Positions 1 through 64,000 of a stretch of 64,000 bases of DNA are shown here, one piece after another. A program made the translations under genes and the position numbers. Location: positions 42,188-106,187 of the forward strand of contig JAHHIK010000010.1 in assembly GCA_019358935.1 (NCBI GenBank), read 5' to 3'. Source of the DNA: Tolypothrix carrinoi HA7290-LM1. GTDB lineage: Bacteria; Cyanobacteriota; Cyanobacteriia; Cyanobacteriales; Nostocaceae. Under the pieces are notes generated by a model. The model had not been told where the DNA came from, did not search any database, and was given only the letters and a program-made list of their open reading frames with translations. The number at the start of each line of letters is the position of its first letter. Position 1 is the stretch's first letter.

Positions 1-374
1 TCCAAAGCGAACCGCAACGTTATATGCTAGCAACTGACATCTTCGTCCTGGCTTCACACCACGAATCTTTTGGTTTAGTTCTCACAGAAGCGCGGGAAGC
101 AGGTTGCGCGATTATTGCCAGCGATGTAGACGGCATTCCTGAGACTTTAGATAATGGAGAAGCTGGTGTTTTGGTGTCACCTAAAAATAGCTTTGCTGTC
201 GCAACTGCTATGAAGAAATTACTTAATAACCCTTGGGAAATGCAAAAATGGAAATACAAAGGGAAACAAAATATAGAGCGGTTTAGTGCTGCACGGGTGA
301 GTAAAGAAACACTCAATGTTTACCGTGAATTAGTACCAAATTACAATCTACGTCAAAGTAGTATGATTGTTTGA
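1..374 (+). CDS. Glycosyltransferase family 4 (GT-B), 5' end outside the window
   Basis: The frame is open from the window start (QSEPQRYMLATDIFVL). It carries the GT4 C-terminal motif ESFGLVLTEA..GCAIIASDVDGIPE. Confidence 0.85.
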   Translation, partial: QSEPQRYMLATDIFVLASHHESFGLVLTEAREAGCAIIASDVDGIPETLDNGEAGVLVSPKNSFAVATAMKKLLNNPWEMQKWKYKGKQNIERFSAARVSKETLNVYRELVPNYNLRQSSMIV

Positions 375-404
375 TTTTTCTGTCATCAAGAGTAGTGGAA
401 TTAT

Positions 405-451
405 AGGCGATCGCATAAGCTTGGTGTATGTAAAAAAGAGTGCGATCGCCT
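405..451. terminator. Inverted repeat with HIP1 arms between convergent genes
   Basis: AGGCGATCGCA ... TGCGATCGCCT arms lie between the GT4 stop and the Uma2 stop. Confidence 0.4.
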
Positions 452-522
452 TTCTCATGCCATTACTAAAGACTTATCTACACCATAAAACGAGAAAATT
501 ACCAAGACTTTTCACTACTTAA

Positions 523-1155
523 TTATCCTAACTTCTCCCTCACCCAAGCGCGAAACGATTTCAGCAAAGCAATTTCTCCCATAGTTTTACTTTGCTGAAT
601 AAATCTGCTGATATCACTCACCGATACTATAGGAAAAGCAATACTAAATTCACATTCAACATATTGCCCTTCTATTAACTGATAAAATTTTAAATCTCGT
701 CCGTTATATCTCCATAGTTCAGCGATACCAAGTGCGGAATAAATCCCTAATTTGTTAACCGAACTGCTAGTTATATCAATCTCAATTGCTAAATCAGGTG
801 CTGGATCTGTTTCTAAATCCAGAGTTTCTTTACCTCTAATAGCTAATTCATTCTGGATATAATAACAATTATCTGGTTCTATACCTCTTTTTGCGATTCT
901 TCGCTTCAATGTTGTTGAACCAGCACTTTTAATTTCTATTTCTACTTCCTCGGCTAAAATTAATATAAAGCGGTCAAATTGGATTTTAGGATTTTCGTGT
1001 TCAAAAAGTGGAGTCATTATTTCTAAAGTTCCACAATCATAAGCAAATCGGGAACCTCTATCCTCACCCGTATCTGCTAGCAAGGCTTCAAAGGTTTCCC
1101 AGCTAATGTTGTGTAGCACTGTTCTTTGTTCGGCAATGCTTGAAGATATAATCAT
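523..1155 (-). CDS. Uma2 family (DUF820) PD-(D/E)XK endonuclease
   Basis: Typical motifs ISWETFEALL, LEIMTP..EHE, IEPDNCYY and PDLAIEIDITS. Confidence 0.9.
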   Translation of the reverse strand: MIISSSIAEQRTVLHNISWETFEALLADTGEDRGSRFAYDCGTLEIMTPLFEHENPKIQFDRFILILAEEVEIEIKSAGSTTLKRRIAKRGIEPDNCYYIQNELAIRGKETLDLETDPAPDLAIEIDITSSSVNKLGIYSALGIAELWRYNGRDLKFYQLIEGQYVECEFSIAFPIVSVSDISRFIQQSKTMGEIALLKSFRAWVREKLG

Positions 1156-1165
1156 CTTTAAGTAC

Positions 1166-1765
1166 TCATTCAGTCAGAATACTAGATAAAATTCCGAAAA
1201 TTTTACCTATATTATTAATATAGTATTCGCTCAAGTCAATCTCAACTACTTGCCCAACCAGCTTGAGAAACTTCCAGTTAGTTCCAGTAGTGACAGTTCC
1301 ATAAATTGTCTGAATATTATTTCCCTCGCGTTCATTAAACAATTTAGCTGCGATCATTTCTGCGACACACTGACCTAATCCGGCATTAATATTTTCCTTT
1401 TTAGCTTCAACAATCGTTACTACCGGCGCACTGACAATTAATAATTCTGGTGAACGGCTAATCAGAAAATCACAATTTCCATTTAGTCCTTGTGATGGTT
1501 CAACTGTAAAGTCAATTCCCGAAAATAAACTTACTTGATAATTTAAATATTTTCTGACTGCAATTAAAATAGGGGCAATAATCATTTCCGAACGTGATTT
1601 TTCTGTATTACTAGCCAAAGCTAATGGTATATTTTCCTGAATAATTTCTGATAGTAATGGCGGCAATTCTAACTCTAATACAGAAGAAAATATATCAATT
1701 TTATCAGAAATAGTTAAGCCAAAGCTTCTCCTTACTCTATCTAAAGTAAAGTCACTGTATGACAC
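1166..1765 (-). CDS. Cyanobacterial restriction-endonuclease-fold (PD-(D/E)XK-like) hypothetical protein
   Basis: GNCDFLIS...IVEAKK...GLGQCVAEM..A and YGTVTTGTNWKFL resemble an HsdR-N-like nuclease motif. Confidence 0.65.
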   Translation of the reverse strand: MSYSDFTLDRVRRSFGLTISDKIDIFSSVLELELPPLLSEIIQENIPLALASNTEKSRSEMIIAPILIAVRKYLNYQVSLFSGIDFTVEPSQGLNGNCDFLISRSPELLIVSAPVVTIVEAKKENINAGLGQCVAEMIAAKLFNEREGNNIQTIYGTVTTGTNWKFLKLVGQVVEIDLSEYYINNIGKIFGILSSILTE

Positions 1766-1866
1766 TTTAGTTGCTCCTGTTTATAAACCCATATATTAAA
1801 ATTGTGCCAATTACAAGCATGACTCGTTGCTAATAATTGACACAATCAGTAGTTAAATATTTTCTA

Positions 1867-3129
1867 TTAACCAAACAAACCACCGAAAAACTCAAGGGTA
1901 TCCTTCAACGCTTTGATAAAAACATCAATTTCTTCGCGGGTGTTGTAGAAAGATAAACTTGCTCTTGCGGTTCCAGGAAGACCTAAAAAACGGTGTAATG
2001 GTTGAGTGCAGTGGTGTCCAGAACGGATTGCGACACCTTCTTGATCTAATAATGTAGATAAGTCGTTAGCGTGGACTTCTCCGGATGTGAATGCAGCCAA
2101 AGCAGCTCTACCTTCACCATTAGCATCGGGTTTGGGACCATAAATTCTAATTTCGGGAATTTGCAGCAATTGCTCAAACAAATAAGCAGTTAATTCTGCT
2201 TCGTAAGCGTGGATTTTATCCATGCCAATATTAGTAAGATAATCTATCGCAGCACCAAGAGCGATCGCTTCCCCAATTGCCGGTGTACCAGCTTCAAATT
2301 TATGCGGTAATTCTGCGTAGGTCGAATGGTCTAAAAACACCTCCGCAATCATTTCACCACCACCAAAAAACGGCGGCATCGATTCCAACAATTTCAACTT
2401 GCCATACAAAAAGCCTATCCCAGTTGGGGCACACATTTTGTGACCGGAAGCAACTAACCAATCACAGTCAATTTGCTGCACGTCAACAGGCATATGAGGG
2501 ACACTTTGGCAAGCATCAATTAATACTTTTGCACCGTATTCATGCGCTAAAGCACAAATTTCTTGCACCGGGTTAATGCAACCCAAAGTGTTAGAAACAT
2601 GCACCGTTGACACCAATTTAGTTTTTTCAGAAAGCAGAGTTTTGAACTGTTCTAAATCAAAAGTTTCTTCAGATGTCAGTTCGACAAACTTCAGCACTGC
2701 ACCCGTCTTTTGCGCCACCAATTGCCAGGGTACAATATTACTGTGGTGTTCCATCACCGAGAGAATAATTTCATCTCCCGGTTGCAAATTGCTCATTCCC
2801 CAACTGTAAGCTACCAAATTAATCGCCTCAGAAGCGTTGCGGGTGTAAACAATTTCTTGACGAGATGCAGCATTGATAAATTTAGCAACTTTATCTCGTG
2901 TAGCTTCATAAGCATCAGTAGCTTTCGCGCTGAGAGTATGCGCTCCGCGATGCACGTTAGCATTATACTGCTCGTAATAATCTCGCAAACGATTAAGTAC
3001 CAGCAAAGGTTTTTGCGAGGTAGCAGCATTATCCAGGTAAATTAAAGGTTTGCCGTTGACTTCCTGATTTAATATTGGGAAATCAGCGCGAACTTGATCG
3101 GCGAGGGTTTTTGTTTGGGTGAAAGTCAT
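1867..3129 (-). CDS. sufS: Cysteine desulfurase SufS
   Basis: Motifs [16 protein letters not shown] (PLP lysine) and RSGHHC. Last gene of the suf operon. Confidence 0.97.
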
Positions 3130-3145
3130 AAAATTTTGGCTTAAG

Positions 3146-3345
3146 GATTGTTAGTTGTTGGTTGTTAGTTGTTGGTTGCTGGTTGTTGGTTGTTAGTTGT
3201 TGGTTGCTGGTTGTTAGTTGTTGGTTGTTGATTGTTGGTTGTTTATTCTTTGCTACTATCCACGCTCCCACTATCAACTAACTACTAACCACTATCAACG
3301 CTCCCACTATCAACGCTCCCACTAACCACTATCCACTAACCAACA
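3146..3345. repeat. STRR heptamer arrays (TTGTTGG-type, then CCACTAT/CCACTAA-type)
   Basis: Tandem 7-mers between sufS and sufD, arranged as two roughly complementary blocks. Confidence 0.85.
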
Positions 3346-3351
3346 CCCAAT

Positions 3352-4743
3352 CTAAAATCTGCTAACTGTTTGCGTGAGAGTTTCGCGAAGAGAGGAAATC
3401 GGTATTTGGTTGATAATTTCAGCCGCGAAAGCATTAATTAATAAGTTGCGAGCATCGTTGGCATCAATACCCCGGCTTTGCAGATAAAATATTTCATCAT
3501 CTTCCAACTGGCTAACAGTCGCACCGTGAGCGCATTTAACATTATCCGCCGTAATTTCCAACTGCGGCTTAGTATCAACTCTGGCTTTAGATGATAGTAG
3601 CAGGTTGCGATTTAATTGCGCCGCATCAGTTAACTGTGCCGGCTTCGGGACAAAAACTTTGCCATTGAACACTCCATGAGCGCGATCGCCTACAATACAC
3701 TTATGCAATTGCCGACTAACACCATGCGGATGATTAAGAGCAATTACACTGTGAGTATCCGCCAATTGCTTCCCCTTAATCATCGTCAACCCATTTAAAG
3801 TAGTTTCCGTTTGCTCACCAGTTTGGAAAATCTCTAAATTGTGACGCGAAAACCTGCCACCCAAACTTACCGCATTACAACAATACCGACTATAACGACC
3901 TTGCATCACCGCAGTCTTGCCAACATGAAAAGCCTCAGCACCATCACACTCAACCCGAGTATGACTAACCTGAGCATTCTCCTCAACCCAAATCTCCGTC
4001 ACCGCATTGGTGAAGTATACACCCTCTTTCTCCTCCTCTGCGTTCTCTGCGCCTCTGTGAGTCCAGCCCCCGTCTTGGCGGTTTCCGTCACGATGGGGGA
4101 CTGGCGAACCCGAAGGGCGGTTCGTATACTCCTCCACCAAACTCACCTGCGAACCACATTCAGCCACCACCAGACAACGCGGTAAAGCAATCCTCCCCTC
4201 ACCCACAGCAACAAACACCAAAAAAATCGGTGTTTCCACCACCACATTCTTCCCCACCCATACCACCGCCGCATCAGTCATACCAGCAGTATTCAGAGCA
4301 GTAAACACCTCGCGATCGCCTGACGCTTGTGCCAAATATTGCCGCACCCGTTCATCATAACCCCCAGGTAAATTAGCCAAATTGCTAACCACCACCCCAT
4401 CAGGTAAACCAGAAACAGCAGATAACTCAGGTGCATAAACACCATTCACAAAAACCAAACAGTTCTTATTCGCTTCCGGTAAACTAAAAGGCGTAATATT
4501 TGGTAAAAACGTCTCTACATTAAATTGCACCTCGCGCAAAGACGACAAATCAGCAAAACGCCATTCTTCATCGCGGGTAGTAGGAAGTCTTGATTGACGC
4601 ACCCAATCAGCAGCACGTTGACGCACATCTTGCAACCAACCCTCTGACTTTGATGCAGCTACTTTATCTAACAACCCAGTTAAATAAGCATCTTTATCCA
4701 CCAAAGTGTTAGAAATCGGACTTGGAGAAACTTCAATAGACAT
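3352..4743 (-). CDS. sufD: Fe-S cluster assembly protein SufD, with a 20-aa in-frame repeat insertion
   Basis: Motifs PTTRDEEWRF and KPQLEITADNVKCAHGATV, plus suf operon position. Confidence 0.96.
   Translation of the reverse strand: MSIEVSPSPISNTLVDKDAYLTGLLDKVAASKSEGWLQDVRQRAADWVRQSRLPTTRDEEWRFADLSSLREVQFNVETFLPNITPFSLPEANKNCLVFVNGVYAPELSAVSGLPDGVVVSNLANLPGGYDERVRQYLAQASGDREVFTALNTAGMTDAAVVWVGKNVVVETPIFLVFVAVGEGRIALPRCLVVAECGSQVSLVEEYTNRPSGSPVPHRDGNRQDGGWTHRGAENAEEEKEGVYFTNAVTEIWVEENAQVSHTRVECDGAEAFHVGKTAVMQGRYSRYCCNAVSLGGRFSRHNLEIFQTGEQTETTLNGLTMIKGKQLADTHSVIALNHPHGVSRQLHKCIVGDRAHGVFNGKVFVPKPAQLTDAAQLNRNLLLSSKARVDTKPQLEITADNVKCAHGATVSQLEDDEIFYLQSRGIDANDARNLLINAFAAEIINQIPISSLRETLTQTVSRF
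4058..4117. mobile_element. 60-bp SDR-type mini-element inserted in frame in sufD
   Basis: TGAGTCCAG...CTGGCGAACCCGAAGGG hairpin element, similar in design to the element at 53885-54076. Its removal leaves CCTCTG|CGGTT and keeps the frame. Confidence 0.75.
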
Positions 4744-5525
4744 TACACACCCACCTCAGCTTCTTCCAACACCCAGTCATAACCGCGAGCTTCCAACTCC
4801 AGCGCCAAATCCTTACCACCACACATGAGAATCTGCCCCTGAGCCATCACATGCACGTAATCCGGCACAATATAATTAAGTAACCGCTGATAGTGAGTAA
4901 TCATAATCGTCGCATTTTCCGGATTTGCCAGCTGATTTACTCCATTCGCGACAATCTTCAACGCATCAATATCCAAACCAGAATCTGTCTCATCCAGAAT
5001 CGCCAACTTTGGTTCTAACAGTGCCATTTGCAGAATCTCATTCCGCTTTTTCTCCCCACCAGAAAAACCCTCATTCAAACTTCTGTTAAGGAAAGCCGGA
5101 TTCATCTTCACAACATCCAGCTTTTCCTCTATCAAATCATCAAAATCAAACGCATCAATTTCTTCTAAACCCTGCGCTTTCCGGCGAGAATTATAAGCCA
5201 CCCGCAAGAAATCCAAATTACTCACACCCGGAATTTCCAACGGATATTGAAACGCCAAAAATACACCACTTCTTGCGCGTTCTTCCGGTTCCATTTCCAG
5301 CAGATTTTGCCCCATAAAGGTGCAACTACCACCAGTTACCTCATAAGCTGGGTGTCCAGCCAAAACCTTAGAAAAAGTACTTTTACCAGAACCATTCGGT
5401 CCCATAATCGCATGAACTTCACCCGATTTTACCTCAATATTCACACCCTTGAGAATCGGCGTCCCATTAACATTAGCCGTCAAATCTCTTACTGACAGCA
5501 CAACTTCACTATTTTCAATAATCAT
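4743..5525 (-). CDS. sufC: Fe-S cluster assembly ATPase SufC
   Basis: Walker [10 protein letters not shown], signature [10 protein letters not shown] and Walker [10 protein letters not shown]. Confidence 0.97.
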
Positions 5526-5556
5526 CTTTTCTCTCTCTTATTTCTTCTCTCGCTCC

Positions 5557-5664
5557 CTCGTTCCCAGTCTCAGACTGGGAATGTTATCTTTGGGCTGCTG
5601 CCTAGCGATAAAATATGAGGCAGCAGCCCACAGAATGCGTTACCAGGTTGAACCTGGTAACGAG
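5557..5664. mobile_element. Double-hairpin MITE-like repeat between sufB and sufC
   Basis: Inverted ends CTCGTTCCCAG...CTGGTAACGAG, and each end forms its own hairpin (CCCAGTCTCAGACTGGG; GTTACCAGGTTGAACCTGGTAAC). Confidence 0.65.
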
Positions 5665-5666
5665 AG

Positions 5667-7106
5667 TTAACCAACACTACCTTCCAACTTCAGACTCAAC
5701 AGCTTATCAGCTTCCACCGCAAATTCCATCGGCAGCTGATTAAACACATCCTTACAGAAGCCACTAATCATCATCGAAACCGCGTCTTCACTAGAAATGC
5801 CCCGCTGTGCAAAGTAAAATAATTGGTCTTCCCCAATCTTGGAAGTAGAAGCTTCATGCTCCACCTTCGCTGCCTTATTTTGCACCTGAATATATGGGAA
5901 AGTATTCGCATGAGCATTATCCCCAATTAGCATCGAGTCGCACTGCGAATAGTTTCTAGCTCCTTCAGCCTTCGGGTTAATTTTCACCAAACCGCGATAG
6001 CTGTTACTAGAATTACCAGCAGAAATTCCCTTAGAGATAATCGTGCTGCGAGTGTTCTTACCAACGTGAATCATCTTGGTTCCCGTGTCGGCTTGCTGCA
6101 TATTATTTGTCAGCGCTACCGAGTAGAACTCACCCACAGAATTATCGCCCACCAACACGCAGCTAGGATATTTCCAAGTAATCGCAGAACCGGTTTCTAC
6201 TTGCGTCCAGGAAATCTTGGAATTTACACCCTGACACAAACCGCGTTTGGTGACAAAGTTGTAAATACCACCTTTGCCTTTTTCATCGCCGGCGTACCAA
6301 TTCTGTACTGTAGAATATTTAATTTCCGCGTTGTCCAGAGCGACAAGTTCCACCACAGCGGCGTGTAGTTGGTTGCTATCGTACATCGGCGCGGTACAGC
6401 CTTCCAAGTAGGAAACATAGCTGCCTTCTTCGGCAACAATCAAGGTACGCTCAAATTGTCCGGTATCGCCGCTGTTAATCCGGAAATAGGTAGACAATTC
6501 CATCGGGCATTTTACGCCTTTAGGAATATAGACAAAAGAACCATCGCTAAATACAGCCGCATTCAATGCCGCGAAGTAGTTATCGGCAGGGGGGACAACG
6601 CTACCCAGATACTTTTGTACTAGTTCGGGATATTCTTGCAATGCTTCGGAAATCGAGCAGAAGATAACGCCGTCTTTGAGCAGCTTTTCTTTAAATGTAG
6701 TGGCGACAGAAACACTATCGAAAATGGCATCTACAGCGACATTTCCCAGTCGCTTTTGTTCTGATAGGGGAATACCTAACTTTTCAAAGGTTTCCAAGAG
6801 GGTGGGATCTACTTCATCCAAACTGTTAAGCTTTTTCTTCGCTTGTTTCGGTGCGGAATAGTAGATGATATCCTGATAATTAATTGGCGGATATTGAACG
6901 CTATGCCAAGTCGGTTCTGTCATTTTTAGCCACTGGCGATAGGCTCTGAGGCGAAACTCCAGCATGAATTCCGGCTCGTTCTTCTTGCTGGAGATCAAGC
7001 GGATAACATCTTCGTTTAGCCCACGCGGAATGGTGTCTGCCTCAATATTGGTGACAAAGCCATATTTGTAGGGCTGGTTGACTAAGGTTTTGACAGTGGC
7101 ACTCAT
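5667..7106 (-). CDS. sufB: Fe-S cluster assembly protein SufB
   Basis: Motifs [23 protein letters not shown] and EHEASTSKI. Confidence 0.98.
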
Positions 7107-7234
7107 CAGTTCTTTTCTCTCGTGTTCTCTTTTAGGTGTCTCTTTTTGGATGGGAGACGGGCGGTAAGCCGATTTCCCTTCATCGTTAACCCACAGTGGT
7201 TACGCGGCTGTTACAATAAGGATGGAGAGTAAAA

Positions 7235-7248
7235 CAACAAGTTAGTTG
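7235..7248. promoter_or_regulatory. SufR operator 1 (CAAC-N6-GTTG)
   Basis: CAACaagttaGTTG in the divergent sufB/sufR intergenic region matches the known cyanobacterial SufR site. Confidence 0.8.
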
Positions 7249-7279
7249 TTTAAGTTATCTCCATTTTACGCTACATTAA

Positions 7280-7293
7280 CAACAAGAATGTTG
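7280..7293. promoter_or_regulatory. SufR operator 2 (CAAC-N6-GTTG)
   Basis: CAACaagaatGTTG, a second copy starting 45 bp from the first. Confidence 0.8.
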
Positions 7294-7330
7294 TCAAAGT
7301 GAAATTTCCTAATTATTTTTCAGGACTAAG

Positions 7331-8005
7331 ATGGCGACTACCCAGCAGTCCTCAACCAAGCAAGAGATTCTAGAATATCTCCTGAAACACTCACGGGCAA
7401 CAGCTTTTGAGCTAGCCGAGATTTTAAATATTAGCCCGCAAGCGATTCGTCGCCATCTCAAAGATTTGGAGGCTGAAAAGCTAATTTTGTATTCATCGAT
7501 ACAAGAAGGGATGGGGCGTCCGCAGCACGTTTATCATTTGAGTCGTGAAGGACGCGATCGCCTGCAACGAGGTGATAGTTATGGGGAATTTGCTGTTTCT
7601 CTGCTGGATACATTAGCAGAAACGGTAGGACGCGACCAAGTAAGCACGATTTTAAGAAAGCAGTGGGAACGTAAGGCTCAAGAATATCGCGATCGCTTGG
7701 GTAAAGGGTCGTTAGAAGAACGTGTGGCAAACTTAGTTGAGTTGAGAAAAGCTGAAGGCTTCATGGCAGAGTGTCACCCAGTAGAATCGAATGAATCAGT
7801 AGGCGATCGCTTTATATTAATGGAGCATAACTGCGCCATTTCCAACGTTGCCGAGTCTTTCCCCAGCATTTGCGGTCATGAATTAGAAATGTTTGCCGCC
7901 GTTCTCCCAGATTGTACAGTAGAGCGGACTCATTGGATTATCAACGGCGAACACCGTTGCGGCTATTTGGTACAAGCGCGAAAACCTTGCGCCGAATTAG
8001 ATTAA
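7331..8005 (+). CDS. sufR: Fe-S cluster biosynthesis transcriptional regulator SufR
   Basis: N-terminal wHTH, GRPQHVY and C-terminal Cys motif (EHNC...C.HE...HRC). Divergent from sufB. Confidence 0.95.
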   Translation: MATTQQSSTKQEILEYLLKHSRATAFELAEILNISPQAIRRHLKDLEAEKLILYSSIQEGMGRPQHVYHLSREGRDRLQRGDSYGEFAVSLLDTLAETVGRDQVSTILRKQWERKAQEYRDRLGKGSLEERVANLVELRKAEGFMAECHPVESNESVGDRFILMEHNCAISNVAESFPSICGHELEMFAAVLPDCTVERTHWIINGEHRCGYLVQARKPCAELD

Positions 8006-8110
8006 GAAATTTATATTTACATTAAGTTTAAGTCATAAATAATAGCTACGTCGTAATCTGTTTTACAAATTACAAATTAGCAATTGTCCGTTAAGTTTTA
8101 GTTAAAGGTT

Positions 8111-8371
8111 ATGAATTTACCACCACAGCAGCCGTCAACACAATTCTTAACTTTAGAAGAGTCAGCCAAAGTTGACGCTGCCTTGCTTTCTTCCCCGGAA
8201 AAGTTTTTAACCAGATTAACAATTTCATCTCTCAAACTTTTGAAGCACATCGCCCAAGAGTATGATGTGAGAATTGAAGATTTAACAACACAGCAAGTGA
8301 TTGCTTGGTTTGAGAAAGATGGCAAGATTCGCCGAGAGCAAGGAACAGAGTCTGCATACCTGAATTGGTAA
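8111..8371 (+). CDS. Small hypothetical protein
   Basis: 86-aa ORF with protein-like composition, followed by hairpins. Confidence 0.7.
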   Translation: MNLPPQQPSTQFLTLEESAKVDAALLSSPEKFLTRLTISSLKLLKHIAQEYDVRIEDLTTQQVIAWFEKDGKIRREQGTESAYLNW

Positions 8372-8372
8372 A

Positions 8373-8401
8373 GTAGAGACGTTCCATCGGAACGTCTCTA
8401 C
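8373..8401. repeat. REP-like GTAG palindrome
   Basis: GTAGAGACGTTCC-ATC-GGAACGTCTCTAC. Confidence 0.7.
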
Positions 8402-8425
8402 AATAAATAATCTAAACAAATAGCA

Positions 8426-8451
8426 AAAAGCACCTTTTTCGAGGTGCTTTG
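8426..8451. terminator. Probable bidirectional terminator
   Basis: AAAGCACCT..AGGTGCTTT stem between convergent genes. Confidence 0.5.
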
Positions 8452-8485
8452 TCAAGCGATGTAATTTAATTTTACAGACCACATT

Positions 8486-9112
8486 TTAAGTGTAAGTATT
8501 AGTACGCGGACTGCGAGCGCCTGTAACCGCTCCAATCATTGATGCAACTAAACCCAGCAAAGAACCGAATACAAACCACCACAAACCTCTAGATGTAGCA
8601 CCAGCAATATTGCGGGCTTCTTGAGCGCTTACATTGGTTTGGGGTACGTTCACACCACCTTGTTGTTGCACTTGGTTAATCACTTCACCAGCGTTAGAAG
8701 CAGCAACACCAAAAGCACCCGATACCCCACTAGCCAAGAGCCAAGAGCTAACTGCTAAAGTGGTAGCCCAGAGAATTGCCCCATTGAGAAGAGCGGTGCT
8801 GCGGTTCATCGGACCGCAAGCGCGAGCAGTTACCCAACCGCCGGTAAATAGGGAAATTAACAAACCAATGGTTGACCAAATTCCCACATTTCCAGCAACA
8901 TCAGGAGCATTTGTTCTGGGTGCGCCGGAATTTGCAATACTACCTGCGCCGATCGCTGCGAATAAAGCGCTTAAAATCAATTGCGTAGCTAGGGAAACTA
9001 ACAAACCAGAAATAATCGGACCCCAACGAACGCGATCGTGGTAATCAGCAACTCTACCCACTACCGCAGGCTCATTAATTACATCATCACCAACTCTATT
9101 TACGTATGACAT
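8486..9112 (-). CDS. Hypothetical membrane protein (about 4 TM helices)
   Basis: RVRWGPIISG followed by Gly/Ala-rich hydrophobic segments. Confidence 0.8.
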   Translation of the reverse strand: MSYVNRVGDDVINEPAVVGRVADYHDRVRWGPIISGLLVSLATQLILSALFAAIGAGSIANSGAPRTNAPDVAGNVGIWSTIGLLISLFTGGWVTARACGPMNRSTALLNGAILWATTLAVSSWLLASGVSGAFGVAASNAGEVINQVQQQGGVNVPQTNVSAQEARNIAGATSRGLWWFVFGSLLGLVASMIGAVTGARSPRTNTYT

Positions 9113-9664
9113 AGCTTATCTTTTTCCTCACTTTTTTAGCAGTTTTTTCAGCTATATTCTTGCTTGTGTATTAAGATTAAATTCCTCTTGCTGAGTTTTC
9201 ATATCTATCAAGAGAAATACTTATTAACTCTATCTTTAGTAATAATTTTGAGAAGGCTTTAATACTATTTAATATAACTGTTGAAGTCTGTTGAGATTAT
9301 GAATTAATAATTAATTTTGGCAGAGATGAATTATTAAGTTAAAATCCAGTTATTCCACGTCAAAAATAATTCAAATCATAGTGCGGAAATCTTTCCGATT
9401 ATGTTAAGAATTTTAAATTGTCGGGTGCGAAGCGCCGAAAGTACGACACCCTACTAATTATATTTGTCTGATGAGTATTAAGCAGATTAACGTAATTTAG
9501 GCAAAATAGTAAGTTAAGGTAGATAAATTTTTATTAAGAATAACGAATAAATTTTTGGCGATACGTTTTCAGCTACATTGGGATGTGCAGCTAACTTTTT
9601 CAAGTTCTCTTAGATAAAAAGGGAACAAAAATTATTGCTGCACATCAAGTAATCAAGGCATTCT

Positions 9665-9994
9665 TCAATTACGCAGCTTGATAGCGGTGCCTGTCGCGGT
9701 AATCAGCAACAAAACCCCTGACTGGTCAACATTAATCGTACCAGTATCAAATTCAATCCCGACAACAGCATCTGCCCCTAAACGCGATGCCCGCTGTTCT
9801 AACTCTTGTAGTGCCTTACGTTGACCTTGCTCAAATAAGCGCTCATAGCTGCCGGTGCGTCCACCAACAATATCCCGAATGCTAGCGAAAAAATCCCGTA
9901 GGAAATTGCTGCCGTAGACGACTTCTGCCGTCACAATACCTAAATATGACTGAATGACAGACCCCTGAATTACATCGGTCGTGGTTAAAATCAT
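9665..9994 (-). CDS. YbjQ/UPF0145 family protein
   Basis: Motifs MILTTT, RDFFASIRDIVGGR..SYE, GADAVVG and ATGTA. Confidence 0.9.
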   Translation of the reverse strand: MILTTTDVIQGSVIQSYLGIVTAEVVYGSNFLRDFFASIRDIVGGRTGSYERLFEQGQRKALQELEQRASRLGADAVVGIEFDTGTINVDQSGVLLLITATGTAIKLRN

Positions 9995-10294
9995 AAATTA
10001 GCCTCTTGAGCGTTACGTCTGTTGTGTGCTTCTAACCGGATTTTAGATTTGGAATAGGTATTTAGATATAGTGATGACGATATTGTTTGCCACCATATGT
10101 AACTTTTTCTTTCTCAAAATGGTATCAGCCAAGACAAACGCTACGGCGCTGACCTTAACGGATGAGTGTAATGCATCAATAATAAATATGAAAACAGAAT
10201 AAATACAGTTTTCAAAACTCAAGATTTTTGTTTTAATGTACATGCAATTACACGACATGTGAAAAAAATTGCCAAATACTTCAGGATAATTACG

Positions 10295-10975
10295 GTGTAC
10301 AAGCAGACATCATTTCTACTAAGTGTTCTTTTATTAGGTAGTTTTGCAGCTACAATCCCCTCGGTGGCTCAGGCTCAGGTAACAGTAGCGCAAGCTAGAA
10401 GCGCAGAGTTAAAGCAATTGCTAGAAGATGGGCGGCGGTTGGTGAATTCTGGAGACTATAACGGCGCGATTTCTGTTTATCAACAAGCAGTAGCGATCGA
10501 GCCAAAAAATGCCAAAATTCATTCTGGCATGGGCTACTTATATGCTATACAAGGAAATTTCCAAGCAGCATTAGCGGCTTACCGTCGTGCTCTTGGTATT
10601 GATCCTAACAATGGCGATTTTTTCTATGCTGTAGGTTATATCAAAGGAAATTTGGGAGATACTGCTGGGGCAAAGGACGCTTATCGTAAAGCGATACAGC
10701 TCAACCGCAACAATATTAATGCTTACTTGGGATTGGGTGTGACACAATCCCGTCTAGGAGATTATGAAGCAGCTATGTGGGCTTACGATCAAGCGATCAA
10801 TATTGATAAGAATAATGCCCAAACTTATGAGTTGATGGGTTCAATGTTCAAGCAACGACGAAAAGCCAAAGAAGCAAGTAATGTGCTTAATAAAGCGCGT
10901 GACTTGTATCAACGTCGCAATGACTCAGATGGCGTGGCAAGGGTAGAAGCCTTGCTGCGAGATTTGGGAGGTTGA
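10295..10975 (+). CDS. Exported TPR-repeat protein
   Basis: Signal-peptide-like N-terminus ending near AQA, then about 5 TPR repeats. Likely GTG start at 10295; the ORF track starts at 10259. Confidence 0.85.
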   Translation: MYKQTSFLLSVLLLGSFAATIPSVAQAQVTVAQARSAELKQLLEDGRRLVNSGDYNGAISVYQQAVAIEPKNAKIHSGMGYLYAIQGNFQAALAAYRRALGIDPNNGDFFYAVGYIKGNLGDTAGAKDAYRKAIQLNRNNINAYLGLGVTQSRLGDYEAAMWAYDQAINIDKNNAQTYELMGSMFKQRRKAKEASNVLNKARDLYQRRNDSDGVARVEALLRDLGG

Positions 10976-10996
10976 TTTAACTTTAGAAGACAGTCA

Positions 10997-11323
10997 CTAT
11001 CAACAGAGCGATCGCTGCATGTACTGGTAAGATAACCGAACTTTTATCAGCCAGACTTGCAGCTATATCATATTGAAAACTAAACTGTTGGCTACTTATG
11101 CTACCTGCGGCTTTTCTAATATCCAGGTTCTCGACTGCAATACATAACAGCCAAAATCAGAATGTAGTCCTGCTTAATTGTGTAGAGAATTGCATAGGTC
11201 AACTTCACAACTATAACATTTGCGAAGCCATAGTATAACTATAATTATACCATGATGTTATCACTTATAATCAAAGCATTCAAATCTGTTTCGATCGCCA
11301 GTTGCCGATTTTCTTCGAGTTCT
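10997..11323. repeat. Direct repeat copy A: collapsed copy of the TA locus at 19046-20160
   Basis: Three near-identical collinear blocks: 10997-11075 with 19046-19124, 11099-11197 with 19169-19267 (parE 3' end), and 11227-11323 with 20064-20160. Confidence 0.9.
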
Positions 11324-11359
11324 AATGAAGCAGAGAAAATAGCCGCTTGATCGACGGGG

Positions 11360-14300
11360 TTAATTAGATTTGGGAGCGATCGCAATACCTTGGCAAAGAT
11401 TGCGATCGGCTGGTTTCACCTTGGGGTTATTCCTGAGATAATCATCTGCCCAATTGCAACCGCGTTTGAGCAAATAATCAAGGTCAAAATCCCAAACGGA
11501 AACACCTTCTTGTCCAGCAGCAGCGATACTTTTACCATCTGGGCTAAAACTAACATTATCACTGCCCAATCGCTCGTAAGTTGCCAGTAAAGAACCTTCG
11601 ATATTAAAAAGTTTAATCTTCTTTAAACCTGCTGCTGCGATTATCTTGCCATCGGGACTAAAACTTACACTCGATACAGGTTCTTCAACGTTAAATGTGT
11701 TCAAGCTTTTGTTATCTTGGCTATCTAAACTCCAAAGCTTAACCCCACTATCTTTACTGGCAGATGCGATGAGTTTACCATCGGGACTGAAACTTACACC
11801 TGTAACTCCATTTCCATGCTCTTTAAATTCTTTAATTACTTTGCCAGTTGCAGGTTGCCAAACTTTAACTGTTTTGTCGTCGCTGCCAGATGCGACTAAA
11901 GTACCATTATGATTAAAGCTAACGCTGTTTACATTTTGTTTATGCTCTCTGAAATTTGTCATTATTTGACCATCGCGCTGCCAAATTTTCACGGTATTAT
12001 CATAGCTTGCTGAAGCTATCTTACTGCCATCTGGACTAACACTGACGCTGGAAATAATATTATTATGTCCTGGAAAAGTTTGTAATAACTGTACACTATT
12101 TTGTGTATTTTTTCCCGATGCCTGCGAAATCTGCCAGAGTTTGACAACATCATCGTTAGTCACAATAGCAATTTTGTCACTGTTAGGGATTGCCTCGATA
12201 GATCCGATAAAATTGGTTTTTAAGGTCACTGTTTTTGGCTGTATCAACTTTGCTTTAGCATTTTGATTTATATAGCTATTTATATGCCAAAATTGCACCT
12301 CATTCTCGTTGATACGAGTAGCAAAAGTCTTGTTGTCAGCACTAAATATAGTAGGAGAATCTGGTATTGAATTTTTTAAGTCTTCATCGCTAAGATAGTC
12401 ACCAAAGCGCTCAAGTTCCTCACTGGGTATAGTTTGGAGAATTTCCAGGAAAGTGCCATCACTTCTCCATAACTCCACAGTCCGCTCATTGGTACGAACC
12501 GCTAAAATTTGAGCATCATCGCTGAGAACTACAGAAGGGTAGGGTGAACTGTCACTTGGAACTATGTTTCTGGTTTTGAGTTGGATGGTAGTGTTCTGCG
12601 ATCGCTCAATATTCCAAATAGATATTTTATTACTGCCTGCCCTATAAAAAACCTTTGTTTTTAAATCTTTACTCGATATAGGATTTGCTGGATTTTGGTT
12701 TTTACTACTATCTTGAATTGATGAAATTACAGAACCATCATAATTCAAATATTGTATATAATTATTACTGCTAATCGCTATTTCCTTACTATTAATAATA
12801 AAGCTTATATCAACTTCGCTACTATTTTCTTTATTATTAGGCAGATTAATTTTTTTAATTAAATTACCATTACTATTCCATAATTCTAATTGAAAGTCTT
12901 CAGAATTATAGCTGTTTGGAAGATACTTTTTGACAATAGCTATATCTCCATCGGGACTAAATTTTACTGATATTCTTCTATCCTGCTTTAGAGTTTTGAT
13001 AATTTTACCGTTAACCTCTACAAATTTAAGAGTGTTATCATTCGACCAAAAAGCTAAAGTTTTACTATCAGCGCTAAAGCCCATACTTTTATCATTTTCA
13101 TAATTAATCAAGCCATAGTCATGCAAAGAAGTAATCTGTTTTCCATCTCTCTGCCAAAGTTTGATAGTTTTATCCCGACTGCGGGTTGCAAATTTTTTAC
13201 CATCAGGGCTAAAACTTATCTCCTCAACTCTATCTTTGTGTCCTTTGAGAGTTGTAATCTGCTTACCTTCACTCGAATAAATTTCTACTGTATTATCGCT
13301 CTTGCTGAGAGCAATCATTTTTCCATTATTACTAAAACTTCCTTGAATAAGACTTCCTTGTAGAGTCTTGATATATTTGCCGTCACTTTGCCAAAGCTGT
13401 AGGTTAGTTTCTTGGCTAGCGGAAACAATGCTTTCGCGATCGGCACTAAAATTTACTTCTAGATTATTTCCTGGTAATTTTGCAAATAAAGAGCCGTTAC
13501 GCTGCCAGAGTGTTGCCTCACCATTATACTTATTGATAGCAGCAAGTAATTGACTACTAGGATTAAAACTTATATTTGTTATATAATCATAGTCGTTATA
13601 TTCAGAAGATTTAAAACTCTTCTTTTCCAAACTCCAAAGCTTAATGGTTCTGTCCTCGCTAACAGAAGCAAGCATATCTAATGCTGGATTAAAGCTGATA
13701 TCGGTGACTTTATTTCTATGTCCAGTAAGATTAATAGAGTCTATAAATTCTCTATTAGCTGTTTGAGAACTACTAACTATTATACTGTTCTCTATCTGAT
13801 CGGTATATCTTATTCCATAAGAGCTAGTAGCAACCCCGGTTGCAATAATTTTGCTGTCTGGGCTAAACTTGAAATTTATACTTGGTTCCTGATATACATT
13901 TTCACCAGTATTAAATGAAGAACCATCACTACGCCATAACAAACCAAAACTAGAATTAATAGTTTGACCATCGGGACTAAAACTAAGTCTAGGCAAAAAG
14001 TTTTCTCTAACCTCAATATCATCAATCAAAGATTTGATTTCCTTACCTTCCCGATTCCAAAGTTTTGCGGTTTTATCCAAGCTAGCAGAAACAATTGTTT
14101 GACCATCGGGACTAAAGTTGACGCTCGTGACACTAGCATTATGTCCCGTCGGCAAATCTTTAATTACTTTTCCATTTAAATTCCAAAGTATTATACTGCC
14201 ATCTTTAGCTCCAGAAAGTATTGTTTGACCGTTAGGACTAAAACTAGCACTCACAATTTCTGTTCGTTTATGTACAAATATAGAAATTGGTTTAGTATTT

Positions 14301-17300
14301 ATTTGATTACTTTTGATTGACTTTATATCCCAAAGTTTTAAAGTTTTATCTTCGCTACCAGAGAGAATTTTTTTATTATCTGGACTGAAGATAAGATTAG
14401 TAATTTTTTTATCATGAGCATTATTAATGGTTGCAATTTCTATTCCATCTTGTTGCCAAACCTTCACCACTCCATCGGCACTTCCAGAGGCTATCATTTT
14501 ACCATCAGGACTGTAACTAACTTTGGTGACAGTATCTTTGTGTCCTTCTAAACTATTCCGTTCTCGAATTGTATAAACTACATCTTGTAAAGCGGTCGTC
14601 ACCTGCATTTTAACTTCAGGTGATACCCCAATCGACCACCATTGTTTGATACGTTTGCCTGCTTTTAATGCTTGTACTAATGCCTCTAAATCGTTGTTTG
14701 AATTTAAGAACCTTTGAGATTCATTACTCATCGACATAAGTTGACTATTATTCTGACTTATCAACACTAGTGGTAAGAATATTGCAAATGCTCCAGTAAT
14801 AACCCCTAAAGATACTTTCCAAACTAAACCTTTTCGCTCATCGATGAGTTGCTGTCTGAGAACTTCATTAAGCTTTGCTTCAGTTAACTTCCTTTGCTCT
14901 CGTTCTTTCTCCAGCTCTTTAATCAATCGCTCCGACTGCTGCTGACGTACAAATGGTACTAAATAATCATGAACTAGCTGATAGCGATCGCTCGGAAATC
15001 CTGGTACTTGAAATACCAATCCAGATTTGACTAAAATCTTTAAAATTAAGTTTAATCTTTCTGTCTCTAATGCTAATTCTGCTTCGATTTCGGCACGATT
15101 TTTCAGGGGACGAGTATTGTTTTCATCGGTTAAAATATATAACACTAATTTAGCAAACTGCTCGTTATTCTGACCGCAGTCTTTCACAACCTCTTCTAAA
15201 AAACGTCCTACTAATTCTTCTTTGGGACCATATTCTTGATATTGAGCGAGTGTTGTAATTTTTTCGGTTTGCAGTTGCGCTCCTACTACTTGTAATTCAA
15301 TCGGACGAACTTCATTAAAGTTACTCGCTAAATCTCGCACTAATTCATCAATTAGTTCGACATCGAGATGGAATTGAGAGCTTTCTGTTAAATTATCGAT
15401 GACAGAACGAGCATCTTCTGGAGAAAAATTGCCTAAATAGTAGAGGATTTTTTTGTCTAAAATATTGCAGTCGATCGCATCTAGTTTTACCAAGCGATCG
15501 CATTCGAGTAAGTAATGTAAATAATCTTCTCGCAGCGAGAGAATAATCTTTACATAGGGGATATTTAAACAGTCGCGTATAAATTCAAAAAATGGTTGTC
15601 TTTGTACGGGGTCTTTATAAGCAAAGAAAAATTCTTCAAATTGGTCGAAAATTAAAACTGTTAATGAATTATTATCAATATTTTTCTTGAGTTCTGTTGT
15701 AAAAGCTGCCATCGTATCTAAAAAGTGGGGAAAACTTAAACCCTTGACTTCTTCGATAGATTCGACAAAACGACTACCCAAAGTTTTTGCCCAGTCTGTA
15801 TAAACTTGCAACAAAACAGGTACAACGTCCCGTGCTTCAACCGATTTCTGCTTTAAAGCTGGCAATAAACCCGCTTGTACGAGGGAACTTTTACCGACAC
15901 CAGATTGCCCGTAAACTACAGTTAATTTGCAATCGGGACGACCAATTCGTTCGATTAATCGATTTACATCTTGCAACCTTCCAGAAGCGGCAATTTCTGG
16001 AGACACATTTGCTTTGCGATCGCTAACTCCTAACCCAAAGTTAGCTACTTGTCGTCTCGATTGTAAGCGTCCAGCACCAACAAAAGCCCGCAATCCATAT
16101 TGTTGTTCTATCGATCGCAATTCTTGTTTAATATCAAATGCTTCTAAGTATTTGCTTTGGTCAAAGTAAAGCTTTTGCAGGGTGGAAAGAATGCGAATGT
16201 AAAACAAAGGGTCTAACTGGGGATTGCTATGAAAACGAGCAGTTTCTAAATGAGAAATAGCTTCGCTTGTTTGCTCAAGATGTTGTTGTGCTTGGGCTAA
16301 TAATAATAAGTATATATTGCGAAAATTTTTACGTTCCCAATCCAAAATTGTAGTTTGATTTGCTGGGATATTATCTTGATTTGGGACGATGATATCATTA
16401 TGTTGTAGTGCTAATTCCGCATATTCCTTCGCTTGCATCCATTCTGATTTTTGTAAGGCTACTTCTGCCATTAATCCATAACTATAACCGAGCTTTACGG
16501 GTTCCGGATGGGCTTTATGCAAATTAATCGCTTGAGTCGCAACCTTTTCTAGTTCCTCCCACGCTGCTAATTGAGTTAATACTTCTCCCCATAGATTAAT
16601 ATATTTTGCTGCCAAATTTGGTTGATGATGCTGTTCAAAAATATCTACACATTTTTGAAAATATTCTTTAGCTTGCTCGCAAGCTTGCCGATGTTCGCTA
16701 CGATGTATATTCGCATATTGTCGCCACCACAAACCTAGATGCAATAGCACACATCCGTAACGTTTGATATCATCTAGATGGCTATTTTCCCTATCTGTAA
16801 CTCGCTGCTGCCAGAAATCTAAACTTTGTTCGTAGTACGCTCGCGCTTCTGATTTCTTATTACTTGCATCTGCTTCTCTACCTAGCAAAAATTGAATACT
16901 TGCTGCTAATGGTGCTAATGGCTGCATTGATTTTTGTAAATCTTTGACAGCCAATTCCATTTCTAAAAAATGATAGGTATCAAAATCAAGATTTAATGAG
17001 GCATTATCTAAAAATATCCCGGAAACTGCATTGAGAATTGCGGAAAATACTAAGGATATAGTTTCTTCTAACTTAGTAATTAACTCATTAGTTTCGATTT
17101 CAAACTTAATGGAATTACCTGTCCAATTTTTAAAGTCTGGCATTCGACGAATCAATTTTTGGAAGATTTCATCGTTTACCCATAGCACAATCGGAAATTG
17201 AAAATTCTTGCGAAATTCTTCTCTAACTTGATTTGTGGAAATTAAAACTTGGTCAACAGCCTCAACTAACTCCAAGCCAAATATCATTAAAGCTGAAGGT

Positions 17301-17560
17301 TGTCTATCTTTCAAATCAGCTTGAATTGTTGTAAAAAGGGTTTTGACTGACTTTGACAGGTGCAACTCATGAATTTCCATCGGACACTGTTGCTTCAATC
17401 GCTGCACCATTTCATCTTGCAAACTGCGGTAGTTACAGCGTGCAATAATCAAGACAAAATTTTCTTGAGAATTGGTAATTGATCGCGCTAATTTTCGCAA
17501 AGAGCGTTCGTTATCAACTACAATTTTTTCTGGAATTTGTTTGGGTTCTGGGGATATCAT
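11360..17560 (-). CDS. Large STAND-type (nSTAND1-like) NTPase with TPR-like region, TM helix and C-terminal WD40 repeats
   Basis: Walker A GQSGVGKS, Walker B VLIFDQFEEFF, HDYLV motif, TM segment LVWKVSLGVITGAFAIFLPLVLI, and many GH...FSPDG...D.T.KLW repeats. Confidence 0.9.
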   Translation of the reverse strand: MISPEPKQIPEKIVVDNERSLRKLARSITNSQENFVLIIARCNYRSLQDEMVQRLKQQCPMEIHELHLSKSVKTLFTTIQADLKDRQPSALMIFGLELVEAVDQVLISTNQVREEFRKNFQFPIVLWVNDEIFQKLIRRMPDFKNWTGNSIKFEIETNELITKLEETISLVFSAILNAVSGIFLDNASLNLDFDTYHFLEMELAVKDLQKSMQPLAPLAASIQFLLGREADASNKKSEARAYYEQSLDFWQQRVTDRENSHLDDIKRYGCVLLHLGLWWRQYANIHRSEHRQACEQAKEYFQKCVDIFEQHHQPNLAAKYINLWGEVLTQLAAWEELEKVATQAINLHKAHPEPVKLGYSYGLMAEVALQKSEWMQAKEYAELALQHNDIIVPNQDNIPANQTTILDWERKNFRNIYLLLLAQAQQHLEQTSEAISHLETARFHSNPQLDPLFYIRILSTLQKLYFDQSKYLEAFDIKQELRSIEQQYGLRAFVGAGRLQSRRQVANFGLGVSDRKANVSPEIAASGRLQDVNRLIERIGRPDCKLTVVYGQSGVGKSSLVQAGLLPALKQKSVEARDVVPVLLQVYTDWAKTLGSRFVESIEEVKGLSFPHFLDTMAAFTTELKKNIDNNSLTVLIFDQFEEFFFAYKDPVQRQPFFEFIRDCLNIPYVKIILSLREDYLHYLLECDRLVKLDAIDCNILDKKILYYLGNFSPEDARSVIDNLTESSQFHLDVELIDELVRDLASNFNEVRPIELQVVGAQLQTEKITTLAQYQEYGPKEELVGRFLEEVVKDCGQNNEQFAKLVLYILTDENNTRPLKNRAEIEAELALETERLNLILKILVKSGLVFQVPGFPSDRYQLVHDYLVPFVRQQQSERLIKELEKEREQRKLTEAKLNEVLRQQLIDERKGLVWKVSLGVITGAFAIFLPLVLISQNNSQLMSMSNESQRFLNSNNDLEALVQALKAGKRIKQWWSIGVSPEVKMQVTTALQDVVYTIRERNSLEGHKDTVTKVSYSPDGKMIASGSADGVVKVWQQDGIEIATINNAHDKKITNLIFSPDNKKILSGSEDKTLKLWDIKSIKSNQINTKPISIFVHKRTEIVSASFSPNGQTILSGAKDGSIILWNLNGKVIKDLPTGHNASVTSVNFSPDGQTIVSASLDKTAKLWNREGKEIKSLIDDIEVRENFLPRLSFSPDGQTINSSFGLLWRSDGSSFNTGENVYQEPSINFKFSPDSKIIATGVATSSYGIRYTDQIENSIIVSSSQTANREFIDSINLTGHRNKVTDISFNPALDMLASVSEDRTIKLWSLEKKSFKSSEYNDYDYITNISFNPSSQLLAAINKYNGEATLWQRNGSLFAKLPGNNLEVNFSADRESIVSASQETNLQLWQSDGKYIKTLQGSLIQGSFSNNGKMIALSKSDNTVEIYSSEGKQITTLKGHKDRVEEISFSPDGKKFATRSRDKTIKLWQRDGKQITSLHDYGLINYENDKSMGFSADSKTLAFWSNDNTLKFVEVNGKIIKTLKQDRRISVKFSPDGDIAIVKKYLPNSYNSEDFQLELWNSNGNLIKKINLPNNKENSSEVDISFIINSKEIAISSNNYIQYLNYDGSVISSIQDSSKNQNPANPISSKDLKTKVFYRAGSNKISIWNIERSQNTTIQLKTRNIVPSDSSPYPSVVLSDDAQILAVRTNERTVELWRSDGTFLEILQTIPSEELERFGDYLSDEDLKNSIPDSPTIFSADNKTFATRINENEVQFWHINSYINQNAKAKLIQPKTVTLKTNFIGSIEAIPNSDKIAIVTNDDVVKLWQISQASGKNTQNSVQLLQTFPGHNNIISSVSVSPDGSKIASASYDNTVKIWQRDGQIMTNFREHKQNVNSVSFNHNGTLVASGSDDKTVKVWQPATGKVIKEFKEHGNGVTGVSFSPDGKLIASASKDSGVKLWSLDSQDNKSLNTFNVEEPVSSVSFSPDGKIIAAAGLKKIKLFNIEGSLLATYERLGSDNVSFSPDGKSIAAAGQEGVSVWDFDLDYLLKRGCNWADDYLRNNPKVKPADRNLCQGIAIAPKSN

Positions 17561-18861
17561 AATTTAAATTTCTTCGACTCTGCGATCGCAGGATTAATAT
17601 CAAACCAGCGTCCTTCTAGATCGCGGTATTCAAATAAAAACATACTTCTAAGTAGTGTTTGGTATTCTTCCTCACCTTTTACGTTGTCTTTATTTTGCAA
17701 AATTTGATGTAGTAACGTCCACTCATCTTCACTAATTGCCGATATCAAATCATCTCGGTATTCACGGATAACCATTTCCAAACAATCACGTTGAATTGGT
17801 GGGTCATTTTCTTGCAGGCAACTATAAAGTAATACTAGTAAATTGCGGACATGACCGCCACTAACCCTAATTAAACGGTCTAAAGTGTCAGCCGCATCAA
17901 ACACATCAGTAATGCGATCGCATCGCTCTTTTTCTCCGAGTCGAGGAAAAGCACGCGCTAAAACCATCTGCCGTAACAAATCCATCCCTTGTTGATTATC
18001 CCCTCCCTGGCGAGATTTCACTGTCACCATCGGTAAGACAAGCGGTTTGACTCCAAAGCGATTGGTCAATGTACTTAACTCATTTGAAAAAATTAACACC
18101 AAAGGAATTGTGTACACCACATGGCAATTAAGTTTCTTTAGCTGCTCTCCTCTATCAATAAAAAGATACTCCGGTTGCGAACGTCCCGTAGTTTTTAGCG
18201 AAATATCAACGCGATCGAGATTATCGATGATGACAACCAAACCTTTGTATCCTTGTTGCTTCAATTCCTGCTTGGCAGTCTCTAATATCTGTTGGTTGAT
18301 AGCATCTAAAATACCACTGGTGCGTGGTTCTAAATATTGACGTAATTGACTGCGGAGTCTGGGACTATCTTTTGTTTTGGCAGTAACTTTCCCAATACCC
18401 ATTGGTAGAGAAAATTCAAATTCGGGAATTACTGGTGTTTGTAGAAAATCAGCGATTTCATTAAACAAACTCACAAAATAACTTGGCTTCAACCTAATAT
18501 TAACGCTCTCTAAACTGACGCTAACTTGACGGGTAATAGCCAGCAAAATATCGCTGACATCAACATCAGCCATATCTAAATCTGCACTAGACTCAAAATA
18601 AACCACATGAAAACCTTGCCGTTCTAGTTCGTCTTTGAGTCGGAATAGCTCTGTAGATTTGCCACAACCGATATGTCCCGTAAATAGTTGGCAGGTTGAA
18701 GAGTCAACTTGATGGGCGATCGTTCGTCGCAACCTTTGGACTACATTTCCTCCACGTACCGATGAAAAGTCAATATAATATTGTTGGTCTTCTCTATTCT
18801 CAATCTTTAAAGTTTTACTAGGATTGCAAGCATTAAAAAATTTTATTGGGTCTAATGTCAT
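17557..18861 (-). CDS. P-loop ATPase (STAND/KAP-like), partner of the WD40 gene
   Basis: Walker A GHIGCGKS, Walker B VVIIDNLD and SGGHVR motif. ATGA overlap with the downstream gene. Confidence 0.88.
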   Translation of the reverse strand: MTLDPIKFFNACNPSKTLKIENREDQQYYIDFSSVRGGNVVQRLRRTIAHQVDSSTCQLFTGHIGCGKSTELFRLKDELERQGFHVVYFESSADLDMADVDVSDILLAITRQVSVSLESVNIRLKPSYFVSLFNEIADFLQTPVIPEFEFSLPMGIGKVTAKTKDSPRLRSQLRQYLEPRTSGILDAINQQILETAKQELKQQGYKGLVVIIDNLDRVDISLKTTGRSQPEYLFIDRGEQLKKLNCHVVYTIPLVLIFSNELSTLTNRFGVKPLVLPMVTVKSRQGGDNQQGMDLLRQMVLARAFPRLGEKERCDRITDVFDAADTLDRLIRVSGGHVRNLLVLLYSCLQENDPPIQRDCLEMVIREYRDDLISAISEDEWTLLHQILQNKDNVKGEEEYQTLLRSMFLFEYRDLEGRWFDINPAIAESKKFKL

Positions 18862-18996
18862 AGAAATCTCTTGATATAGGATTACTATTTGATTTTTGAA
18901 AAGATACGTAGGGAAGGCAAAAAGGGGTGTGGATGTTCCTCCCCCTTTATTGCCGTTGTGTTAGCTTAGAGAGTACGGCACCATTTTCAAGGGTTT

Positions 18997-19029
18997 GGTG
19001 CGTTAGACGGAACGTCTAACGCACCCTAC
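18997..19029. repeat. REP-like palindrome
   Basis: GGTGCGTTAGACG-GAA-CGTCTAACGCACC-CTAC. Confidence 0.65.
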
Positions 19030-19170
19030 AATACTTAAATTTTTTCTATCAACAGAGCGATCGCTGCATGTACTGGTAAGATAACCGAACTTTTATCAGC
19101 CAGACTTGCAGCTATATTATATTAGAAACGAAGCAGGCAAACGTAATATTAAGCTGGTAGCGACTTTGTG

Positions 19171-19461
19171 CTACCTGCGGCTTTTCCAATATCCAGGTTC
19201 TCGACTGCAATACATAACAGCCAAAATCAAAATATAGTCCTGCTCAATTGTATAAAGAATTCCATAAGGAAACTTTTGAGTCAAACATCTGCGAACGTCC
19301 TCATCAAGCACAGCCCAACGAGTCGGAGACTCTTTTATTCGATAAACTGCATCCTCAACAGCATCAATAAAAGCTTGCGCTACCTCAGCACGTTGCTTTG
19401 CATAATACTGCACAGCTTCAGTATATTCAGTGAGTGCCTCAGGGTGAAATACATACTTCAT
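19171..19461 (-). CDS. RelE/ParE family type II toxin
   Basis: FHPEA..EY.EA..YY, RRCL..KFPYGILY and ILILAV..SREPGYW. ATGA overlap with the antitoxin. Confidence 0.9.
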   Translation of the reverse strand: MKYVFHPEALTEYTEAVQYYAKQRAEVAQAFIDAVEDAVYRIKESPTRWAVLDEDVRRCLTQKFPYGILYTIEQDYILILAVMYCSREPGYWKSRR

Positions 19462-19688
19462 TGCCCAAGTAGTCGCCTCACTTGAGCCAAAGCTTGTTCT
19501 CCTGGAATCGGTTGGACATCTTTACTGCGAACCTCATCCCGTCGTTTCTGTGCCTCATCAATCCAAGCTGCTTGAATTGTTGGGTCTGTATCAAATTCCA
19601 AGCTTTCCACTATCTTTTCTGCCAAGAGCGCCCTCGACGCACTAGGCAAAGATAGGATTTCTTCTGTCAGTTGCTCAATTGACCGCAT
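19458..19688 (-). CDS. Addiction-module antitoxin (TIGR02574-like)
   Basis: L.LP...RA.LAE....SL and AW..EA.KR. Lies directly upstream of the ParE toxin. Confidence 0.88.
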   Translation of the reverse strand: MRSIEQLTEEILSLPSASRALLAEKIVESLEFDTDPTIQAAWIDEAQKRRDEVRSKDVQPIPGEQALAQVRRLLGQ

Positions 19689-19715
19689 AGCTACCCGCAG
19701 AATGTTGAATTCTGC

Positions 19716-19781
19716 TCACAGTGTAACAACAATTGCAACTAGTCTTGGCATATCTGCCCACCAAATTTCACCTTGCTGCAT
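19716..19781 (-). pseudogene. N-terminal remnant of a PemK/MazF toxin
   Basis: MQQGEIWWADMP start coupled by TAATG to the RHH antitoxin stop. The ORF stops after 21 codons. Confidence 0.75.
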
Positions 19782-20062
19782 TACCAGGTTTCCTTTAGCA
19801 ATGTGTGGGTTTGTAGTTCAACCAAAAATGGGTTAAGACTACTATCCTCATCAGCGTACACAGCATCTAACTGCTCTGTAATGCGTAGGCGTAGTCCGCC
19901 GTTCGCGGAGCGTCTCCGACAGGAGAAGGCATCGCTACGATGAGCTTTTAAGTATTCTTGGAGCGCTACAGCATACAGTTCGCTTCGAGATAGCCCCATT
20001 CGTTTTGCAAAGTTTTCCGCAGCTTCAAAAATAGTATCTGGGATTGAAATAGCTGTTTTCAT
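19781..20062 (-). CDS. Ribbon-helix-helix (MazE-like) antitoxin with a 15-aa in-frame mini-element insertion
   Basis: MKTAISIPD.IFEAAE.FA..MGLSRSELY..AL...L, then ITEQLDAVY. Confidence 0.8.
   Translation of the reverse strand: MKTAISIPDTIFEAAENFAKRMGLSRSELYAVALQEYLKAHRSDAFSCRRRSANGGLRLRITEQLDAVYADEDSSLNPFLVELQTHTLLKETW
19886..19930. mobile_element. Nested SDR elements (21 bp + 24 bp) inserted in a HIP1 site
   Basis: GCG[45 bp]ATCGC. The inner 24-mer GTTCGCGGAGCGTCTCCGACAGGA (19901-19924) resembles 54050-54073. Confidence 0.8.
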
Positions 20063-20069
20063 CGCCATA

Positions 20070-20087
20070 GTATAACTATAGTTATAC
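20070..20087. promoter_or_regulatory. Perfect 18-bp palindrome, putative antitoxin operator overlapping the -10 box
   Basis: GTATAACTATAGTTATAC immediately upstream of the RHH antitoxin start. Confidence 0.6.
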
Positions 20088-20234
20088 CATGATGTTATCA
20101 CTTATAATCAAAGGACTCAAATCTGTTTCGATCGCCAGTTGCCGATTTTCTTCGAGTTCTTCTGTGAATCATTGCAGCGATGTTTGACGACAAGATGGGA
20201 AACGTCTATGCATCCTGTTTATTTGCCCGAAGTA

Positions 20235-21002
20235 TCAGAAATGAGCGACGTATCCACCATCAACCGCCAAAACCTGACCAGTGACGTACGATGCAGCTGG
20301 AGAAGCAAAGAAAACAACAGCACCCGCAATTTCTTTTGGATCTCCCCAACGACCTAGAGAAGTTCGCTTAGAAAGCCAAGCAGCAACTTCTTTATCAGCA
20401 ACCACGTCCATATTACTCTCAGTTGCAAAAAAGCCCGGAGCAACAGCATTAACGGTTATTCCAAATTTTCCCAGTTCCGCAGCAAGAGTGCGAGTTAGTG
20501 ATTCAAGTCCTCCCTTCGCCGTAGTATAAACAGCATCACCAGCATCGGCGATGGAACCTGCAATTGATGTTATGTTGATGATTCTACCCTCACCATTCTC
20601 GATCATCAACCGTGCTGCTTCCCGCGATAGATTGAAGGGAGCGATGAGATCGACATCGATCAGCCGACGCACTGCATCTAGTTCAAATTCAAAAAAATTA
20701 CGGCGATCGCGCATACCAACATTATTTACGAGGATATCGAGATGCCCGTGTTTTTGTTTGATTTCGCTGAACGCTTTTTGAATGGCTGTCTCCGAAGTAA
20801 TATCTAACTGCAATAGTGAGGCTGATCCGCCCATTGAGTGGATAGTTGCAACTGCACGATTGAGGCTTTCATGATTGCGCCCATTTACGAGAACAAAAGC
20901 ACCAGCCTGAGCAAGTGCCTTGGCAATTTCCAGTCCTAGCCCTCGTCCCCCTCCAGTAACTAAGGCAGTTTTGCCATCCAATGAAAACTCAGATAGTGTC
21001 AC
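20235..21002 (-). CDS. Short-chain dehydrogenase/reductase (gluconate 5-dehydrogenase-like)
   Basis: Motifs TGGGRGLG, LVNNVG, YTTAK and VNAVAPG. Confidence 0.9.
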   Translation of the reverse strand: MTLSEFSLDGKTALVTGGGRGLGLEIAKALAQAGAFVLVNGRNHESLNRAVATIHSMGGSASLLQLDITSETAIQKAFSEIKQKHGHLDILVNNVGMRDRRNFFEFELDAVRRLIDVDLIAPFNLSREAARLMIENGEGRIINITSIAGSIADAGDAVYTTAKGGLESLTRTLAAELGKFGITVNAVAPGFFATESNMDVVADKEVAAWLSKRTSLGRWGDPKEIAGAVVFFASPAASYVTGQVLAVDGGYVAHF

Positions 21003-21026
21003 AACACTTCCTTTTTAATTCTTAAA

Positions 21027-21047
21027 GGTGGGCAATGCCCACCCTAC
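21027..21047. repeat. REP-like palindrome
   Basis: GGTGGGCA-A-TGCCCACC-CTAC directly after the fcl stop. Confidence 0.6.
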
Positions 21048-21049
21048 AA

Positions 21050-21994
21050 TTATGCAGCGTTTTTACGCCACCATTCGATAGTATTCTTCAGCCCCTGCTT
21101 GAAGTCTACTTGAGCGGTGAAACCAAAGGCTTGTTTTGCCCGTTCGGTATCCAAACAGCGACGGGGTTGACCATTTGGCTGGTCAGTTTCCCAGACAATT
21201 TCGCCGTCAAACTCCATCAATTCGCAAATCAGATTAATCAAATCGCGGATGGAGATTTCATAACCGGTGCCCAGGTTAACTGGTTCAAAATCGTTGTAGA
21301 ATTGAGTGCCCATGACAATGCCCCGCGCTGCATCTTCAGAATAAAGAAACTCGCGGGTAGGGCTACCATCACCCCAAACCGGAAGTTTCTTTTCTCCCTG
21401 AATTTGCGCTTCATGAACTTTGCGAATTAACGCCGGGATGACATGGGAACTACTGGGGTCAAAATTATCTTCAGGTCCGTATAAATTTACTGGCAGAAGA
21501 TAAATGCCATTAAAGTTGTACTGCTGGCGGTAAGCTTGCAGTTGAACTAAAAGCGCTTTTTTGGCAACTCCATAAGGGGCGTTAGTTTCTTCGGGGTAGC
21601 CATTCCAAAGGTCATCTTCTTTGAATGGTACTGGAGTAAATTTGGGATAGGCGCAGATAGTGCCAACACAAACAAATTTTTCTACTCCAGCTTGATAAGC
21701 AGCGTGAATCAACTGTGTACCCATCATCAAGTTGTCGTAGAACAACTCTGCGGGTTTTTCACGGTTGAGACCGATACCGCCAACGTGAGCTGCTAGGTGG
21801 ATAATAATGTCTTGTTGGTCAGCTGCGCGTTGGCAATTTTCTAGGATGCGTAAATCGCAGTCACGCGATCGCGTAACTGTAATTTTCTGGCGATCGGCTC
21901 CAGCCTTACACAGCTTCTCTATTACCTGACGCCCCAGGAACCCAGCCCCACCCGTAACGAGAATCCGTTTATTTTTTAGTTCTAAGGCGGTCAT
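21050..21994 (-). CDS. fcl: GDP-L-fucose synthase
   Basis: Motifs [24 protein letters not shown] and [10 protein letters not shown]. Follows gmd. Confidence 0.92.
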
Positions 21995-22019
21995 ATTTTT
22001 CTCCTCATCGGTGTATTAA

Positions 22020-23099
22020 TCAGAAGTGGAGAACACCCAATTCTTGACGAATAGTAGCAATATCATGAGGCATTTGCGAACCATGTCCATTCGGTGAAGT
22101 GCAACCGAGTGCTTGCAAATCTGCTTCTACCATCAGCGCTACCAACTGCTTAAATGTTACCGATGGTTCCCAGCCTAACTTTTGCCGCGCTTTGGTAGAG
22201 TCGCCAATTAACAAGTCTACTTCAGCCGGTCGCAGATAACGTTGGTCGAACTCAACATAATCTTGCCAATCGAGATTCACATAACCAAACGCTAAATCCA
22301 AAAATTCCCGTACTGTATGGGTTTCATTAGTAGCAACCACATAATCGTCTGGCTCGGATTGTTGTAACATGAGCCACATCGCCTTTACGTAATCTTTGGC
22401 GTAGCCCCAATCCCGTTTGGAATCAAGATTGCCCATGTAAAGTTTTTTCTGCTTACCAGCAAAAATCTTGGCGACTGCCATTGTAATCTTGCGCGTGACA
22501 AATGTTTCACCCCGTCTGGGCGATTCGTGGTTAAACAAAATGCCATTACAAGCAAACATTCCGTAAGATTCGCGGTAATTCACCGTTTGCCAGTGAGCGT
22601 AAACCTTAGCGCAAGCATAGGGACTGCGGGGGTAAAACGGTGTTGTCTCGCTTTGTGGCACAGCTTGTACCAAACCATACATTTCCGAAGAACCTGCTTG
22701 GTAGAATCGCACTTGAATCCCGGTGCGATGTTGATAGTCACGAATCGCTTCCAACAAACGCAGAGTTCCCATTCCGACTGCATCCACGGTGTATTCCGGT
22801 GAATCAAAACTTACCCGTACATGAGATTGAGCGCCCAGGTTGTAAATTTCTATCGGCTGGACTTCTTCTAAAATGCGGCGCAGTGTGGTACCGTCTGTCA
22901 GGTCTCCGTAGTGAAGAAATAACCGCACTCCTTGTTTATGAGGATCTTCATAAATGTGATCGATGCGGTCTGTGTTGAAAGTAGAAGTCCGACGGATAAT
23001 ACCATGAACTTCATAACCTTGTAAGAGCAGAAATTCACTCAGATATGAACCATCTTGACCAGTAATACCAGTAATTAACGCTCGCTTTTGTTGGGTCAT
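22020..23099 (-). CDS. gmd: GDP-mannose 4,6-dehydratase
   Basis: Motifs [21 protein letters not shown] and [17 protein letters not shown]. Confidence 0.97.
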
Positions 23100-23377
23100 G
23101 CTCAATTATCCCTTGTCGTTTTTGATTAAATAAATACAGGCAAACTGATACAACCTAGCAGCTAATTGCTCAATTGCCCAATGGGAAACCTACGAATTTT
23201 GCTGGCATGTGTGCTATCAACTTAAGTACAAGTACTTAAATTTAAGTATTATTACGTTATCGCCTTACTTTTATTCGGCAGACTTGACCTAATTCTGTAT
23301 AATTTTTTCATCTTTACCAGAATTTTATGAAAACCTAGTTTTTGTTAAGATAGAATAAAGTAGAAATTTTTGATAGA

Positions 23378-23449
23378 TATAGCAATCCTATATGATTTGT
23401 GAAGATTCACCGTGCTCAGAAACCCGACTTCTTTAAGAAGTCGGGTTTC
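23378..23449. repeat. MITE-like end plus a long palindrome
   Basis: TATAGCAATCCTATATGATTTGTGAA resembles a Nostocales MITE terminus. It is followed by the hairpin AGAAACCCGACTTCTTTAAGAAGTCGGGTTTCT. Confidence 0.5.
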
Positions 23450-23548
23450 TAAAGAAGAATCTATTAAAAATCCCACGGCTATCAGCACATGGGATTTCTC
23501 GGTTTGTGAACCGTTATTTACTTTTGCGCTGACAAAACAATTAGGTTA

Positions 23549-24313
23549 TCAATACGCACCGTTATTTTTTGGGATAACGACAACACCAACAGTTTTCAAT
23601 ATGATCCATAAATCGAGCCAAAGATTGCCAAATTTGACATAATGCAGGTCTATTTGAACTCTCCGAGGGTAGGGAATGTCATTGCGCCCTGAAACTTGCC
23701 ACAATCCCGTAATTCCTGGTCGGATAGTTAAAATTTGCTCGATCGCAGACCCGTACTTTGGCAGTTCTTCTTCTACTAAAGGTCGCGGACCAACAACACT
23801 CATATCCCCTTTTAAAACGTTCCAAAATTGGGGAAACTCGTCTAAGCTGGTAATTCGCAAGAATCGACCAATTTTTGTGATCCTGGGGTCATGTTTGAGC
23901 TTAAAACTAGTCTCAAACTCTTGCCGCAATTCAGGTGATGTTTCCATCATTTGCATAAGAACTTCGTCAGCATTACTCACCATTGTTCGGAATTTAATAC
24001 AATTAAATGGCTTATAGTTTTTGCCGACTCGTTCCTGTATATAAAAAATCGGACCTTGTGAGCTAGAAGCAATCAGTAAGGTCAAAACCAAATAAACAGG
24101 CGAAAACAATATCAGTACTAACAGCGAAAACAAAATGTCGAACAGTCGCTTGGCAAACTCTCCGTTTAAACCCTGTAAAGTCAATGCTTTGGGTTTAAAT
24201 TTAGGTGTCTTGGTTTTTTGACCACCTTTTAAGAAAGTACGCGTAGACGCGCTAGCATCTTGCCGTAGGCTTCGCCGCTTGCCGGAGAGGAGTGAGCTCT
24301 GGGCAGTCATCAT
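23549..24313 (-). CDS. Undecaprenyl-phosphate sugar phosphotransferase (priming transferase)
   Basis: Motifs KRLFDI, KFRTM, DPRITKIGRFLR.TSLDEFPQ and PGITGLWQVSGR. The start is placed after the AGGAG Shine-Dalgarno. Confidence 0.92.
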   Translation of the reverse strand: MMTAQSSLLSGKRRSLRQDASASTRTFLKGGQKTKTPKFKPKALTLQGLNGEFAKRLFDILFSLLVLILFSPVYLVLTLLIASSSQGPIFYIQERVGKNYKPFNCIKFRTMVSNADEVLMQMMETSPELRQEFETSFKLKHDPRITKIGRFLRITSLDEFPQFWNVLKGDMSVVGPRPLVEEELPKYGSAIEQILTIRPGITGLWQVSGRNDIPYPRRVQIDLHYVKFGNLWLDLWIILKTVGVVVIPKNNGAY

Positions 24314-24337
24314 ACTCCTAAATAATCCACACCACAC
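24314..24337 (-). promoter_or_regulatory. Putative Yfr1 sRNA target site over the ribosome-binding site
   Basis: The mRNA reads GUGUGGUGUG-gauuauuu-AGGAGU-AUG, complementary to the conserved Yfr1 motif ACUCCU/CACACCACAC. Confidence 0.65.
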
Positions 24338-24422
24338 ATAGTCCCAATCTTAAAGCCTTTCGGAGGTGCTTCTGGGGGTAATTTTCCAAAAGCCTAGAAA
24401 ACTATTGCAAAAATTAAGACCG

Positions 24423-25568
24423 TTACTCCAAGGATGGTCTTTTTTCGTTGCACGTATTTAAAAAATCAAGATAACGTTTTGCAAATATTTGTGGGGAAAA
24501 TTGGGCAGCGTGCGATCGCGCATATTCTGGATTAAACTTACCCTCATACGCTTCAAAGGTTTCTACTGCCTCTACAAGGTCTGTCTCTGTTTGATGAGGG
24601 AAGAATATACCCGTCCCTGTACCCACTTCAACCGTGCGAATATCCCGCACAGTTTCTAAAGCACCACCTGCACCATAAGCAATCACCGGCGTACCACAAG
24701 CTTGTGCTTCTACCAAAGCAATGCCAAAGTCTTCACAAGCTGCATACACAAATGCCTTGGCACTAGCCATATATTTTTTTACTACATCATTAGGTTGCCA
24801 CCCCAGTATTTGTATATGAGAATCCGCTATTTCCTGAATTTTTTTCATTTCTGGTCCTGTACCAATTACTACTAAAGGTCGTTGCAGCTGATTAAAAGCT
24901 TTGACAATTAAAGATACTTGTTTATAACTTACTAACCGGGAAACTATTAGGTAAAAATCCTCTTTTTGAGGAAAAAATGGCAAACCTTCAATATTCACCG
25001 GTGGATAAATTACTTTTGCTTCTCGTCGATAGCAGCGCCAAATTCGACGAGCTGTATGCTGTGAGTTAGCAATAAAATAATCAACGCGATTTGCCGTTAA
25101 CACATCCCAAAAGCGCAAACGATGCAGTAAATACCGCGTCGCCCACCCAGGTAAACCATTGCCTAACTTACTTGCTTTTAGGTAATCAAAAGTCAAATCC
25201 CAGGCATAACGCATGGGACTATGACAGTAGCAAATATGCAACTGATCCGGAGTGGTGAGGATGCCTTTAGCAACGGCGTGGGATGAAGACAAAATTATGT
25301 CATAATCCCGTAAATCTAATTGTTCAATCGCCAGCGGTAAAAATGGCAAGTATTTTTGAACACCATTGCGGGCGAAGGGAAAGTGCTGAACAAACGTTGT
25401 ACCAATTCGACGCTTGTATAAATAACTTTCAGGATTAGTAGATTCAAAGTCGATGAGGGCATACAAGTCAGCATCAATGTGATTCAGAATCTCCCGGACA
25501 ACGAGTTCTGAACCGCCTGTGGCTTTGGGTGTAAGCCATTCATGAACTAAAGCATATTTTAAGGGCAC
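24423..25568 (-). CDS. Glycosyltransferase family 4 (mannosyltransferase-like)
   Basis: Motifs ALVHEWL...GGSE, CYCHSPMRYAWD and EDFGIALVEAQACG. Confidence 0.92.
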   Translation of the reverse strand: MPLKYALVHEWLTPKATGGSELVVREILNHIDADLYALIDFESTNPESYLYKRRIGTTFVQHFPFARNGVQKYLPFLPLAIEQLDLRDYDIILSSSHAVAKGILTTPDQLHICYCHSPMRYAWDLTFDYLKASKLGNGLPGWATRYLLHRLRFWDVLTANRVDYFIANSQHTARRIWRCYRREAKVIYPPVNIEGLPFFPQKEDFYLIVSRLVSYKQVSLIVKAFNQLQRPLVVIGTGPEMKKIQEIADSHIQILGWQPNDVVKKYMASAKAFVYAACEDFGIALVEAQACGTPVIAYGAGGALETVRDIRTVEVGTGTGIFFPHQTETDLVEAVETFEAYEGKFNPEYARSHAAQFSPQIFAKRYLDFLNTCNEKRPSLE

Positions 25569-25776
25569 TGCTAACTGTAATTGGTAGAAAACACGCTTGG
25601 GAAGTTATGAGATTAACTGAAAACTTTCCGGTTGCAATTAATTCATGAACGATCGCCCCACATTCATCACAAGACGTAATTATCAGTGAAAGAGTTTCCT
25701 CAGGATACCGCAACCTGATAACCTCAAATTGGGGGCTAGGGGCTAGCCCCTACTACTGAGATAAAATAGGGAATTT

Positions 25777-26715
25777 ATGCGAATTTTAATTATGGGTGGT
25801 ACTCGGTTCATTGGTGTCTACCTAACGAAGATGCTGGTGGAATCCGGACATATTGTGGTACTGTTCAATCGTGGCAATCGTCCAGCACCCCAACAAGTAG
25901 AACAAATTACAGGCGATCGCACTGACGCTGCACAGCTTAAAGAAAAGTTATCACAAGAAAACTTTGATGTCATTTTTGACAATAACGGACGGGAACTTAC
26001 TGATACTCAACCATTGGCGGAAATTTTTCAAGATCGCGTGCAACATTTTGTTTATATGAGTTCGGCTGGGGTGTATCTCAAATCCGACCAAATGCCTCAT
26101 GTAGAAGGAGATGCAGTCGATCCAAAAAGTCGCCACAAAGGTAAGCATGAAACGGAAGCATTTTTGACGCAATCGGGATTGCCTTTTACGTCGATTCGTC
26201 CAACTTACATTTATGGTCCGAGTAATTATAACGAGTTGGAAAGTTGGTTTTTTGATAGAATTGTACGCGATCGCCCGATTCCCATCCCCGGTAATGGGAT
26301 GCACATCACTCAGCTAGGTCATGTGAAAGACTTAGCAAAGGCAATGACTAAGATTGTAGGTAACAAACAAGCCATAGGGCAAATTTATAATGTGTCAGGC
26401 GATCGCTTTGTCACTTTTGATGGTTTAGCCCGTGCTTGTGCTGTTGCTGCGGGTAAATCACCGGATGATCTGAAAATCGTTCATTATGACCCGAAAAAGT
26501 TTGATTTTGGCAAACGCAAAGCTTTCCCCATGCGGGTGCAGCATTTCTTCGCTTCGGTGAATAAAGCCATGAAAGAGTTAAATTGGCAGCCTGAATATGA
26601 TTTAATTTCTGGGCTACAAGATTCTTTACAGAATGATTATCTTGCTTCAGGGCAAGATAAAGCTGAAGTTGATTTTTCTGTAGATGAGGAGATTTTGAAA
26701 GTGGTTGATCGTTAG
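25777..26715 (+). CDS. NAD-dependent epimerase-fold protein, CSP41b-like RNA-binding protein
   Basis: Motifs GGTRFIG, DNNGRE, SSAGVY and KRKAFPMR.QHF. Confidence 0.85.
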   Translation: MRILIMGGTRFIGVYLTKMLVESGHIVVLFNRGNRPAPQQVEQITGDRTDAAQLKEKLSQENFDVIFDNNGRELTDTQPLAEIFQDRVQHFVYMSSAGVYLKSDQMPHVEGDAVDPKSRHKGKHETEAFLTQSGLPFTSIRPTYIYGPSNYNELESWFFDRIVRDRPIPIPGNGMHITQLGHVKDLAKAMTKIVGNKQAIGQIYNVSGDRFVTFDGLARACAVAAGKSPDDLKIVHYDPKKFDFGKRKAFPMRVQHFFASVNKAMKELNWQPEYDLISGLQDSLQNDYLASGQDKAEVDFSVDEEILKVVDR

Positions 26716-26728
26716 TTAAAGCGTTGGT

Positions 26729-26763
26729 GCGATCTGCCCTTGGCAGCAGCGCTTCGCTATCGC
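26729..26763. mobile_element. 27-bp SDR5-like element within a HIP1 site
   Basis: GCGATCTGCCCTTGGCAGCAGCGCTTCGCTATCGC; removing 27 bp restores GCGATCGC. Confidence 0.7.
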
Positions 26764-27105
26764 GTTCAAGTGAACTGGTATTATTTCCATTATTCTGGGC
26801 GATCGCACACTAATTTAGATATTTGGGTTCCGATTTGAAAATTTCTAATCCACCTGACTGGGATGATAAATAAGGAAAAACTATAAAAATGTACTTTCAT
26901 GACAAACCCTCAAACCGAATTTGATTCACCTTGGAAGGACATTTTACAAATCTATTTTGAAGAATTCATGTTATTCTTTTTCCCGCAAGCGCATAGGGAA
27001 ATTGACTGGACACGACAACCAGAGTTTTTAGATAAGGAGTTACAGCAAGTCATTCGAGATGCGGAACTGGGAAAGCGACTGGTTGATAAGTTGGTAAAAA
27101 TTTAT

Positions 27106-27301
27106 CCGCCTTCGGCGGAAGGCAGAAGGCAGAGGGCAGAGGGCAGAAGGTATAAATTATGTCTTTGATTCAGCCTTCTGGCTGGAGCCAACTGGGTATA
27201 AAACCCCACCGTCTACACGGTGGATTCAATCGGTTGGGGTTTGAATCCCCATCCGATTGCTCCTTCAGCATAGCTGCCTCCTGCCCTCTGCCTTTCTTCA
27301 A
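27106..27301. mobile_element. MITE-like element bounded by inverted GGCAGAG/CTGCCCT heptamer arrays
   Basis: It sits exactly between codons IY and RT and has internal hairpins at 27206-27223 and 27228-27258. Confidence 0.8.
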
Positions 27302-27838
27302 CGTACGGTCGGCGAAGAATCTTGGATACTTGTGCATGTAGAGGTGCAAGCCCAGGAAGAATCTGATTTTTCTCGGCGGATGTATAATTATAACTATCGC
27401 ATATTTGATAGATACAATCGCTCGGTTGCATCGGTTGCTGTGTTGGGAGATGAGCGTGTTGACTGGCGACCAAATCAGTTTGGTTATGATTTATTTGGTT
27501 GTAGGGTTGATTTTCAGTTTCCAATTGTGAAGTTGTTAGACTATAAGCAAAGGTTGTCACAGTTGGAATCTAGTCGCAATCCTTTTGCCACTGTGGTGAT
27601 GGCGCATTTAGCTGCATTAGAAACCCGCAATGATCGCTTACAACGCAAGCAGCAAAAACTGACTTTGGTCAGAAGGTTGTATTCGCTTGGGCTTGAACGG
27701 GAAAGTATCATTAATTTATTCCAGTTTATCGATTGGATGTTGACGTTACCATCTGCGTTAGAGAACGAGTTTTGGCAAGAGTTTCGTGACTTTGAGGAGG
27801 CTAGAAGTATGCGTTATGTTACGAGTGTTGAGCGTATT

Positions 27839-27913
27839 GGGATTCAACAAGGGATTCAACAAGGGATTCAACAAGGGATTCAACAAGGGATTCAACAAGG
27901 GATTCAACAAGGG
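27839..27913 (+). repeat. 12-bp coding tandem repeat GGGATTCAACAA x6 (GIQQ)
   Basis: Six perfect copies read directly from the sequence. Confidence 0.95.
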
Positions 27914-28173
27914 TTAATAAAAGGTATTTCTTTGGGATTAAAGCTCAAATTTGGGGAGTCAGGTCAAAATTTATTACCTGAAATTGAATCTATTGGGGAT
28001 GTTAACTTGTTGTCAGCTATTTTGGAGGCGATAGAAACTGCGGATTCGGTGGACGAATTGCGGCAAATTTACCAACCAGCAAATGAGTAGTTTAAAGTCA
28101 GCGACACTCCCTCCAGAAGTCACTTTGTGGTTGATTGTGTGATAACACATCATAATTATCTATCTAATTAAAA

Positions 28174-28269
28174 TTAGGACTTACGCAAAAAGTTGTCAAA
28201 AGCTTGAATTTACGTAGGGGCAATTCATGAATTGCCCCTACAAGACTTTAGTGGGTGCGTAAGTCCTAA
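28174..28269. mobile_element. MITE with 14-bp TIRs and an internal REP-like palindrome
   Basis: TTAGGACTTACGCA ... TGCGTAAGTCCTAA, enclosing GTAGGGGCAATTCATGAATTGCCCCTAC. Confidence 0.8.
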
Positions 28270-28409
28270 AAATGTTCTCCAAGATATGCGTACTCGTTAT
28301 CCTCAAATAGAGTCGCGACTCGATTGCGGGTTTACGAGATATTCTTGCTCATACTTATTTTCTTTCCTGATGTATCGACTTAGTAAATGGCTAGCTTCTA
28401 CAAAATAGT

Positions 28410-29003
28410 ATGAAACGCAAAGTCTCTAAACGCGATCGCCTTCCTATTGGTAATGCTCAAAGGCGCGATCGCATTTATATTAGCTAGTATTATTCCTGCT
28501 AGGAAGCGCGATCGCCTTTTATCAAGCACCAATACCCCAGGCTATTTTAGTGTTGGGAAGCGCTTCTGAAAGGATGGTGTTTGCAGCGCAGTTTTGGCAG
28601 TCTCACACTAATTTAGATATTTGGGTTTTGTGATTACGCTTGGAATCTTGATGTTAATCGTCGCATTTTCCTTTCTCTTAGTGTTCCCAATCAGCGGTTG
28701 CATTTGGATGGTAGAGCAACGGATACTGTGACTAATTTTACGACTTTGGTAGAAGATTTTGTCAGGCAGAAGTTACAGCATATTTATCTGATTACGTCAG
28801 ATTATCATATGAAGAGGGCAAGAGCGATCGCATCCATAGTTTTGGGCAGTCACGGAATTGCGGTTACACCTGTAGAGGTTCCTTCGCAAGGAGATAAGTC
28901 AGAATCCCTGGTGCGAGTGCTGCGAGATTGCGGGCGATCTGTGGTATGGATTTTAACTAAACGAACTGGAGCAAGTTTTAACCCGCATGTTGAAAAAGTA
29001 TGA
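28410..29003 (+). pseudogene. YdcF/DUF218 family gene with three apparent +1 frameshifts
   Basis: The pieces PQAILVLG, FAAQFWQSH.NLDIWV and DGRATDTVTNF..ITSDYHM.RA lie in different frames. Confidence 0.75.
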
Positions 29004-29019
29004 TTTTGCCTACCAAGCA

Positions 29020-30003
29020 CTAAATGCCATAGTAAGACTTGAACCATGATGTAAATTTTTCTAATCCTACCTCAATTGGCGTATTTGGTCTGAACCCGAC
29101 ATCTTGAACGAGATCATCAACATCGGCATATGTGATTGAAACATCACCCGGTTGCATTGGCAAAAAATTTTTCTGTGCTTTTTTACCCAAATGACTTTCT
29201 AGCACTTCAATAAAGTGTAGTAGTTCTACGGGTTGATTGTTGCCGATGTTATAGATTTTGTAAGGAGGAATGCTCGCATCTAAATCTGGTGTAGGGATTT
29301 TATCAATAACCCTTACCACACCTTCAATAATATCGTCGATATAAGTAAAGTCTCGTTGCATCTTGCCATAATTGAATACGTTAATTGGTTCACCTGCCAA
29401 GATTGATTTTGTAAAGGAATAGTAAGCCATATCAGGACGACCCCAAGGTCCATATACCGTAAAAAAGCGTAGTCCTGTAGCTGGAAGGCAATACAGATGA
29501 CTATAGGTGTATGCCATCAGTTCATTAGCTTTTTTTGTGGCGGCATAAAGGCTGATGGGGCGATCAACATTGTCGTTTACAGAAAAGGGGATCTTCGTAT
29601 TGGCTCCGTATACCGAACTTGAAGAAGCAAATACTAGATGTTTGACTTGGGAATGACGGCAACCTTCCAGAATATTAATGAAACCGGCTAGATTGCTGTC
29701 TGTGTAGGCATGGGGATTTTTGATGGAGTAGCGCACGCCTGCTTGAGCAGCTAGGTTGACTACAATATCAAACTGATGATCTGTAAATAATTTAGCTATA
29801 CTTTCTCGATCTGCTAAGTTTAATTTATAAAAGCTAAAGTTCTCATTTTCCTGTAGTTGCTGAAGGCGATCGCATTTGAGTTTAACATCGTAATAGTCGT
29901 TTAAATTATCTAAGCCAACAACGGTATCGCCTTTAGATAGCAGTTTTTGACAGAGGTAAAAACCAATGAAACCTGCTACACCTGTAACTAGAATAGAACT
30001 CAT
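29020..30003 (-). CDS. UDP-glucuronate 4-epimerase-like NAD-dependent epimerase
   Basis: Motifs NLAAQAGVRYS, YAATKKANE and FFTVYGPWGRPDMA. Confidence 0.9.
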   Translation of the reverse strand: MSSILVTGVAGFIGFYLCQKLLSKGDTVVGLDNLNDYYDVKLKCDRLQQLQENENFSFYKLNLADRESIAKLFTDHQFDIVVNLAAQAGVRYSIKNPHAYTDSNLAGFINILEGCRHSQVKHLVFASSSSVYGANTKIPFSVNDNVDRPISLYAATKKANELMAYTYSHLYCLPATGLRFFTVYGPWGRPDMAYYSFTKSILAGEPINVFNYGKMQRDFTYIDDIIEGVVRVIDKIPTPDLDASIPPYKIYNIGNNQPVELLHFIEVLESHLGKKAQKNFLPMQPGDVSITYADVDDLVQDVGFRPNTPIEVGLEKFTSWFKSYYGI

Positions 30004-30007
30004 CGTC

Positions 30008-31153
30008 TTATCTTTTTTTCTTAATGTCTGCTAGTACGCGATCGTAGATTGCTTCGATTTGTTGCACCATTAAATTAGCATCAAATAGTTGCCGTGTAAG
30101 TTGACGGGCATTGTTCCCCAGTCTTTCTCTTTCTTCTGGATGTTGCAATAAGTAGTTTAAATGTTCAGCTAGCTGTTCTACATCCTTTGCAGGAAAAAGC
30201 AAGCCTGTTTCATTGTGATGCACAATTTCGGGAATGCCATAGATATTAGGAACAACAACGGGCTTTCCGATTAGCATAGCTTCAGTCATGGCGCGTCCTA
30301 AGCCTTCCCATAGAGAGGATAAAGCAAAAACATCGGAAACTTTCAGAATTTCCGGAACATCTTCTCGTGAACCTAGGAATCTTACTTTATCTGCTATACC
30401 AAGTTGTTGGACTTGACTTTTTAGACTATTAAGAAGTTTGCCATCGCCAACTAACAGTAACAGAGTGTTGGGATGATGTTCTAGAACTTTGGCAAAGGCA
30501 TCTATAACAAAGTAAGGAGCTTTTTGTTCGTCTAAGCGACCTACTATGGAAATTGTTTGCCAAGCTTCAGGAATTTTGAGGGTATGTCGAGTATGTTGAA
30601 GATTAGAGGGACGATCTAATTTGGCAAAGTCGATGCCACTGTATACTGTTTGTGAATTGTCTAAGCTGAGAATGTTAAGCTTTGCTGCTTCTTGACGGTT
30701 AAGTTCGCTAACAGTGATAAAGAAATCTGTAAAAGGACGAACGCTGCGTTCTATATTGATATAGAATTGGCGTTTCCATTTAGGCATAAAGTCATGAAAT
30801 GGAAAGCCATGAATAGTATGTACAACAGGAATTCCTACTATTTTGCCAGCCCAACGCCCCAAGATTCCTGCTTTGGAACTGTGGGTATGGAGGAGATCGA
30901 ATTTTTCTTGTCGAAGTAACCTTACAATTCCGATTAGCGTCGCAATATCTTGTAAGGGACTGAGCGGATTAACAAGATTGGGAAGGGGGTGAAAAACATC
31001 TGCTGCTTTTTGTGCCCGTTCTTGCCAGAAACCGTTGGGATTAGAGGCGAGGTGAACTTCAAAAGATGAGGGATTATGTTTCTCTATAGTTAGGAGCGTA
31101 TTGTCTTGTGCCCCCCCGATAGTGATACTAGTAATCAAGTGTAGAACTTTCAT
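30008..31153 (-). CDS. Glycosyltransferase family 4
   Basis: Motifs HTHSSKAG and SLWEGLGRAMTEAM. Confidence 0.9.
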   Translation of the reverse strand: MKVLHLITSITIGGAQDNTLLTIEKHNPSSFEVHLASNPNGFWQERAQKAADVFHPLPNLVNPLSPLQDIATLIGIVRLLRQEKFDLLHTHSSKAGILGRWAGKIVGIPVVHTIHGFPFHDFMPKWKRQFYINIERSVRPFTDFFITVSELNRQEAAKLNILSLDNSQTVYSGIDFAKLDRPSNLQHTRHTLKIPEAWQTISIVGRLDEQKAPYFVIDAFAKVLEHHPNTLLLLVGDGKLLNSLKSQVQQLGIADKVRFLGSREDVPEILKVSDVFALSSLWEGLGRAMTEAMLIGKPVVVPNIYGIPEIVHHNETGLLFPAKDVEQLAEHLNYLLQHPEERERLGNNARQLTRQLFDANLMVQQIEAIYDRVLADIKKKR

Positions 31154-31371
31154 CGTTTAAACATAAGGAGAGTCCAAAGATGCTATTGCCAATTGCAATT
31201 TCCCGATAGATGTTCTGCTCATTTACTTCTAATAGGCTGATTGTTTCAAGTTCCGATTCTATAAATGGTTCAGCAATACCAATTCATTCGTTCTTTTGCA
31301 GACCAGCAGGCAAAGGTTCAGGATGAGTATTCGTACCATTCCAGGTGAGAAAACATTTCTTGGACAAGTCA

Positions 31372-32172
31372 CTACAGCCCAGGTAATCTGCGTTGGAGGG
31401 TAGCTTTAAAGAAAAATGGCAGTCCCTTAAATATGTTCAGCAATTTTAAATAAAGCTTGCCCTTTATAGTGATGCCACGATAACAGTTAAAATTTTTGAC
31501 GATTTCTCCACCAAATTTCTCTTTAAACTCGTTAATGCCTAGTTTTTCGCGATCTGTATTACCAACATACCAACCTCCCCAATCATAAATCCCAATTCCT
31601 GAATTTTTGAATCTCACCATATCCTGCCAGTGATGGTAACGATTTGCCCTTCCTAAGATTGACTGATAAGAAGTATCGTCATTTTTTTTAAGAGACGCAG
31701 AATACGAAAGACACACTCTATTTTTACTACGATAGTAAACATGCCAAACCAGAGGACTACCATCTTTTAACTTGACACATGAAATATCGATAACTCCAGC
31801 TTCTGCGCGTCTTTTTAGCCTACTTCTGTTCATCTTGGACAAATCTTTTTGTAAAGCAAATAAATCATAGAAATCAGAAAAAATATTGATAATATCAGAG
31901 TCAGGTTGTTCCCAATATTCATAAACAACATCATCTTTTTGCTCTGCTCGCCTAATCTTATATCTGTCATTCTTACCTATACTTTCGTAGAGTTCATCAT
32001 GACTTTTAGTTAGGTCTATCAGTCTTGTGTGAAATTCATCAGACTGAACACCCTCAATTGGGTGCGTCCATTGCATGTAATGGAGTGCATCTACATCATG
32101 TATTTCCCCTGGATCTTCATCAAACCAGACTTCCCCTACTGAAAAAATCAGTTTCTTTGTGACAATAACCAT
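31372..32172 (-). CDS. FemAB/GNAT-like protein in the EPS cluster
   Basis: IDLTKS..EL, RYKIRRAE, ANRY.HW.DM..FK..G...YDWGG and FKEKFGG. Confidence 0.7.
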   Translation of the reverse strand: MVIVTKKLIFSVGEVWFDEDPGEIHDVDALHYMQWTHPIEGVQSDEFHTRLIDLTKSHDELYESIGKNDRYKIRRAEQKDDVVYEYWEQPDSDIINIFSDFYDLFALQKDLSKMNRSRLKRRAEAGVIDISCVKLKDGSPLVWHVYYRSKNRVCLSYSASLKKNDDTSYQSILGRANRYHHWQDMVRFKNSGIGIYDWGGWYVGNTDREKLGINEFKEKFGGEIVKNFNCYRGITIKGKLYLKLLNIFKGLPFFFKATLQRRLPGL

Positions 32173-32287
32173 CTTTTATTTCTCCTATATCATTGATTAA
32201 ACTCATTGAAACCGTACTCAGCAGTAACAGTTTTGAACTCAAATTGCTTGAAAATAAACCTGTTAAAAAGCAAATTCTTACCAGGAT

Positions 32288-33235
32288 TTAACCTCGACCA
32301 TCTACACAAGCAATCCATTTGCCGTCATGGATGAAATGAGGGTCGATGTGGTGCATACCACCACTATTCCAACCAGAACTACTCGGTTTCAACACTAAAC
32401 TTTTTTCAATTTCTCTTTCTTGATAATTTGTAGTCGTTAACTCGGTAATCTCAAATGCTCTTACCTGAGTACCATAAGCAGGCTGACAGTCTTGGGTAAA
32501 ACGAAAAATTTTATCATTCATCATCAAAACTCTACCTGCTGGTCTAGCTATGTGTGCATTGTTGTTGACAATTGGACTCTTTGGATGTTCCAACCAAGAA
32601 CCGAGCAAATCCTCTGCATAGTAAAGACGCAGGGTGTCATGTTTGTGATGAGAATTAGTTTCAGCAAATATCCACCATTTGTCAGCGTAACGGAAAATAG
32701 AGGAATCTACAAAGAATCCATCATTAAGGAGATTGCCAACGAAACTCCATTCTGTGGGAAAATTTGATGCCTTATAAAGTCGGATTGAGTTTGCTTGATG
32801 ACTTTCTGGAATCAAGTAATATTCATTTTTCCATTCAAAAACGTAGGGATAAGATAAGTGAAATAGTTCGGCAATTACAATCTGTTGATACTTCCAACTA
32901 GCTCCATCTTCACTAGTTGCAAATGCAATTTCTCCTCGACGTGTACTTTGATTCAAAACCTCAAAAAACATGAACCAGGTTAGCCCAACTTTAATCATAA
33001 AGGGGTCTGCAACACATGCGGCTCTGACATCTGATACATCTCTACGAGTCAGTACGGGATTTTTTGCACCCGTAGAACTGGCTAAATCAAAAGGAGATTT
33101 GCCAGAATAAATGCCAATTGACCACCTTCCCTTTTTATTTAATGCCCCTAATGGCAGTTTATTTACTATGGGAATAGGCAGATTATTCACTAATGTATAG
33201 TGCAGTTCTTTGATGCTCTTTTTCAATAATTCCAT
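32288..33235 (-). CDS. Beta-propeller glycoside-hydrolase-like protein (GINT1 N-terminal-like)
   Basis: Motifs WSIGIY.G, ADPF, HLSYPYVF, YLIPES, ARPAG and HHID. The start is uncertain; the ORF extends to 33319. Confidence 0.7.
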   Translation of the reverse strand: MELLKKSIKELHYTLVNNLPIPIVNKLPLGALNKKGRWSIGIYSGKSPFDLASSTGAKNPVLTRRDVSDVRAACVADPFMIKVGLTWFMFFEVLNQSTRRGEIAFATSEDGASWKYQQIVIAELFHLSYPYVFEWKNEYYLIPESHQANSIRLYKASNFPTEWSFVGNLLNDGFFVDSSIFRYADKWWIFAETNSHHKHDTLRLYYAEDLLGSWLEHPKSPIVNNNAHIARPAGRVLMMNDKIFRFTQDCQPAYGTQVRAFEITELTTTNYQEREIEKSLVLKPSSSGWNSGGMHHIDPHFIHDGKWIACVDGRG

Positions 33236-33358
33236 CTGTAAATTACGCTGTGAATAACTGGAGATTTTTGACGATTTTAAACTTATTATCAGATGACAAA
33301 TAGAGAAAGTGATTAGCATGAAAAATTACGTTTTCACCTCCATGAAAAACTTTGCTTG

Positions 33359-34465
33359 TTATTTAAGTATTTCCTCGTATACTGCTTTAGTCTCATTTAT
33401 CATTCGCTCAACTGTAAATTCTTGCTCAAATTTTTGTCTACCCGCTTCACCCATTTGCTGACGAAGGTCAGGAGACTGAATGAGAGTTTGCAATGCGTTA
33501 GCCAGTGCTTGTACATCTTTACGCGGTACTAGTAAGCCTGTTTTACCATGCTCAACTTCTTCAGGAATACCATTGACGCTAGTTGCCACAACAGGTAGAC
33601 CAGCACGCATAGCTTCTAGAATACTGATAGGCAAACCTTCATAATGGGTACTGAGAATAAAGATTTGAGATTGGGCTAATAAATTGGGTACATCTGTTCT
33701 GTCACCTAAAAAAGAAACTTTTTCTGCAATTCCAAGGGAATGTGCTAAATCTTTGCAAAATTCCAGAGATGAACCACTACCAACCAAATCAAGGTGGTAG
33801 TCGTGGTTAGACAATTGAGCGATCGCTTTCAGTAAGGTAGTTTGGTCTTTTTGTTCATTAAAACGTGCCACCATAATCAGTTTAGGTGGCTGTTGTGAAG
33901 AATTAGCAATAGGCACAGGATTGTTAGCAATACCATTGCGAATAGTGCAGAGTGAATTTTGATTACCAACTCCAAGACTTAGAGCTAGTTGGCGATCGCT
34001 CTCACAAACGCAGATCAGTTTTGCTGTTAATGGTGTCAATAATTTTTCAGATATCAATGCAATGAATCCACGAAGTTTTGGGCTTCCAGGAGTAAATCCC
34101 CAACCGTGAGCGGTGAATACAACAGGTATTTTGCAAACCCATCCAGCGATACGTGCTACCACACCAGCTTTACTACTGGCTGCATGGATGATATCTGGTT
34201 TAATTTTTTTGATTAAAGAAACACATTCTTTAATTGCTAACAAGTCACTAAATAAATTAATACTACGGGTCAAATTTGAAATTATATATAATCTCGCCTT
34301 TAAATTTGTAGCATTCTTTGCGAGCAGACCATAAGTGCCTGTTGCGAGGTGAATTTCGTAATCTGAACGAAAGTTTGAAATCAGCTCGTAAACATTTGTC
34401 TGAGCGCCACCTAATTCCGATTTTGTAATGATATATAGCAGTACTCGCTTATTTTGAATAATCAT
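33359..34465 (-). CDS. Glycosyltransferase family 4
   Basis: Motifs ELGGAQ, FTAHGW and YEGLPISILEAM. Confidence 0.9.
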   Translation of the reverse strand: MIIQNKRVLLYIITKSELGGAQTNVYELISNFRSDYEIHLATGTYGLLAKNATNLKARLYIISNLTRSINLFSDLLAIKECVSLIKKIKPDIIHAASSKAGVVARIAGWVCKIPVVFTAHGWGFTPGSPKLRGFIALISEKLLTPLTAKLICVCESDRQLALSLGVGNQNSLCTIRNGIANNPVPIANSSQQPPKLIMVARFNEQKDQTTLLKAIAQLSNHDYHLDLVGSGSSLEFCKDLAHSLGIAEKVSFLGDRTDVPNLLAQSQIFILSTHYEGLPISILEAMRAGLPVVATSVNGIPEEVEHGKTGLLVPRKDVQALANALQTLIQSPDLRQQMGEAGRQKFEQEFTVERMINETKAVYEEILK

Positions 34466-34468
34466 ACA

Positions 34469-35290
34469 CTACAGTTCTTTTTCTTTGGAACCTGCTAACA
34501 CACGACGAAGGAAAGATTTTAAATCTTTAGGCAAATAACAATAAACGTATCGACCCAAAGGATAGATTCCCATCCACAATGGTAAATTCAGTTCCTGAAT
34601 GGCTTGCCACTGTACACCAGCTAACTGTTTTTGACGATAGGAATATTCAAAATTACGATGCCAAAAACTTTTTGGGTGAACCCAATGTGTACCTAAAGTT
34701 TCGGGAATACTTGCCAAAAGCCAACCATACTTGGCAAATGTAATCCACAACCGTAAATCTTCTAAATCCTCCACATCAGGATATCCTCTGGCTTGTAACA
34801 AAGCTTGTTTCCTGAAAGCGACTAGTGTGTGAGCAAAAGGTACGCATTTTGCCATTGTCTTTATAAGTTGATCGTGCTCAGTTGCAGGCATTCTCACATA
34901 ACGTTCTTTTCGATTCTCGTCTTCTACGATGTAATTACATCCAACAACACCAACTTGTGGATGAGCATCCAAAAATTCTACCTGGAGACGGAGCCGCTCT
35001 GGGCAACTAGTATCATCAAAATCCTGTCTGGCAATATACTCTGTTTGAGTGTTTGCGATCGCATAATTCAGAGCTTTGGTAAAACCCAGCCTTCCTGGTG
35101 ACAGAACTTTAACCCGCGCATCTTTTTTAGCTACTTCTGCAAGCAATTGTGGTGTTGCATCTGTAGAACCATCATCTACAATAATCCATTCAAAATCACT
35201 GTATGTTTGATTCAAAATGCTGGGAATCGCTCTATCAAAATATTGCTCACCGTTATACACTGTGGTGACAACTGAAAGTTTTTTAAACAT
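34469..35290 (-). CDS. Glycosyltransferase family 2
   Basis: Motifs YNGE.Y, IIVDDGSTD and ARQDFDD. Confidence 0.9.
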   Translation of the reverse strand: MFKKLSVVTTVYNGEQYFDRAIPSILNQTYSDFEWIIVDDGSTDATPQLLAEVAKKDARVKVLSPGRLGFTKALNYAIANTQTEYIARQDFDDTSCPERLRLQVEFLDAHPQVGVVGCNYIVEDENRKERYVRMPATEHDQLIKTMAKCVPFAHTLVAFRKQALLQARGYPDVEDLEDLRLWITFAKYGWLLASIPETLGTHWVHPKSFWHRNFEYSYRQKQLAGVQWQAIQELNLPLWMGIYPLGRYVYCYLPKDLKSFLRRVLAGSKEKEL

Positions 35291-35313
35291 AGAAAATATT
35301 CCCAAATTAGTAA

Positions 35314-36465
35314 TTAAAATTTACCCGAAAGTTCAGCTGGAATCTGACGTTTTTTTAGAAAATTGCAATACAATTGCTCCCACTGTGTAACAACTTCTTC
35401 TGTGCTGTAGTTAGCAACAACAAAATCTCTGCCTTTTTGCCCCATTTTTAATCGTTCTATCTCTGGTATTGCCATCATTTTCAACATTGCTTCGGCTAGG
35501 GCTTGAGGATTTTTTGATGATACTAAAAATCCACTTTCGCCATCCAATACTATCTCTTTTATACCGCCAACGTCTGTAGAAACAATTGGTAGTTGTGTTG
35601 CTGCTGCTTCTAATAAAACCATTGGCATTCCTTCCCAAGCAGAAGACTTTAAATATGCGTCAGCGGCATTCATTAATGCCACCACATCACTACGAGCGCC
35701 TAAAAATCTGACATTTGACTCGATTTGTAGCTCTTTTACTAATTCTTCAATGTCTAACTTGAGTTTTCCTATCCCGACAATAATTAACAAAGCGTTTGGG
35801 TTTTGCTTTAAGACAATCGCAAATGCTTTGATTGTGGTGGGATAATCTTTCGGTGGATCGAAGCGCCCAACTGCTAACCATATAAATTTATCTCCAAGTC
35901 CTAATTTAGAACGAATATTACTTCTTATTTCTGAGTCAAATTTAAATTTATTTGTGTTCACAAAGTTAGGAAGAAATCTTGCTTTTTCTCTGGGAACTAG
36001 TCCTATCTGAATATAACGTTCTACTCCAGCTTTACTTGTATTAATTGTCAAATCGCAAAGAAAGTCAGTAAATTTGTAAGCAATTTCTCGCCAACGCGCA
36101 CCATTACTTTCATCTACGCTATGAGCTGTAGAGATGATAACTGGAACCCTTGTAAAAAGTCGGACGATTCTGGCTAACAAATTTGCATGTAACATATGAG
36201 AATGCAGGATGTGAGGTTGCCAGTCATTTATCAGGTGTATCAATTTCGGGATTACTCTTGGTTCTGGAACGCCTGGTGACATATTAAGAGTCGCAATATC
36301 AAATCCGTGAGACTGAGCCTCTAATCCCATAACTCCAAGAGGCACCATTGACAAAATCTTAACTTGATGACCTCTGTTAATAAGATTAGAAGCCAGTGCT
36401 ATTACTTGCTGATCTGCTCCTCCTAGACCTAAGCTAGTAGATAATATTAGAATTCTCAATTTCAT
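35314..36465 (-). CDS. Glycosyltransferase family 4
   Basis: Motifs LGLGGA, HSHM.HAN and WEGMPMVLLEA. Confidence 0.9.
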   Translation of the reverse strand: MKLRILILSTSLGLGGADQQVIALASNLINRGHQVKILSMVPLGVMGLEAQSHGFDIATLNMSPGVPEPRVIPKLIHLINDWQPHILHSHMLHANLLARIVRLFTRVPVIISTAHSVDESNGARWREIAYKFTDFLCDLTINTSKAGVERYIQIGLVPREKARFLPNFVNTNKFKFDSEIRSNIRSKLGLGDKFIWLAVGRFDPPKDYPTTIKAFAIVLKQNPNALLIIVGIGKLKLDIEELVKELQIESNVRFLGARSDVVALMNAADAYLKSSAWEGMPMVLLEAAATQLPIVSTDVGGIKEIVLDGESGFLVSSKNPQALAEAMLKMMAIPEIERLKMGQKGRDFVVANYSTEEVVTQWEQLYCNFLKKRQIPAELSGKF

Positions 36466-36527
36466 ATGTTATGTTCCTCAACTTTATACATATTGAATAC
36501 AATCAACATTTTTACTAAAAAATACAG

Positions 36528-37775
36528 TTAGATATACGGTATTGCCGGAGATTTTCTTGCCTGACCCAATTCTTTTGAGTAGTCTAATATACTTGTGGTT
36601 GTTATAATTAATATGAGAGTTGAAGGCAGCCTCCATCTTTCAGCCCCTCCTGCATTTTTAGTCACAGAGCCAAAAGCAAGGGCAACAAAAAATAATGAAA
36701 GTAATAATAATTTTATCCTTTCATTGCTTTTAAAAAGTTTCCAGCCTTTTTTTAGTGCTTGAAAGCATAGTAAAAATAGAATTAATGCCTGTAGTGAACT
36801 ACCAGCTGCAAATGCAGTACGGACATCCCAAGGCATTGGTGAAAACATGAAATAGAAACCTTGAAGAGGTGAATACCAAATCCAATCAAAAGGAGTTCTG
36901 GGGTAAACACCCTGAAGGTAGGCAGAATTCCCTTCTTCTCTCATTTCTAAATAACCTAAGGTGCCTTCTGTAGATTCAAATATCATCCCACTATTATTTC
37001 CTTGAGATAATTGCTGATATATACCAACCGTTGCAAAAGTGATTAACAGTGTCAGGATAATAGAAATGAAATATAGAATTGGACGTATGTACGGTGAAAT
37101 TTTTAATTTTCCCACCTGAGTTAAGAATGCTAGTGAAGCAATTGGTATGAAATAGGCTATGTAATGTATTCTTAGATAACAACTAAAAAACACCCCTATG
37201 CATGTATAAAGTTGTGCTAGTAAGTTGTTGCGAGCTTTTGGATAACTAATTATTGCAAGCAAACCAGATATGCCAAATAGAACTGCTAGGACACTAGGTG
37301 CAGCGCGTCCAACCTCAATGTTGTAACGCAACCAAGTTGGCCAGAATATGACAAGCGCTGCCTGTAACTCACTGAGTTTTTTCCCGAAGATAATTTGGTT
37401 AATCCATACCAGTGGAGCAATAGCAGCTACACCTAAAGTTGCATTGAAAGTTCTTATGACCCAAAGTCCAGACTCTCCAAAGGCATTGAATATCCAGCCT
37501 GGATAGAGGATATTATAGAAGGGAACGTGTGGTTCGATATAGCCAAAGAGATCAGTACTTACAGCCTGACTAAATCTTTCTAAGTAGGGCAAGTAGTCCT
37601 CGATATCAGCATCCCCGAAGAAATGTGTCTCCTCCTGAATAAAAATCAAAAATAGCCTGACTATAAATCCTAGAACGACGATAAATAAATACTTTTTTAA
37701 AAAAGCATTTATCCAAAGAAATAGTAAAAGTGTAATTACTGCAACTAATAGAACAGGAAAGAAATTGGAAGCCAT
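36528..37775 (-). CDS. Putative polysaccharide polymerase (Wzy-like)
   Basis: About 10 TM segments, AT-rich, located inside a Wzx/Wzc cluster. Confidence 0.6.
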   Translation of the reverse strand: MASNFFPVLLVAVITLLLFLWINAFLKKYLFIVVLGFIVRLFLIFIQEETHFFGDADIEDYLPYLERFSQAVSTDLFGYIEPHVPFYNILYPGWIFNAFGESGLWVIRTFNATLGVAAIAPLVWINQIIFGKKLSELQAALVIFWPTWLRYNIEVGRAAPSVLAVLFGISGLLAIISYPKARNNLLAQLYTCIGVFFSCYLRIHYIAYFIPIASLAFLTQVGKLKISPYIRPILYFISIILTLLITFATVGIYQQLSQGNNSGMIFESTEGTLGYLEMREEGNSAYLQGVYPRTPFDWIWYSPLQGFYFMFSPMPWDVRTAFAAGSSLQALILFLLCFQALKKGWKLFKSNERIKLLLLSLFFVALAFGSVTKNAGGAERWRLPSTLILIITTTSILDYSKELGQARKSPAIPYI

Positions 37776-37998
37776 TTACTGTTGTTTACTTGTAATTTGG
37801 CAAAGATATTTATTTACCAATTAAGTATGAAAATTTATACTTAAATTTAGATGAAAGCGAAAAGCGACTTTTATAAGCAACTGAAAAGAAAAACTTATGC
37901 AGGATCATTTTACTAATTATCATAAAACACTGTTAGCAATAAACTAAATTATATAAGTGTTTTTTTACTTGAATAAGACTTTTGTTCATTTGGGAAAT

Positions 37999-39483
37999 CT
38001 ACTTTTTTGAAAACCATAATGAAATATTGGGTTTTATATTCTGCGTATCAATAAACCATTTATTCAAAGCTATTATCTGTAAAATTTCCAAAAATAGTAT
38101 TACATAAAAATGTTTAATAAGCGAAAAACTGACGATCGCAAAAATAAAAAATAATGTTAGGGGAATCTTATACCATTTACACCATATTTTTGGACTTATG
38201 TCTAGCTGATTCATTGCTAATAATATTGCAAACAAAATACACAGATATCCTGCATTTCCTAGAACAGCTCCTATTAATCCGAACCTATTTGAAAAAATGA
38301 AAATTAACACAATAGAAAGTAGGCTACTGAATAAGTGAATTACTAGATTCTCTACAACTGCATTCACACTGAACAAAACATAATATCCGACTGCATACAA
38401 CGAATAGAGTGTCTCAATGATAATCTCAATTCGGAATGCCAAAATATATTCACTCTTTACTACATCTCCAAGCATTACATGCATCAGAAACGGTGCCAGT
38501 GTAAAAAAAGCAGTTCCTAGCCCTAATGCAACTAGTGTATTAATTTCAACTGCTTGCTTAATCTGTTGTTGCAGCTTAGTTTTATCTTTATCTAGTATTG
38601 TTATTATCTTGCTGAGAGCAGGAAGTAAAGGCTGCACAGGTAAATCTGATAATCGATTAATCACTGTTGTGAGATCGGTAATTGTTGCATAAACTCCCAA
38701 TACCTTAGAACCTAATAAAGCTCCTACAATTAGGCGATCGCCTCTGGCAAAAATCATTCCACCCAACGAGGTTAGCCAGGTCATCAGACTATATCGAGCT
38801 ATTGCTAATCCTCTTTTTTTGTTCCAGTTTACGTGCAGTTTCATGTTACGGGTTAAAGTTCGGAACACCCAAACATGACTCAATAAAATTGCTATAGCTG
38901 CTACAGCTTGCCACTGCATGAGGGCGATTGTCCGTCCTCCTAGCCAAGTCACTATTAACATTCCAAAAGAAAGCAATAGCGATTCAATTGTATTGAATAA
39001 ATTTGTCAAGTCATAACGTTGATAGGCTTGTTCCACACCAATCAAAACCCTTTGAAGCAATCTTGCCCACACTACTAACCCACCAATCTGTAAAGCATGT
39101 TGAATTGTTAGTTGTTGGACTTGTCCTAATTTAGGAAATAAACTAACAATTAGTTCAGCACCAAATAACAGAGAAATAGCGGCAAGAGTTGCAAATATCA
39201 GCATTCCCCCAAAGGTTACAGTCAATGTCTCTGAAAGAGAATTGGATAAATCATCGACATCTTCTTTTACTATGTCCTGTGAGACAAATACTGTAGTTGC
39301 GACAGAAAGACCTGCCTCGGCTAAATTAACCACTTGCACCACTGCATAAGCCAGTGTCCACAACCCATATTCCTCAATTCCCAGCATCCGAATTAGTATG
39401 GGAATTGTGAGTACAGCTAGTCCAATTCGGACTGCTCCCCCCACTGTATTGTAGAAACCATTCTTTAGTAAACTATTTTTCAC
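37999..39483 (-). CDS. wzx: Oligosaccharide flippase (Wzx)
   Basis: LIRMLG.EEYGLW and DRLIVG.LLG...LGVY, with 12-14 TM segments. Confidence 0.85.
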   Translation of the reverse strand: MKNSLLKNGFYNTVGGAVRIGLAVLTIPILIRMLGIEEYGLWTLAYAVVQVVNLAEAGLSVATTVFVSQDIVKEDVDDLSNSLSETLTVTFGGMLIFATLAAISLLFGAELIVSLFPKLGQVQQLTIQHALQIGGLVVWARLLQRVLIGVEQAYQRYDLTNLFNTIESLLLSFGMLIVTWLGGRTIALMQWQAVAAIAILLSHVWVFRTLTRNMKLHVNWNKKRGLAIARYSLMTWLTSLGGMIFARGDRLIVGALLGSKVLGVYATITDLTTVINRLSDLPVQPLLPALSKIITILDKDKTKLQQQIKQAVEINTLVALGLGTAFFTLAPFLMHVMLGDVVKSEYILAFRIEIIIETLYSLYAVGYYVLFSVNAVVENLVIHLFSSLLSIVLIFIFSNRFGLIGAVLGNAGYLCILFAILLAMNQLDISPKIWCKWYKIPLTLFFIFAIVSFSLIKHFYVILFLEILQIIALNKWFIDTQNIKPNISLWFSKK

Positions 39484-39557
39484 TAAAAATATTCTCGTTA
39501 GATAAATTACTTTTTTTGAACATACAGAATAAATTGCTTAAAACTCAAACTAAATGG

Positions 39558-41747
39558 TTAGGAAAATCCTATATTAGGCAACTTCACTTTATCCTTCTTA
39601 TTCCGAACGCTGCTATTTTTCTCGTAATAACCCTTGTGACTGTAGTAACCACTAATTTCAGCCGTGACCGCATTCACCACCATTCCCAAAACGTGCGATC
39701 GCGATTGCTTTAGCATCGTCTTCGCGGTCTTGGCAACAGTTGAGTCAAGCACTCCCGGACGTACAACCAGCAATATCCCATCTGCCACCTTGCTCAACAT
39801 CAAGGCATCACCAAATAAACTCAGAGCAGGAGTATCAATAATTACACAGTCATACTCTTTAGCTGCCTCTTGGATCAACGAAGCCATGCGCTGCGAGTCC
39901 AGTAGTGCTGCTGGGTTAGGTGGAATTGTCCCAACGGTTAGCACATCCAAGTTAACCAGTACTTCTTGGGTAGTGCGGGGAAATTCTGCTTGACCGACTA
40001 GAACATTACTTAATCCGATTGGGTTAGATAATTTCCAGATTTCCTGTTGACAAGAGTGACGCATATCTGCATCTACTAACAACACCCTGCGTCCCATGTG
40101 TGCCTTAGCTACTGCTAGGTTAGCTGCCACAAATGACCTGCCTTCACCTGGAGTTGAACTAACCACCGCAATTATTTTCAGTGGTTTATCAGAGATGCTA
40201 AAATCCAAGTTGGTCTGAAGCATCTCAAAGGCTGAACTTGCTAGTGAATGAGGATTATCTCTGACTGGCAGTTCTACTAAAGACTCTTTACCACCCTTCG
40301 CTTTTTGACCAAAGTGAGGAATTGTACCTAGTAAAGGATAACCAAATAGCTGCTGGGCTTGTTCAAGAGTTTTCAGGGATTGATCCATAGCTTCCAACAT
40401 CAAAGCTATCCCTACACCCAGCAAAATTCCCAAAAATCCACCGAGCGCTAGGTAGAGTATAATCTTGGAATTTGCTTTGTTGGGAACTAAAGCCGCAGAT
40501 ACCACCCGTGCATTGCCGACATTTTGATTTACTACTACCTCGACTTCTTGCGATCGCTTCAACAATTCTTCATAAGTTGTTCTAGCTACTTGCAACTGTC
40601 GCTCTAGCTGTTGCTGTTTTTGTTGCAGTTTAGGTAAGACACTCAAGCGTTTTTGTGAAAGTGCGTATGCATTCTTCAAAACCGTGACTCGGTTGGCTAG
40701 TGCTGAACGTTCTACATCCGACTGCACCAACTGAGCAGTTAGGTTTTGTTTGAGTTCTCCCATCTGCAAATTCTGCTGGGACACAGGTTGCTTGTTGACC
40801 AAATTTTCACCAATTCTCACCTCTAACTGCTTTCTCAGGGCAGCTCCTTTTGCCATCAAATTAGCGATCTGAGGATGGTCATTTGTATAGCGAGTCTGTG
40901 CCACCGCTAACTCGTTTTCCGCCTGCTGATATTCTGTTAACACCTGCTGCACAGCTTTTGATTGGCTTAAATTGCCCATATCCACAGCTTGCTGCGAATT
41001 CAATTTCAATTGACGTTGCAGAAGTTGTGAGCGAGTCTCGGCATCTACCAAATTTGACTGAGCCTGGGTTATCTGGTCTGATAAAGCTGTAAGTCTTTCC
41101 ACACCTGTGGTAGCTTCTTGATCTAAGGCAACTACTTTGTTTTCTTCTTTAAACCGACGCAAACCTGCCTCTGCTCTTGCTACCCTTCCCTCAACGTCAG
41201 GCAATTGCTTGCTCAAAAATCTGTTTGCAGCTGTCGCTTGGGTTTGATTGACGCTAATATTGTTCTCCAGGTAATATCTCATCAGCGAATTCACAACAGC
41301 TGCGGCTTCTTTTGGATCGCTACTGTTGTAAGAAATCGCCAAGATGTCTGTACCCTTTATGCTCTTAACCTTGAGTTTTTCGAGAAACTCATCTATTTCT
41401 AGGGGTGTTCCTTGCTTATCTGTCAGCTTGAGGTTGGTGATGGTTTTCTCAACTAGCGGGTTAGAACGAATTATCTCTGCTTCTGTATCCAATGGGCTGC
41501 TTAGTTCAGTTACACCCCTTAACTCTCCAACTGATGCTGAGGGACTTGTCAGCGAAGAAACGCGATCGGTTTTATTAAAAAGCAACTTGCCTTCTGCTTC
41601 ATAAATTGGTTTTTGCCTGAAGGCAGTTAAAGCTGACAATCCGAAAACTGAGCAAGTCACCACAGCTATGACTAGCCAACGCCTTTTGAAAATCAGCGAG
41701 TATTGTTGCAAATCTAAGGAGTTTTGGTCTTCTTGGTTAGAGGGCAT
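39558..41747 (-). CDS. wzc: Polysaccharide co-polymerase / tyrosine autokinase (Wzc/GumC)
   Basis: Two TM segments around a coiled coil, Walker A-like PGEGRS, LLVDADMR, IIDTP and a C-terminal Tyr cluster. Confidence 0.9.
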   Translation of the reverse strand: MPSNQEDQNSLDLQQYSLIFKRRWLVIAVVTCSVFGLSALTAFRQKPIYEAEGKLLFNKTDRVSSLTSPSASVGELRGVTELSSPLDTEAEIIRSNPLVEKTITNLKLTDKQGTPLEIDEFLEKLKVKSIKGTDILAISYNSSDPKEAAAVVNSLMRYYLENNISVNQTQATAANRFLSKQLPDVEGRVARAEAGLRRFKEENKVVALDQEATTGVERLTALSDQITQAQSNLVDAETRSQLLQRQLKLNSQQAVDMGNLSQSKAVQQVLTEYQQAENELAVAQTRYTNDHPQIANLMAKGAALRKQLEVRIGENLVNKQPVSQQNLQMGELKQNLTAQLVQSDVERSALANRVTVLKNAYALSQKRLSVLPKLQQKQQQLERQLQVARTTYEELLKRSQEVEVVVNQNVGNARVVSAALVPNKANSKIILYLALGGFLGILLGVGIALMLEAMDQSLKTLEQAQQLFGYPLLGTIPHFGQKAKGGKESLVELPVRDNPHSLASSAFEMLQTNLDFSISDKPLKIIAVVSSTPGEGRSFVAANLAVAKAHMGRRVLLVDADMRHSCQQEIWKLSNPIGLSNVLVGQAEFPRTTQEVLVNLDVLTVGTIPPNPAALLDSQRMASLIQEAAKEYDCVIIDTPALSLFGDALMLSKVADGILLVVRPGVLDSTVAKTAKTMLKQSRSHVLGMVVNAVTAEISGYYSHKGYYEKNSSVRNKKDKVKLPNIGFS

Positions 41748-42583
41748 GGCATATGTTGCAAAATTTCTCTGAAGTACTTAGTAGTGCTACCCTTCAATCG
41801 TTAAATTGCCAGGGTAACTATTTAGACAAAACTAAACAACAATTAATTAAGCAATGAGTATAAAAACTACGCTCCATTTGAAGTGCTTATGATTAGCTAC
41901 TTGCAATTTTTTCGCGATCGTATTTATTTTTATACTTCATATATAGTTCTTCTCACAGAAAAATTGCTCGATAATCAAGACTTTTTTAGTTATATTTACT
42001 GAAACTTTAAATAAAGTTGATACCTTTTTAGTGAAGAAAAACAAACGTCTACGTATTTTTATGTTCGTATTTTGACTTACAGTTAGGTTAGTTTTCTGAA
42101 ATCGAATTCGGCAAATAGATTTCTAGACCGAAAAATTCTCGAACTTGTTTAAAAGCAAATTCTGGCTTTTACTGTCATTTATGCTTTTTATATTTCGATT
42201 TTGGACTTTTGCTCAGTTATTTTACAATCCAAAATAATACTGAGTTATAAAGTATTAAAAAGATTGTTAAATCGAATATTATTTTCAGTATGCTTGTGTC
42301 TGCAAGATAAAATTATTGCTTTATTTAATCTTTAAATCAAAAATCACATAAAGCACCTATCATAAATTTGTTGCATCAGTAGAATTGCCTGGATACAGTT
42401 TGGGTAAGTTTACTGCAACTATCATCAAGTTTCTTTATTTTTCAAGTGAATTTACTGTAATACTGAGATGTGAATATTAGATAAAATACCGAGAAAGTCT
42501 AAGTGTGTAAAAAACACGGCAGACCAACATTTTTCATACTGGTATGCCATGACACAAAACAACTCGGGTTGAGTATCGCACTC

Positions 42584-42657
42584 GTCTTACTTTGTTATGT
42601 CAGTTTCCCCAACAGTACTAGGTTGCCTAGCATAGTACGCAGCCTATTTGTATTGCT
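42584..42657 (+). repeat. Diverged duplicate of the 5' end of the downstream sugar transferase gene
   Basis: GTTATGTCAGTT..CAGTACTAGGTTGCCTAGC..TACGCAGC..TATTGCT recurs at 42732-42804. Confidence 0.8.
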
Positions 42658-42727
42658 AGGAGTGAGAATTATGAGGTTGCTTCTACCAAATAAATCAATA
42701 TCAGGATACTGAATAGTAAGAAAAATC

Positions 42728-44137
42728 ATGAGTCTTACGAGTTATGTCAGTTCCCCGACCAGTACTAGGTTGCCTAGCGTAATACGCAGCTTACCTCTAT
42801 TGCTCTTACTGGGGGACATTTTTGGGTTGTTCATTTGTCTAGCGATCGCGCTTTGGTTGCGTTTAGGTGAAGCATTAAATAAGTTCGATCCGTTCGTTTG
42901 GGGTTTTGTGTTGTTGGTTTTGGTCGAGCTTTATTTGGTAGACGCTTACCATCCAGACAGACAAATTGCAGGTTTGCGGACACCAGCAAGAATTTTGATT
43001 GGCAGCATCGGTATTAGTATCTTTACCTCTGCCTTGATTTACCTATTTGGTGCTTGGGGAAATTATACCTTGGCAGGGCGGGGTATTCTATTACCCAGCT
43101 TGGGAATTTTCACAATCTGGGCAATAATCTTACGGCTATTGGCAGTGAAATGGATGCGATCGCAAGCGCAACAGACTCGTTGGCTGATATTGGGTGCAGG
43201 TACAAGTGCGATCAAATTTGTACAAAATTTGCTGACGTTAAATCCCCTCGGTAAATTGGTTGTGCTAGCTGAAGTTGGTCAAGACACTACTCAAAAAGAT
43301 AGCCATCTCAATTGTGTAGGTAATTTCAACGACCTGTCAAACTGGAGCCAAGGTTCTTGGTCTGGTGTGGTAGTGGCAAGCGATATTCGTTTTTCCGAAC
43401 CACAGATCCAGCTTTTGATGGAAATGCGATTGCGAGGTATTCCAGTTTATCGATTGCCAGATTTTTACGAAAGTATATGGTACAAAATTCCCTCATCCTT
43501 GCTACAAGATAAGTGGTTGGCATTTAGTGCTGGTTTTAACTTGATGCCCGGTTACTTCAGCATGAAGCTGAAGCGGGTTGCCGATTTGATTCTCACCGGT
43601 ATATTACTTATATTTGTGTCTCCAGTGATGCTGCTTGCAGCTTTGGCAATCAAGTTAGATAGTCCGGGTCCTGTGTTCTACAGTCAGTTCCGAAGCGGAT
43701 TATACGGCAAGCCATTTAAGGTTTACAAATTCCGCTCGATGTATCAAGATGCCGAAAAACGAGGAGCGCAGTGGGCAAGTCAACGCGATCCACGTATCAC
43801 CAAAGTTGGATATTGGTTGCGAGTAATGCGAATTGACGAACTACCGCAGATTTGGAATGTGCTGTGCGGTGAGATGACCTTGATTGGTCCGCGTCCAGAA
43901 AGACCGGAATTTGATGTCAAACTTAAAGAAGCGATTCCCTATTATGAAGTGCGTTATTTGGTAAAGCCAGGAATTACTGGTTGGGCACAGGTGATGTATC
44001 CTTACGGTGCATCGGTTGAAGATGCCTACGAAAAACTAGCTTATGACCTTTACTACATCAAGAATTATTCTCTTTGGTTGGATATGGCGATCGCCTTCAA
44101 AACCATTCGAGTTGTTTTGTTAGGTAAGGGTAGATGA
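42728..44137 (+). CDS. EPS priming polyprenyl glycosylphosphotransferase (WcaJ-like)
   Basis: N-terminal TM segments and C-terminal KFRSM, DPRITKVG, IDELPQ, GPRPERP and KPGITGWAQV. Confidence 0.92.
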   Translation: MSLTSYVSSPTSTRLPSVIRSLPLLLLLGDIFGLFICLAIALWLRLGEALNKFDPFVWGFVLLVLVELYLVDAYHPDRQIAGLRTPARILIGSIGISIFTSALIYLFGAWGNYTLAGRGILLPSLGIFTIWAIILRLLAVKWMRSQAQQTRWLILGAGTSAIKFVQNLLTLNPLGKLVVLAEVGQDTTQKDSHLNCVGNFNDLSNWSQGSWSGVVVASDIRFSEPQIQLLMEMRLRGIPVYRLPDFYESIWYKIPSSLLQDKWLAFSAGFNLMPGYFSMKLKRVADLILTGILLIFVSPVMLLAALAIKLDSPGPVFYSQFRSGLYGKPFKVYKFRSMYQDAEKRGAQWASQRDPRITKVGYWLRVMRIDELPQIWNVLCGEMTLIGPRPERPEFDVKLKEAIPYYEVRYLVKPGITGWAQVMYPYGASVEDAYEKLAYDLYYIKNYSLWLDMAIAFKTIRVVLLGKGR

Positions 44138-45153
44138 AAAACAAAGTATTAGTCACTGGGGGTGCTGGTTACATCGGTTCCCACGTTGTACGTCAACTGG
44201 GGTCAGCTGGCTACGATGTCGTAGTTTACGATAATTGTTCTACAGGTTCCCGGACATCTGTATTGCACGGTGAATTGATTATTGGCGATTTAGCAGACAC
44301 CGAGCATCTTTATCAAGTCTTTGCCAAGCATCAATTTAGTACAGTGCTGCATTTTGCCGCCAGTCTGAGTGTACCAGAATCAGTTGTCCGTCCCCTCGAC
44401 TACTACGCCAACAACACCCGCAACACTTTGAACTTGCTACGTTGCTGTAGTGTCATGAATGTCAACCAGGTTATTTTTTCCAGTACAGCAGCAGTCTATG
44501 GAGAAGTAGGAGAAAATCCGGTTACTGAGTCAGTTCCAACACAGCCGATTAATCCTTACGGACGCTCAAAGCTGATGAGCGAATGGCTGATTCAAGACGC
44601 AGCAGCAGCATCTTCTCTGCGCTACGTAATTCTACGCTATTTTAATGTAGCAGGTGCTGAACCTGGTGGACGATTAGGGCAAATATCACCGAATGCAACT
44701 CATTTGATTGCAGCTGCAATTAATGCAGCACTCAAGCGCAAAAAAGAAGTGCAAATTTTTGGTACTGATTTTCCCACACCAGATGGCACCGGAATTCGTG
44801 ACTATATCCACGTTGAAGACTTAGCGACAGCACATTTAGATGCTTTGCGCTACCTGGAAGAAAACGGTGAAAGCCAAATTCTCAACTGCGGTTACGGACA
44901 AGGTTACAGCGTGCGACAAGTGATTTCACGGGTAAAGGCAATTTCTGGGGTGGATTTTCCCGTTATCGAAACTAACCGTCGTCCAGGCGATCCAGCTTGC
45001 GTGACAGCTTGTGCAGATAAAATCTCTAAAGTACTAGGTTGGCAACCGAAATACAACGACTTAGATAAAATAGTTCACACCTCCCTCGCTTGGGAAATGT
45101 ACCGTGAAGGTTTGCTACAGAGTTCTTTAAATAAACCTATGCTGATTCCTTAA
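44134..45153 (+). CDS. galE: UDP-glucose 4-epimerase
   Basis: Motifs GGAGYIGSH, YGRSK, LRYFNVAGA and TPDGTGIRDYIHV. Confidence 0.93.
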   Translation: MKNKVLVTGGAGYIGSHVVRQLGSAGYDVVVYDNCSTGSRTSVLHGELIIGDLADTEHLYQVFAKHQFSTVLHFAASLSVPESVVRPLDYYANNTRNTLNLLRCCSVMNVNQVIFSSTAAVYGEVGENPVTESVPTQPINPYGRSKLMSEWLIQDAAAASSLRYVILRYFNVAGAEPGGRLGQISPNATHLIAAAINAALKRKKEVQIFGTDFPTPDGTGIRDYIHVEDLATAHLDALRYLEENGESQILNCGYGQGYSVRQVISRVKAISGVDFPVIETNRRPGDPACVTACADKISKVLGWQPKYNDLDKIVHTSLAWEMYREGLLQSSLNKPMLIP

Positions 45154-45193
45154 CCGCAAGTAATGTCAAGTTGACTGCTAACCGACGACTAAT

Positions 45194-45247
45194 CAGGACT
45201 TATGCCAAACATCACAATAGTAGGGATAATTCATGAATTATCCCTAC
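45194..45247. repeat. Degenerate relative of the 28174 MITE with a REP-like palindrome
   Basis: AGGACTTATGC end plus GTAGGGATAATTCATGAATTATCCCTAC. Confidence 0.6.
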
Positions 45248-45269
45248 TGTTGAGCCATTAGTCATTTCT

Positions 45270-45494
45270 TTAGACGAACTGAAAAGCAACATTTGCTGTT
45301 ATTGGTTCTGGCAATGGTTTTCCTTGTGCTTGATAATCTTCAATTAAAAGCTCTAAAACTTCCTCACCATTCTTGAGAGCATCTCCATAGGTGTCTCCAT
45401 GAGTATGTGCGTAGGGACCAAACTCAGGTAGGCTGACAATGTACTTTTGATCTTCGGTTGACCACTGAATAAGAATGGTATACTGCGGCTTCAT
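45270..45494 (-). CDS. HicB family antitoxin (orphan)
   Basis: Y.I.IQWS.ED..YIVSLPEF...HTHG.TY..A..N..EVL.L. Confidence 0.88.
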   Translation of the reverse strand: MKPQYTILIQWSTEDQKYIVSLPEFGPYAHTHGDTYGDALKNGEEVLELLIEDYQAQGKPLPEPITANVAFQFV

Positions 45495-45531
45495 TCGTCT
45501 TCTTCCTTATTCTGAAGCTACGCGTAGCTGA

Positions 45532-46059
45532 TTATAAAGTATCATTTAGGGTGCTGCTTTTGGGCGGTAAAAGGTAAATTGCCCCAGAAATTAACGTCAA
45601 AGCGACAGAAACCCAAAATGCAACCAGGCAAGGCATCTGCCACACTTGAGGAAGAGGTGCAATTAAAAGAGCGATCGCCACTATCTGACTCACTGTTTTC
45701 AGCTTACCCCAAATATTCGCCCCAGTAATTGTAGCTTGATTAACTCGCCAACCTGCGATCGCTAACTCTCGTCCTAAAATTAAAAATACTCCCCAAGCTG
45801 GAACTCGTCCTAACTCAATCAAAACCAGTAACGGCGCCAGTACCAGCAATTTATCTACCAACGGATCGAGAAACTTACCCAACTCGCTAATTTGGTTGAG
45901 TTTTCGTGCCAAATAGCCATCTAACCAATCAGTCAGCGCAGCAACCAGAAAAACCGCCAAACACACCCATCTAAGTTTTGGTGTGGGATTATACAACCCG
46001 TAAAGCAGAAATGGTATACCTAGAAGGCGAGAAAAAGTAATCCAATTTGGTAGAGTCAT
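45532..46059 (-). CDS. pgsA: CDP-diacylglycerol--glycerol-3-phosphate 3-phosphatidyltransferase
   Basis: PNWIT.SR, D.LDGYLAR....S.LGKFLDP.VDK and GKLKT..Q. Confidence 0.9.
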   Translation of the reverse strand: MTLPNWITFSRLLGIPFLLYGLYNPTPKLRWVCLAVFLVAALTDWLDGYLARKLNQISELGKFLDPLVDKLLVLAPLLVLIELGRVPAWGVFLILGRELAIAGWRVNQATITGANIWGKLKTVSQIVAIALLIAPLPQVWQMPCLVAFWVSVALTLISGAIYLLPPKSSTLNDTL

Positions 46060-46198
46060 CTGTTATCAGGGCAAATAACCTATTATTTAAGTATCTCAGC
46101 TACCGCCAAAAAAAACTTTGCGCCTTTGCGCCTTTGCGTGAGATTATTCTCATCAAGCTATGGGATGATCTGTTTTCTGAGATTTCCTCAAGAATACT

Positions 46199-47632
46199 AT
46201 GACTCAAACAGACTCCCAATTCCGCACAGAACGCGATTCGATGGGCGATCGCCAAATCCCTAGTAGCGCTTATTACGGCATTCAAACGCTACGGGCAATG
46301 GAAAACTTCCCCATCAGCGGCATCAAGCCTTTAAGTACTTACGTAGACGCTGGCGTAATTATCAAAAAAGCTACCGCCATCGTCAACGGTCAATTAAAAT
46401 GCATACCCCAGTCAATTAGTCAAGCAATTGTGCAAGCGGCTGATGAAGTACTTGCGGGTAAGTTTCGCGATCAATTTGTGGTAGATATTTATCAAGCGGG
46501 AGCCGGAACTTCTCACCACATGAATGTCAACGAAGTACTGGCAAATAGAGCCTTAGAAATTCTCGGAAGCGAAAAAGGCAATTACAAGCAAGTTAGTCCC
46601 AATGACCACGTAAACTACGGACAGTCTACCAATGATGTGATTCCCACGGCAATTCGCATCGGTGGCTTATTGGCATTGTCAAAGACGTTGCAGCCAGCTT
46701 TAGATCAAGCGATCGCATCCCTCGAAGAAAAAGCCGACGAATTTCAAGATATCGTCAAATCTGGCAGAACTCACATGCAAGACGCTGTACCTGTGCGCTT
46801 GGGTGAAAATTTCCGCGCTTGGGCACAAATTATCACAGAACATCAAAACCGCATTTATACAGCTTCTGGTGATTTAATGGTGCTGGGTTTGGGAGGTAGC
46901 GCTGCCGGAACGGGGATGAATACTCATCCTGATTATCGCGCTCGTGTAGTGCAAGTTATTTCAGACTTGATAGACTGTCCTTTAGAACCTGCACCTCACT
47001 TAATGGCTGCCATGCAGAGTATGGCACCATTTGTTAGTGTTTCTGGTGCTTTACGCAACTTAGCACAAGATTTAGTCAAAATATCTCACGATTTGCGGTT
47101 GATGGATTCGGGTCCAAAAACAGGTTTGAAAGAAATTCAATTGCCACCAGTGCAACCGGGTTCCTCAATTATGCCCGGAAAATATAACCCAGTGATGGCA
47201 GAGATGACCTCAATGGTGTGTTTTCAGGTGATGGGTTACGACAGTGCGATCGCTCTCGCCGCACAAGCCGGACAATTAGAATTAAATGTGATGATGCCGT
47301 TGATTGCCTACAACCTGATTCACAGCATCGAAATTTTGGGAAATACCATCAAAGCACTTACCTCTAGCTGCATTAAAGGAATTACCGCCAATCGCGATCG
47401 TTGTTTGGCTTACGCTGAAGGTAGTTTAGCTTTAGTTACGGCATTAAATCCCCATATAGGCTATTTAAATGCTGCGGCTGTAGCCAAAGAATCTTTAGAA
47501 ACTGGTAAATCCCTAAGGCAGATTGTCTTAGAAAAAAATCTGATGAACGATGAGGAATTAGCCCAAGTGTTAAATCTAGAACAGATGAGCGGTATCTTAC
47601 CCCTCAGGGCACTTGACACAGAAATAGATTAA
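46199..47632 (+). CDS. aspA: Aspartate ammonia-lyase (fumarase/aspartase superfamily)
   Basis: Motifs RTERDSMG, QAGAGTS, GRTHMQDA and GSSIMPGKYNP. A class II fumarase function is not excluded. Confidence 0.75.
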   Translation: MTQTDSQFRTERDSMGDRQIPSSAYYGIQTLRAMENFPISGIKPLSTYVDAGVIIKKATAIVNGQLKCIPQSISQAIVQAADEVLAGKFRDQFVVDIYQAGAGTSHHMNVNEVLANRALEILGSEKGNYKQVSPNDHVNYGQSTNDVIPTAIRIGGLLALSKTLQPALDQAIASLEEKADEFQDIVKSGRTHMQDAVPVRLGENFRAWAQIITEHQNRIYTASGDLMVLGLGGSAAGTGMNTHPDYRARVVQVISDLIDCPLEPAPHLMAAMQSMAPFVSVSGALRNLAQDLVKISHDLRLMDSGPKTGLKEIQLPPVQPGSSIMPGKYNPVMAEMTSMVCFQVMGYDSAIALAAQAGQLELNVMMPLIAYNLIHSIEILGNTIKALTSSCIKGITANRDRCLAYAEGSLALVTALNPHIGYLNAAAVAKESLETGKSLRQIVLEKNLMNDEELAQVLNLEQMSGILPLRALDTEID

Positions 47633-47649
47633 AAAGGAATAAGGGATTA

Positions 47650-47940
47650 GGGCATTGGGCAATGGGCAATGGGCAATGGGCAATGGGCAATTTGAGGAGG
47701 GGAAAAGGGGAGCCACTGCGTTGGTCCGGCAGTGCGTTGGACGGGTTTCCCGGCAGACGCGCACCTGCCGTCGGCTGTGCCGACTTGAAGCATGTGGCGT
47801 TAAAGGGCAAAGGGTAAAGGGTGAGAAAGAAGAAATATTTCCCCCCCTGCCCCCCTGCTCCCCCTGCTCCCCCTGCCCCCCCTGCCCCCCCTGCCCCCCC
47901 TGCTCCCCACTCCCCACTCCCCACTCCCCATTCCCCATCC
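47650..47940. repeat. STRR arrays (GGGCAAT; CCCCCTGCT/C; CTCCCCA) surrounding nested SDR elements
   Basis: Tandem 7- and 9-mers read directly from the sequence. Confidence 0.85.
47710..47800. mobile_element. SDR-type hairpin element containing a second element of the same family
   Basis: GAGCCACTGCGTTGG[TCCGGCAGTGCGTTGG...GCACCTGCCGT]CGGCTGTGCCGACTTGAAGCATGTGGCGT. Confidence 0.7.
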
Positions 47941-48909
47941 ATGCATCAAAAACCATCTGTCAGTTTGATTCGGGCTACTTCCTACGAACAAGAAGCGTTA
48001 CGGGAATCTTTAGCCCTCCTCCTAGAACCTTTAGGGGGAATGCAGGCATTCGTCAAACCAGGACAACGGGTTTTGCTAAAACCGAATCTTCTCACGGGAG
48101 CGCGTCCCGGTAAAGAGTGTACCACTCGCGCCGAATTAGTTTATCAAGTTGCCAAGATGGTGATTGAGGCTGGTGGTAAGCCTTTTTTGGGAGATAGTCC
48201 TGCTTTTGGGAGTGCTAAGGCAGTAGCGATCGCAAATAACTATCTCCCGATTATCGAAGAACTCAAGCTGCCGATTATAGATTTTCACGGATCGCGTTAC
48301 GAAACCGTCAACGAAGACTTTAACCATCTGCTGCTGTGCAAAGAAGCGATGGAAGCAGATGTTGTCATTAACTTGCCTAAGCTAAAATCTCACGCCCAAC
48401 TAACCTTAACACTTGGCGTAAAAAACCTCTTTGGTTGCGTTCCCGGCAAAATGAAAGCTTGGTGGCACATGGAAGCTGGGAAAGACGCCAACCGATTTGG
48501 AGAAATGTTAGTAGAAACTGCTAGGGCAATTAACCCAGATTTAACTATTTTAGATGGCATCATCGGTCATGAAGGAAATGGTCCAAGCGGTGGGGAACCT
48601 CGTCCACTCGGCGTTTTAGCCGCATCTGCAAATGTATTTGCCCTCGATAGGGCAATGGTAGAAGTCCTCAATGTTGCACCGGAACAAGTACCTACTCTCG
48701 CTGCATCAAAGCGGTTGGGTTTATGTCCGGAACTTGCGTCAATTGACTTTCCCCACTTACATCCTGATTTACTAAAAATAGATGATTGGCGTCTACCAGA
48801 TAAATTAATGCCTATCGATTTTGGAATGCCCCGCGTGATTAAATCTACGTTTAAGCATCTTTACATCCGTTTTATCAAAGAACCGATGAGTGCTTATGGG
48901 AAAGGGTAG
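47941..48909 (+). CDS. DUF362 domain protein
   Basis: Motifs VLLKPNLL, INLPKLKSH..LTLGVKNLFGC and HEGNGP. The ATG follows the repeat tract. Confidence 0.88.
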   Translation: MHQKPSVSLIRATSYEQEALRESLALLLEPLGGMQAFVKPGQRVLLKPNLLTGARPGKECTTRAELVYQVAKMVIEAGGKPFLGDSPAFGSAKAVAIANNYLPIIEELKLPIIDFHGSRYETVNEDFNHLLLCKEAMEADVVINLPKLKSHAQLTLTLGVKNLFGCVPGKMKAWWHMEAGKDANRFGEMLVETARAINPDLTILDGIIGHEGNGPSGGEPRPLGVLAASANVFALDRAMVEVLNVAPEQVPTLAASKRLGLCPELASIDFPHLHPDLLKIDDWRLPDKLMPIDFGMPRVIKSTFKHLYIRFIKEPMSAYGKG

Positions 48910-49325
48910 TGGATAGTGGATGGTTGATAGTGGATAGTGGATGGTTGATAGTGGATGGTTGATAGTGGATGGTTGATAGTGGATAGTGGATAGTGGATGG
49001 TTGATAGTGGATAGTGGATGGTTGATAGTGGATAGTGGATGGTTGATAGTGGATAGTGGATAGTGGATGGTGGATGGTTGATAGTGGATAGTGGATGGTT
49101 GATAGTGGATAGTGGATAGTGGATGGTTGATAGTGGATAGTGGATGGTTGATAGTGGATGGTTGATAGTGGATGGTTGATAGTGGATAGTGGATGGTTGT
49201 AACGAGTGCTTTTTGACAACCAACAACCAACAACCAACAACCAACAACCAACAACCAACAACCAACACCCAACAACCAACAACCAACAACTAACAACCAA
49301 CAACTAACAACCAACAACCAACTAT
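48907..49325. repeat. Long STRR array (TAGTGGA/TGGTTGA) followed by a partly complementary CAACAAC array
   Basis: About 40 heptamers of two main types, a short spacer, then about 15 CAACAAC-type units. Confidence 0.9.
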
Positions 49326-49333
49326 CCACAAAT

Positions 49334-49376
49334 GCAAACTTCGCTACAACAATCTTCATTCTTGGCAGAGTAAGCT
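49334..49376 (+). promoter_or_regulatory. Putative NtcA-activated promoter
   Basis: GCA-N8-TAC (one mismatch to GTA-N8-TAC) at 49334-49347, a 23-nt spacer, and a TAAGCT -10 box. Confidence 0.55.
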
Positions 49377-49382
49377 GTAATT

Positions 49383-49432
49383 ACCCTCCGATTGCTTAAC
49401 CAGACCGCCCTATTTTAGTGGCGGTTTTTTTC
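49383..49432 (+). ncRNA. nsiR4: Probable NsiR4 nitrogen-stress sRNA (short form)
   Basis: ACCCTCCGATTGC core recalled as conserved in NsiR4, then an ACCGCC...GGCGGT-T-tract terminator, with an NtcA-type promoter upstream. Confidence 0.7.
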
Positions 49433-50223
49433 GTTTCGTTTATTTGTTAAATTGTTATAAGATTTATCATTTTTTCCACCGGAATTTTTTTCAGCTTTTA
49501 ACTGATAGCTTTATTAATTTGGATTCTGTATTAATCATTGACTTTTATTTTAGGTAAAAGTATTTATACTCTACCTATATATAGATTGACAAAATTCAAG
49601 TAATATCACTCAGATTATAACTTCAAATTTTTAAACATTTTTCTTCCTTCTAATCACTGATTAACAATTTAAAACACTTTTGATTTATCTGTATTTATTC
49701 GGTGTTAATTATGATGAAAATTGATTATTGCTTAAGTGGCGATCGCCTCTTGAAAAAATTATCGTGTAACTACTTATAATTATCGAAAACACAGATACCT
49801 TGTGGGTGATTATTTAGTATGTATACTCGGCATTCAACAGGTTATCACCGCAAAACGCCCTTTACAAAAGCGTTTTCGGATGTTGTAATTGTCAAAGATG
49901 AATAAAAATATCTTTTTTTAGTAATCTAAAATACAAAATTAATTGTAATTTTTAATGCTGTTGTTGCCCCAGATGCTGAATCTATCCATAACACCGTACC
50001 ATGAAGTATATTGAGATATTAGTCACCAATAAACAAGAATAACTAAATTGCGGCTTCGTATCAAATATCTTTGGTATGAGAAAAGAAGTATTATGACAGT
50101 TTAATAAGTGGATGATATTATTGAATACTAAATAGCTTATAATTTAAAAGTAGCTAAATATAACAGCAAGACTCTCAAGTTTGAGAGTTGAGCAACAAGT
50201 GATGTGAAAACCTGCAATCTTCT

Positions 50224-50409
50224 ATGAATTCAAATAGCCAGTCTGCCAATCCCGACACATATTCCCATCGTTTGGCAGACATTGTGGGAACAGTGATCGC
50301 TCTGTTAACTCTAACGTTACCAATCTTTGTCATCGCTAATTATTCTTCAACCAGCGTTCAGAATAATCAGCAACCCATTACGTACAACATAAAAACTAGT
50401 GAATATTAA
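50224..50409 (+). CDS. Small single-TM hypothetical protein
   Basis: 61 aa, containing ADIVGTVIALLTLTLP.FVIA.YS. Confidence 0.6.
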   Translation: MNSNSQSANPDTYSHRLADIVGTVIALLTLTLPIFVIANYSSTSVQNNQQPITYNIKTSEY

Positions 50410-50782
50410 ACAAAAATTAACAGTATAATTACAAAAACAAGAAAGTGACAACAGAAAGCTTTCTTTGGCGCGAATGTTCGCGTCAGAATTTCATAGAGAA
50501 TTTTTCATTACTCGGCTTTCGATAAGTCCGAGTAGAGGTTTCCTGAGTTCGGAACTTGGGGAGCCGTTTAAACTTTTTTGACTTTTTTGAAAAGCTAGGG
50601 ATTTAAGCACGCTCCGCATACTTAATTTATTGACAATGCAAAGATTTTCGATGAAGAAAGCATACTCCGCAAATGAAACCGTTTGAACTAAGTATTTTGG
50701 GATATGTCCATATTAGCCTAAAATTCTACACGGGGAGCCGTTGCGTGCGCCCATGATTCACTGTTAGCTGAGGATTTTTATT

Positions 50783-51325
50783 GTGGACTTATCCCGTATT
50801 CCTGCCCAACCTAAACCGGGTCTAATCAACGTTCTGATTGAAATTACTGCTGGAAGTAAAAATAAATACGAATACGACAAAGACATACAAGCTTTTGCTC
50901 TAGACCGAGTACTTTATTCTTCGGTACAATATCCCTATGACTATGGTTTTGTACCCAACACGCTGGCTGATGATGGCGATCCGTTGGATGGGATGGTGAT
51001 AATCGACGAGCCAACCTTTCCAGGGTGTATCATTGCAGCAAGACCGATTGGGATGTTAGAGATGATTGACGGAGGCGATCGCGATGAAAAAATTCTTTGC
51101 GTACCCGACAAAGATCCACGCTACAAAGACGTTAGATCCATCAAAGACCTAGCGCAACACCGATTGGATGAAATTGCCGAATTTTTCCGCAGTTATAAAA
51201 ATTTGGAAAAAAAGGTGACAGAAATTCGCGGTTGGCTAGATGTTGACCATGTTATGCCCTTAGTAGAACAGTGCATCAAAGCTGGTAGCGAAAAAGGTCG
51301 GGATTCGGATTCGGAAACTACCTGA
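50783..51325 (+). CDS. ppa: Inorganic pyrophosphatase
   Basis: Motifs [21 protein letters not shown] and F.SYKNLE. Confidence 0.96.
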
Positions 51326-51559
51326 ACAAATCAACCAAAGTCAAGAATTCAGAATTTGTGAAGTTAGCAATATCTCAATTTGGGTAGGGTTTCTTACTGC
51401 CACAAGCATTTTTCCTCCAGGCTCTATACTATGAGCAGGGGGTGCAAATGTACGCCGTTTATTCATCCCACGCAAAGCGTAACATATTATGCTGACTCCT
51501 GAATTCTGAATACTGTATTTTTTCTTGATAGCTCAATTGGCACAGAATCCCTAAAAGTA

Positions 51560-51943
51560 ATGCAGCGCACGCTCCTTTTGGCAAAAATTCACAACTGCAC
51601 CCTCACGGGGGCGAATATCAATTACGTCGGTAGTATCAGCATCGACCAAATTTTGTTAGATAAATCTGGCATTTTACCCTACGAGCAGGTGCAAGTAGTG
51701 AATGTTGCCAATGGCGAGCGTTTCATTACTTATGCGATCCCCGCTCCAGCCAATTCAGGAACAATTGAATTAAATGGGGCTGCGGCACGTCTAGGCATTA
51801 TCGGCGATCGCTTGATTATAATGGCTTACGGGCAGTTCACCACAGAAGAGTTAAAAAATTACTCTCCTACGGTTGTCATTGTAGATGAAAAAAACCGACT
51901 CTCCCAAGTACGGCACTACGATGACCTGCTCAGTAAAGTCTAG
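51560..51943 (+). CDS. panD: Aspartate 1-decarboxylase
   Basis: Motifs [11 protein letters not shown] cleavage site, NGERF.TY and LNGAAAR. Confidence 0.95.
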
Positions 51944-51954
51944 TTATAAGCAAA

Positions 51955-52854
51955 ATGTCAAATACTGAGTTGTCAGGTTTCCACAACGTAAAACAAACTA
52001 CTTCAACCAACGATCCCTTAGAAGAATTTATCGTCCAATTCTGGGGTGTGCGGGGTTTAATAGCCACCCCCAGCAGCGATACCAGCCGCTATGGTGGTAA
52101 TACTGCTTGTGTAGAAATGCGCGTAGCTGGAAAACGCTTGATTTTTGATGGGGGTACAGGTTTACGCATCCTGGGAAGAAGTTGGCTAGAACTCTCAGGA
52201 CCACTAGTAGCGCATTTATTTTTTACTAACTCTCAATCAAATCGCATTCAAGGGTTTCCCTTTTTTGCCCCTGCATTTGTTTCAGAAAATTGCTTTCATA
52301 TTTACGGTACAGCTGCCTCAAATGGTGCTTCTATTAAGCAGTCTCTGTGCGATCAAATGCTGCAACCGCACTTTCCTTATCCTTTGCAGGTGATGCAGGC
52401 AGAATTGTTGTTTAACAATCTGACTTCGGGTAGCAAGGTAATTTTAGACGATGTGATGATTCAAACTGCATTGATCAATCAAAATCAGCGATCGGCAGGA
52501 TACCGAGTTTCCTGGAAGAATTACAGCGTTGCCTACATGACAGATTTGTATCAGGGTGCCGACGAAATCGAGCTTGGATGTATTAAACAGCTAATTGAAG
52601 GCGTAGATTTGCTGATAGCTAATGCTACCTACACTCCCCCAACAGCTCGCAGCCATGAATACGCTGATTTACTTTGGAAAACTGCCGTGAATTTAGCTCA
52701 TCATGCTGGTGTGAAACGGTTAGTCATCTCACACCACCACCCAGACGATCGCGATGATTTTCTCGACTCTGTGCAAACAGAAATTAAAAATGCTTTTTCT
52801 GAAGCATTACTAGCCCGTGAAGGGTTAATTTTACCTGTTGTGCCTCGAAATTAA
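51955..52854 (+). CDS. MBL-fold protein with a degenerate metal-binding motif
   Basis: FWGVRG, YGGNTACVE, DGGTG and SHHHP are present. THxHxDH is replaced by TNSQSNR. Confidence 0.8.
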   Translation: MSNTELSGFHNVKQTTSTNDPLEEFIVQFWGVRGLIATPSSDTSRYGGNTACVEMRVAGKRLIFDGGTGLRILGRSWLELSGPLVAHLFFTNSQSNRIQGFPFFAPAFVSENCFHIYGTAASNGASIKQSLCDQMLQPHFPYPLQVMQAELLFNNLTSGSKVILDDVMIQTALINQNQRSAGYRVSWKNYSVAYMTDLYQGADEIELGCIKQLIEGVDLLIANATYTPPTARSHEYADLLWKTAVNLAHHAGVKRLVISHHHPDDRDDFLDSVQTEIKNAFSEALLAREGLILPVVPRN

Positions 52855-52889
52855 ACAGATGATTAAATCTCTTATTTAATCTTAAGCGA

Positions 52890-53833
52890 TTATACTTTCA
52901 CTCTGTCAATCAAGAAAAGATTATCGTTTTGTGAAGGATGAAAGTCCTTTCTCAAATAATCTCTGGCGTTAAATAATGCTTTGTACAAAAATTTATCTTT
53001 AGTCAGCCAAAACTCAATAAATTCCTGCCAGACTTTTCTATCGAAGAGTTTTCTGTCTTGATATAGCAGCATTGCTAAACCCAAATTCAGAAAAAATAAA
53101 ATCAAAATATGGGCTACGAACATACCCACTTGACGCAACAGGTAATTATTAGTTGCATTTTGCAGCACATCATATAAAACTGTTTTGTGTTCAAGTTCTT
53201 CTAATGCGTGCCATTCAAAAAGTTGCTTTAACTCTGGTTCAGCTTCTGCAAACAAATCATTTTCTAAAGCAAACTCAGCCATCAAAATTGTTAAATGTTC
53301 AATTCCGGCAGCAATGGCTAAATTGAAATTAAGACTCATTTGCCGTTCCAGAATATCAAAAAGAATAGTCTGTTCCCAGCGAATAAAAGTATCGAATTTA
53401 TAGCCAGAAGCGCGTAAATTATTCCAGAATTTTGTATGCTGGTATGAATGTTGTCCTTCTTGACATATGAAGGCTTGAGCTTTCTGTTTCAATTGCGGAT
53501 TGTCAAGAAAGTTGATTCTTTTTTTGACGTTGAGAATCAGATATTTTTCAATTTCCGGAATGAAAATTGTGAAGCTATTAAATAAGTGGGTTTTAAGAGG
53601 ATGTTTGAAAAGTATTAGATTTGACAAAGAGACCTAACCCTCCTACCCCCCTTCCCTAAGAGGGAAGGGGGGTTTCAAAGCCTCTCCCCCTGTGGGGGAG
53701 AGGTTTGGAGAGGGGTCTTTTTGTATACTTTGCGACTTTTCAAACATCCTCTAAACACACTTTGCTTAAACCAATATTTCTCAGTATTTGCGGAAAAATC
53801 AAAGTTTAATCGGCGTACTTCTATTTTGCTCAT
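52890..53833 (-). pseudogene. Predicted metal-dependent hydrolase (PF10118-like) interrupted by a MITE
   Basis: MSKIEVRRLNFDF...YWFKQSVF joins KTHLFNSF in frame once 53596-53751 and one TA are removed. Motifs QEGQH, EH and WHALEELEHK are present. Confidence 0.88.
53596..53751. mobile_element. 156-bp MITE with a TA target-site duplication
   Basis: TIRs AGAGGATGTTTGAAAAGT / ACTTTTCAAACATCCTC, internal hairpins, and TA on both sides. Confidence 0.88.
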
Positions 53834-53852
53834 ATGCGATATTCCTCAAGTC

Positions 53853-54177
53853 GATGGGCATAAATAAACGATCCTGGTTCGTAGTGAGCCAGCGCGGTCT
53901 TCTCCCAAAGGGAGAGGCTAGCGCCAAGGGGAGGCAGTGCGTTGGGGAGGCAGTGCGTTGCGGGGGTTCCCCCCGTTGTAGCACCTGCCGTCGGGTTTCC
54001 CGACTTGAAGCACCTGCCGTGGTCTCCCCCATGAGCGACTTCAGAACCCGTTCGCGCAGCGTCTCGAAGAGAAGGGTGAGCGGTTTACCGCTCAAAGCAA
54101 GGATTTTAACGGCTGTTAGCGGAGCTTTCCCGTAGGGTAGCCGTTACTACGTTAAGGAGCGTTTATTTATGCCCATC
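53853..54177. mobile_element. MITE with 18-bp TIRs carrying multiply nested SDR elements
   Basis: Perfect inverted ends GATGGGCATAAATAAACG / CGTTTATTTATGCCCATC around a GC-rich interior of nested hairpin repeats. Confidence 0.85.
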
Positions 54178-54193
54178 TAGTTAATTTTAACGA

Positions 54194-55285
54194 TTAAACT
54201 GCCTGATATACTGCTTTGGAAACCGAATTTACAACTTGAGTCAGTTCTTGAAGTTTTGCCGCTACTGCACCATTGCTAAATAATTCTTCTGCTTTATTTA
54301 TACCCGCTTGCATATCTGAACAAATACCACTTCGCCACAGATAAAACCCGCCATTCCATAAAGCTGTTTGCATCAGTTCGGAAGGTTTTCCACTTAACAC
54401 ACCTTGCATATCCGCTACTAGTTGTTCAGTAGTTTCCAGGGGTACATTCTTGGTAGTAAAGTTGTAGTCACGCGGAGCGAGAAGCAATCTTTCTATCGCT
54501 GTTAATCCTTCTTGTTGCGGTGCTAATGGTGCAGATAAACCGATGATTGCAGTGCGATCGCGTGGTAAATCACAACTACCTTCCAATCCCTTTACTAATG
54601 TAAATTTGCTTACTCCCCGCAGCGTCAAAGCTTGTTGAAACATTCCTTCTGTGGGAGGATGGACAAACCCAGCAATAACATGAGCATCGCCAGCATAAGG
54701 ACACCAAATTAATTCCATTGTCGCAAAAGGTGGACGCTTGCCTAGTTGGTCGCGGTACTCCCAAATACTATTAGTTAAGGGAAAATGCCGAGGCGTGTAA
54801 ACAAAGCCGATGCCCGTTTTTTCAAATATTTGCTGAGTTTTGTCTAGTGTCAGTGTAGTCCAATCAACTCCTAACTTCTGCCAAATTTCTACTAAAGGTA
54901 TACCATATTTTGTCGGCAGGCGATCGCCACCATGCATCACCACAGATTGCCCCGCACAAGCCAACAGTAAAGCCGTCACCGGGCTGATGGGTGCGGTGCG
55001 GCTTCTGCCATCATAAGGTATGCCTAAAACTATCACCGGACGCGCAGAGTTAATATTTTGCAGTAGTGGTCCTAGTTCTTCGTAAGCGTCCAACATTCCC
55101 GCTAACTCTTCCCCCGTGGGACGTTTGATGCGGTGGGCAATTAAAAACGCACCGATTTGCGCCGGTGTCGCTTCACCCAGCAGCATCATCTTGGTTGCCG
55201 AAGCTGCTTCCGCACGAGTTAAATTTTCGCCTGTGTGGTTTCCGCTGCCTACTTTTTTTAGTAATTCTCTGAATATATTGCTCAT
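54194..55285 (-). CDS. cnaT: Anthranilate phosphoribosyltransferase-like (YbiB-type) protein CnaT
   Basis: KKVGSG.HT..NL.R.EA, AQIGAFLIAHRIKR and YDGRSRT, downstream of ntcB. The true start is after the STRR tract. Confidence 0.8.
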   Translation of the reverse strand: MSNIFRELLKKVGSGNHTGENLTRAEAASATKMMLLGEATPAQIGAFLIAHRIKRPTGEELAGMLDAYEELGPLLQNINSARPVIVLGIPYDGRSRTAPISPVTALLLACAGQSVVMHGGDRLPTKYGIPLVEIWQKLGVDWTTLTLDKTQQIFEKTGIGFVYTPRHFPLTNSIWEYRDQLGKRPPFATMELIWCPYAGDAHVIAGFVHPPTEGMFQQALTLRGVSKFTLVKGLEGSCDLPRDRTAIIGLSAPLAPQQEGLTAIERLLLAPRDYNFTTKNVPLETTEQLVADMQGVLSGKPSELMQTALWNGGFYLWRSGICSDMQAGINKAEELFSNGAVAAKLQELTQVVNSVSKAVYQAV

Positions 55286-55570
55286 ATGGGTAATGGGTAA
55301 TGGGGAACGGGGAATGGGGAATGGGGAATGGGGAATGGGTAATGGGTAGTGGGAAATGGGGAATGGGGAATGGGTAATGGGTAGTGGATAGTGGGTAATG
55401 GGTAGTGGGTAGTGGGAATTTTCTTCAGGGGAAAGGGTTGCATGGGAAAGAATTATTACCAATGCTCAATGCCCAATGCCCAATGCCCAATGACGGCAGA
55501 TGCTCCACGCAGGTGATCCCCAAGACCGCACAGCCAAACCTATGCCCAATGCCCAATGCCCAATGCCCAC
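55286..55570. repeat. STRR arrays (ATGGGGA/ATGGGTA and GCCCAAT) with an embedded SDR-like element at about 55492-55540
   Basis: Tandem heptamers interrupted by GACGGCAGATGCTCCAC...AAGACCGCACAGCC. Confidence 0.8.
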
Positions 55571-55576
55571 TATCTA

Positions 55577-56527
55577 TTAACAAGCCGATCGCTTTAATGA
55601 ATCAAACTGTTGTGGTATATTTTCCTGCACCAATTGCCAAAAGTACTGGATGGGTGGAATTAGCAGGCGATCGCCTGTTGTCACCATGACAACCCGACGA
55701 GTTAAACTAGAATTATCTGGCAAACTAGTGTTAGCATTGCAGGCTAAGGGACGAACTGCAAGGGTAGGGTCAAGACGTGCTTCGACTAATGCAGAGTGAG
55801 GTAGCAAAGCTATTAGTTCTCCTTGCCGTACCACTCCTCGGAAGGCATCTAAAGTATTTACCTCTAAAGCTGCTTGAAGTGTGGCTTCTAAGCGCTCAAA
55901 TCTATCTTGCACCAAGCGTTGCATCCCATAACCATCTTTAAAAACTACTTGGGGATAACGAATTAGTTCCGACCAAGAAACGCGATCGTGTTGCGCTAAA
56001 GGATGATTGGCACAACAGAGTAATTCTATAGGTTCATCAAATAGCGTTTCTACCACCATTTCTCTAGCGGTGGTGAGAAAGCGATTATTCATGACAATTG
56101 CCATATCTACTAGTCCATCTTTGAGGACTTTTAAAGCGCGATCGCTTCCTAATGAAGTCACTCGCAATTGCACATCTGGATATTTATGACAAAATGTTTG
56201 CAGAATTGGTGGTAGATAATAAGCACACAGCGAGTGAATCACAGCGATACAAAGTTCTGGCTGCTTTCCTGCGACTAAATCTGCTAACTCTTGGGTGACA
56301 GTTTGCCACTCCAAGCAAATTTTGCGGGCACGGGGTAGCATCCTCTCACCCCCCAGAGTCAGTTTTGCTTGTCCTGTTCTGTGAAACAATTCTAAGCCCA
56401 AATCTGCTTCCAGTGCCTGAATTTGGCGACTGATAGTTGATTGGGTGACACCACATTTTCTCGCTGCTTGTTGAAAGCTGCCAGTTTCTGCGATCGCTAG
56501 AAAGGCTTGCAACTGCTCTAGGCGCAT
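55577..56527 (-). CDS. ntcB: LysR family nitrate-assimilation regulator NtcB
   Basis: MRLEQLQAFLAIAETGSFQQAARKCGVTQSTISRQI, with an NtcA promoter upstream and cnaT downstream. Confidence 0.85.
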   Translation of the reverse strand: MRLEQLQAFLAIAETGSFQQAARKCGVTQSTISRQIQALEADLGLELFHRTGQAKLTLGGERMLPRARKICLEWQTVTQELADLVAGKQPELCIAVIHSLCAYYLPPILQTFCHKYPDVQLRVTSLGSDRALKVLKDGLVDMAIVMNNRFLTTAREMVVETLFDEPIELLCCANHPLAQHDRVSWSELIRYPQVVFKDGYGMQRLVQDRFERLEATLQAALEVNTLDAFRGVVRQGELIALLPHSALVEARLDPTLAVRPLACNANTSLPDNSSLTRRVVMVTTGDRLLIPPIQYFWQLVQENIPQQFDSLKRSAC

Positions 56528-56563
56528 TGTTATGTAGCCTGAATTACACTTTTGGTTTTAATT

Positions 56564-56605
56564 AGGTTAACGGATGTTAGCGCATATTTTAGTACTGTTT
56601 GTTAC
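56564..56605 (-). promoter_or_regulatory. Canonical NtcA-activated promoter of ntcB
   Basis: GTA-N8-TAC at 56592-56605, a 22-nt spacer, and a TAACCT -10 box at 56569-56564. Confidence 0.85.
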
Positions 56606-56811
56606 AACCTATTTTTTTTATATTTATTTTTGCCATTTTTCTGTAAATATTAGACACTTTACAAAAATGCCTAAGTATGCGTCATAAATAATGCTTCAAG
56701 CAGTGCGATCGCGTGTTCATCTACCCCTCCGGATTAAATATGGGGTTCCTCTTTCTTTGAATTCCTTCATCGGGACTATTTATATTTATTAATATCAAAA
56801 TACTGAGTTTT

Positions 56812-57924
56812 CTATACATTCATCTGAGCGTGCAGTTTTTTTTGAGTATTACCGATAGGCAATGTAACAGTAAAAGTAGTTCCTACCCCAACTTCGCTTT
56901 TAACTGCAATTTTACCACCGTGTAAGTCAACACACTGTTTGACGATCGCTAATCCCAAACCTGTACCGGGAATGTTTCCTACATTACTGGCACGATAAAA
57001 TGACTCAAACAGATGCTGTTGGTCTTCTGGAGTAATGCCAATACCTTTATCTTTAATCTGAAAAATTACCTCTGATTCATTAGAGATTAATTCCAAATCA
57101 ATTGGACTATCTTTAGGTGAATACTTAATGGCATTTGTCAGTAAGTTAGTCAGAATATGTCGTAACAGCTTTTCATCAATACAAGCATTTATATATTTAG
57201 CTTTATAATCAAAATTAATTATATTTTTATTAATAAATTGAGTTTCTTGAATCACTTGTTCGCAAAAATCAGTTAAATTAATGGGAATTTGATTTATTTT
57301 TTGCTTTCCTGATTCTCCTTTCGACAATAATAATATATCATCTAAAATATCTGTAATTTTTTTCACATAAACTTTAATTTTCTCGTAAAATTCCTGCTTT
57401 TTATCTTCAGATAATTTATCGCTAGAACGGTGGAGGAGTATTTGGGCATAAGCGGAAATTGTATGTAGTGGATTGCGAATTTCATGAGAAGCTATGGAAA
57501 GAAAGCGAGTTTTTATTTCGTTTATTTGTTGCAAATTATCGTTAGCTAGCTTCAATTCTAAAGACAATTTGCGCCTTTGAAGCAGCATTTCTACCCGTGC
57601 GTGCAATTCCACTTTCTCTATAGGAGTAACAATCAGCTCATGTATACTTCGCCATAAATGCCGAGTCACCATCCCCACATCTCGGCGAGATGTAACTAAT
57701 AAAAAAGGTAAAAATACTGGCTCTTCAGCTTTTTTAGTAGCTTCTAACCAATGACTGTATCGATCCAGCTTTCTAGCACAAATAATACACAAATCAAAAG
57801 ATTGCTGCAAGCTAGGCAATTCATCATCAGAATCAGGTGAAAATACTTCGTAGCGTGTTTCCAGCCACTCAGATAGTAAGCGTCGGTTTTCTTTATTTTC
57901 CAAAAGCAGCAAAATTTTGCACAT
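56812..57924 (-). CDS. Sensor histidine kinase with an N-terminal pseudo-receiver domain
   Basis: H-box SHEIRNPL, N-box NAIKYS, G-boxes DKGIGI and GTGLGL. The receiver-like N-terminus lacks the phospho-Asp. Confidence 0.9.
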   Translation of the reverse strand: MCKILLLLENKENRRLLSEWLETRYEVFSPDSDDELPSLQQSFDLCIICARKLDRYSHWLEATKKAEEPVFLPFLLVTSRRDVGMVTRHLWRSIHELIVTPIEKVELHARVEMLLQRRKLSLELKLANDNLQQINEIKTRFLSIASHEIRNPLHTISAYAQILLHRSSDKLSEDKKQEFYEKIKVYVKKITDILDDILLLSKGESGKQKINQIPINLTDFCEQVIQETQFINKNIINFDYKAKYINACIDEKLLRHILTNLLTNAIKYSPKDSPIDLELISNESEVIFQIKDKGIGITPEDQQHLFESFYRASNVGNIPGTGLGLAIVKQCVDLHGGKIAVKSEVGVGTTFTVTLPIGNTQKKLHAQMNV

Positions 57925-57926
57925 AC

Positions 57927-58292
57927 TTAATCTCCCAATAGACTTTTAATCAACGCTAATAATTGTCGCATGACTAGCGGTTTAACCAGCATACTCCTAG
58001 CGCCATGAGCAACACTTTGGAGTTGAATTGTAGCGCTTTGTTTAGGCGAGATAACCAAAAAGGGAATTTGTTGATTTTGGAGTTGTTCGCAGCGTTCCCA
58101 GATAGTGCGATCGAAACCGGCAATATCTAACATAACTAACTTAATCTCCGATAATTCGCTTAATTGCCGATCTAATTCTGACAAACTATTAGCGCCAATG
58201 GTTTCATATCCTTGTTTAGTTAAAAATTGGTTAAGTAATTCCAGATTGCGGCTGTTGCTGTCTACAGTTAAAATTAGGGGTTTTTCGCTCAT
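57927..58292 (-). CDS. Single-domain response regulator (receiver)
   Basis: ILTVD...VMLD...PFLVIS...GA..MLVKP. Confidence 0.85.
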   Translation of the reverse strand: MSEKPLILTVDSNSRNLELLNQFLTKQGYETIGANSLSELDRQLSELSEIKLVMLDIAGFDRTIWERCEQLQNQQIPFLVISPKQSATIQLQSVAHGARSMLVKPLVMRQLLALIKSLLGD

Positions 58293-59755
58293 TTTTCCCC
58301 ATCATAATTATCCGCCCATTCGGGAGTGCCGCTGAGAATTTTTCTAAGTTTGCTGAGTGGTTTACCTACCTTGATACCGTAACGAGTTAGCTCAATTTCC
58401 CGTAATGTTTTTTCAAAGTCGGACAAGCGTTTCTTTAAAACGCCGATCGCTTTCCGCATTTCTCCTTTAATTTCTAAATAGCGTAGGAAAATGATATTAT
58501 CTGCAATGTAGCTGATCCCAACATCAGTTGCTCGAAATTCACCAGTGATGCGTTCCATCTCGTTAACTACAATCACCGTCACACCCATATTTTGCAAATA
58601 TTTGCATAAAGCGTGCAAATTGGTAATTAAATTGTCACCGCGCACCGCCAATTGATAACCAGCAACGCTGTCAATCATCACAATCCGCGCTTGTCTCTCT
58701 TCTACCTCTTCACGCACCAAACTAGCGAATTCATCAGCGCTCAATTGCAATGGATCGATTGGCACAACTGACAGCGTGCCGAATTTAATCATAGCGTGAA
58801 CTGGAATATTAACGCTTTCAGAACGAGCCACCAGAGTTTCTTCGGTTTCCTCAAAAGTGTAAACTACCGATCGCTCTCCTCGTCCAGCAGCTTCTTTCAT
58901 AAACTGAAGTCCAATCGTAGTTTTGCCCACACCAGTAGGACCAGTTAAAAGAGTCACCGTCCCGCGCTCTAAACCACCGTGCAACAGTTGATCTAATTCT
59001 GGTACACCAGAGGCAACAGCCTGATTAGTATAGTCGCGTTTGTAATTTTCTGGTTGCAGACGGGGGAAGATTTGCATTCCTTTATCGGTTAAGCGCACCG
59101 CATGAAAACCACTGCGGAAGTCAGAACCGCGAAACTTGGTAACTTGCAGCGTCCTGCCTTTGCTATTGTTATGCAGGTGAATCACACCATCGCTCATAAA
59201 TTGTAAATCTTCGTCGGGAGCAGATCGGCTCGCTTCAGAAGTGAAAATTACCGTCGCACCAGCTTCTAACAAATAGCGCATGAATGACAGCACTTGTTTG
59301 CGAAACTGAAAAGCGTCAGTAGACATGTAGCGAAATTGAGTTATCGCATCCAAAAACACTCGCTGGGGTTTAATCGCATCCAGAGACTCGATTAATTTTT
59401 GAGTAGTTGGTTCTCGCTCTACCTCCGCTGGAGAGAAAATATCATAAGTTTCCATTTGGCTGAAAAATTCCGCAGATGGGCTGAGATCCAAAAAGTGCAT
59501 CGCTTCGGTGTTTAAACCAATCGCTGCACCATTACTTTTTATTTGTTCTGCGGGTTCTCCGAAAGTTATATACATACTCGGTTCATCGTTAGCTAGACCC
59601 ACCGAGAGAAAATGCAGCCCTAGTGTAGTTTTACCAGAACCTGGACCGCCGCGCACCAAATAAGCTCGACCTGGGATAAAACCACCATGCAGAACTTCGT
59701 CAAAACCTCGTATTCCCGTAGAGAGACGCTTTTGATTCATTTGTAAAATTTCCAT
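58289..59755 (-). CDS. KaiC-like double-domain RecA-family ATPase (non-clock type)
   Basis: Two Walker A motifs (GGPGSGKT, GPTGVGKT), plus STG..GFDE.L.GG, KFRGS and ISYIADNI. Confidence 0.9.
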   Translation of the reverse strand: MEILQMNQKRLSTGIRGFDEVLHGGFIPGRAYLVRGGPGSGKTTLGLHFLSVGLANDEPSMYITFGEPAEQIKSNGAAIGLNTEAMHFLDLSPSAEFFSQMETYDIFSPAEVEREPTTQKLIESLDAIKPQRVFLDAITQFRYMSTDAFQFRKQVLSFMRYLLEAGATVIFTSEASRSAPDEDLQFMSDGVIHLHNNSKGRTLQVTKFRGSDFRSGFHAVRLTDKGMQIFPRLQPENYKRDYTNQAVASGVPELDQLLHGGLERGTVTLLTGPTGVGKTTIGLQFMKEAAGRGERSVVYTFEETEETLVARSESVNIPVHAMIKFGTLSVVPIDPLQLSADEFASLVREEVEERQARIVMIDSVAGYQLAVRGDNLITNLHALCKYLQNMGVTVIVVNEMERITGEFRATDVGISYIADNIIFLRYLEIKGEMRKAIGVLKKRLSDFEKTLREIELTRYGIKVGKPLSKLRKILSGTPEWADNYDGEK

Positions 59756-59933
59756 TAACAAACTCCACCACTGTCGGGGTGGAGTTGAAAAAAGTTTGTA
59801 CCCATTAGATTGATACCATAAATCTTACAAATGTTTATTCTAAAGCTGGTTGGGAAATCCTCACTGGCTGTCAGGCTCAGATTGATAGAATTGAAGTAGT
59901 AGCACTACTGTTCAATCTAGCCGAATTAGAAAC

Positions 59934-60500
59934 ATGCCTTCAAGTTGCATTTCTGTTGAGAAAAAAAAGTTAAAAAATCCGCCTTTGTCACTTCACTATC
60001 TAGGCGATCGCGTTTTGCGTCAACCCGCGAAGCGCATTGCCAAAGTCGATGACGAACTTCGCCAACTGATACGCGAAATGCTGCAAACTATGTACAGCAA
60101 AGATGGCATTGGTTTAGCTGCACCGCAAGTTGCAGTTAACAAACAACTAATTGTCATCGACTGCGAACCAGAGAATGCAGCTAATCCGCCACTAGTTTTA
60201 ATTAACCCGACAATAAAACAGGTAAGTCGTGATATAGTTGTTGCTCAAGAAGGATGTTTGAGCATTCCCAACGTATATATAGATGTCAAGCGCCCAGAAG
60301 TTGTGGAAGTTGCATACAAAGATGAGAACGGGCGCCCTCGGACATTGAAAGCAGGGGATTTACTCGGACGCTGCATTCAGCACGAGATGGATCACCTCAA
60401 CGGAGTGCTGTTTGTAGATCGGGTAGAAAATTCTTTGACGTTGAACGAGGAGTTATCCAAATATGGCTTCTCCTATCAAGCTGTGAAACCAGTAGCATAA
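59934..60500 (+). CDS. def: Peptide deformylase
   Basis: Motifs GIGLAAPQ, EGCLS and QHEMDHLNG. Confidence 0.97.
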   Translation: MPSSCISVEKKKLKNPPLSLHYLGDRVLRQPAKRIAKVDDELRQLIREMLQTMYSKDGIGLAAPQVAVNKQLIVIDCEPENAANPPLVLINPTIKQVSRDIVVAQEGCLSIPNVYIDVKRPEVVEVAYKDENGRPRTLKAGDLLGRCIQHEMDHLNGVLFVDRVENSLTLNEELSKYGFSYQAVKPVA

Positions 60501-60513
60501 GGTAGTGTGAAGT

Positions 60514-60717
60514 ATGATGATGACTCCAAAAAGCGGACTGTTTTTAGCAGGTTGTTGTGTAACAGCGATCGCCGGTGTCGGTTCAGTTTTTGAACTTACT
60601 TCCGGACAACCCGATTTAGGTATGCAAACAACCGCAATTATTTTGGCATTAAGCATTCCCCTCACCGGATTATTTTTCTTTGCCGCAGTGCGAGATACAA
60701 AGGCTAACATTAAATAA
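60514..60717 (+). CDS. Small two-TM hypothetical protein
   Basis: Hydrophobic 67-aa ORF directly after def. Confidence 0.7.
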   Translation: MMMTPKSGLFLAGCCVTAIAGVGSVFELTSGQPDLGMQTTAIILALSIPLTGLFFFAAVRDTKANIK

Positions 60718-60731
60718 GCATCAGGTACATA

Positions 60732-61030
60732 GAAAGGTAAAAGGTAAAAGGATGGACGGAATTTATTCTTTACCTTTTACCTTTTATTTTTTTGCTGGGC
60801 AATGGGCAATGGGCAGGAGGAAGGGAGACAAGGGGACAAGGAGACAAGGGGACAAGGAGACAAGGAAGACAAGGAAGACAAGGAGGACAAGGAGGACAAG
60901 GGGACAAGGGGACAAGGTGAATTTTCTTTGTTGTCTCCCTGTCTCCCTGTCTCCCTATCTCCCTGTCTCCCTGTCTCCCCATCCCCCCCTCTCCCCATCC
61001 CCCCCTCTCCCCATTCCCCATTCCCCAGTC
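60732..61030. repeat. STRR arrays in inverted pairs (AAAGGTA/TACCTTT; GGACAAGG-type/CCCTGTCT)
   Basis: Tandem 7-9-mers read directly from the sequence. Confidence 0.85.
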
Positions 61031-61045
61031 CCCTAAAATAGAATC

Positions 61046-61876
61046 ATGCTTTCAACTCAACCTCAACTACTGCGACTTTCTCAAGGGCAACTCAACTTAC
61101 TAGAACGTTGTCCCCGTCAGTTTCAACACACCTATTTACAACAACTCAATTCTCCCTTAGATCCAGAACACCAAGAACGGCAAACTTTAGGTAGTCGCTT
61201 TCACCGGCTAATGCAGCAGCAAGAAATGGGTTTGCCAATTGACGGTTTTCTGCAAGAAGACGCGCAACTACAAAGCTGGATGTCAGCTTTTGCCAATGCA
61301 GCACCAGAAATTTTAACTTCTGCCAATAGCGAAGCTTTCCGCGACAGCGAACATTACCGCACTCTGCAAGTTCAAAATTATCTGCTCACAGTTATTTATG
61401 ATTTATTGATTGCAGATAACCTGCAAGCGCAAATTCTCGATTGGAAAACTTATCCCAAACCGCCAAACAAACGCAAGTTAGAAAAAAATTGGCAGACACG
61501 TCTTTATATGTATGTGTTGGCGCAAACCAGCGAATATCCACCAGAAAATATTTCTATGACTTACTGGTTTGTCCAATCTGAAGGCAAACCGCAAAGTATT
61601 AAATTTAGTTACAGTACTGCCGCACACGAACAAACAGCAAGAAAGCTAAATCAGCTATTAAGCAAGTTAACTAATTGGTTAGAACGTTATCAACAGGGAG
61701 AAGAATTTCCGCAAGTAGCTTTATGTAACAAAGCTTGTGAATATTGTCAGTTTACCACTCGATGCGATCGCGATCGCACACAAACCTCTACTGATATCAT
61801 ATCTGCGGCAAATCCCACTTATAGCATAGACAACACCCTACTCAATCTCGCTACTATTCAAGAAGTCTCGTTGTGA
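61046..61876 (+). CDS. PD-(D/E)XK nuclease family protein (AddB/Cas4-like)
   Basis: LSQ..L...ERCPR, G..FH, YDLL...ILDWKT, Q..LY.Y and C.YC.F...C. Confidence 0.85.
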   Translation: MLSTQPQLLRLSQGQLNLLERCPRQFQHTYLQQLNSPLDPEHQERQTLGSRFHRLMQQQEMGLPIDGFLQEDAQLQSWMSAFANAAPEILTSANSEAFRDSEHYRTLQVQNYLLTVIYDLLIADNLQAQILDWKTYPKPPNKRKLEKNWQTRLYMYVLAQTSEYPPENISMTYWFVQSEGKPQSIKFSYSTAAHEQTARKLNQLLSKLTNWLERYQQGEEFPQVALCNKACEYCQFTTRCDRDRTQTSTDIISAANPTYSIDNTLLNLATIQEVSL

Positions 61877-61879
61877 AGA

Positions 61880-61965
61880 GACAAGGGGGACAAGGGGGAC
61901 TAGGGGACAAGGGGGACTAGGGGGACAAGGGGGACAACAACTAACAACTAACCACTAACACTTAA
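61880..61965. repeat. STRR arrays (GACAAGGGG; ACTAACA)
   Basis: Tandem repeats between the nuclease and GNAT genes. Confidence 0.75.
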
Positions 61966-61984
61966 CTAATAACTAAATTATTAT

Positions 61985-62623
61985 ATGCACTCCGATGAAT
62001 TTGATGCGGTTTATGTCCGCGAATTAGGAATTGATGACATTGCCCCGGTTTACCACTTGGGGGAAAAGTTATTTACTAGCGAGTTATACCCCTATTTATA
62101 CCGGACTTGGGATGAATGGGAGGTAATTGGACTTTACAACACAGATCCAGAATACTGTTTGGTTGCGGAAATCGATGAGGAAGTAGCCGGATTTATTTTG
62201 GGAACCATCATCACCAAAGCATCCTGGACTTACGGCTATATTCTCTGGTTAGGAGTTAATCCCAACTTTCAACGTCGGGGAGTTGCCGATAAGCTGGTTG
62301 ATAAAGTCGTCGCACGCATGATTGAAGATGGAGCGCGGTTCATGTTGGTAGACACCGATCCGACAAATGTACCAGCAGTGAAGTTTTTTAACCGCAAAGG
62401 TTTTGGAAATATCCGCCAGCATATTTTCTTGTCGATGAATTTAAGCAAGCACGATTATTATGGCAGACTAATTGATTATGAGCATCAAAAAGCAGAAAGA
62501 GCAGGTTATAGGCGATCGCGTCCAGCCATTCGTCCACGCAAACCTGATGGAATTACGAATGAAGTAATCCTCAATCCCCTCGTCAACGAACCTCAAACAA
62601 CCGACGAACAAAGTCCGATTTAG
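61985..62623 (+). CDS. GNAT family N-acetyltransferase
   Basis: LGVNPNFQRRGVA (acetyl-CoA motif A) and N.PAVKFF.RKGF. Confidence 0.9.
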   Translation: MHSDEFDAVYVRELGIDDIAPVYHLGEKLFTSELYPYLYRTWDEWEVIGLYNTDPEYCLVAEIDEEVAGFILGTIITKASWTYGYILWLGVNPNFQRRGVADKLVDKVVARMIEDGARFMLVDTDPTNVPAVKFFNRKGFGNIRQHIFLSMNLSKHDYYGRLIDYEHQKAERAGYRRSRPAIRPRKPDGITNEVILNPLVNEPQTTDEQSPI

Positions 62624-62647
62624 ATTATTAATTTTTAATTTATTTAA

Positions 62648-64000
62648 ATGCAACAGCAGTGGAATATTGTCGCAACCGAACAACCCCCAGAATCATTCAT
62701 CGAAGCGGTAAAACACTACACCCCCAATAAAAGCGGACATTACGCAGCGCAATTATTATGGCAACGAGGCATCAAAGACACAACACAATTAGCAGAGTTT
62801 GTCAACCCTCAAGCTTATCAACCCGCAAGTCCGTTTGAGTTTGGCGAAGAAATGCTGCTAGCGGTGAGACGTTTGAAACAAGCGCGGGATGAAAAGGAAA
62901 AAATCGTTATTTGGGGAGACTTTGATGCTGATGGTATCACCTCTACTGCGGTGCTGTGGGATGGTTTAGGACAGTTTTTTCCACAGAATACGCAACTTAA
63001 TTACTACATCCCCAACCGATTAACAGAATCCCACGGACTGAATATTCAAGGCATTGATAAGCTGGCAAAACAAGCTTGCAAATTAATAGTTACTTGCGAC
63101 ACCGGCAGCACAAACATCAGTGAAATTATTTATGCTCAACAGCAAGGCATAGATATTATTGTTACAGACCATCACACATTACCAGCTGAACGCCCACCAG
63201 TCACAGCAATTATCAATCCGCGCTATCTGCCAAATACAAATCCATTATTTCATCTTTCTGGGGTGGCGGTAGCTTACAAGTTGGTTGAAGCGCTTTATCA
63301 AAGCTTACCGAAAGTACCTCAACAACCACTAGAAGATTTATTAGATTTAGTGGCAGTGGGATTAATTGCGGATTTAGTGCAGCTAAGTGGAGATTGTCGC
63401 TACTTAGCGCAGTTGGGAATTCAAAAATTGCAAGAAGACTTTAAACAGCTTCCAGCAACGAGAAGGCGTCCGGGGGTAGGGCGATTATTAGAATTATGCC
63501 AGAAAAGTGGCGATCGCCCTACAGATATTTCCTTTGGTTTGGGTCCACGAATCAACGCTGTCAGCCGCATTCAAGGCGATGCTTCTTTTTGTGTAGAACT
63601 ACTGACCAGTCGCGACCAAAAGCGCGTAAATAAACTAGCAGAAGAAACAGAATTAGCAAACAGCCGCCGTAAATCTTTACAGAAAGACGTTGCCCAACAA
63701 GTAACTCAAAAGCTTGCCCAGATAGACTTATCAACCACCAGCGTCATCGTTTTAGAAGATCCTCAATGGGCAGTTGGTGTCTTAGGTTTAGTAGCTGGGC
63801 AAGTAGCACAAGAGACAGGACGACCGACGATTTTGTTGAGTACGGAGGGTGTGGGAATAGAGGACAAGGAAGACAAGGGGGACAAGGGGGATAAGGGGGA
63901 CAAGGGGGACAAGGGGGACAAGGGGGACAAGGGGGACAAGGAGGACAAGGAGGAATTTCTCCCTTGTCTGCCCCCGGGCCGGGGGCGCCGGGGGGGGCCC
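62648..64000 (+). CDS. recJ: Single-stranded-DNA exonuclease RecJ, runs off the window end (absent from the ORF track)
   Basis: Translation from ATG 62648 gives IWGDFDADGITST, YYIPNR..ESHGL, VTCDTG, VTDHH, SGVAVAYKL and GPRINA. Confidence 0.93.
   Translation, partial: MQQQWNIVATEQPPESFIEAVKHYTPNKSGHYAAQLLWQRGIKDTTQLAEFVNPQAYQPASPFEFGEEMLLAVRRLKQARDEKEKIVIWGDFDADGITSTAVLWDGLGQFFPQNTQLNYYIPNRLTESHGLNIQGIDKLAKQACKLIVTCDTGSTNISEIIYAQQQGIDIIVTDHHTLPAERPPVTAIINPRYLPNTNPLFHLSGVAVAYKLVEALYQSLPKVPQQPLEDLLDLVAVGLIADLVQLSGDCRYLAQLGIQKLQEDFKQLPATRRRPGVGRLLELCQKSGDRPTDISFGLGPRINAVSRIQGDASFCVELLTSRDQKRVNKLAEETELANSRRKSLQKDVAQQVTQKLAQIDLSTTSVIVLEDPQWAVGVLGLVAGQVAQETGRPTILLSTEGVGIEDKEDKGDKGDKGDKGDKGDKGDKGDKEDKEEFLPCLPPGRGRRGGP
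63860..63954 (+). repeat. In-frame 9-bp repeat (GGGGACAAG, Gly-Asp-Lys) inside recJ
   Basis: Reads EDKEDKGDKGDK...EDKEE in the recJ frame. Confidence 0.85.

Follow-up and report, generated by a model that had tools for sequence, protein, structure and literature searches.

The gene pair and its insertion site

Within the 64-kb stretch of DNA analyzed here (the window), a 434-aa P-loop ATPase and a 2066-aa protein, hereafter the receptor, are encoded on the minus strand (17557-18861 and 11360-17560, respectively). As the preliminary description stated, the ATPase stop and the receptor start overlap as ATGA, and translation of the two genes is thus likely coupled. The features of the locus are listed below; residue numbers refer to the respective protein.

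10997..11323 (no strand): remnant copy of the toxin-antitoxin (TA) locus with the 3' end of parE and the RHH promoter; repeats 19046-19275 and 20064-20160 in direct orientation
11347..18876 (no strand): mobile cassette, extent as common to other samples; pieces end at 18876 (four runs) and 11347 (two runs)
11360..17560 (-): receptor gene, 2066 aa; predicted dead AAA+ dock, TPR, nSTAND1, coiled coil, TM helix, WD40
11387..14551 (-): WD40 array and C-terminal two-cysteine motif; about three propellers, the middle one degenerate
14759..14821 (-): predicted single TM helix, residues 914-934; N-in/C-out by charge
14957..15982 (-): nSTAND1 NTPase (PF20703), residues 527-868; 114.9 bits against a cut-off of 27.1
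15632-15655 (-): nSTAND1 Walker B, residues 636-643, intact
15884-15910 (-): nSTAND1 Walker A, residues 551-559, intact
16061..17035 (-): TPR-like helical region, residues ~176-500; TPR_12 at 216-251, E 1.4e-5, below the Pfam cut-off
17036..17560 (-): predicted dead AAA+ domain, residues 1-175; five-stranded AAA+ core without Walker A
17557..17560 (-): ATGA, ATPase stop/receptor start
17557..18861 (-): ATPase gene, 434 aa; TnsC/Cdc6/archaeal-ATPase-like AAA+ with lid and C-terminal winged-helix-like region
18367..18435 (-): amphipathic hairpin-like insert of the ATPase, residues 143-165, located after strand 2 and before Walker B
18652..18678 (-): ATPase Walker A, residues 62-70
19171..20101 (-): parE toxin, antitoxin, and RHH gene, upstream of the pair (Pfam)

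A single contig (X4) from a sequencing run other than the likely source run covers the entire cassette unbroken, with 237 differences in 7530 nt, which makes a chimeric assembly an unlikely origin of the long receptor ORF. In each of the six genus relatives whose two flanks fall on a single contig, the site lacks the cassette. Here, the cassette forms a 7.5-kb insertion in a small, variable hot spot for TA genes. It contains no transposase or integrase, and its borders are tight around the two genes. TA genes had been reported next to the pair, and ParE (PF05016) and the antitoxin (PF09720) indeed exceeded their Pfam cut-offs, the RHH ORF matching weakly. Because they are also found in 3/6 relatives without the cassette, the TA genes were rejected as part of the module. 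The proposed defense island was likewise rejected: the window contains suf, sugar/EPS, and housekeeping genes, PADLOC gave only generic matches, and the flanks of 12 related loci held few defense genes. The scan took in 128 of the 158 listed ORFs; the remainder were the ATPases and pieces of their partners, some ORFs that were short or doubtful, and the final eight entries.

The receptor

The domain order first proposed for the receptor, a central STAND NTPase followed by a C-terminal repeat sensor, held throughout. A charged coiled-coil-like stretch was read by eye from the sequence at about residues 871-910, and the WD40 region spans ~1005 to 2025, with 19 blades by a local profile. The hydrophobic 19-mer at 916-934 has a Kyte-Doolittle value of 2.45, the runner-up segment reaching 1.68. 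Among 56 STAND-WD40 partner proteins, 50 have a hydrophobic segment of at least 1.6, and an excess of K/R lies on the N side of the segment in 45 vs. the C side in three. CHASE2 takes the place of WD40 in two loci, which agrees with this topology. The conserved helix, with its positive charges on the N-terminal side, supports the TM assignment, and by these sequence features the receptor likely spans the membrane. The WD40 array is predicted to be an extracytoplasmic, fast-diverging sensor. In a Pfam search (E 1e-4), residues 1-500 matched TPR_12 alone, with neither PF20702 nor iSTAND; there is thus no N-terminal enzymatic or pore-forming effector detectable by Pfam in the receptor chain, where residues 1-175 form the predicted dead AAA+ core.

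The ATPase

The AlphaFold2 (AF2) model of the ATPase has a pLDDT of 90.7. Its nearest solved folds are TnsC (Z 15.3, rmsd 4.3, 287 aligned) and Cdc6/Orc1 (Cdc6, Z 15.2); the archaeal MNS-type ATPases SSO1545 and PAB2304 are also close (Z 14.7), and BrxC is among the matches at Z 9.7. KAP_NTPase is frequent among its Atlas neighbors; the ATPase itself scored 16.6 against this Pfam family (cut-off 20), and several homologues score over the cut-off. PF20702 (nSTAND2) was absent from the nine Pfam families matched at E up to 0.1, and there is no TM helix, the best 19-mer having a Kyte-Doolittle value of 1.37.

The Walker A residues G62, H63, G65, G67, and K68 are kept in 140/140 paired copies, and Walker B-like and sensor-2-like motifs lie at 209-216 and 334-339. 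An Asn (N214) at the usual Glu position of Walker B counts against the mechanism proposed below. The insert at 143-165, which bears the conserved basic residues K164 and R174, is conserved and strand-like, with strict polar/apolar alternation as judged by a binary test with shuffles; this test was used instead of an initial hydrophobic-moment scan, which was unspecific. In the AF2 model, pLDDT is low at 144-148, and residues 152-164 form a helix rather than a hairpin. We hypothesize that the insert is a membrane- or oligomer-forming element; that it acts on the membrane is rather doubtful.

Predicted docking of the two proteins

Residues 1-175 of the receptor (the N-domain) had been described as an inactive NTPase fold that docks the partner ATPase, and modeling favored both parts of this claim. 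The N-domain model has a pLDDT of 92.9; all 50 matches listed by VIA-align were AAA+ or STAND proteins, the top one among them being TnsC (Z 11.0, rmsd 4.7, 168 aligned), and Foldseek concurred. The AAA+ assignment rests on folds because profile-profile comparison detected no homology with the ATPase (probability 0.7%) and PDB sequence searches found no relatives; Atlas matches were to unnamed clusters only. From the model, the N-domain is predicted to be an inactive NTPase, lacking Walker A.

The predicted complex of the ATPase with the N-domain scored 0.81 vs. 0.00 for the best of three controls, the mark for this score being attained by 116/157 solved pairs vs. 2/215 mismatched pairs. Runs shared at least 96% of contacts, with partner pLDDT of at least 83. 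Part of the score may come from resemblance to solved AAA+-AAA+ interfaces, and the modeled complex is nucleotide-free. On the ATPase, the predicted surface is the nucleotide face, comprising Walker A (64-65), post-Walker B residues (214, 217-219), and sensor-2 R339; on the N-domain, it comprises residues 107-117 and 130-152, including R113, D142, and W146, which are conserved in 138/140, 140/140, and 136/140 paired copies. Conservation is higher at polar positions of the interface than at polar positions elsewhere (0.52 vs. 0.33, p 0.0005, in a comparison that was not surface-matched). Judged from these models, the N-domain likely docks physically on the ATPase.

R113 is thus both conserved and in the predicted interface. 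In nSTAND1-type partners, however, the N-domain has a residue other than Arg where an arginine finger would normally lie, and the putative role of R113 is thus taken from the interface list only, a point against it. Inter-protein covariation (MI-APC, 159 pairs) returned invariant columns only and was uninformative. ATPase R268 and N-domain R/K147 seemed to substitute for one another, exactly one being present in 151/159 pairs, but this pattern follows a clade split and was dropped as evidence.

Distribution and effector positions

Co-occurrence of the two genes, a check suggested in the preliminary description, was confirmed: in cyanobacteria, the N-domain is present in 37/37 ATPase-positive genomes vs. 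1/18 ATPase-negative ones, and profile search of the single exception found an adjacent pair. The N-domain lies within 1 kb downstream of at least 114/141 ATPase copies, tandem double-ATPase loci have two N-domains in 3/3 cases, and genomes contain 1-9 copies. The dead AAA+ domain forms 5185 clusters at 50% identity.

Among the 44 long forms, the ATPase is attached C-terminally to vWA-type proteins in 13, precedes another STAND-type ATPase in 11, and follows another STAND in 19; none is fused to the N-domain, a weak negative. One homologue lies inside a VMAP-MoxR-vWA operon, and relatives are fused to TIR in two loci and to CHAT in one. No N-domain was found beside vWA- and CHAT-fused ATPases within the flanks examined. 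Because some of its relatives sit in effector positions and others are fused to TIR or CHAT, the 434-aa ATPase is probably the output module. The earlier reading of a receptor with no obvious nuclease or TIR effector is therefore incomplete.

Comparison with known systems

No named system matched the pair. PADLOC 2.0 yielded weak P-loop matches and a 72-aa WD40 piece only, NCBIfam nothing near cut-off, and no description of an ATPase paired with a dead-AAA+ receptor was found in the literature searched.

The nearest parallel is Type I BREX of Acinetobacter (PDB 9zll), in which, according to PMC13326643, the inactive AAA+/STAND protein BrxB docks the ORC/Cdc6-like BrxC and donates an arginine to its ATP site. 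Both cases would set an inactive AAA+ core without Walker motifs on a Cdc6-like ATPase, but here the docking and the arginine in trans are predicted only, the dead domain is part of a TPR-STAND-TM-WD40 receptor, and its model has five strands without the three-stranded cap that follows strand 4 in BrxB (PMC12839542). Neither PglZ/PglX nor any other BREX match was present among the window ORFs scanned.

The nSTAND2 system (Kaur et al. 2021, PMC8195603) is a mobile two-gene operon whose active and inactive STANDs are predicted to hetero-oligomerize, the inactive copy bearing GT4 or HEPN effectors. The operon of one active and one inactive STAND-like ATPase is shared; however, the inactive domain here is joined to another STAND, an active nSTAND1, and to a transmembrane sensor, the ATPase lacks PF20702, and no GT4 or HEPN was found in the window protein or in the 18 partner pieces scanned. 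Known nSTAND1/Avs-type NLRs (PMC8195603, PMC13581612) include members with WD40 sensors and Apaf-1-like proteins of cyanobacteria. These share the central STAND NTPase and C-terminal repeat sensor, whereas at our locus the predicted dead AAA+ dock occupies the effector slot, a second gene encodes the likely output, and the sensor is placed on the far side of the TM helix.

Tmn (YobI family) and KAP proteins are P-loop NTPases with a membrane-directed insert in the NTPase domain, Tmn being a pore-bearing decamer (PMC13001434). The 434-aa ATPase resembles them in the position of its insert but differs in having no TM helix, an amphipathic, strand-like insert, and a sub-cut-off KAP score. In MoxR-vWA ternary conflict systems, effectors are usually C-terminal on the vWA component (Kaur et al. 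2020, PMC7159879), as are some ATPase homologues; the window, however, encodes neither MoxR nor a vWA protein, and the dead domain has no iSTAND Pfam match.

Proposed mechanism and alternatives

Our preferred reading, held at a little short of even confidence, is that the two genes form one NLR-like module in which the dead AAA+ domain of the receptor docks an output ATPase. An extracytoplasmic ligand would bind the variable WD40 propellers, and the signal would pass through the single TM helix and coiled coil, causing nSTAND1 to oligomerize as STAND proteins are known to do. The clustered dead AAA+ domains, whose binding is predicted, would each complete the nucleotide site of one ATPase in trans, much as BrxB acts on BrxC and probably by way of R113. 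Nucleated ATPases would then polymerize to become the effector, most likely for cell arrest or death in a conflict setting; TIR or CHAT could serve at some loci, and here, least certainly, insert 143-165 on the membrane.

A conflict or cell-death role for this copy is somewhat favored. Its outer module is swapped in from another lineage, with a breakpoint at about residues 895-910, just ahead of the TM helix, and in one Nostoc clade, STAND identity is 92-100% vs. 39-84% for WD40. Patchy insertion, a swapped outer module, and fast WD40 divergence look like conflict-driven evolution at the sequence level. Counting against this role, two paralogous pairs in this genome, found genus-wide beside ftsQ-ftsZ and tatC-petC, look like core genes, and their WD40 regions are mostly 88-99% identical (71-93% in one pair). 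These pairs speak for an improbable alternative, an envelope or developmental signaling switch of filamentous cyanobacteria without an immunity or cell-death role. The 1-9 copies per genome and the absence of a defense island agree with such a switch, and the CHASE2 or PAS-histidine kinase-receiver endings of some partner proteins suit signaling. It accounts poorly for the patchy, inserted, mosaic nature of this copy with its fast-diverging outer part and for the TIR, CHAT, and MoxR-vWA links of ATPase relatives.

The same docking could also work in reverse, the dead domain capping the ATPase in antitoxin-like fashion and blocking polymerization until receptor activation frees it. We think this unlikely. 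Bound BrxB does exclude another BrxC from its site (PMC13326643), translational coupling and the two-for-two loci fit 1:1 titration, and free caps could be encoded by the 18 stand-alone N-domain ORFs (160-200 aa), of which 17 do not adjoin an ATPase. However, direct fusions with the ATPase N-terminal to a STAND (11/44 long forms) favor clustering over release, and the vWA-fused ATPases have no nearby N-domain to cap them. Least likely is a TnsC/Cdc6-like DNA-binding ATPase whose loading the receptor governs (for transcription, replication arrest, or cassette mobility), which the nearest solved folds, the winged-helix-like C-terminus, and the basic K164 and R174 would fit, but which has no need of the strict alternation of the insert and sits ill with a tightly bordered cassette lacking transposase and integrase.

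Filamentous cyanobacteria have many effector-less STAND-WD40 giants. At the present locus, the predicted dead AAA+ dock is 175 residues long, three residues of its predicted interface can be named, and homologues of the ATPase occupy effector slots elsewhere. If the preferred reading is correct, the BrxB-BrxC principle would extend to NLR-like receptors, swappable sensor modules would let an NLR sense beyond the cytoplasm, and programmed cell death in cyanobacteria may prove to involve a new ATPase effector. A broader proposal, speculative and with the odds well against it, is a large, undescribed class of split NLRs acting as a surface-triggered death switch in multicellular cyanobacteria, in which the dead AAA+ adaptor would plug many sensors into one polymerizing ATPase, the inserts would form a beta-barrel pore, and free domains would be decoys. 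The sensors meant are TM-WD40, CHASE2, TPR, NACHT, NB-ARC, and histidine kinase.

ATPase and Receptor Genes

The two ORFs have the lengths and the ATGA overlap given in the preliminary description, which had also correctly assigned a STAND NTPase and WD40 repeats to the larger protein.

11360..17560, (-) strand: receptor, 2066 amino acids
17557..18861, (-) strand: ATPase, 434 amino acids

The receptor nSTAND1 domain (residues 527-868) scores above the Pfam cut-off and the WD40 repeats span residues ~1005-2025 (Pfam), while TPR is a weak match only. A single segment, residues 916-934, is strongly hydrophobic (Kyte-Doolittle hydropathy of the 19-mer, KD, 2.45; runner-up 1.68). All Pfam matches of the ATPase are sub-threshold (AAA_22, 26.9 vs. 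27; KAP, 16.6 vs. 20). The suggested PADLOC check named neither protein, nor did NCBIfam searches. The receptor is a true nSTAND1 member, and the ATPase/receptor pair would work in a similar way to BrxB-BrxC and the nSTAND2 pair, but it lacks defining features of BREX and of nSTAND2, and likewise of KAP/YobI and of single-chain Avs.

A Widespread Module

The ATPase and the N-terminal domain of its partner (receptor residues 1-175; N-domain) are a real, widespread module without description in the literature searched, although the family could already be listed elsewhere. Term searches of the readable portions of the PMC13581612 and PMC7159879 supplements gave no match. The ATPase was found in 37 of 151 genomes sampled across the phylum, with 1-9 matches apiece. 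That the two genes should co-occur elsewhere was borne out by an N-domain profile, which was searched in 55 of the 151 genomes and matched 37/37 ATPase-positive and 1/18 ATPase-negative genomes, the profile being partly built from those genomes and kin being non-independent. The sole ATPase-negative exception held an adjacent pair, found using the ATPase profile. Merging split hits leaves 141 ATPase places, and at least 114 of these have an N-domain ≤1 kb downstream, a lower bound because 31 of 181 N-domain matches are unlisted. Among the 189 loci with hits, all three with two tandem ATPases also have two N-domains, two of these being related cassettes. The N-domain family comprises 5185 clusters at 50% identity; one pair resides on an Acidobacteria plasmid, and relatives of the ATPase occur in Bacteroidota and other phyla.

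The genome of the window carries five pairs and one free N-domain. Stand-alone N-domain copies of 160-200 residues were seen at 18 places (L050, at G000:C21:32018-32539 in the window's genome, L139, L140, and 15 others), 17 of them with no ATPase alongside; these are possibly decoys or caps. L050 retains the conserved Arg, Asp, and Trp, and shares its next gene with L139. In five genomes of one genus (G005:C17, G119:C32, G062:C15, G148:C16, and G056:C110), the ATPase and a long partner are on separate contigs in 5/5, which suggests pairing in trans.

An Apparently Inactive AAA+ Domain Predicted to Dock the ATPase

The proposal that the N-domain is an inactive NTPase fold is supported by a model built on a 48-copy alignment, which has a five-stranded alpha/beta core (pLDDT 92.9) and no Walker A after strand 1. 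Each of the 50 VIA-align matches listed is to an AAA+ or STAND protein, the top ones being TnsC (Z 11.0, rmsd 4.7, 168 aligned) and, at Z 10.2, an ORC subunit; Foldseek was concordant, with modest E-values. The ATPase model (pLDDT 90.7) is TnsC/Cdc6/archaeal-ATPase-like (Z 14.7-15.3). Neither its Walker A residues nor D213 vary in 140/140 paired copies, and R339 is kept in 139, these counts excluding 19 short or truncated partners of 159 pairs. Asparagine (N214) occupies the usual catalytic Glu position, and for that reason ATP hydrolysis is only inferred.

Docking of the N-domain onto the ATPase, also proposed earlier, is favored by complex predictions, which scored 0.81, 0.81, and 0.82 against 0.00 for the best of three controls, shared at least 96% of contacts between runs, and gave a partner pLDDT of at least 83. 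The mark for this score was reached by 116/157 solved complexes and 2/215 mismatched pairs, counts that are rough for the alignments used here, and resemblance to solved AAA+ pairs may raise the score. The predicted site is the ATPase face bearing Walker A, the post-Walker B residues, and sensor-2, which is the place of a neighboring AAA+ subunit. The most conserved N-domain residues, R113 (138/140), D142 (140), and W146 (136), lie in the predicted interface. BREX provides the solved precedent: according to PMC13326643, inactive BrxB gives an arginine to the ATP of BrxC and bars a further BrxC from that same site.

Variable Partners and Their Predicted Topology

The ATPase/N-domain pair is the constant part, the remainder of the partner being variable. 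The N-domain is followed by TPR-nSTAND1-TM-WD40, TPR alone, NACHT-TPR, NB-ARC-TPR, or pentapeptide repeats; in other partners, what comes after nSTAND1 is either CHASE2 or PAS-histidine kinase-receiver, the latter having no TM. Partners with one of these two in the sensor slot are found at L117:6488-8092, L102, and L116.

The TM helix proposed to separate propeller from NTPase stands as a prediction: past nSTAND1, a hydrophobic segment reaches KD ≥1.6 in 50/56 WD40 partners and ≥1.4 in 55/56, with a K/R surplus on its N side in 45 and on its C side in 3. CHASE2, an extracellular sensor according to PMC8195603, takes the place of WD40 in two loci, and a C-terminal two-cysteine motif is present in 79/91 long partners. 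From the TM-like segment, the N-side K/R excess, the CHASE2 replacement, and the two-cysteine motif, the propellers are predicted to be periplasmic or luminal, as seems likely.

Genomic Setting and Mosaic History

The defence-island setting proposed from the adjacent TA genes did not hold, as 46 window ORFs yield generic PADLOC hits only, which speaks against an immune role. When 82 ORFs taken from 12 related loci were scanned, PADLOC clearly identified a DUF2290-helicase pair and a TIR cluster. Also against immunity, two paralogous pairs with conserved propellers are common to the genus, one next to ftsQ-ftsZ and the other next to tatC. The family may include both core copies that signal and mobile copies that act in conflict. 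In the window's genome, these core-like pairs are on contig C81 (beside ftsQ-ftsZ) and C66 (adjoining tatC-petC and a gene resembling a lytic transglycosylase), the C81 pair being followed by an apparently TIR-like AAA_35-type gene and a putative STAND-TM-WD40 gene. A probable KaiC-like ATPase is encoded at window 57930-59761, with putative receiver-domain and histidine-kinase-like genes downstream.

The cassette (borders 11347 and 18876) has 34-40% GC, below the flanking suf and sugar-metabolism genes (mostly 42-48%). Homologues and neighboring genes indicate a cyanobacterium of Nostocales type. Six genus relatives have the two flanks together on a single contig, and in 6/6 the cassette is missing between the genes for the TPR protein and GDP-fucose synthase, the site being empty or holding TA genes or other small inserts; the cassette occurs at this site, with the same borders, in two other samples. 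Parts of the TA locus are duplicated on either side.

10997-11323: TA-locus duplicate piece
19046-19275: TA-locus duplicate piece
20064-20160: TA-locus duplicate piece
20235-21002: short-chain dehydrogenase gene within the variable region, absent here in the genus relatives examined

In the left copy (10997-11323), the RHH promoter, palindrome included, is fused to the 3' end of parE. The RHH gene is followed at ~19760-19780 by the start of a short, truncated, toxin-like ORF, of which relative L067 has the intact 112-aa gene. None of 10 genus relatives has an ATPase above 65% identity, whereas records from Calothrix, Nostoc, and Leptolyngbya include copies at 80-97%. In the closest named relative (L161:11302-15983, ATPase 97% identity), the receptor gene is fragmented and its outer part divergent.

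The receptor is a mosaic, its STAND and TM-linker grouping with different lineages. The STAND groups with a Nostoc clade (99/94), grouping with locus L069 being rejected (p-AU 0.00016), whereas the TM-linker groups with L069 and L070 (100/100), the Nostoc clade being rejected (p-AU 0.00002); these trees hold 25 of 110 partners, in groups preselected from identity profiles, and are rooted for drawing only. Between members of the Nostoc clade, identity is 92-100% in the STAND blocks and 39-84% in the WD40 blocks. Loci L075 and L154 have TM-linkers that cluster (SH-aLRT 94, quick tree) and STANDs that lie apart, likely a second module swap.

Possible Output Role of the ATPase

Forty-four long forms carry the ATPase within longer fused proteins, sorted here according to their N-terminal sequences, their Pfam lists, and a BLAST comparison with one annotated case: C-terminal on vWA-type proteins (13), to another STAND-TPR (18), or to a NACHT protein (1); N-terminal to another STAND-type ATPase (10) or to AAA_35 (1); and, once, a partial ATPase substituting for the dead domain. 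The annotated vWA-fused case sits in a VMAP-MoxR-vWA operon; according to PMC8195603 and PMC7159879, effectors usually come after the vWA domain in such systems. ATPase-TIR fusions were found in two loci and an ATPase-CHAT fusion in one. Given the vWA- and STAND-fused forms, the operon position, and the TIR and CHAT fusions, the ATPase seems to behave like an effector or effector carrier.

At L242:5048-10221 and L142:1085-4332, and in proteins P0281-P0318, the ATPase forms the C-terminal part of a vWA or vWA-linker protein belonging to a MoxR-vWA ternary system, with no dead domain nearby. L115:459-7762 and L243:9001-16508 (Calothrix sp. NIES-4101 plasmid 4) each encode an ATPase, an ATPase-TIR, and a partner in which nSTAND1 accompanies a tandem pair of dead domains; more TIR genes surround L243. 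At L141:1-15501 (177-kb contig), the ATPase-CHAT fusion lies in a cluster that also encodes two CHAT proteins, an Hsp70-like protein, and a propeller protein.

Our lead hypothesis for the output, a doubtful one, is a membrane-inserting hairpin. According to PMC13001434, Tmn, with two helices inserted into its NTPase domain, makes a pore-bearing decamer. Residues 141-165 form an insert with strict polar/apolar alternation (mean z 3.1), z exceeding 1.64 in 86% of 70 non-redundant sequences vs. no more than 36% in any stretch outside residues 133-173; for the copy studied here, p is 0.027. AF2 leaves residues 144-148 uncertain and draws 152-164 as a helix. In some lineages, the insert lengthens from 36 to 52 to 72 residues through similar units.
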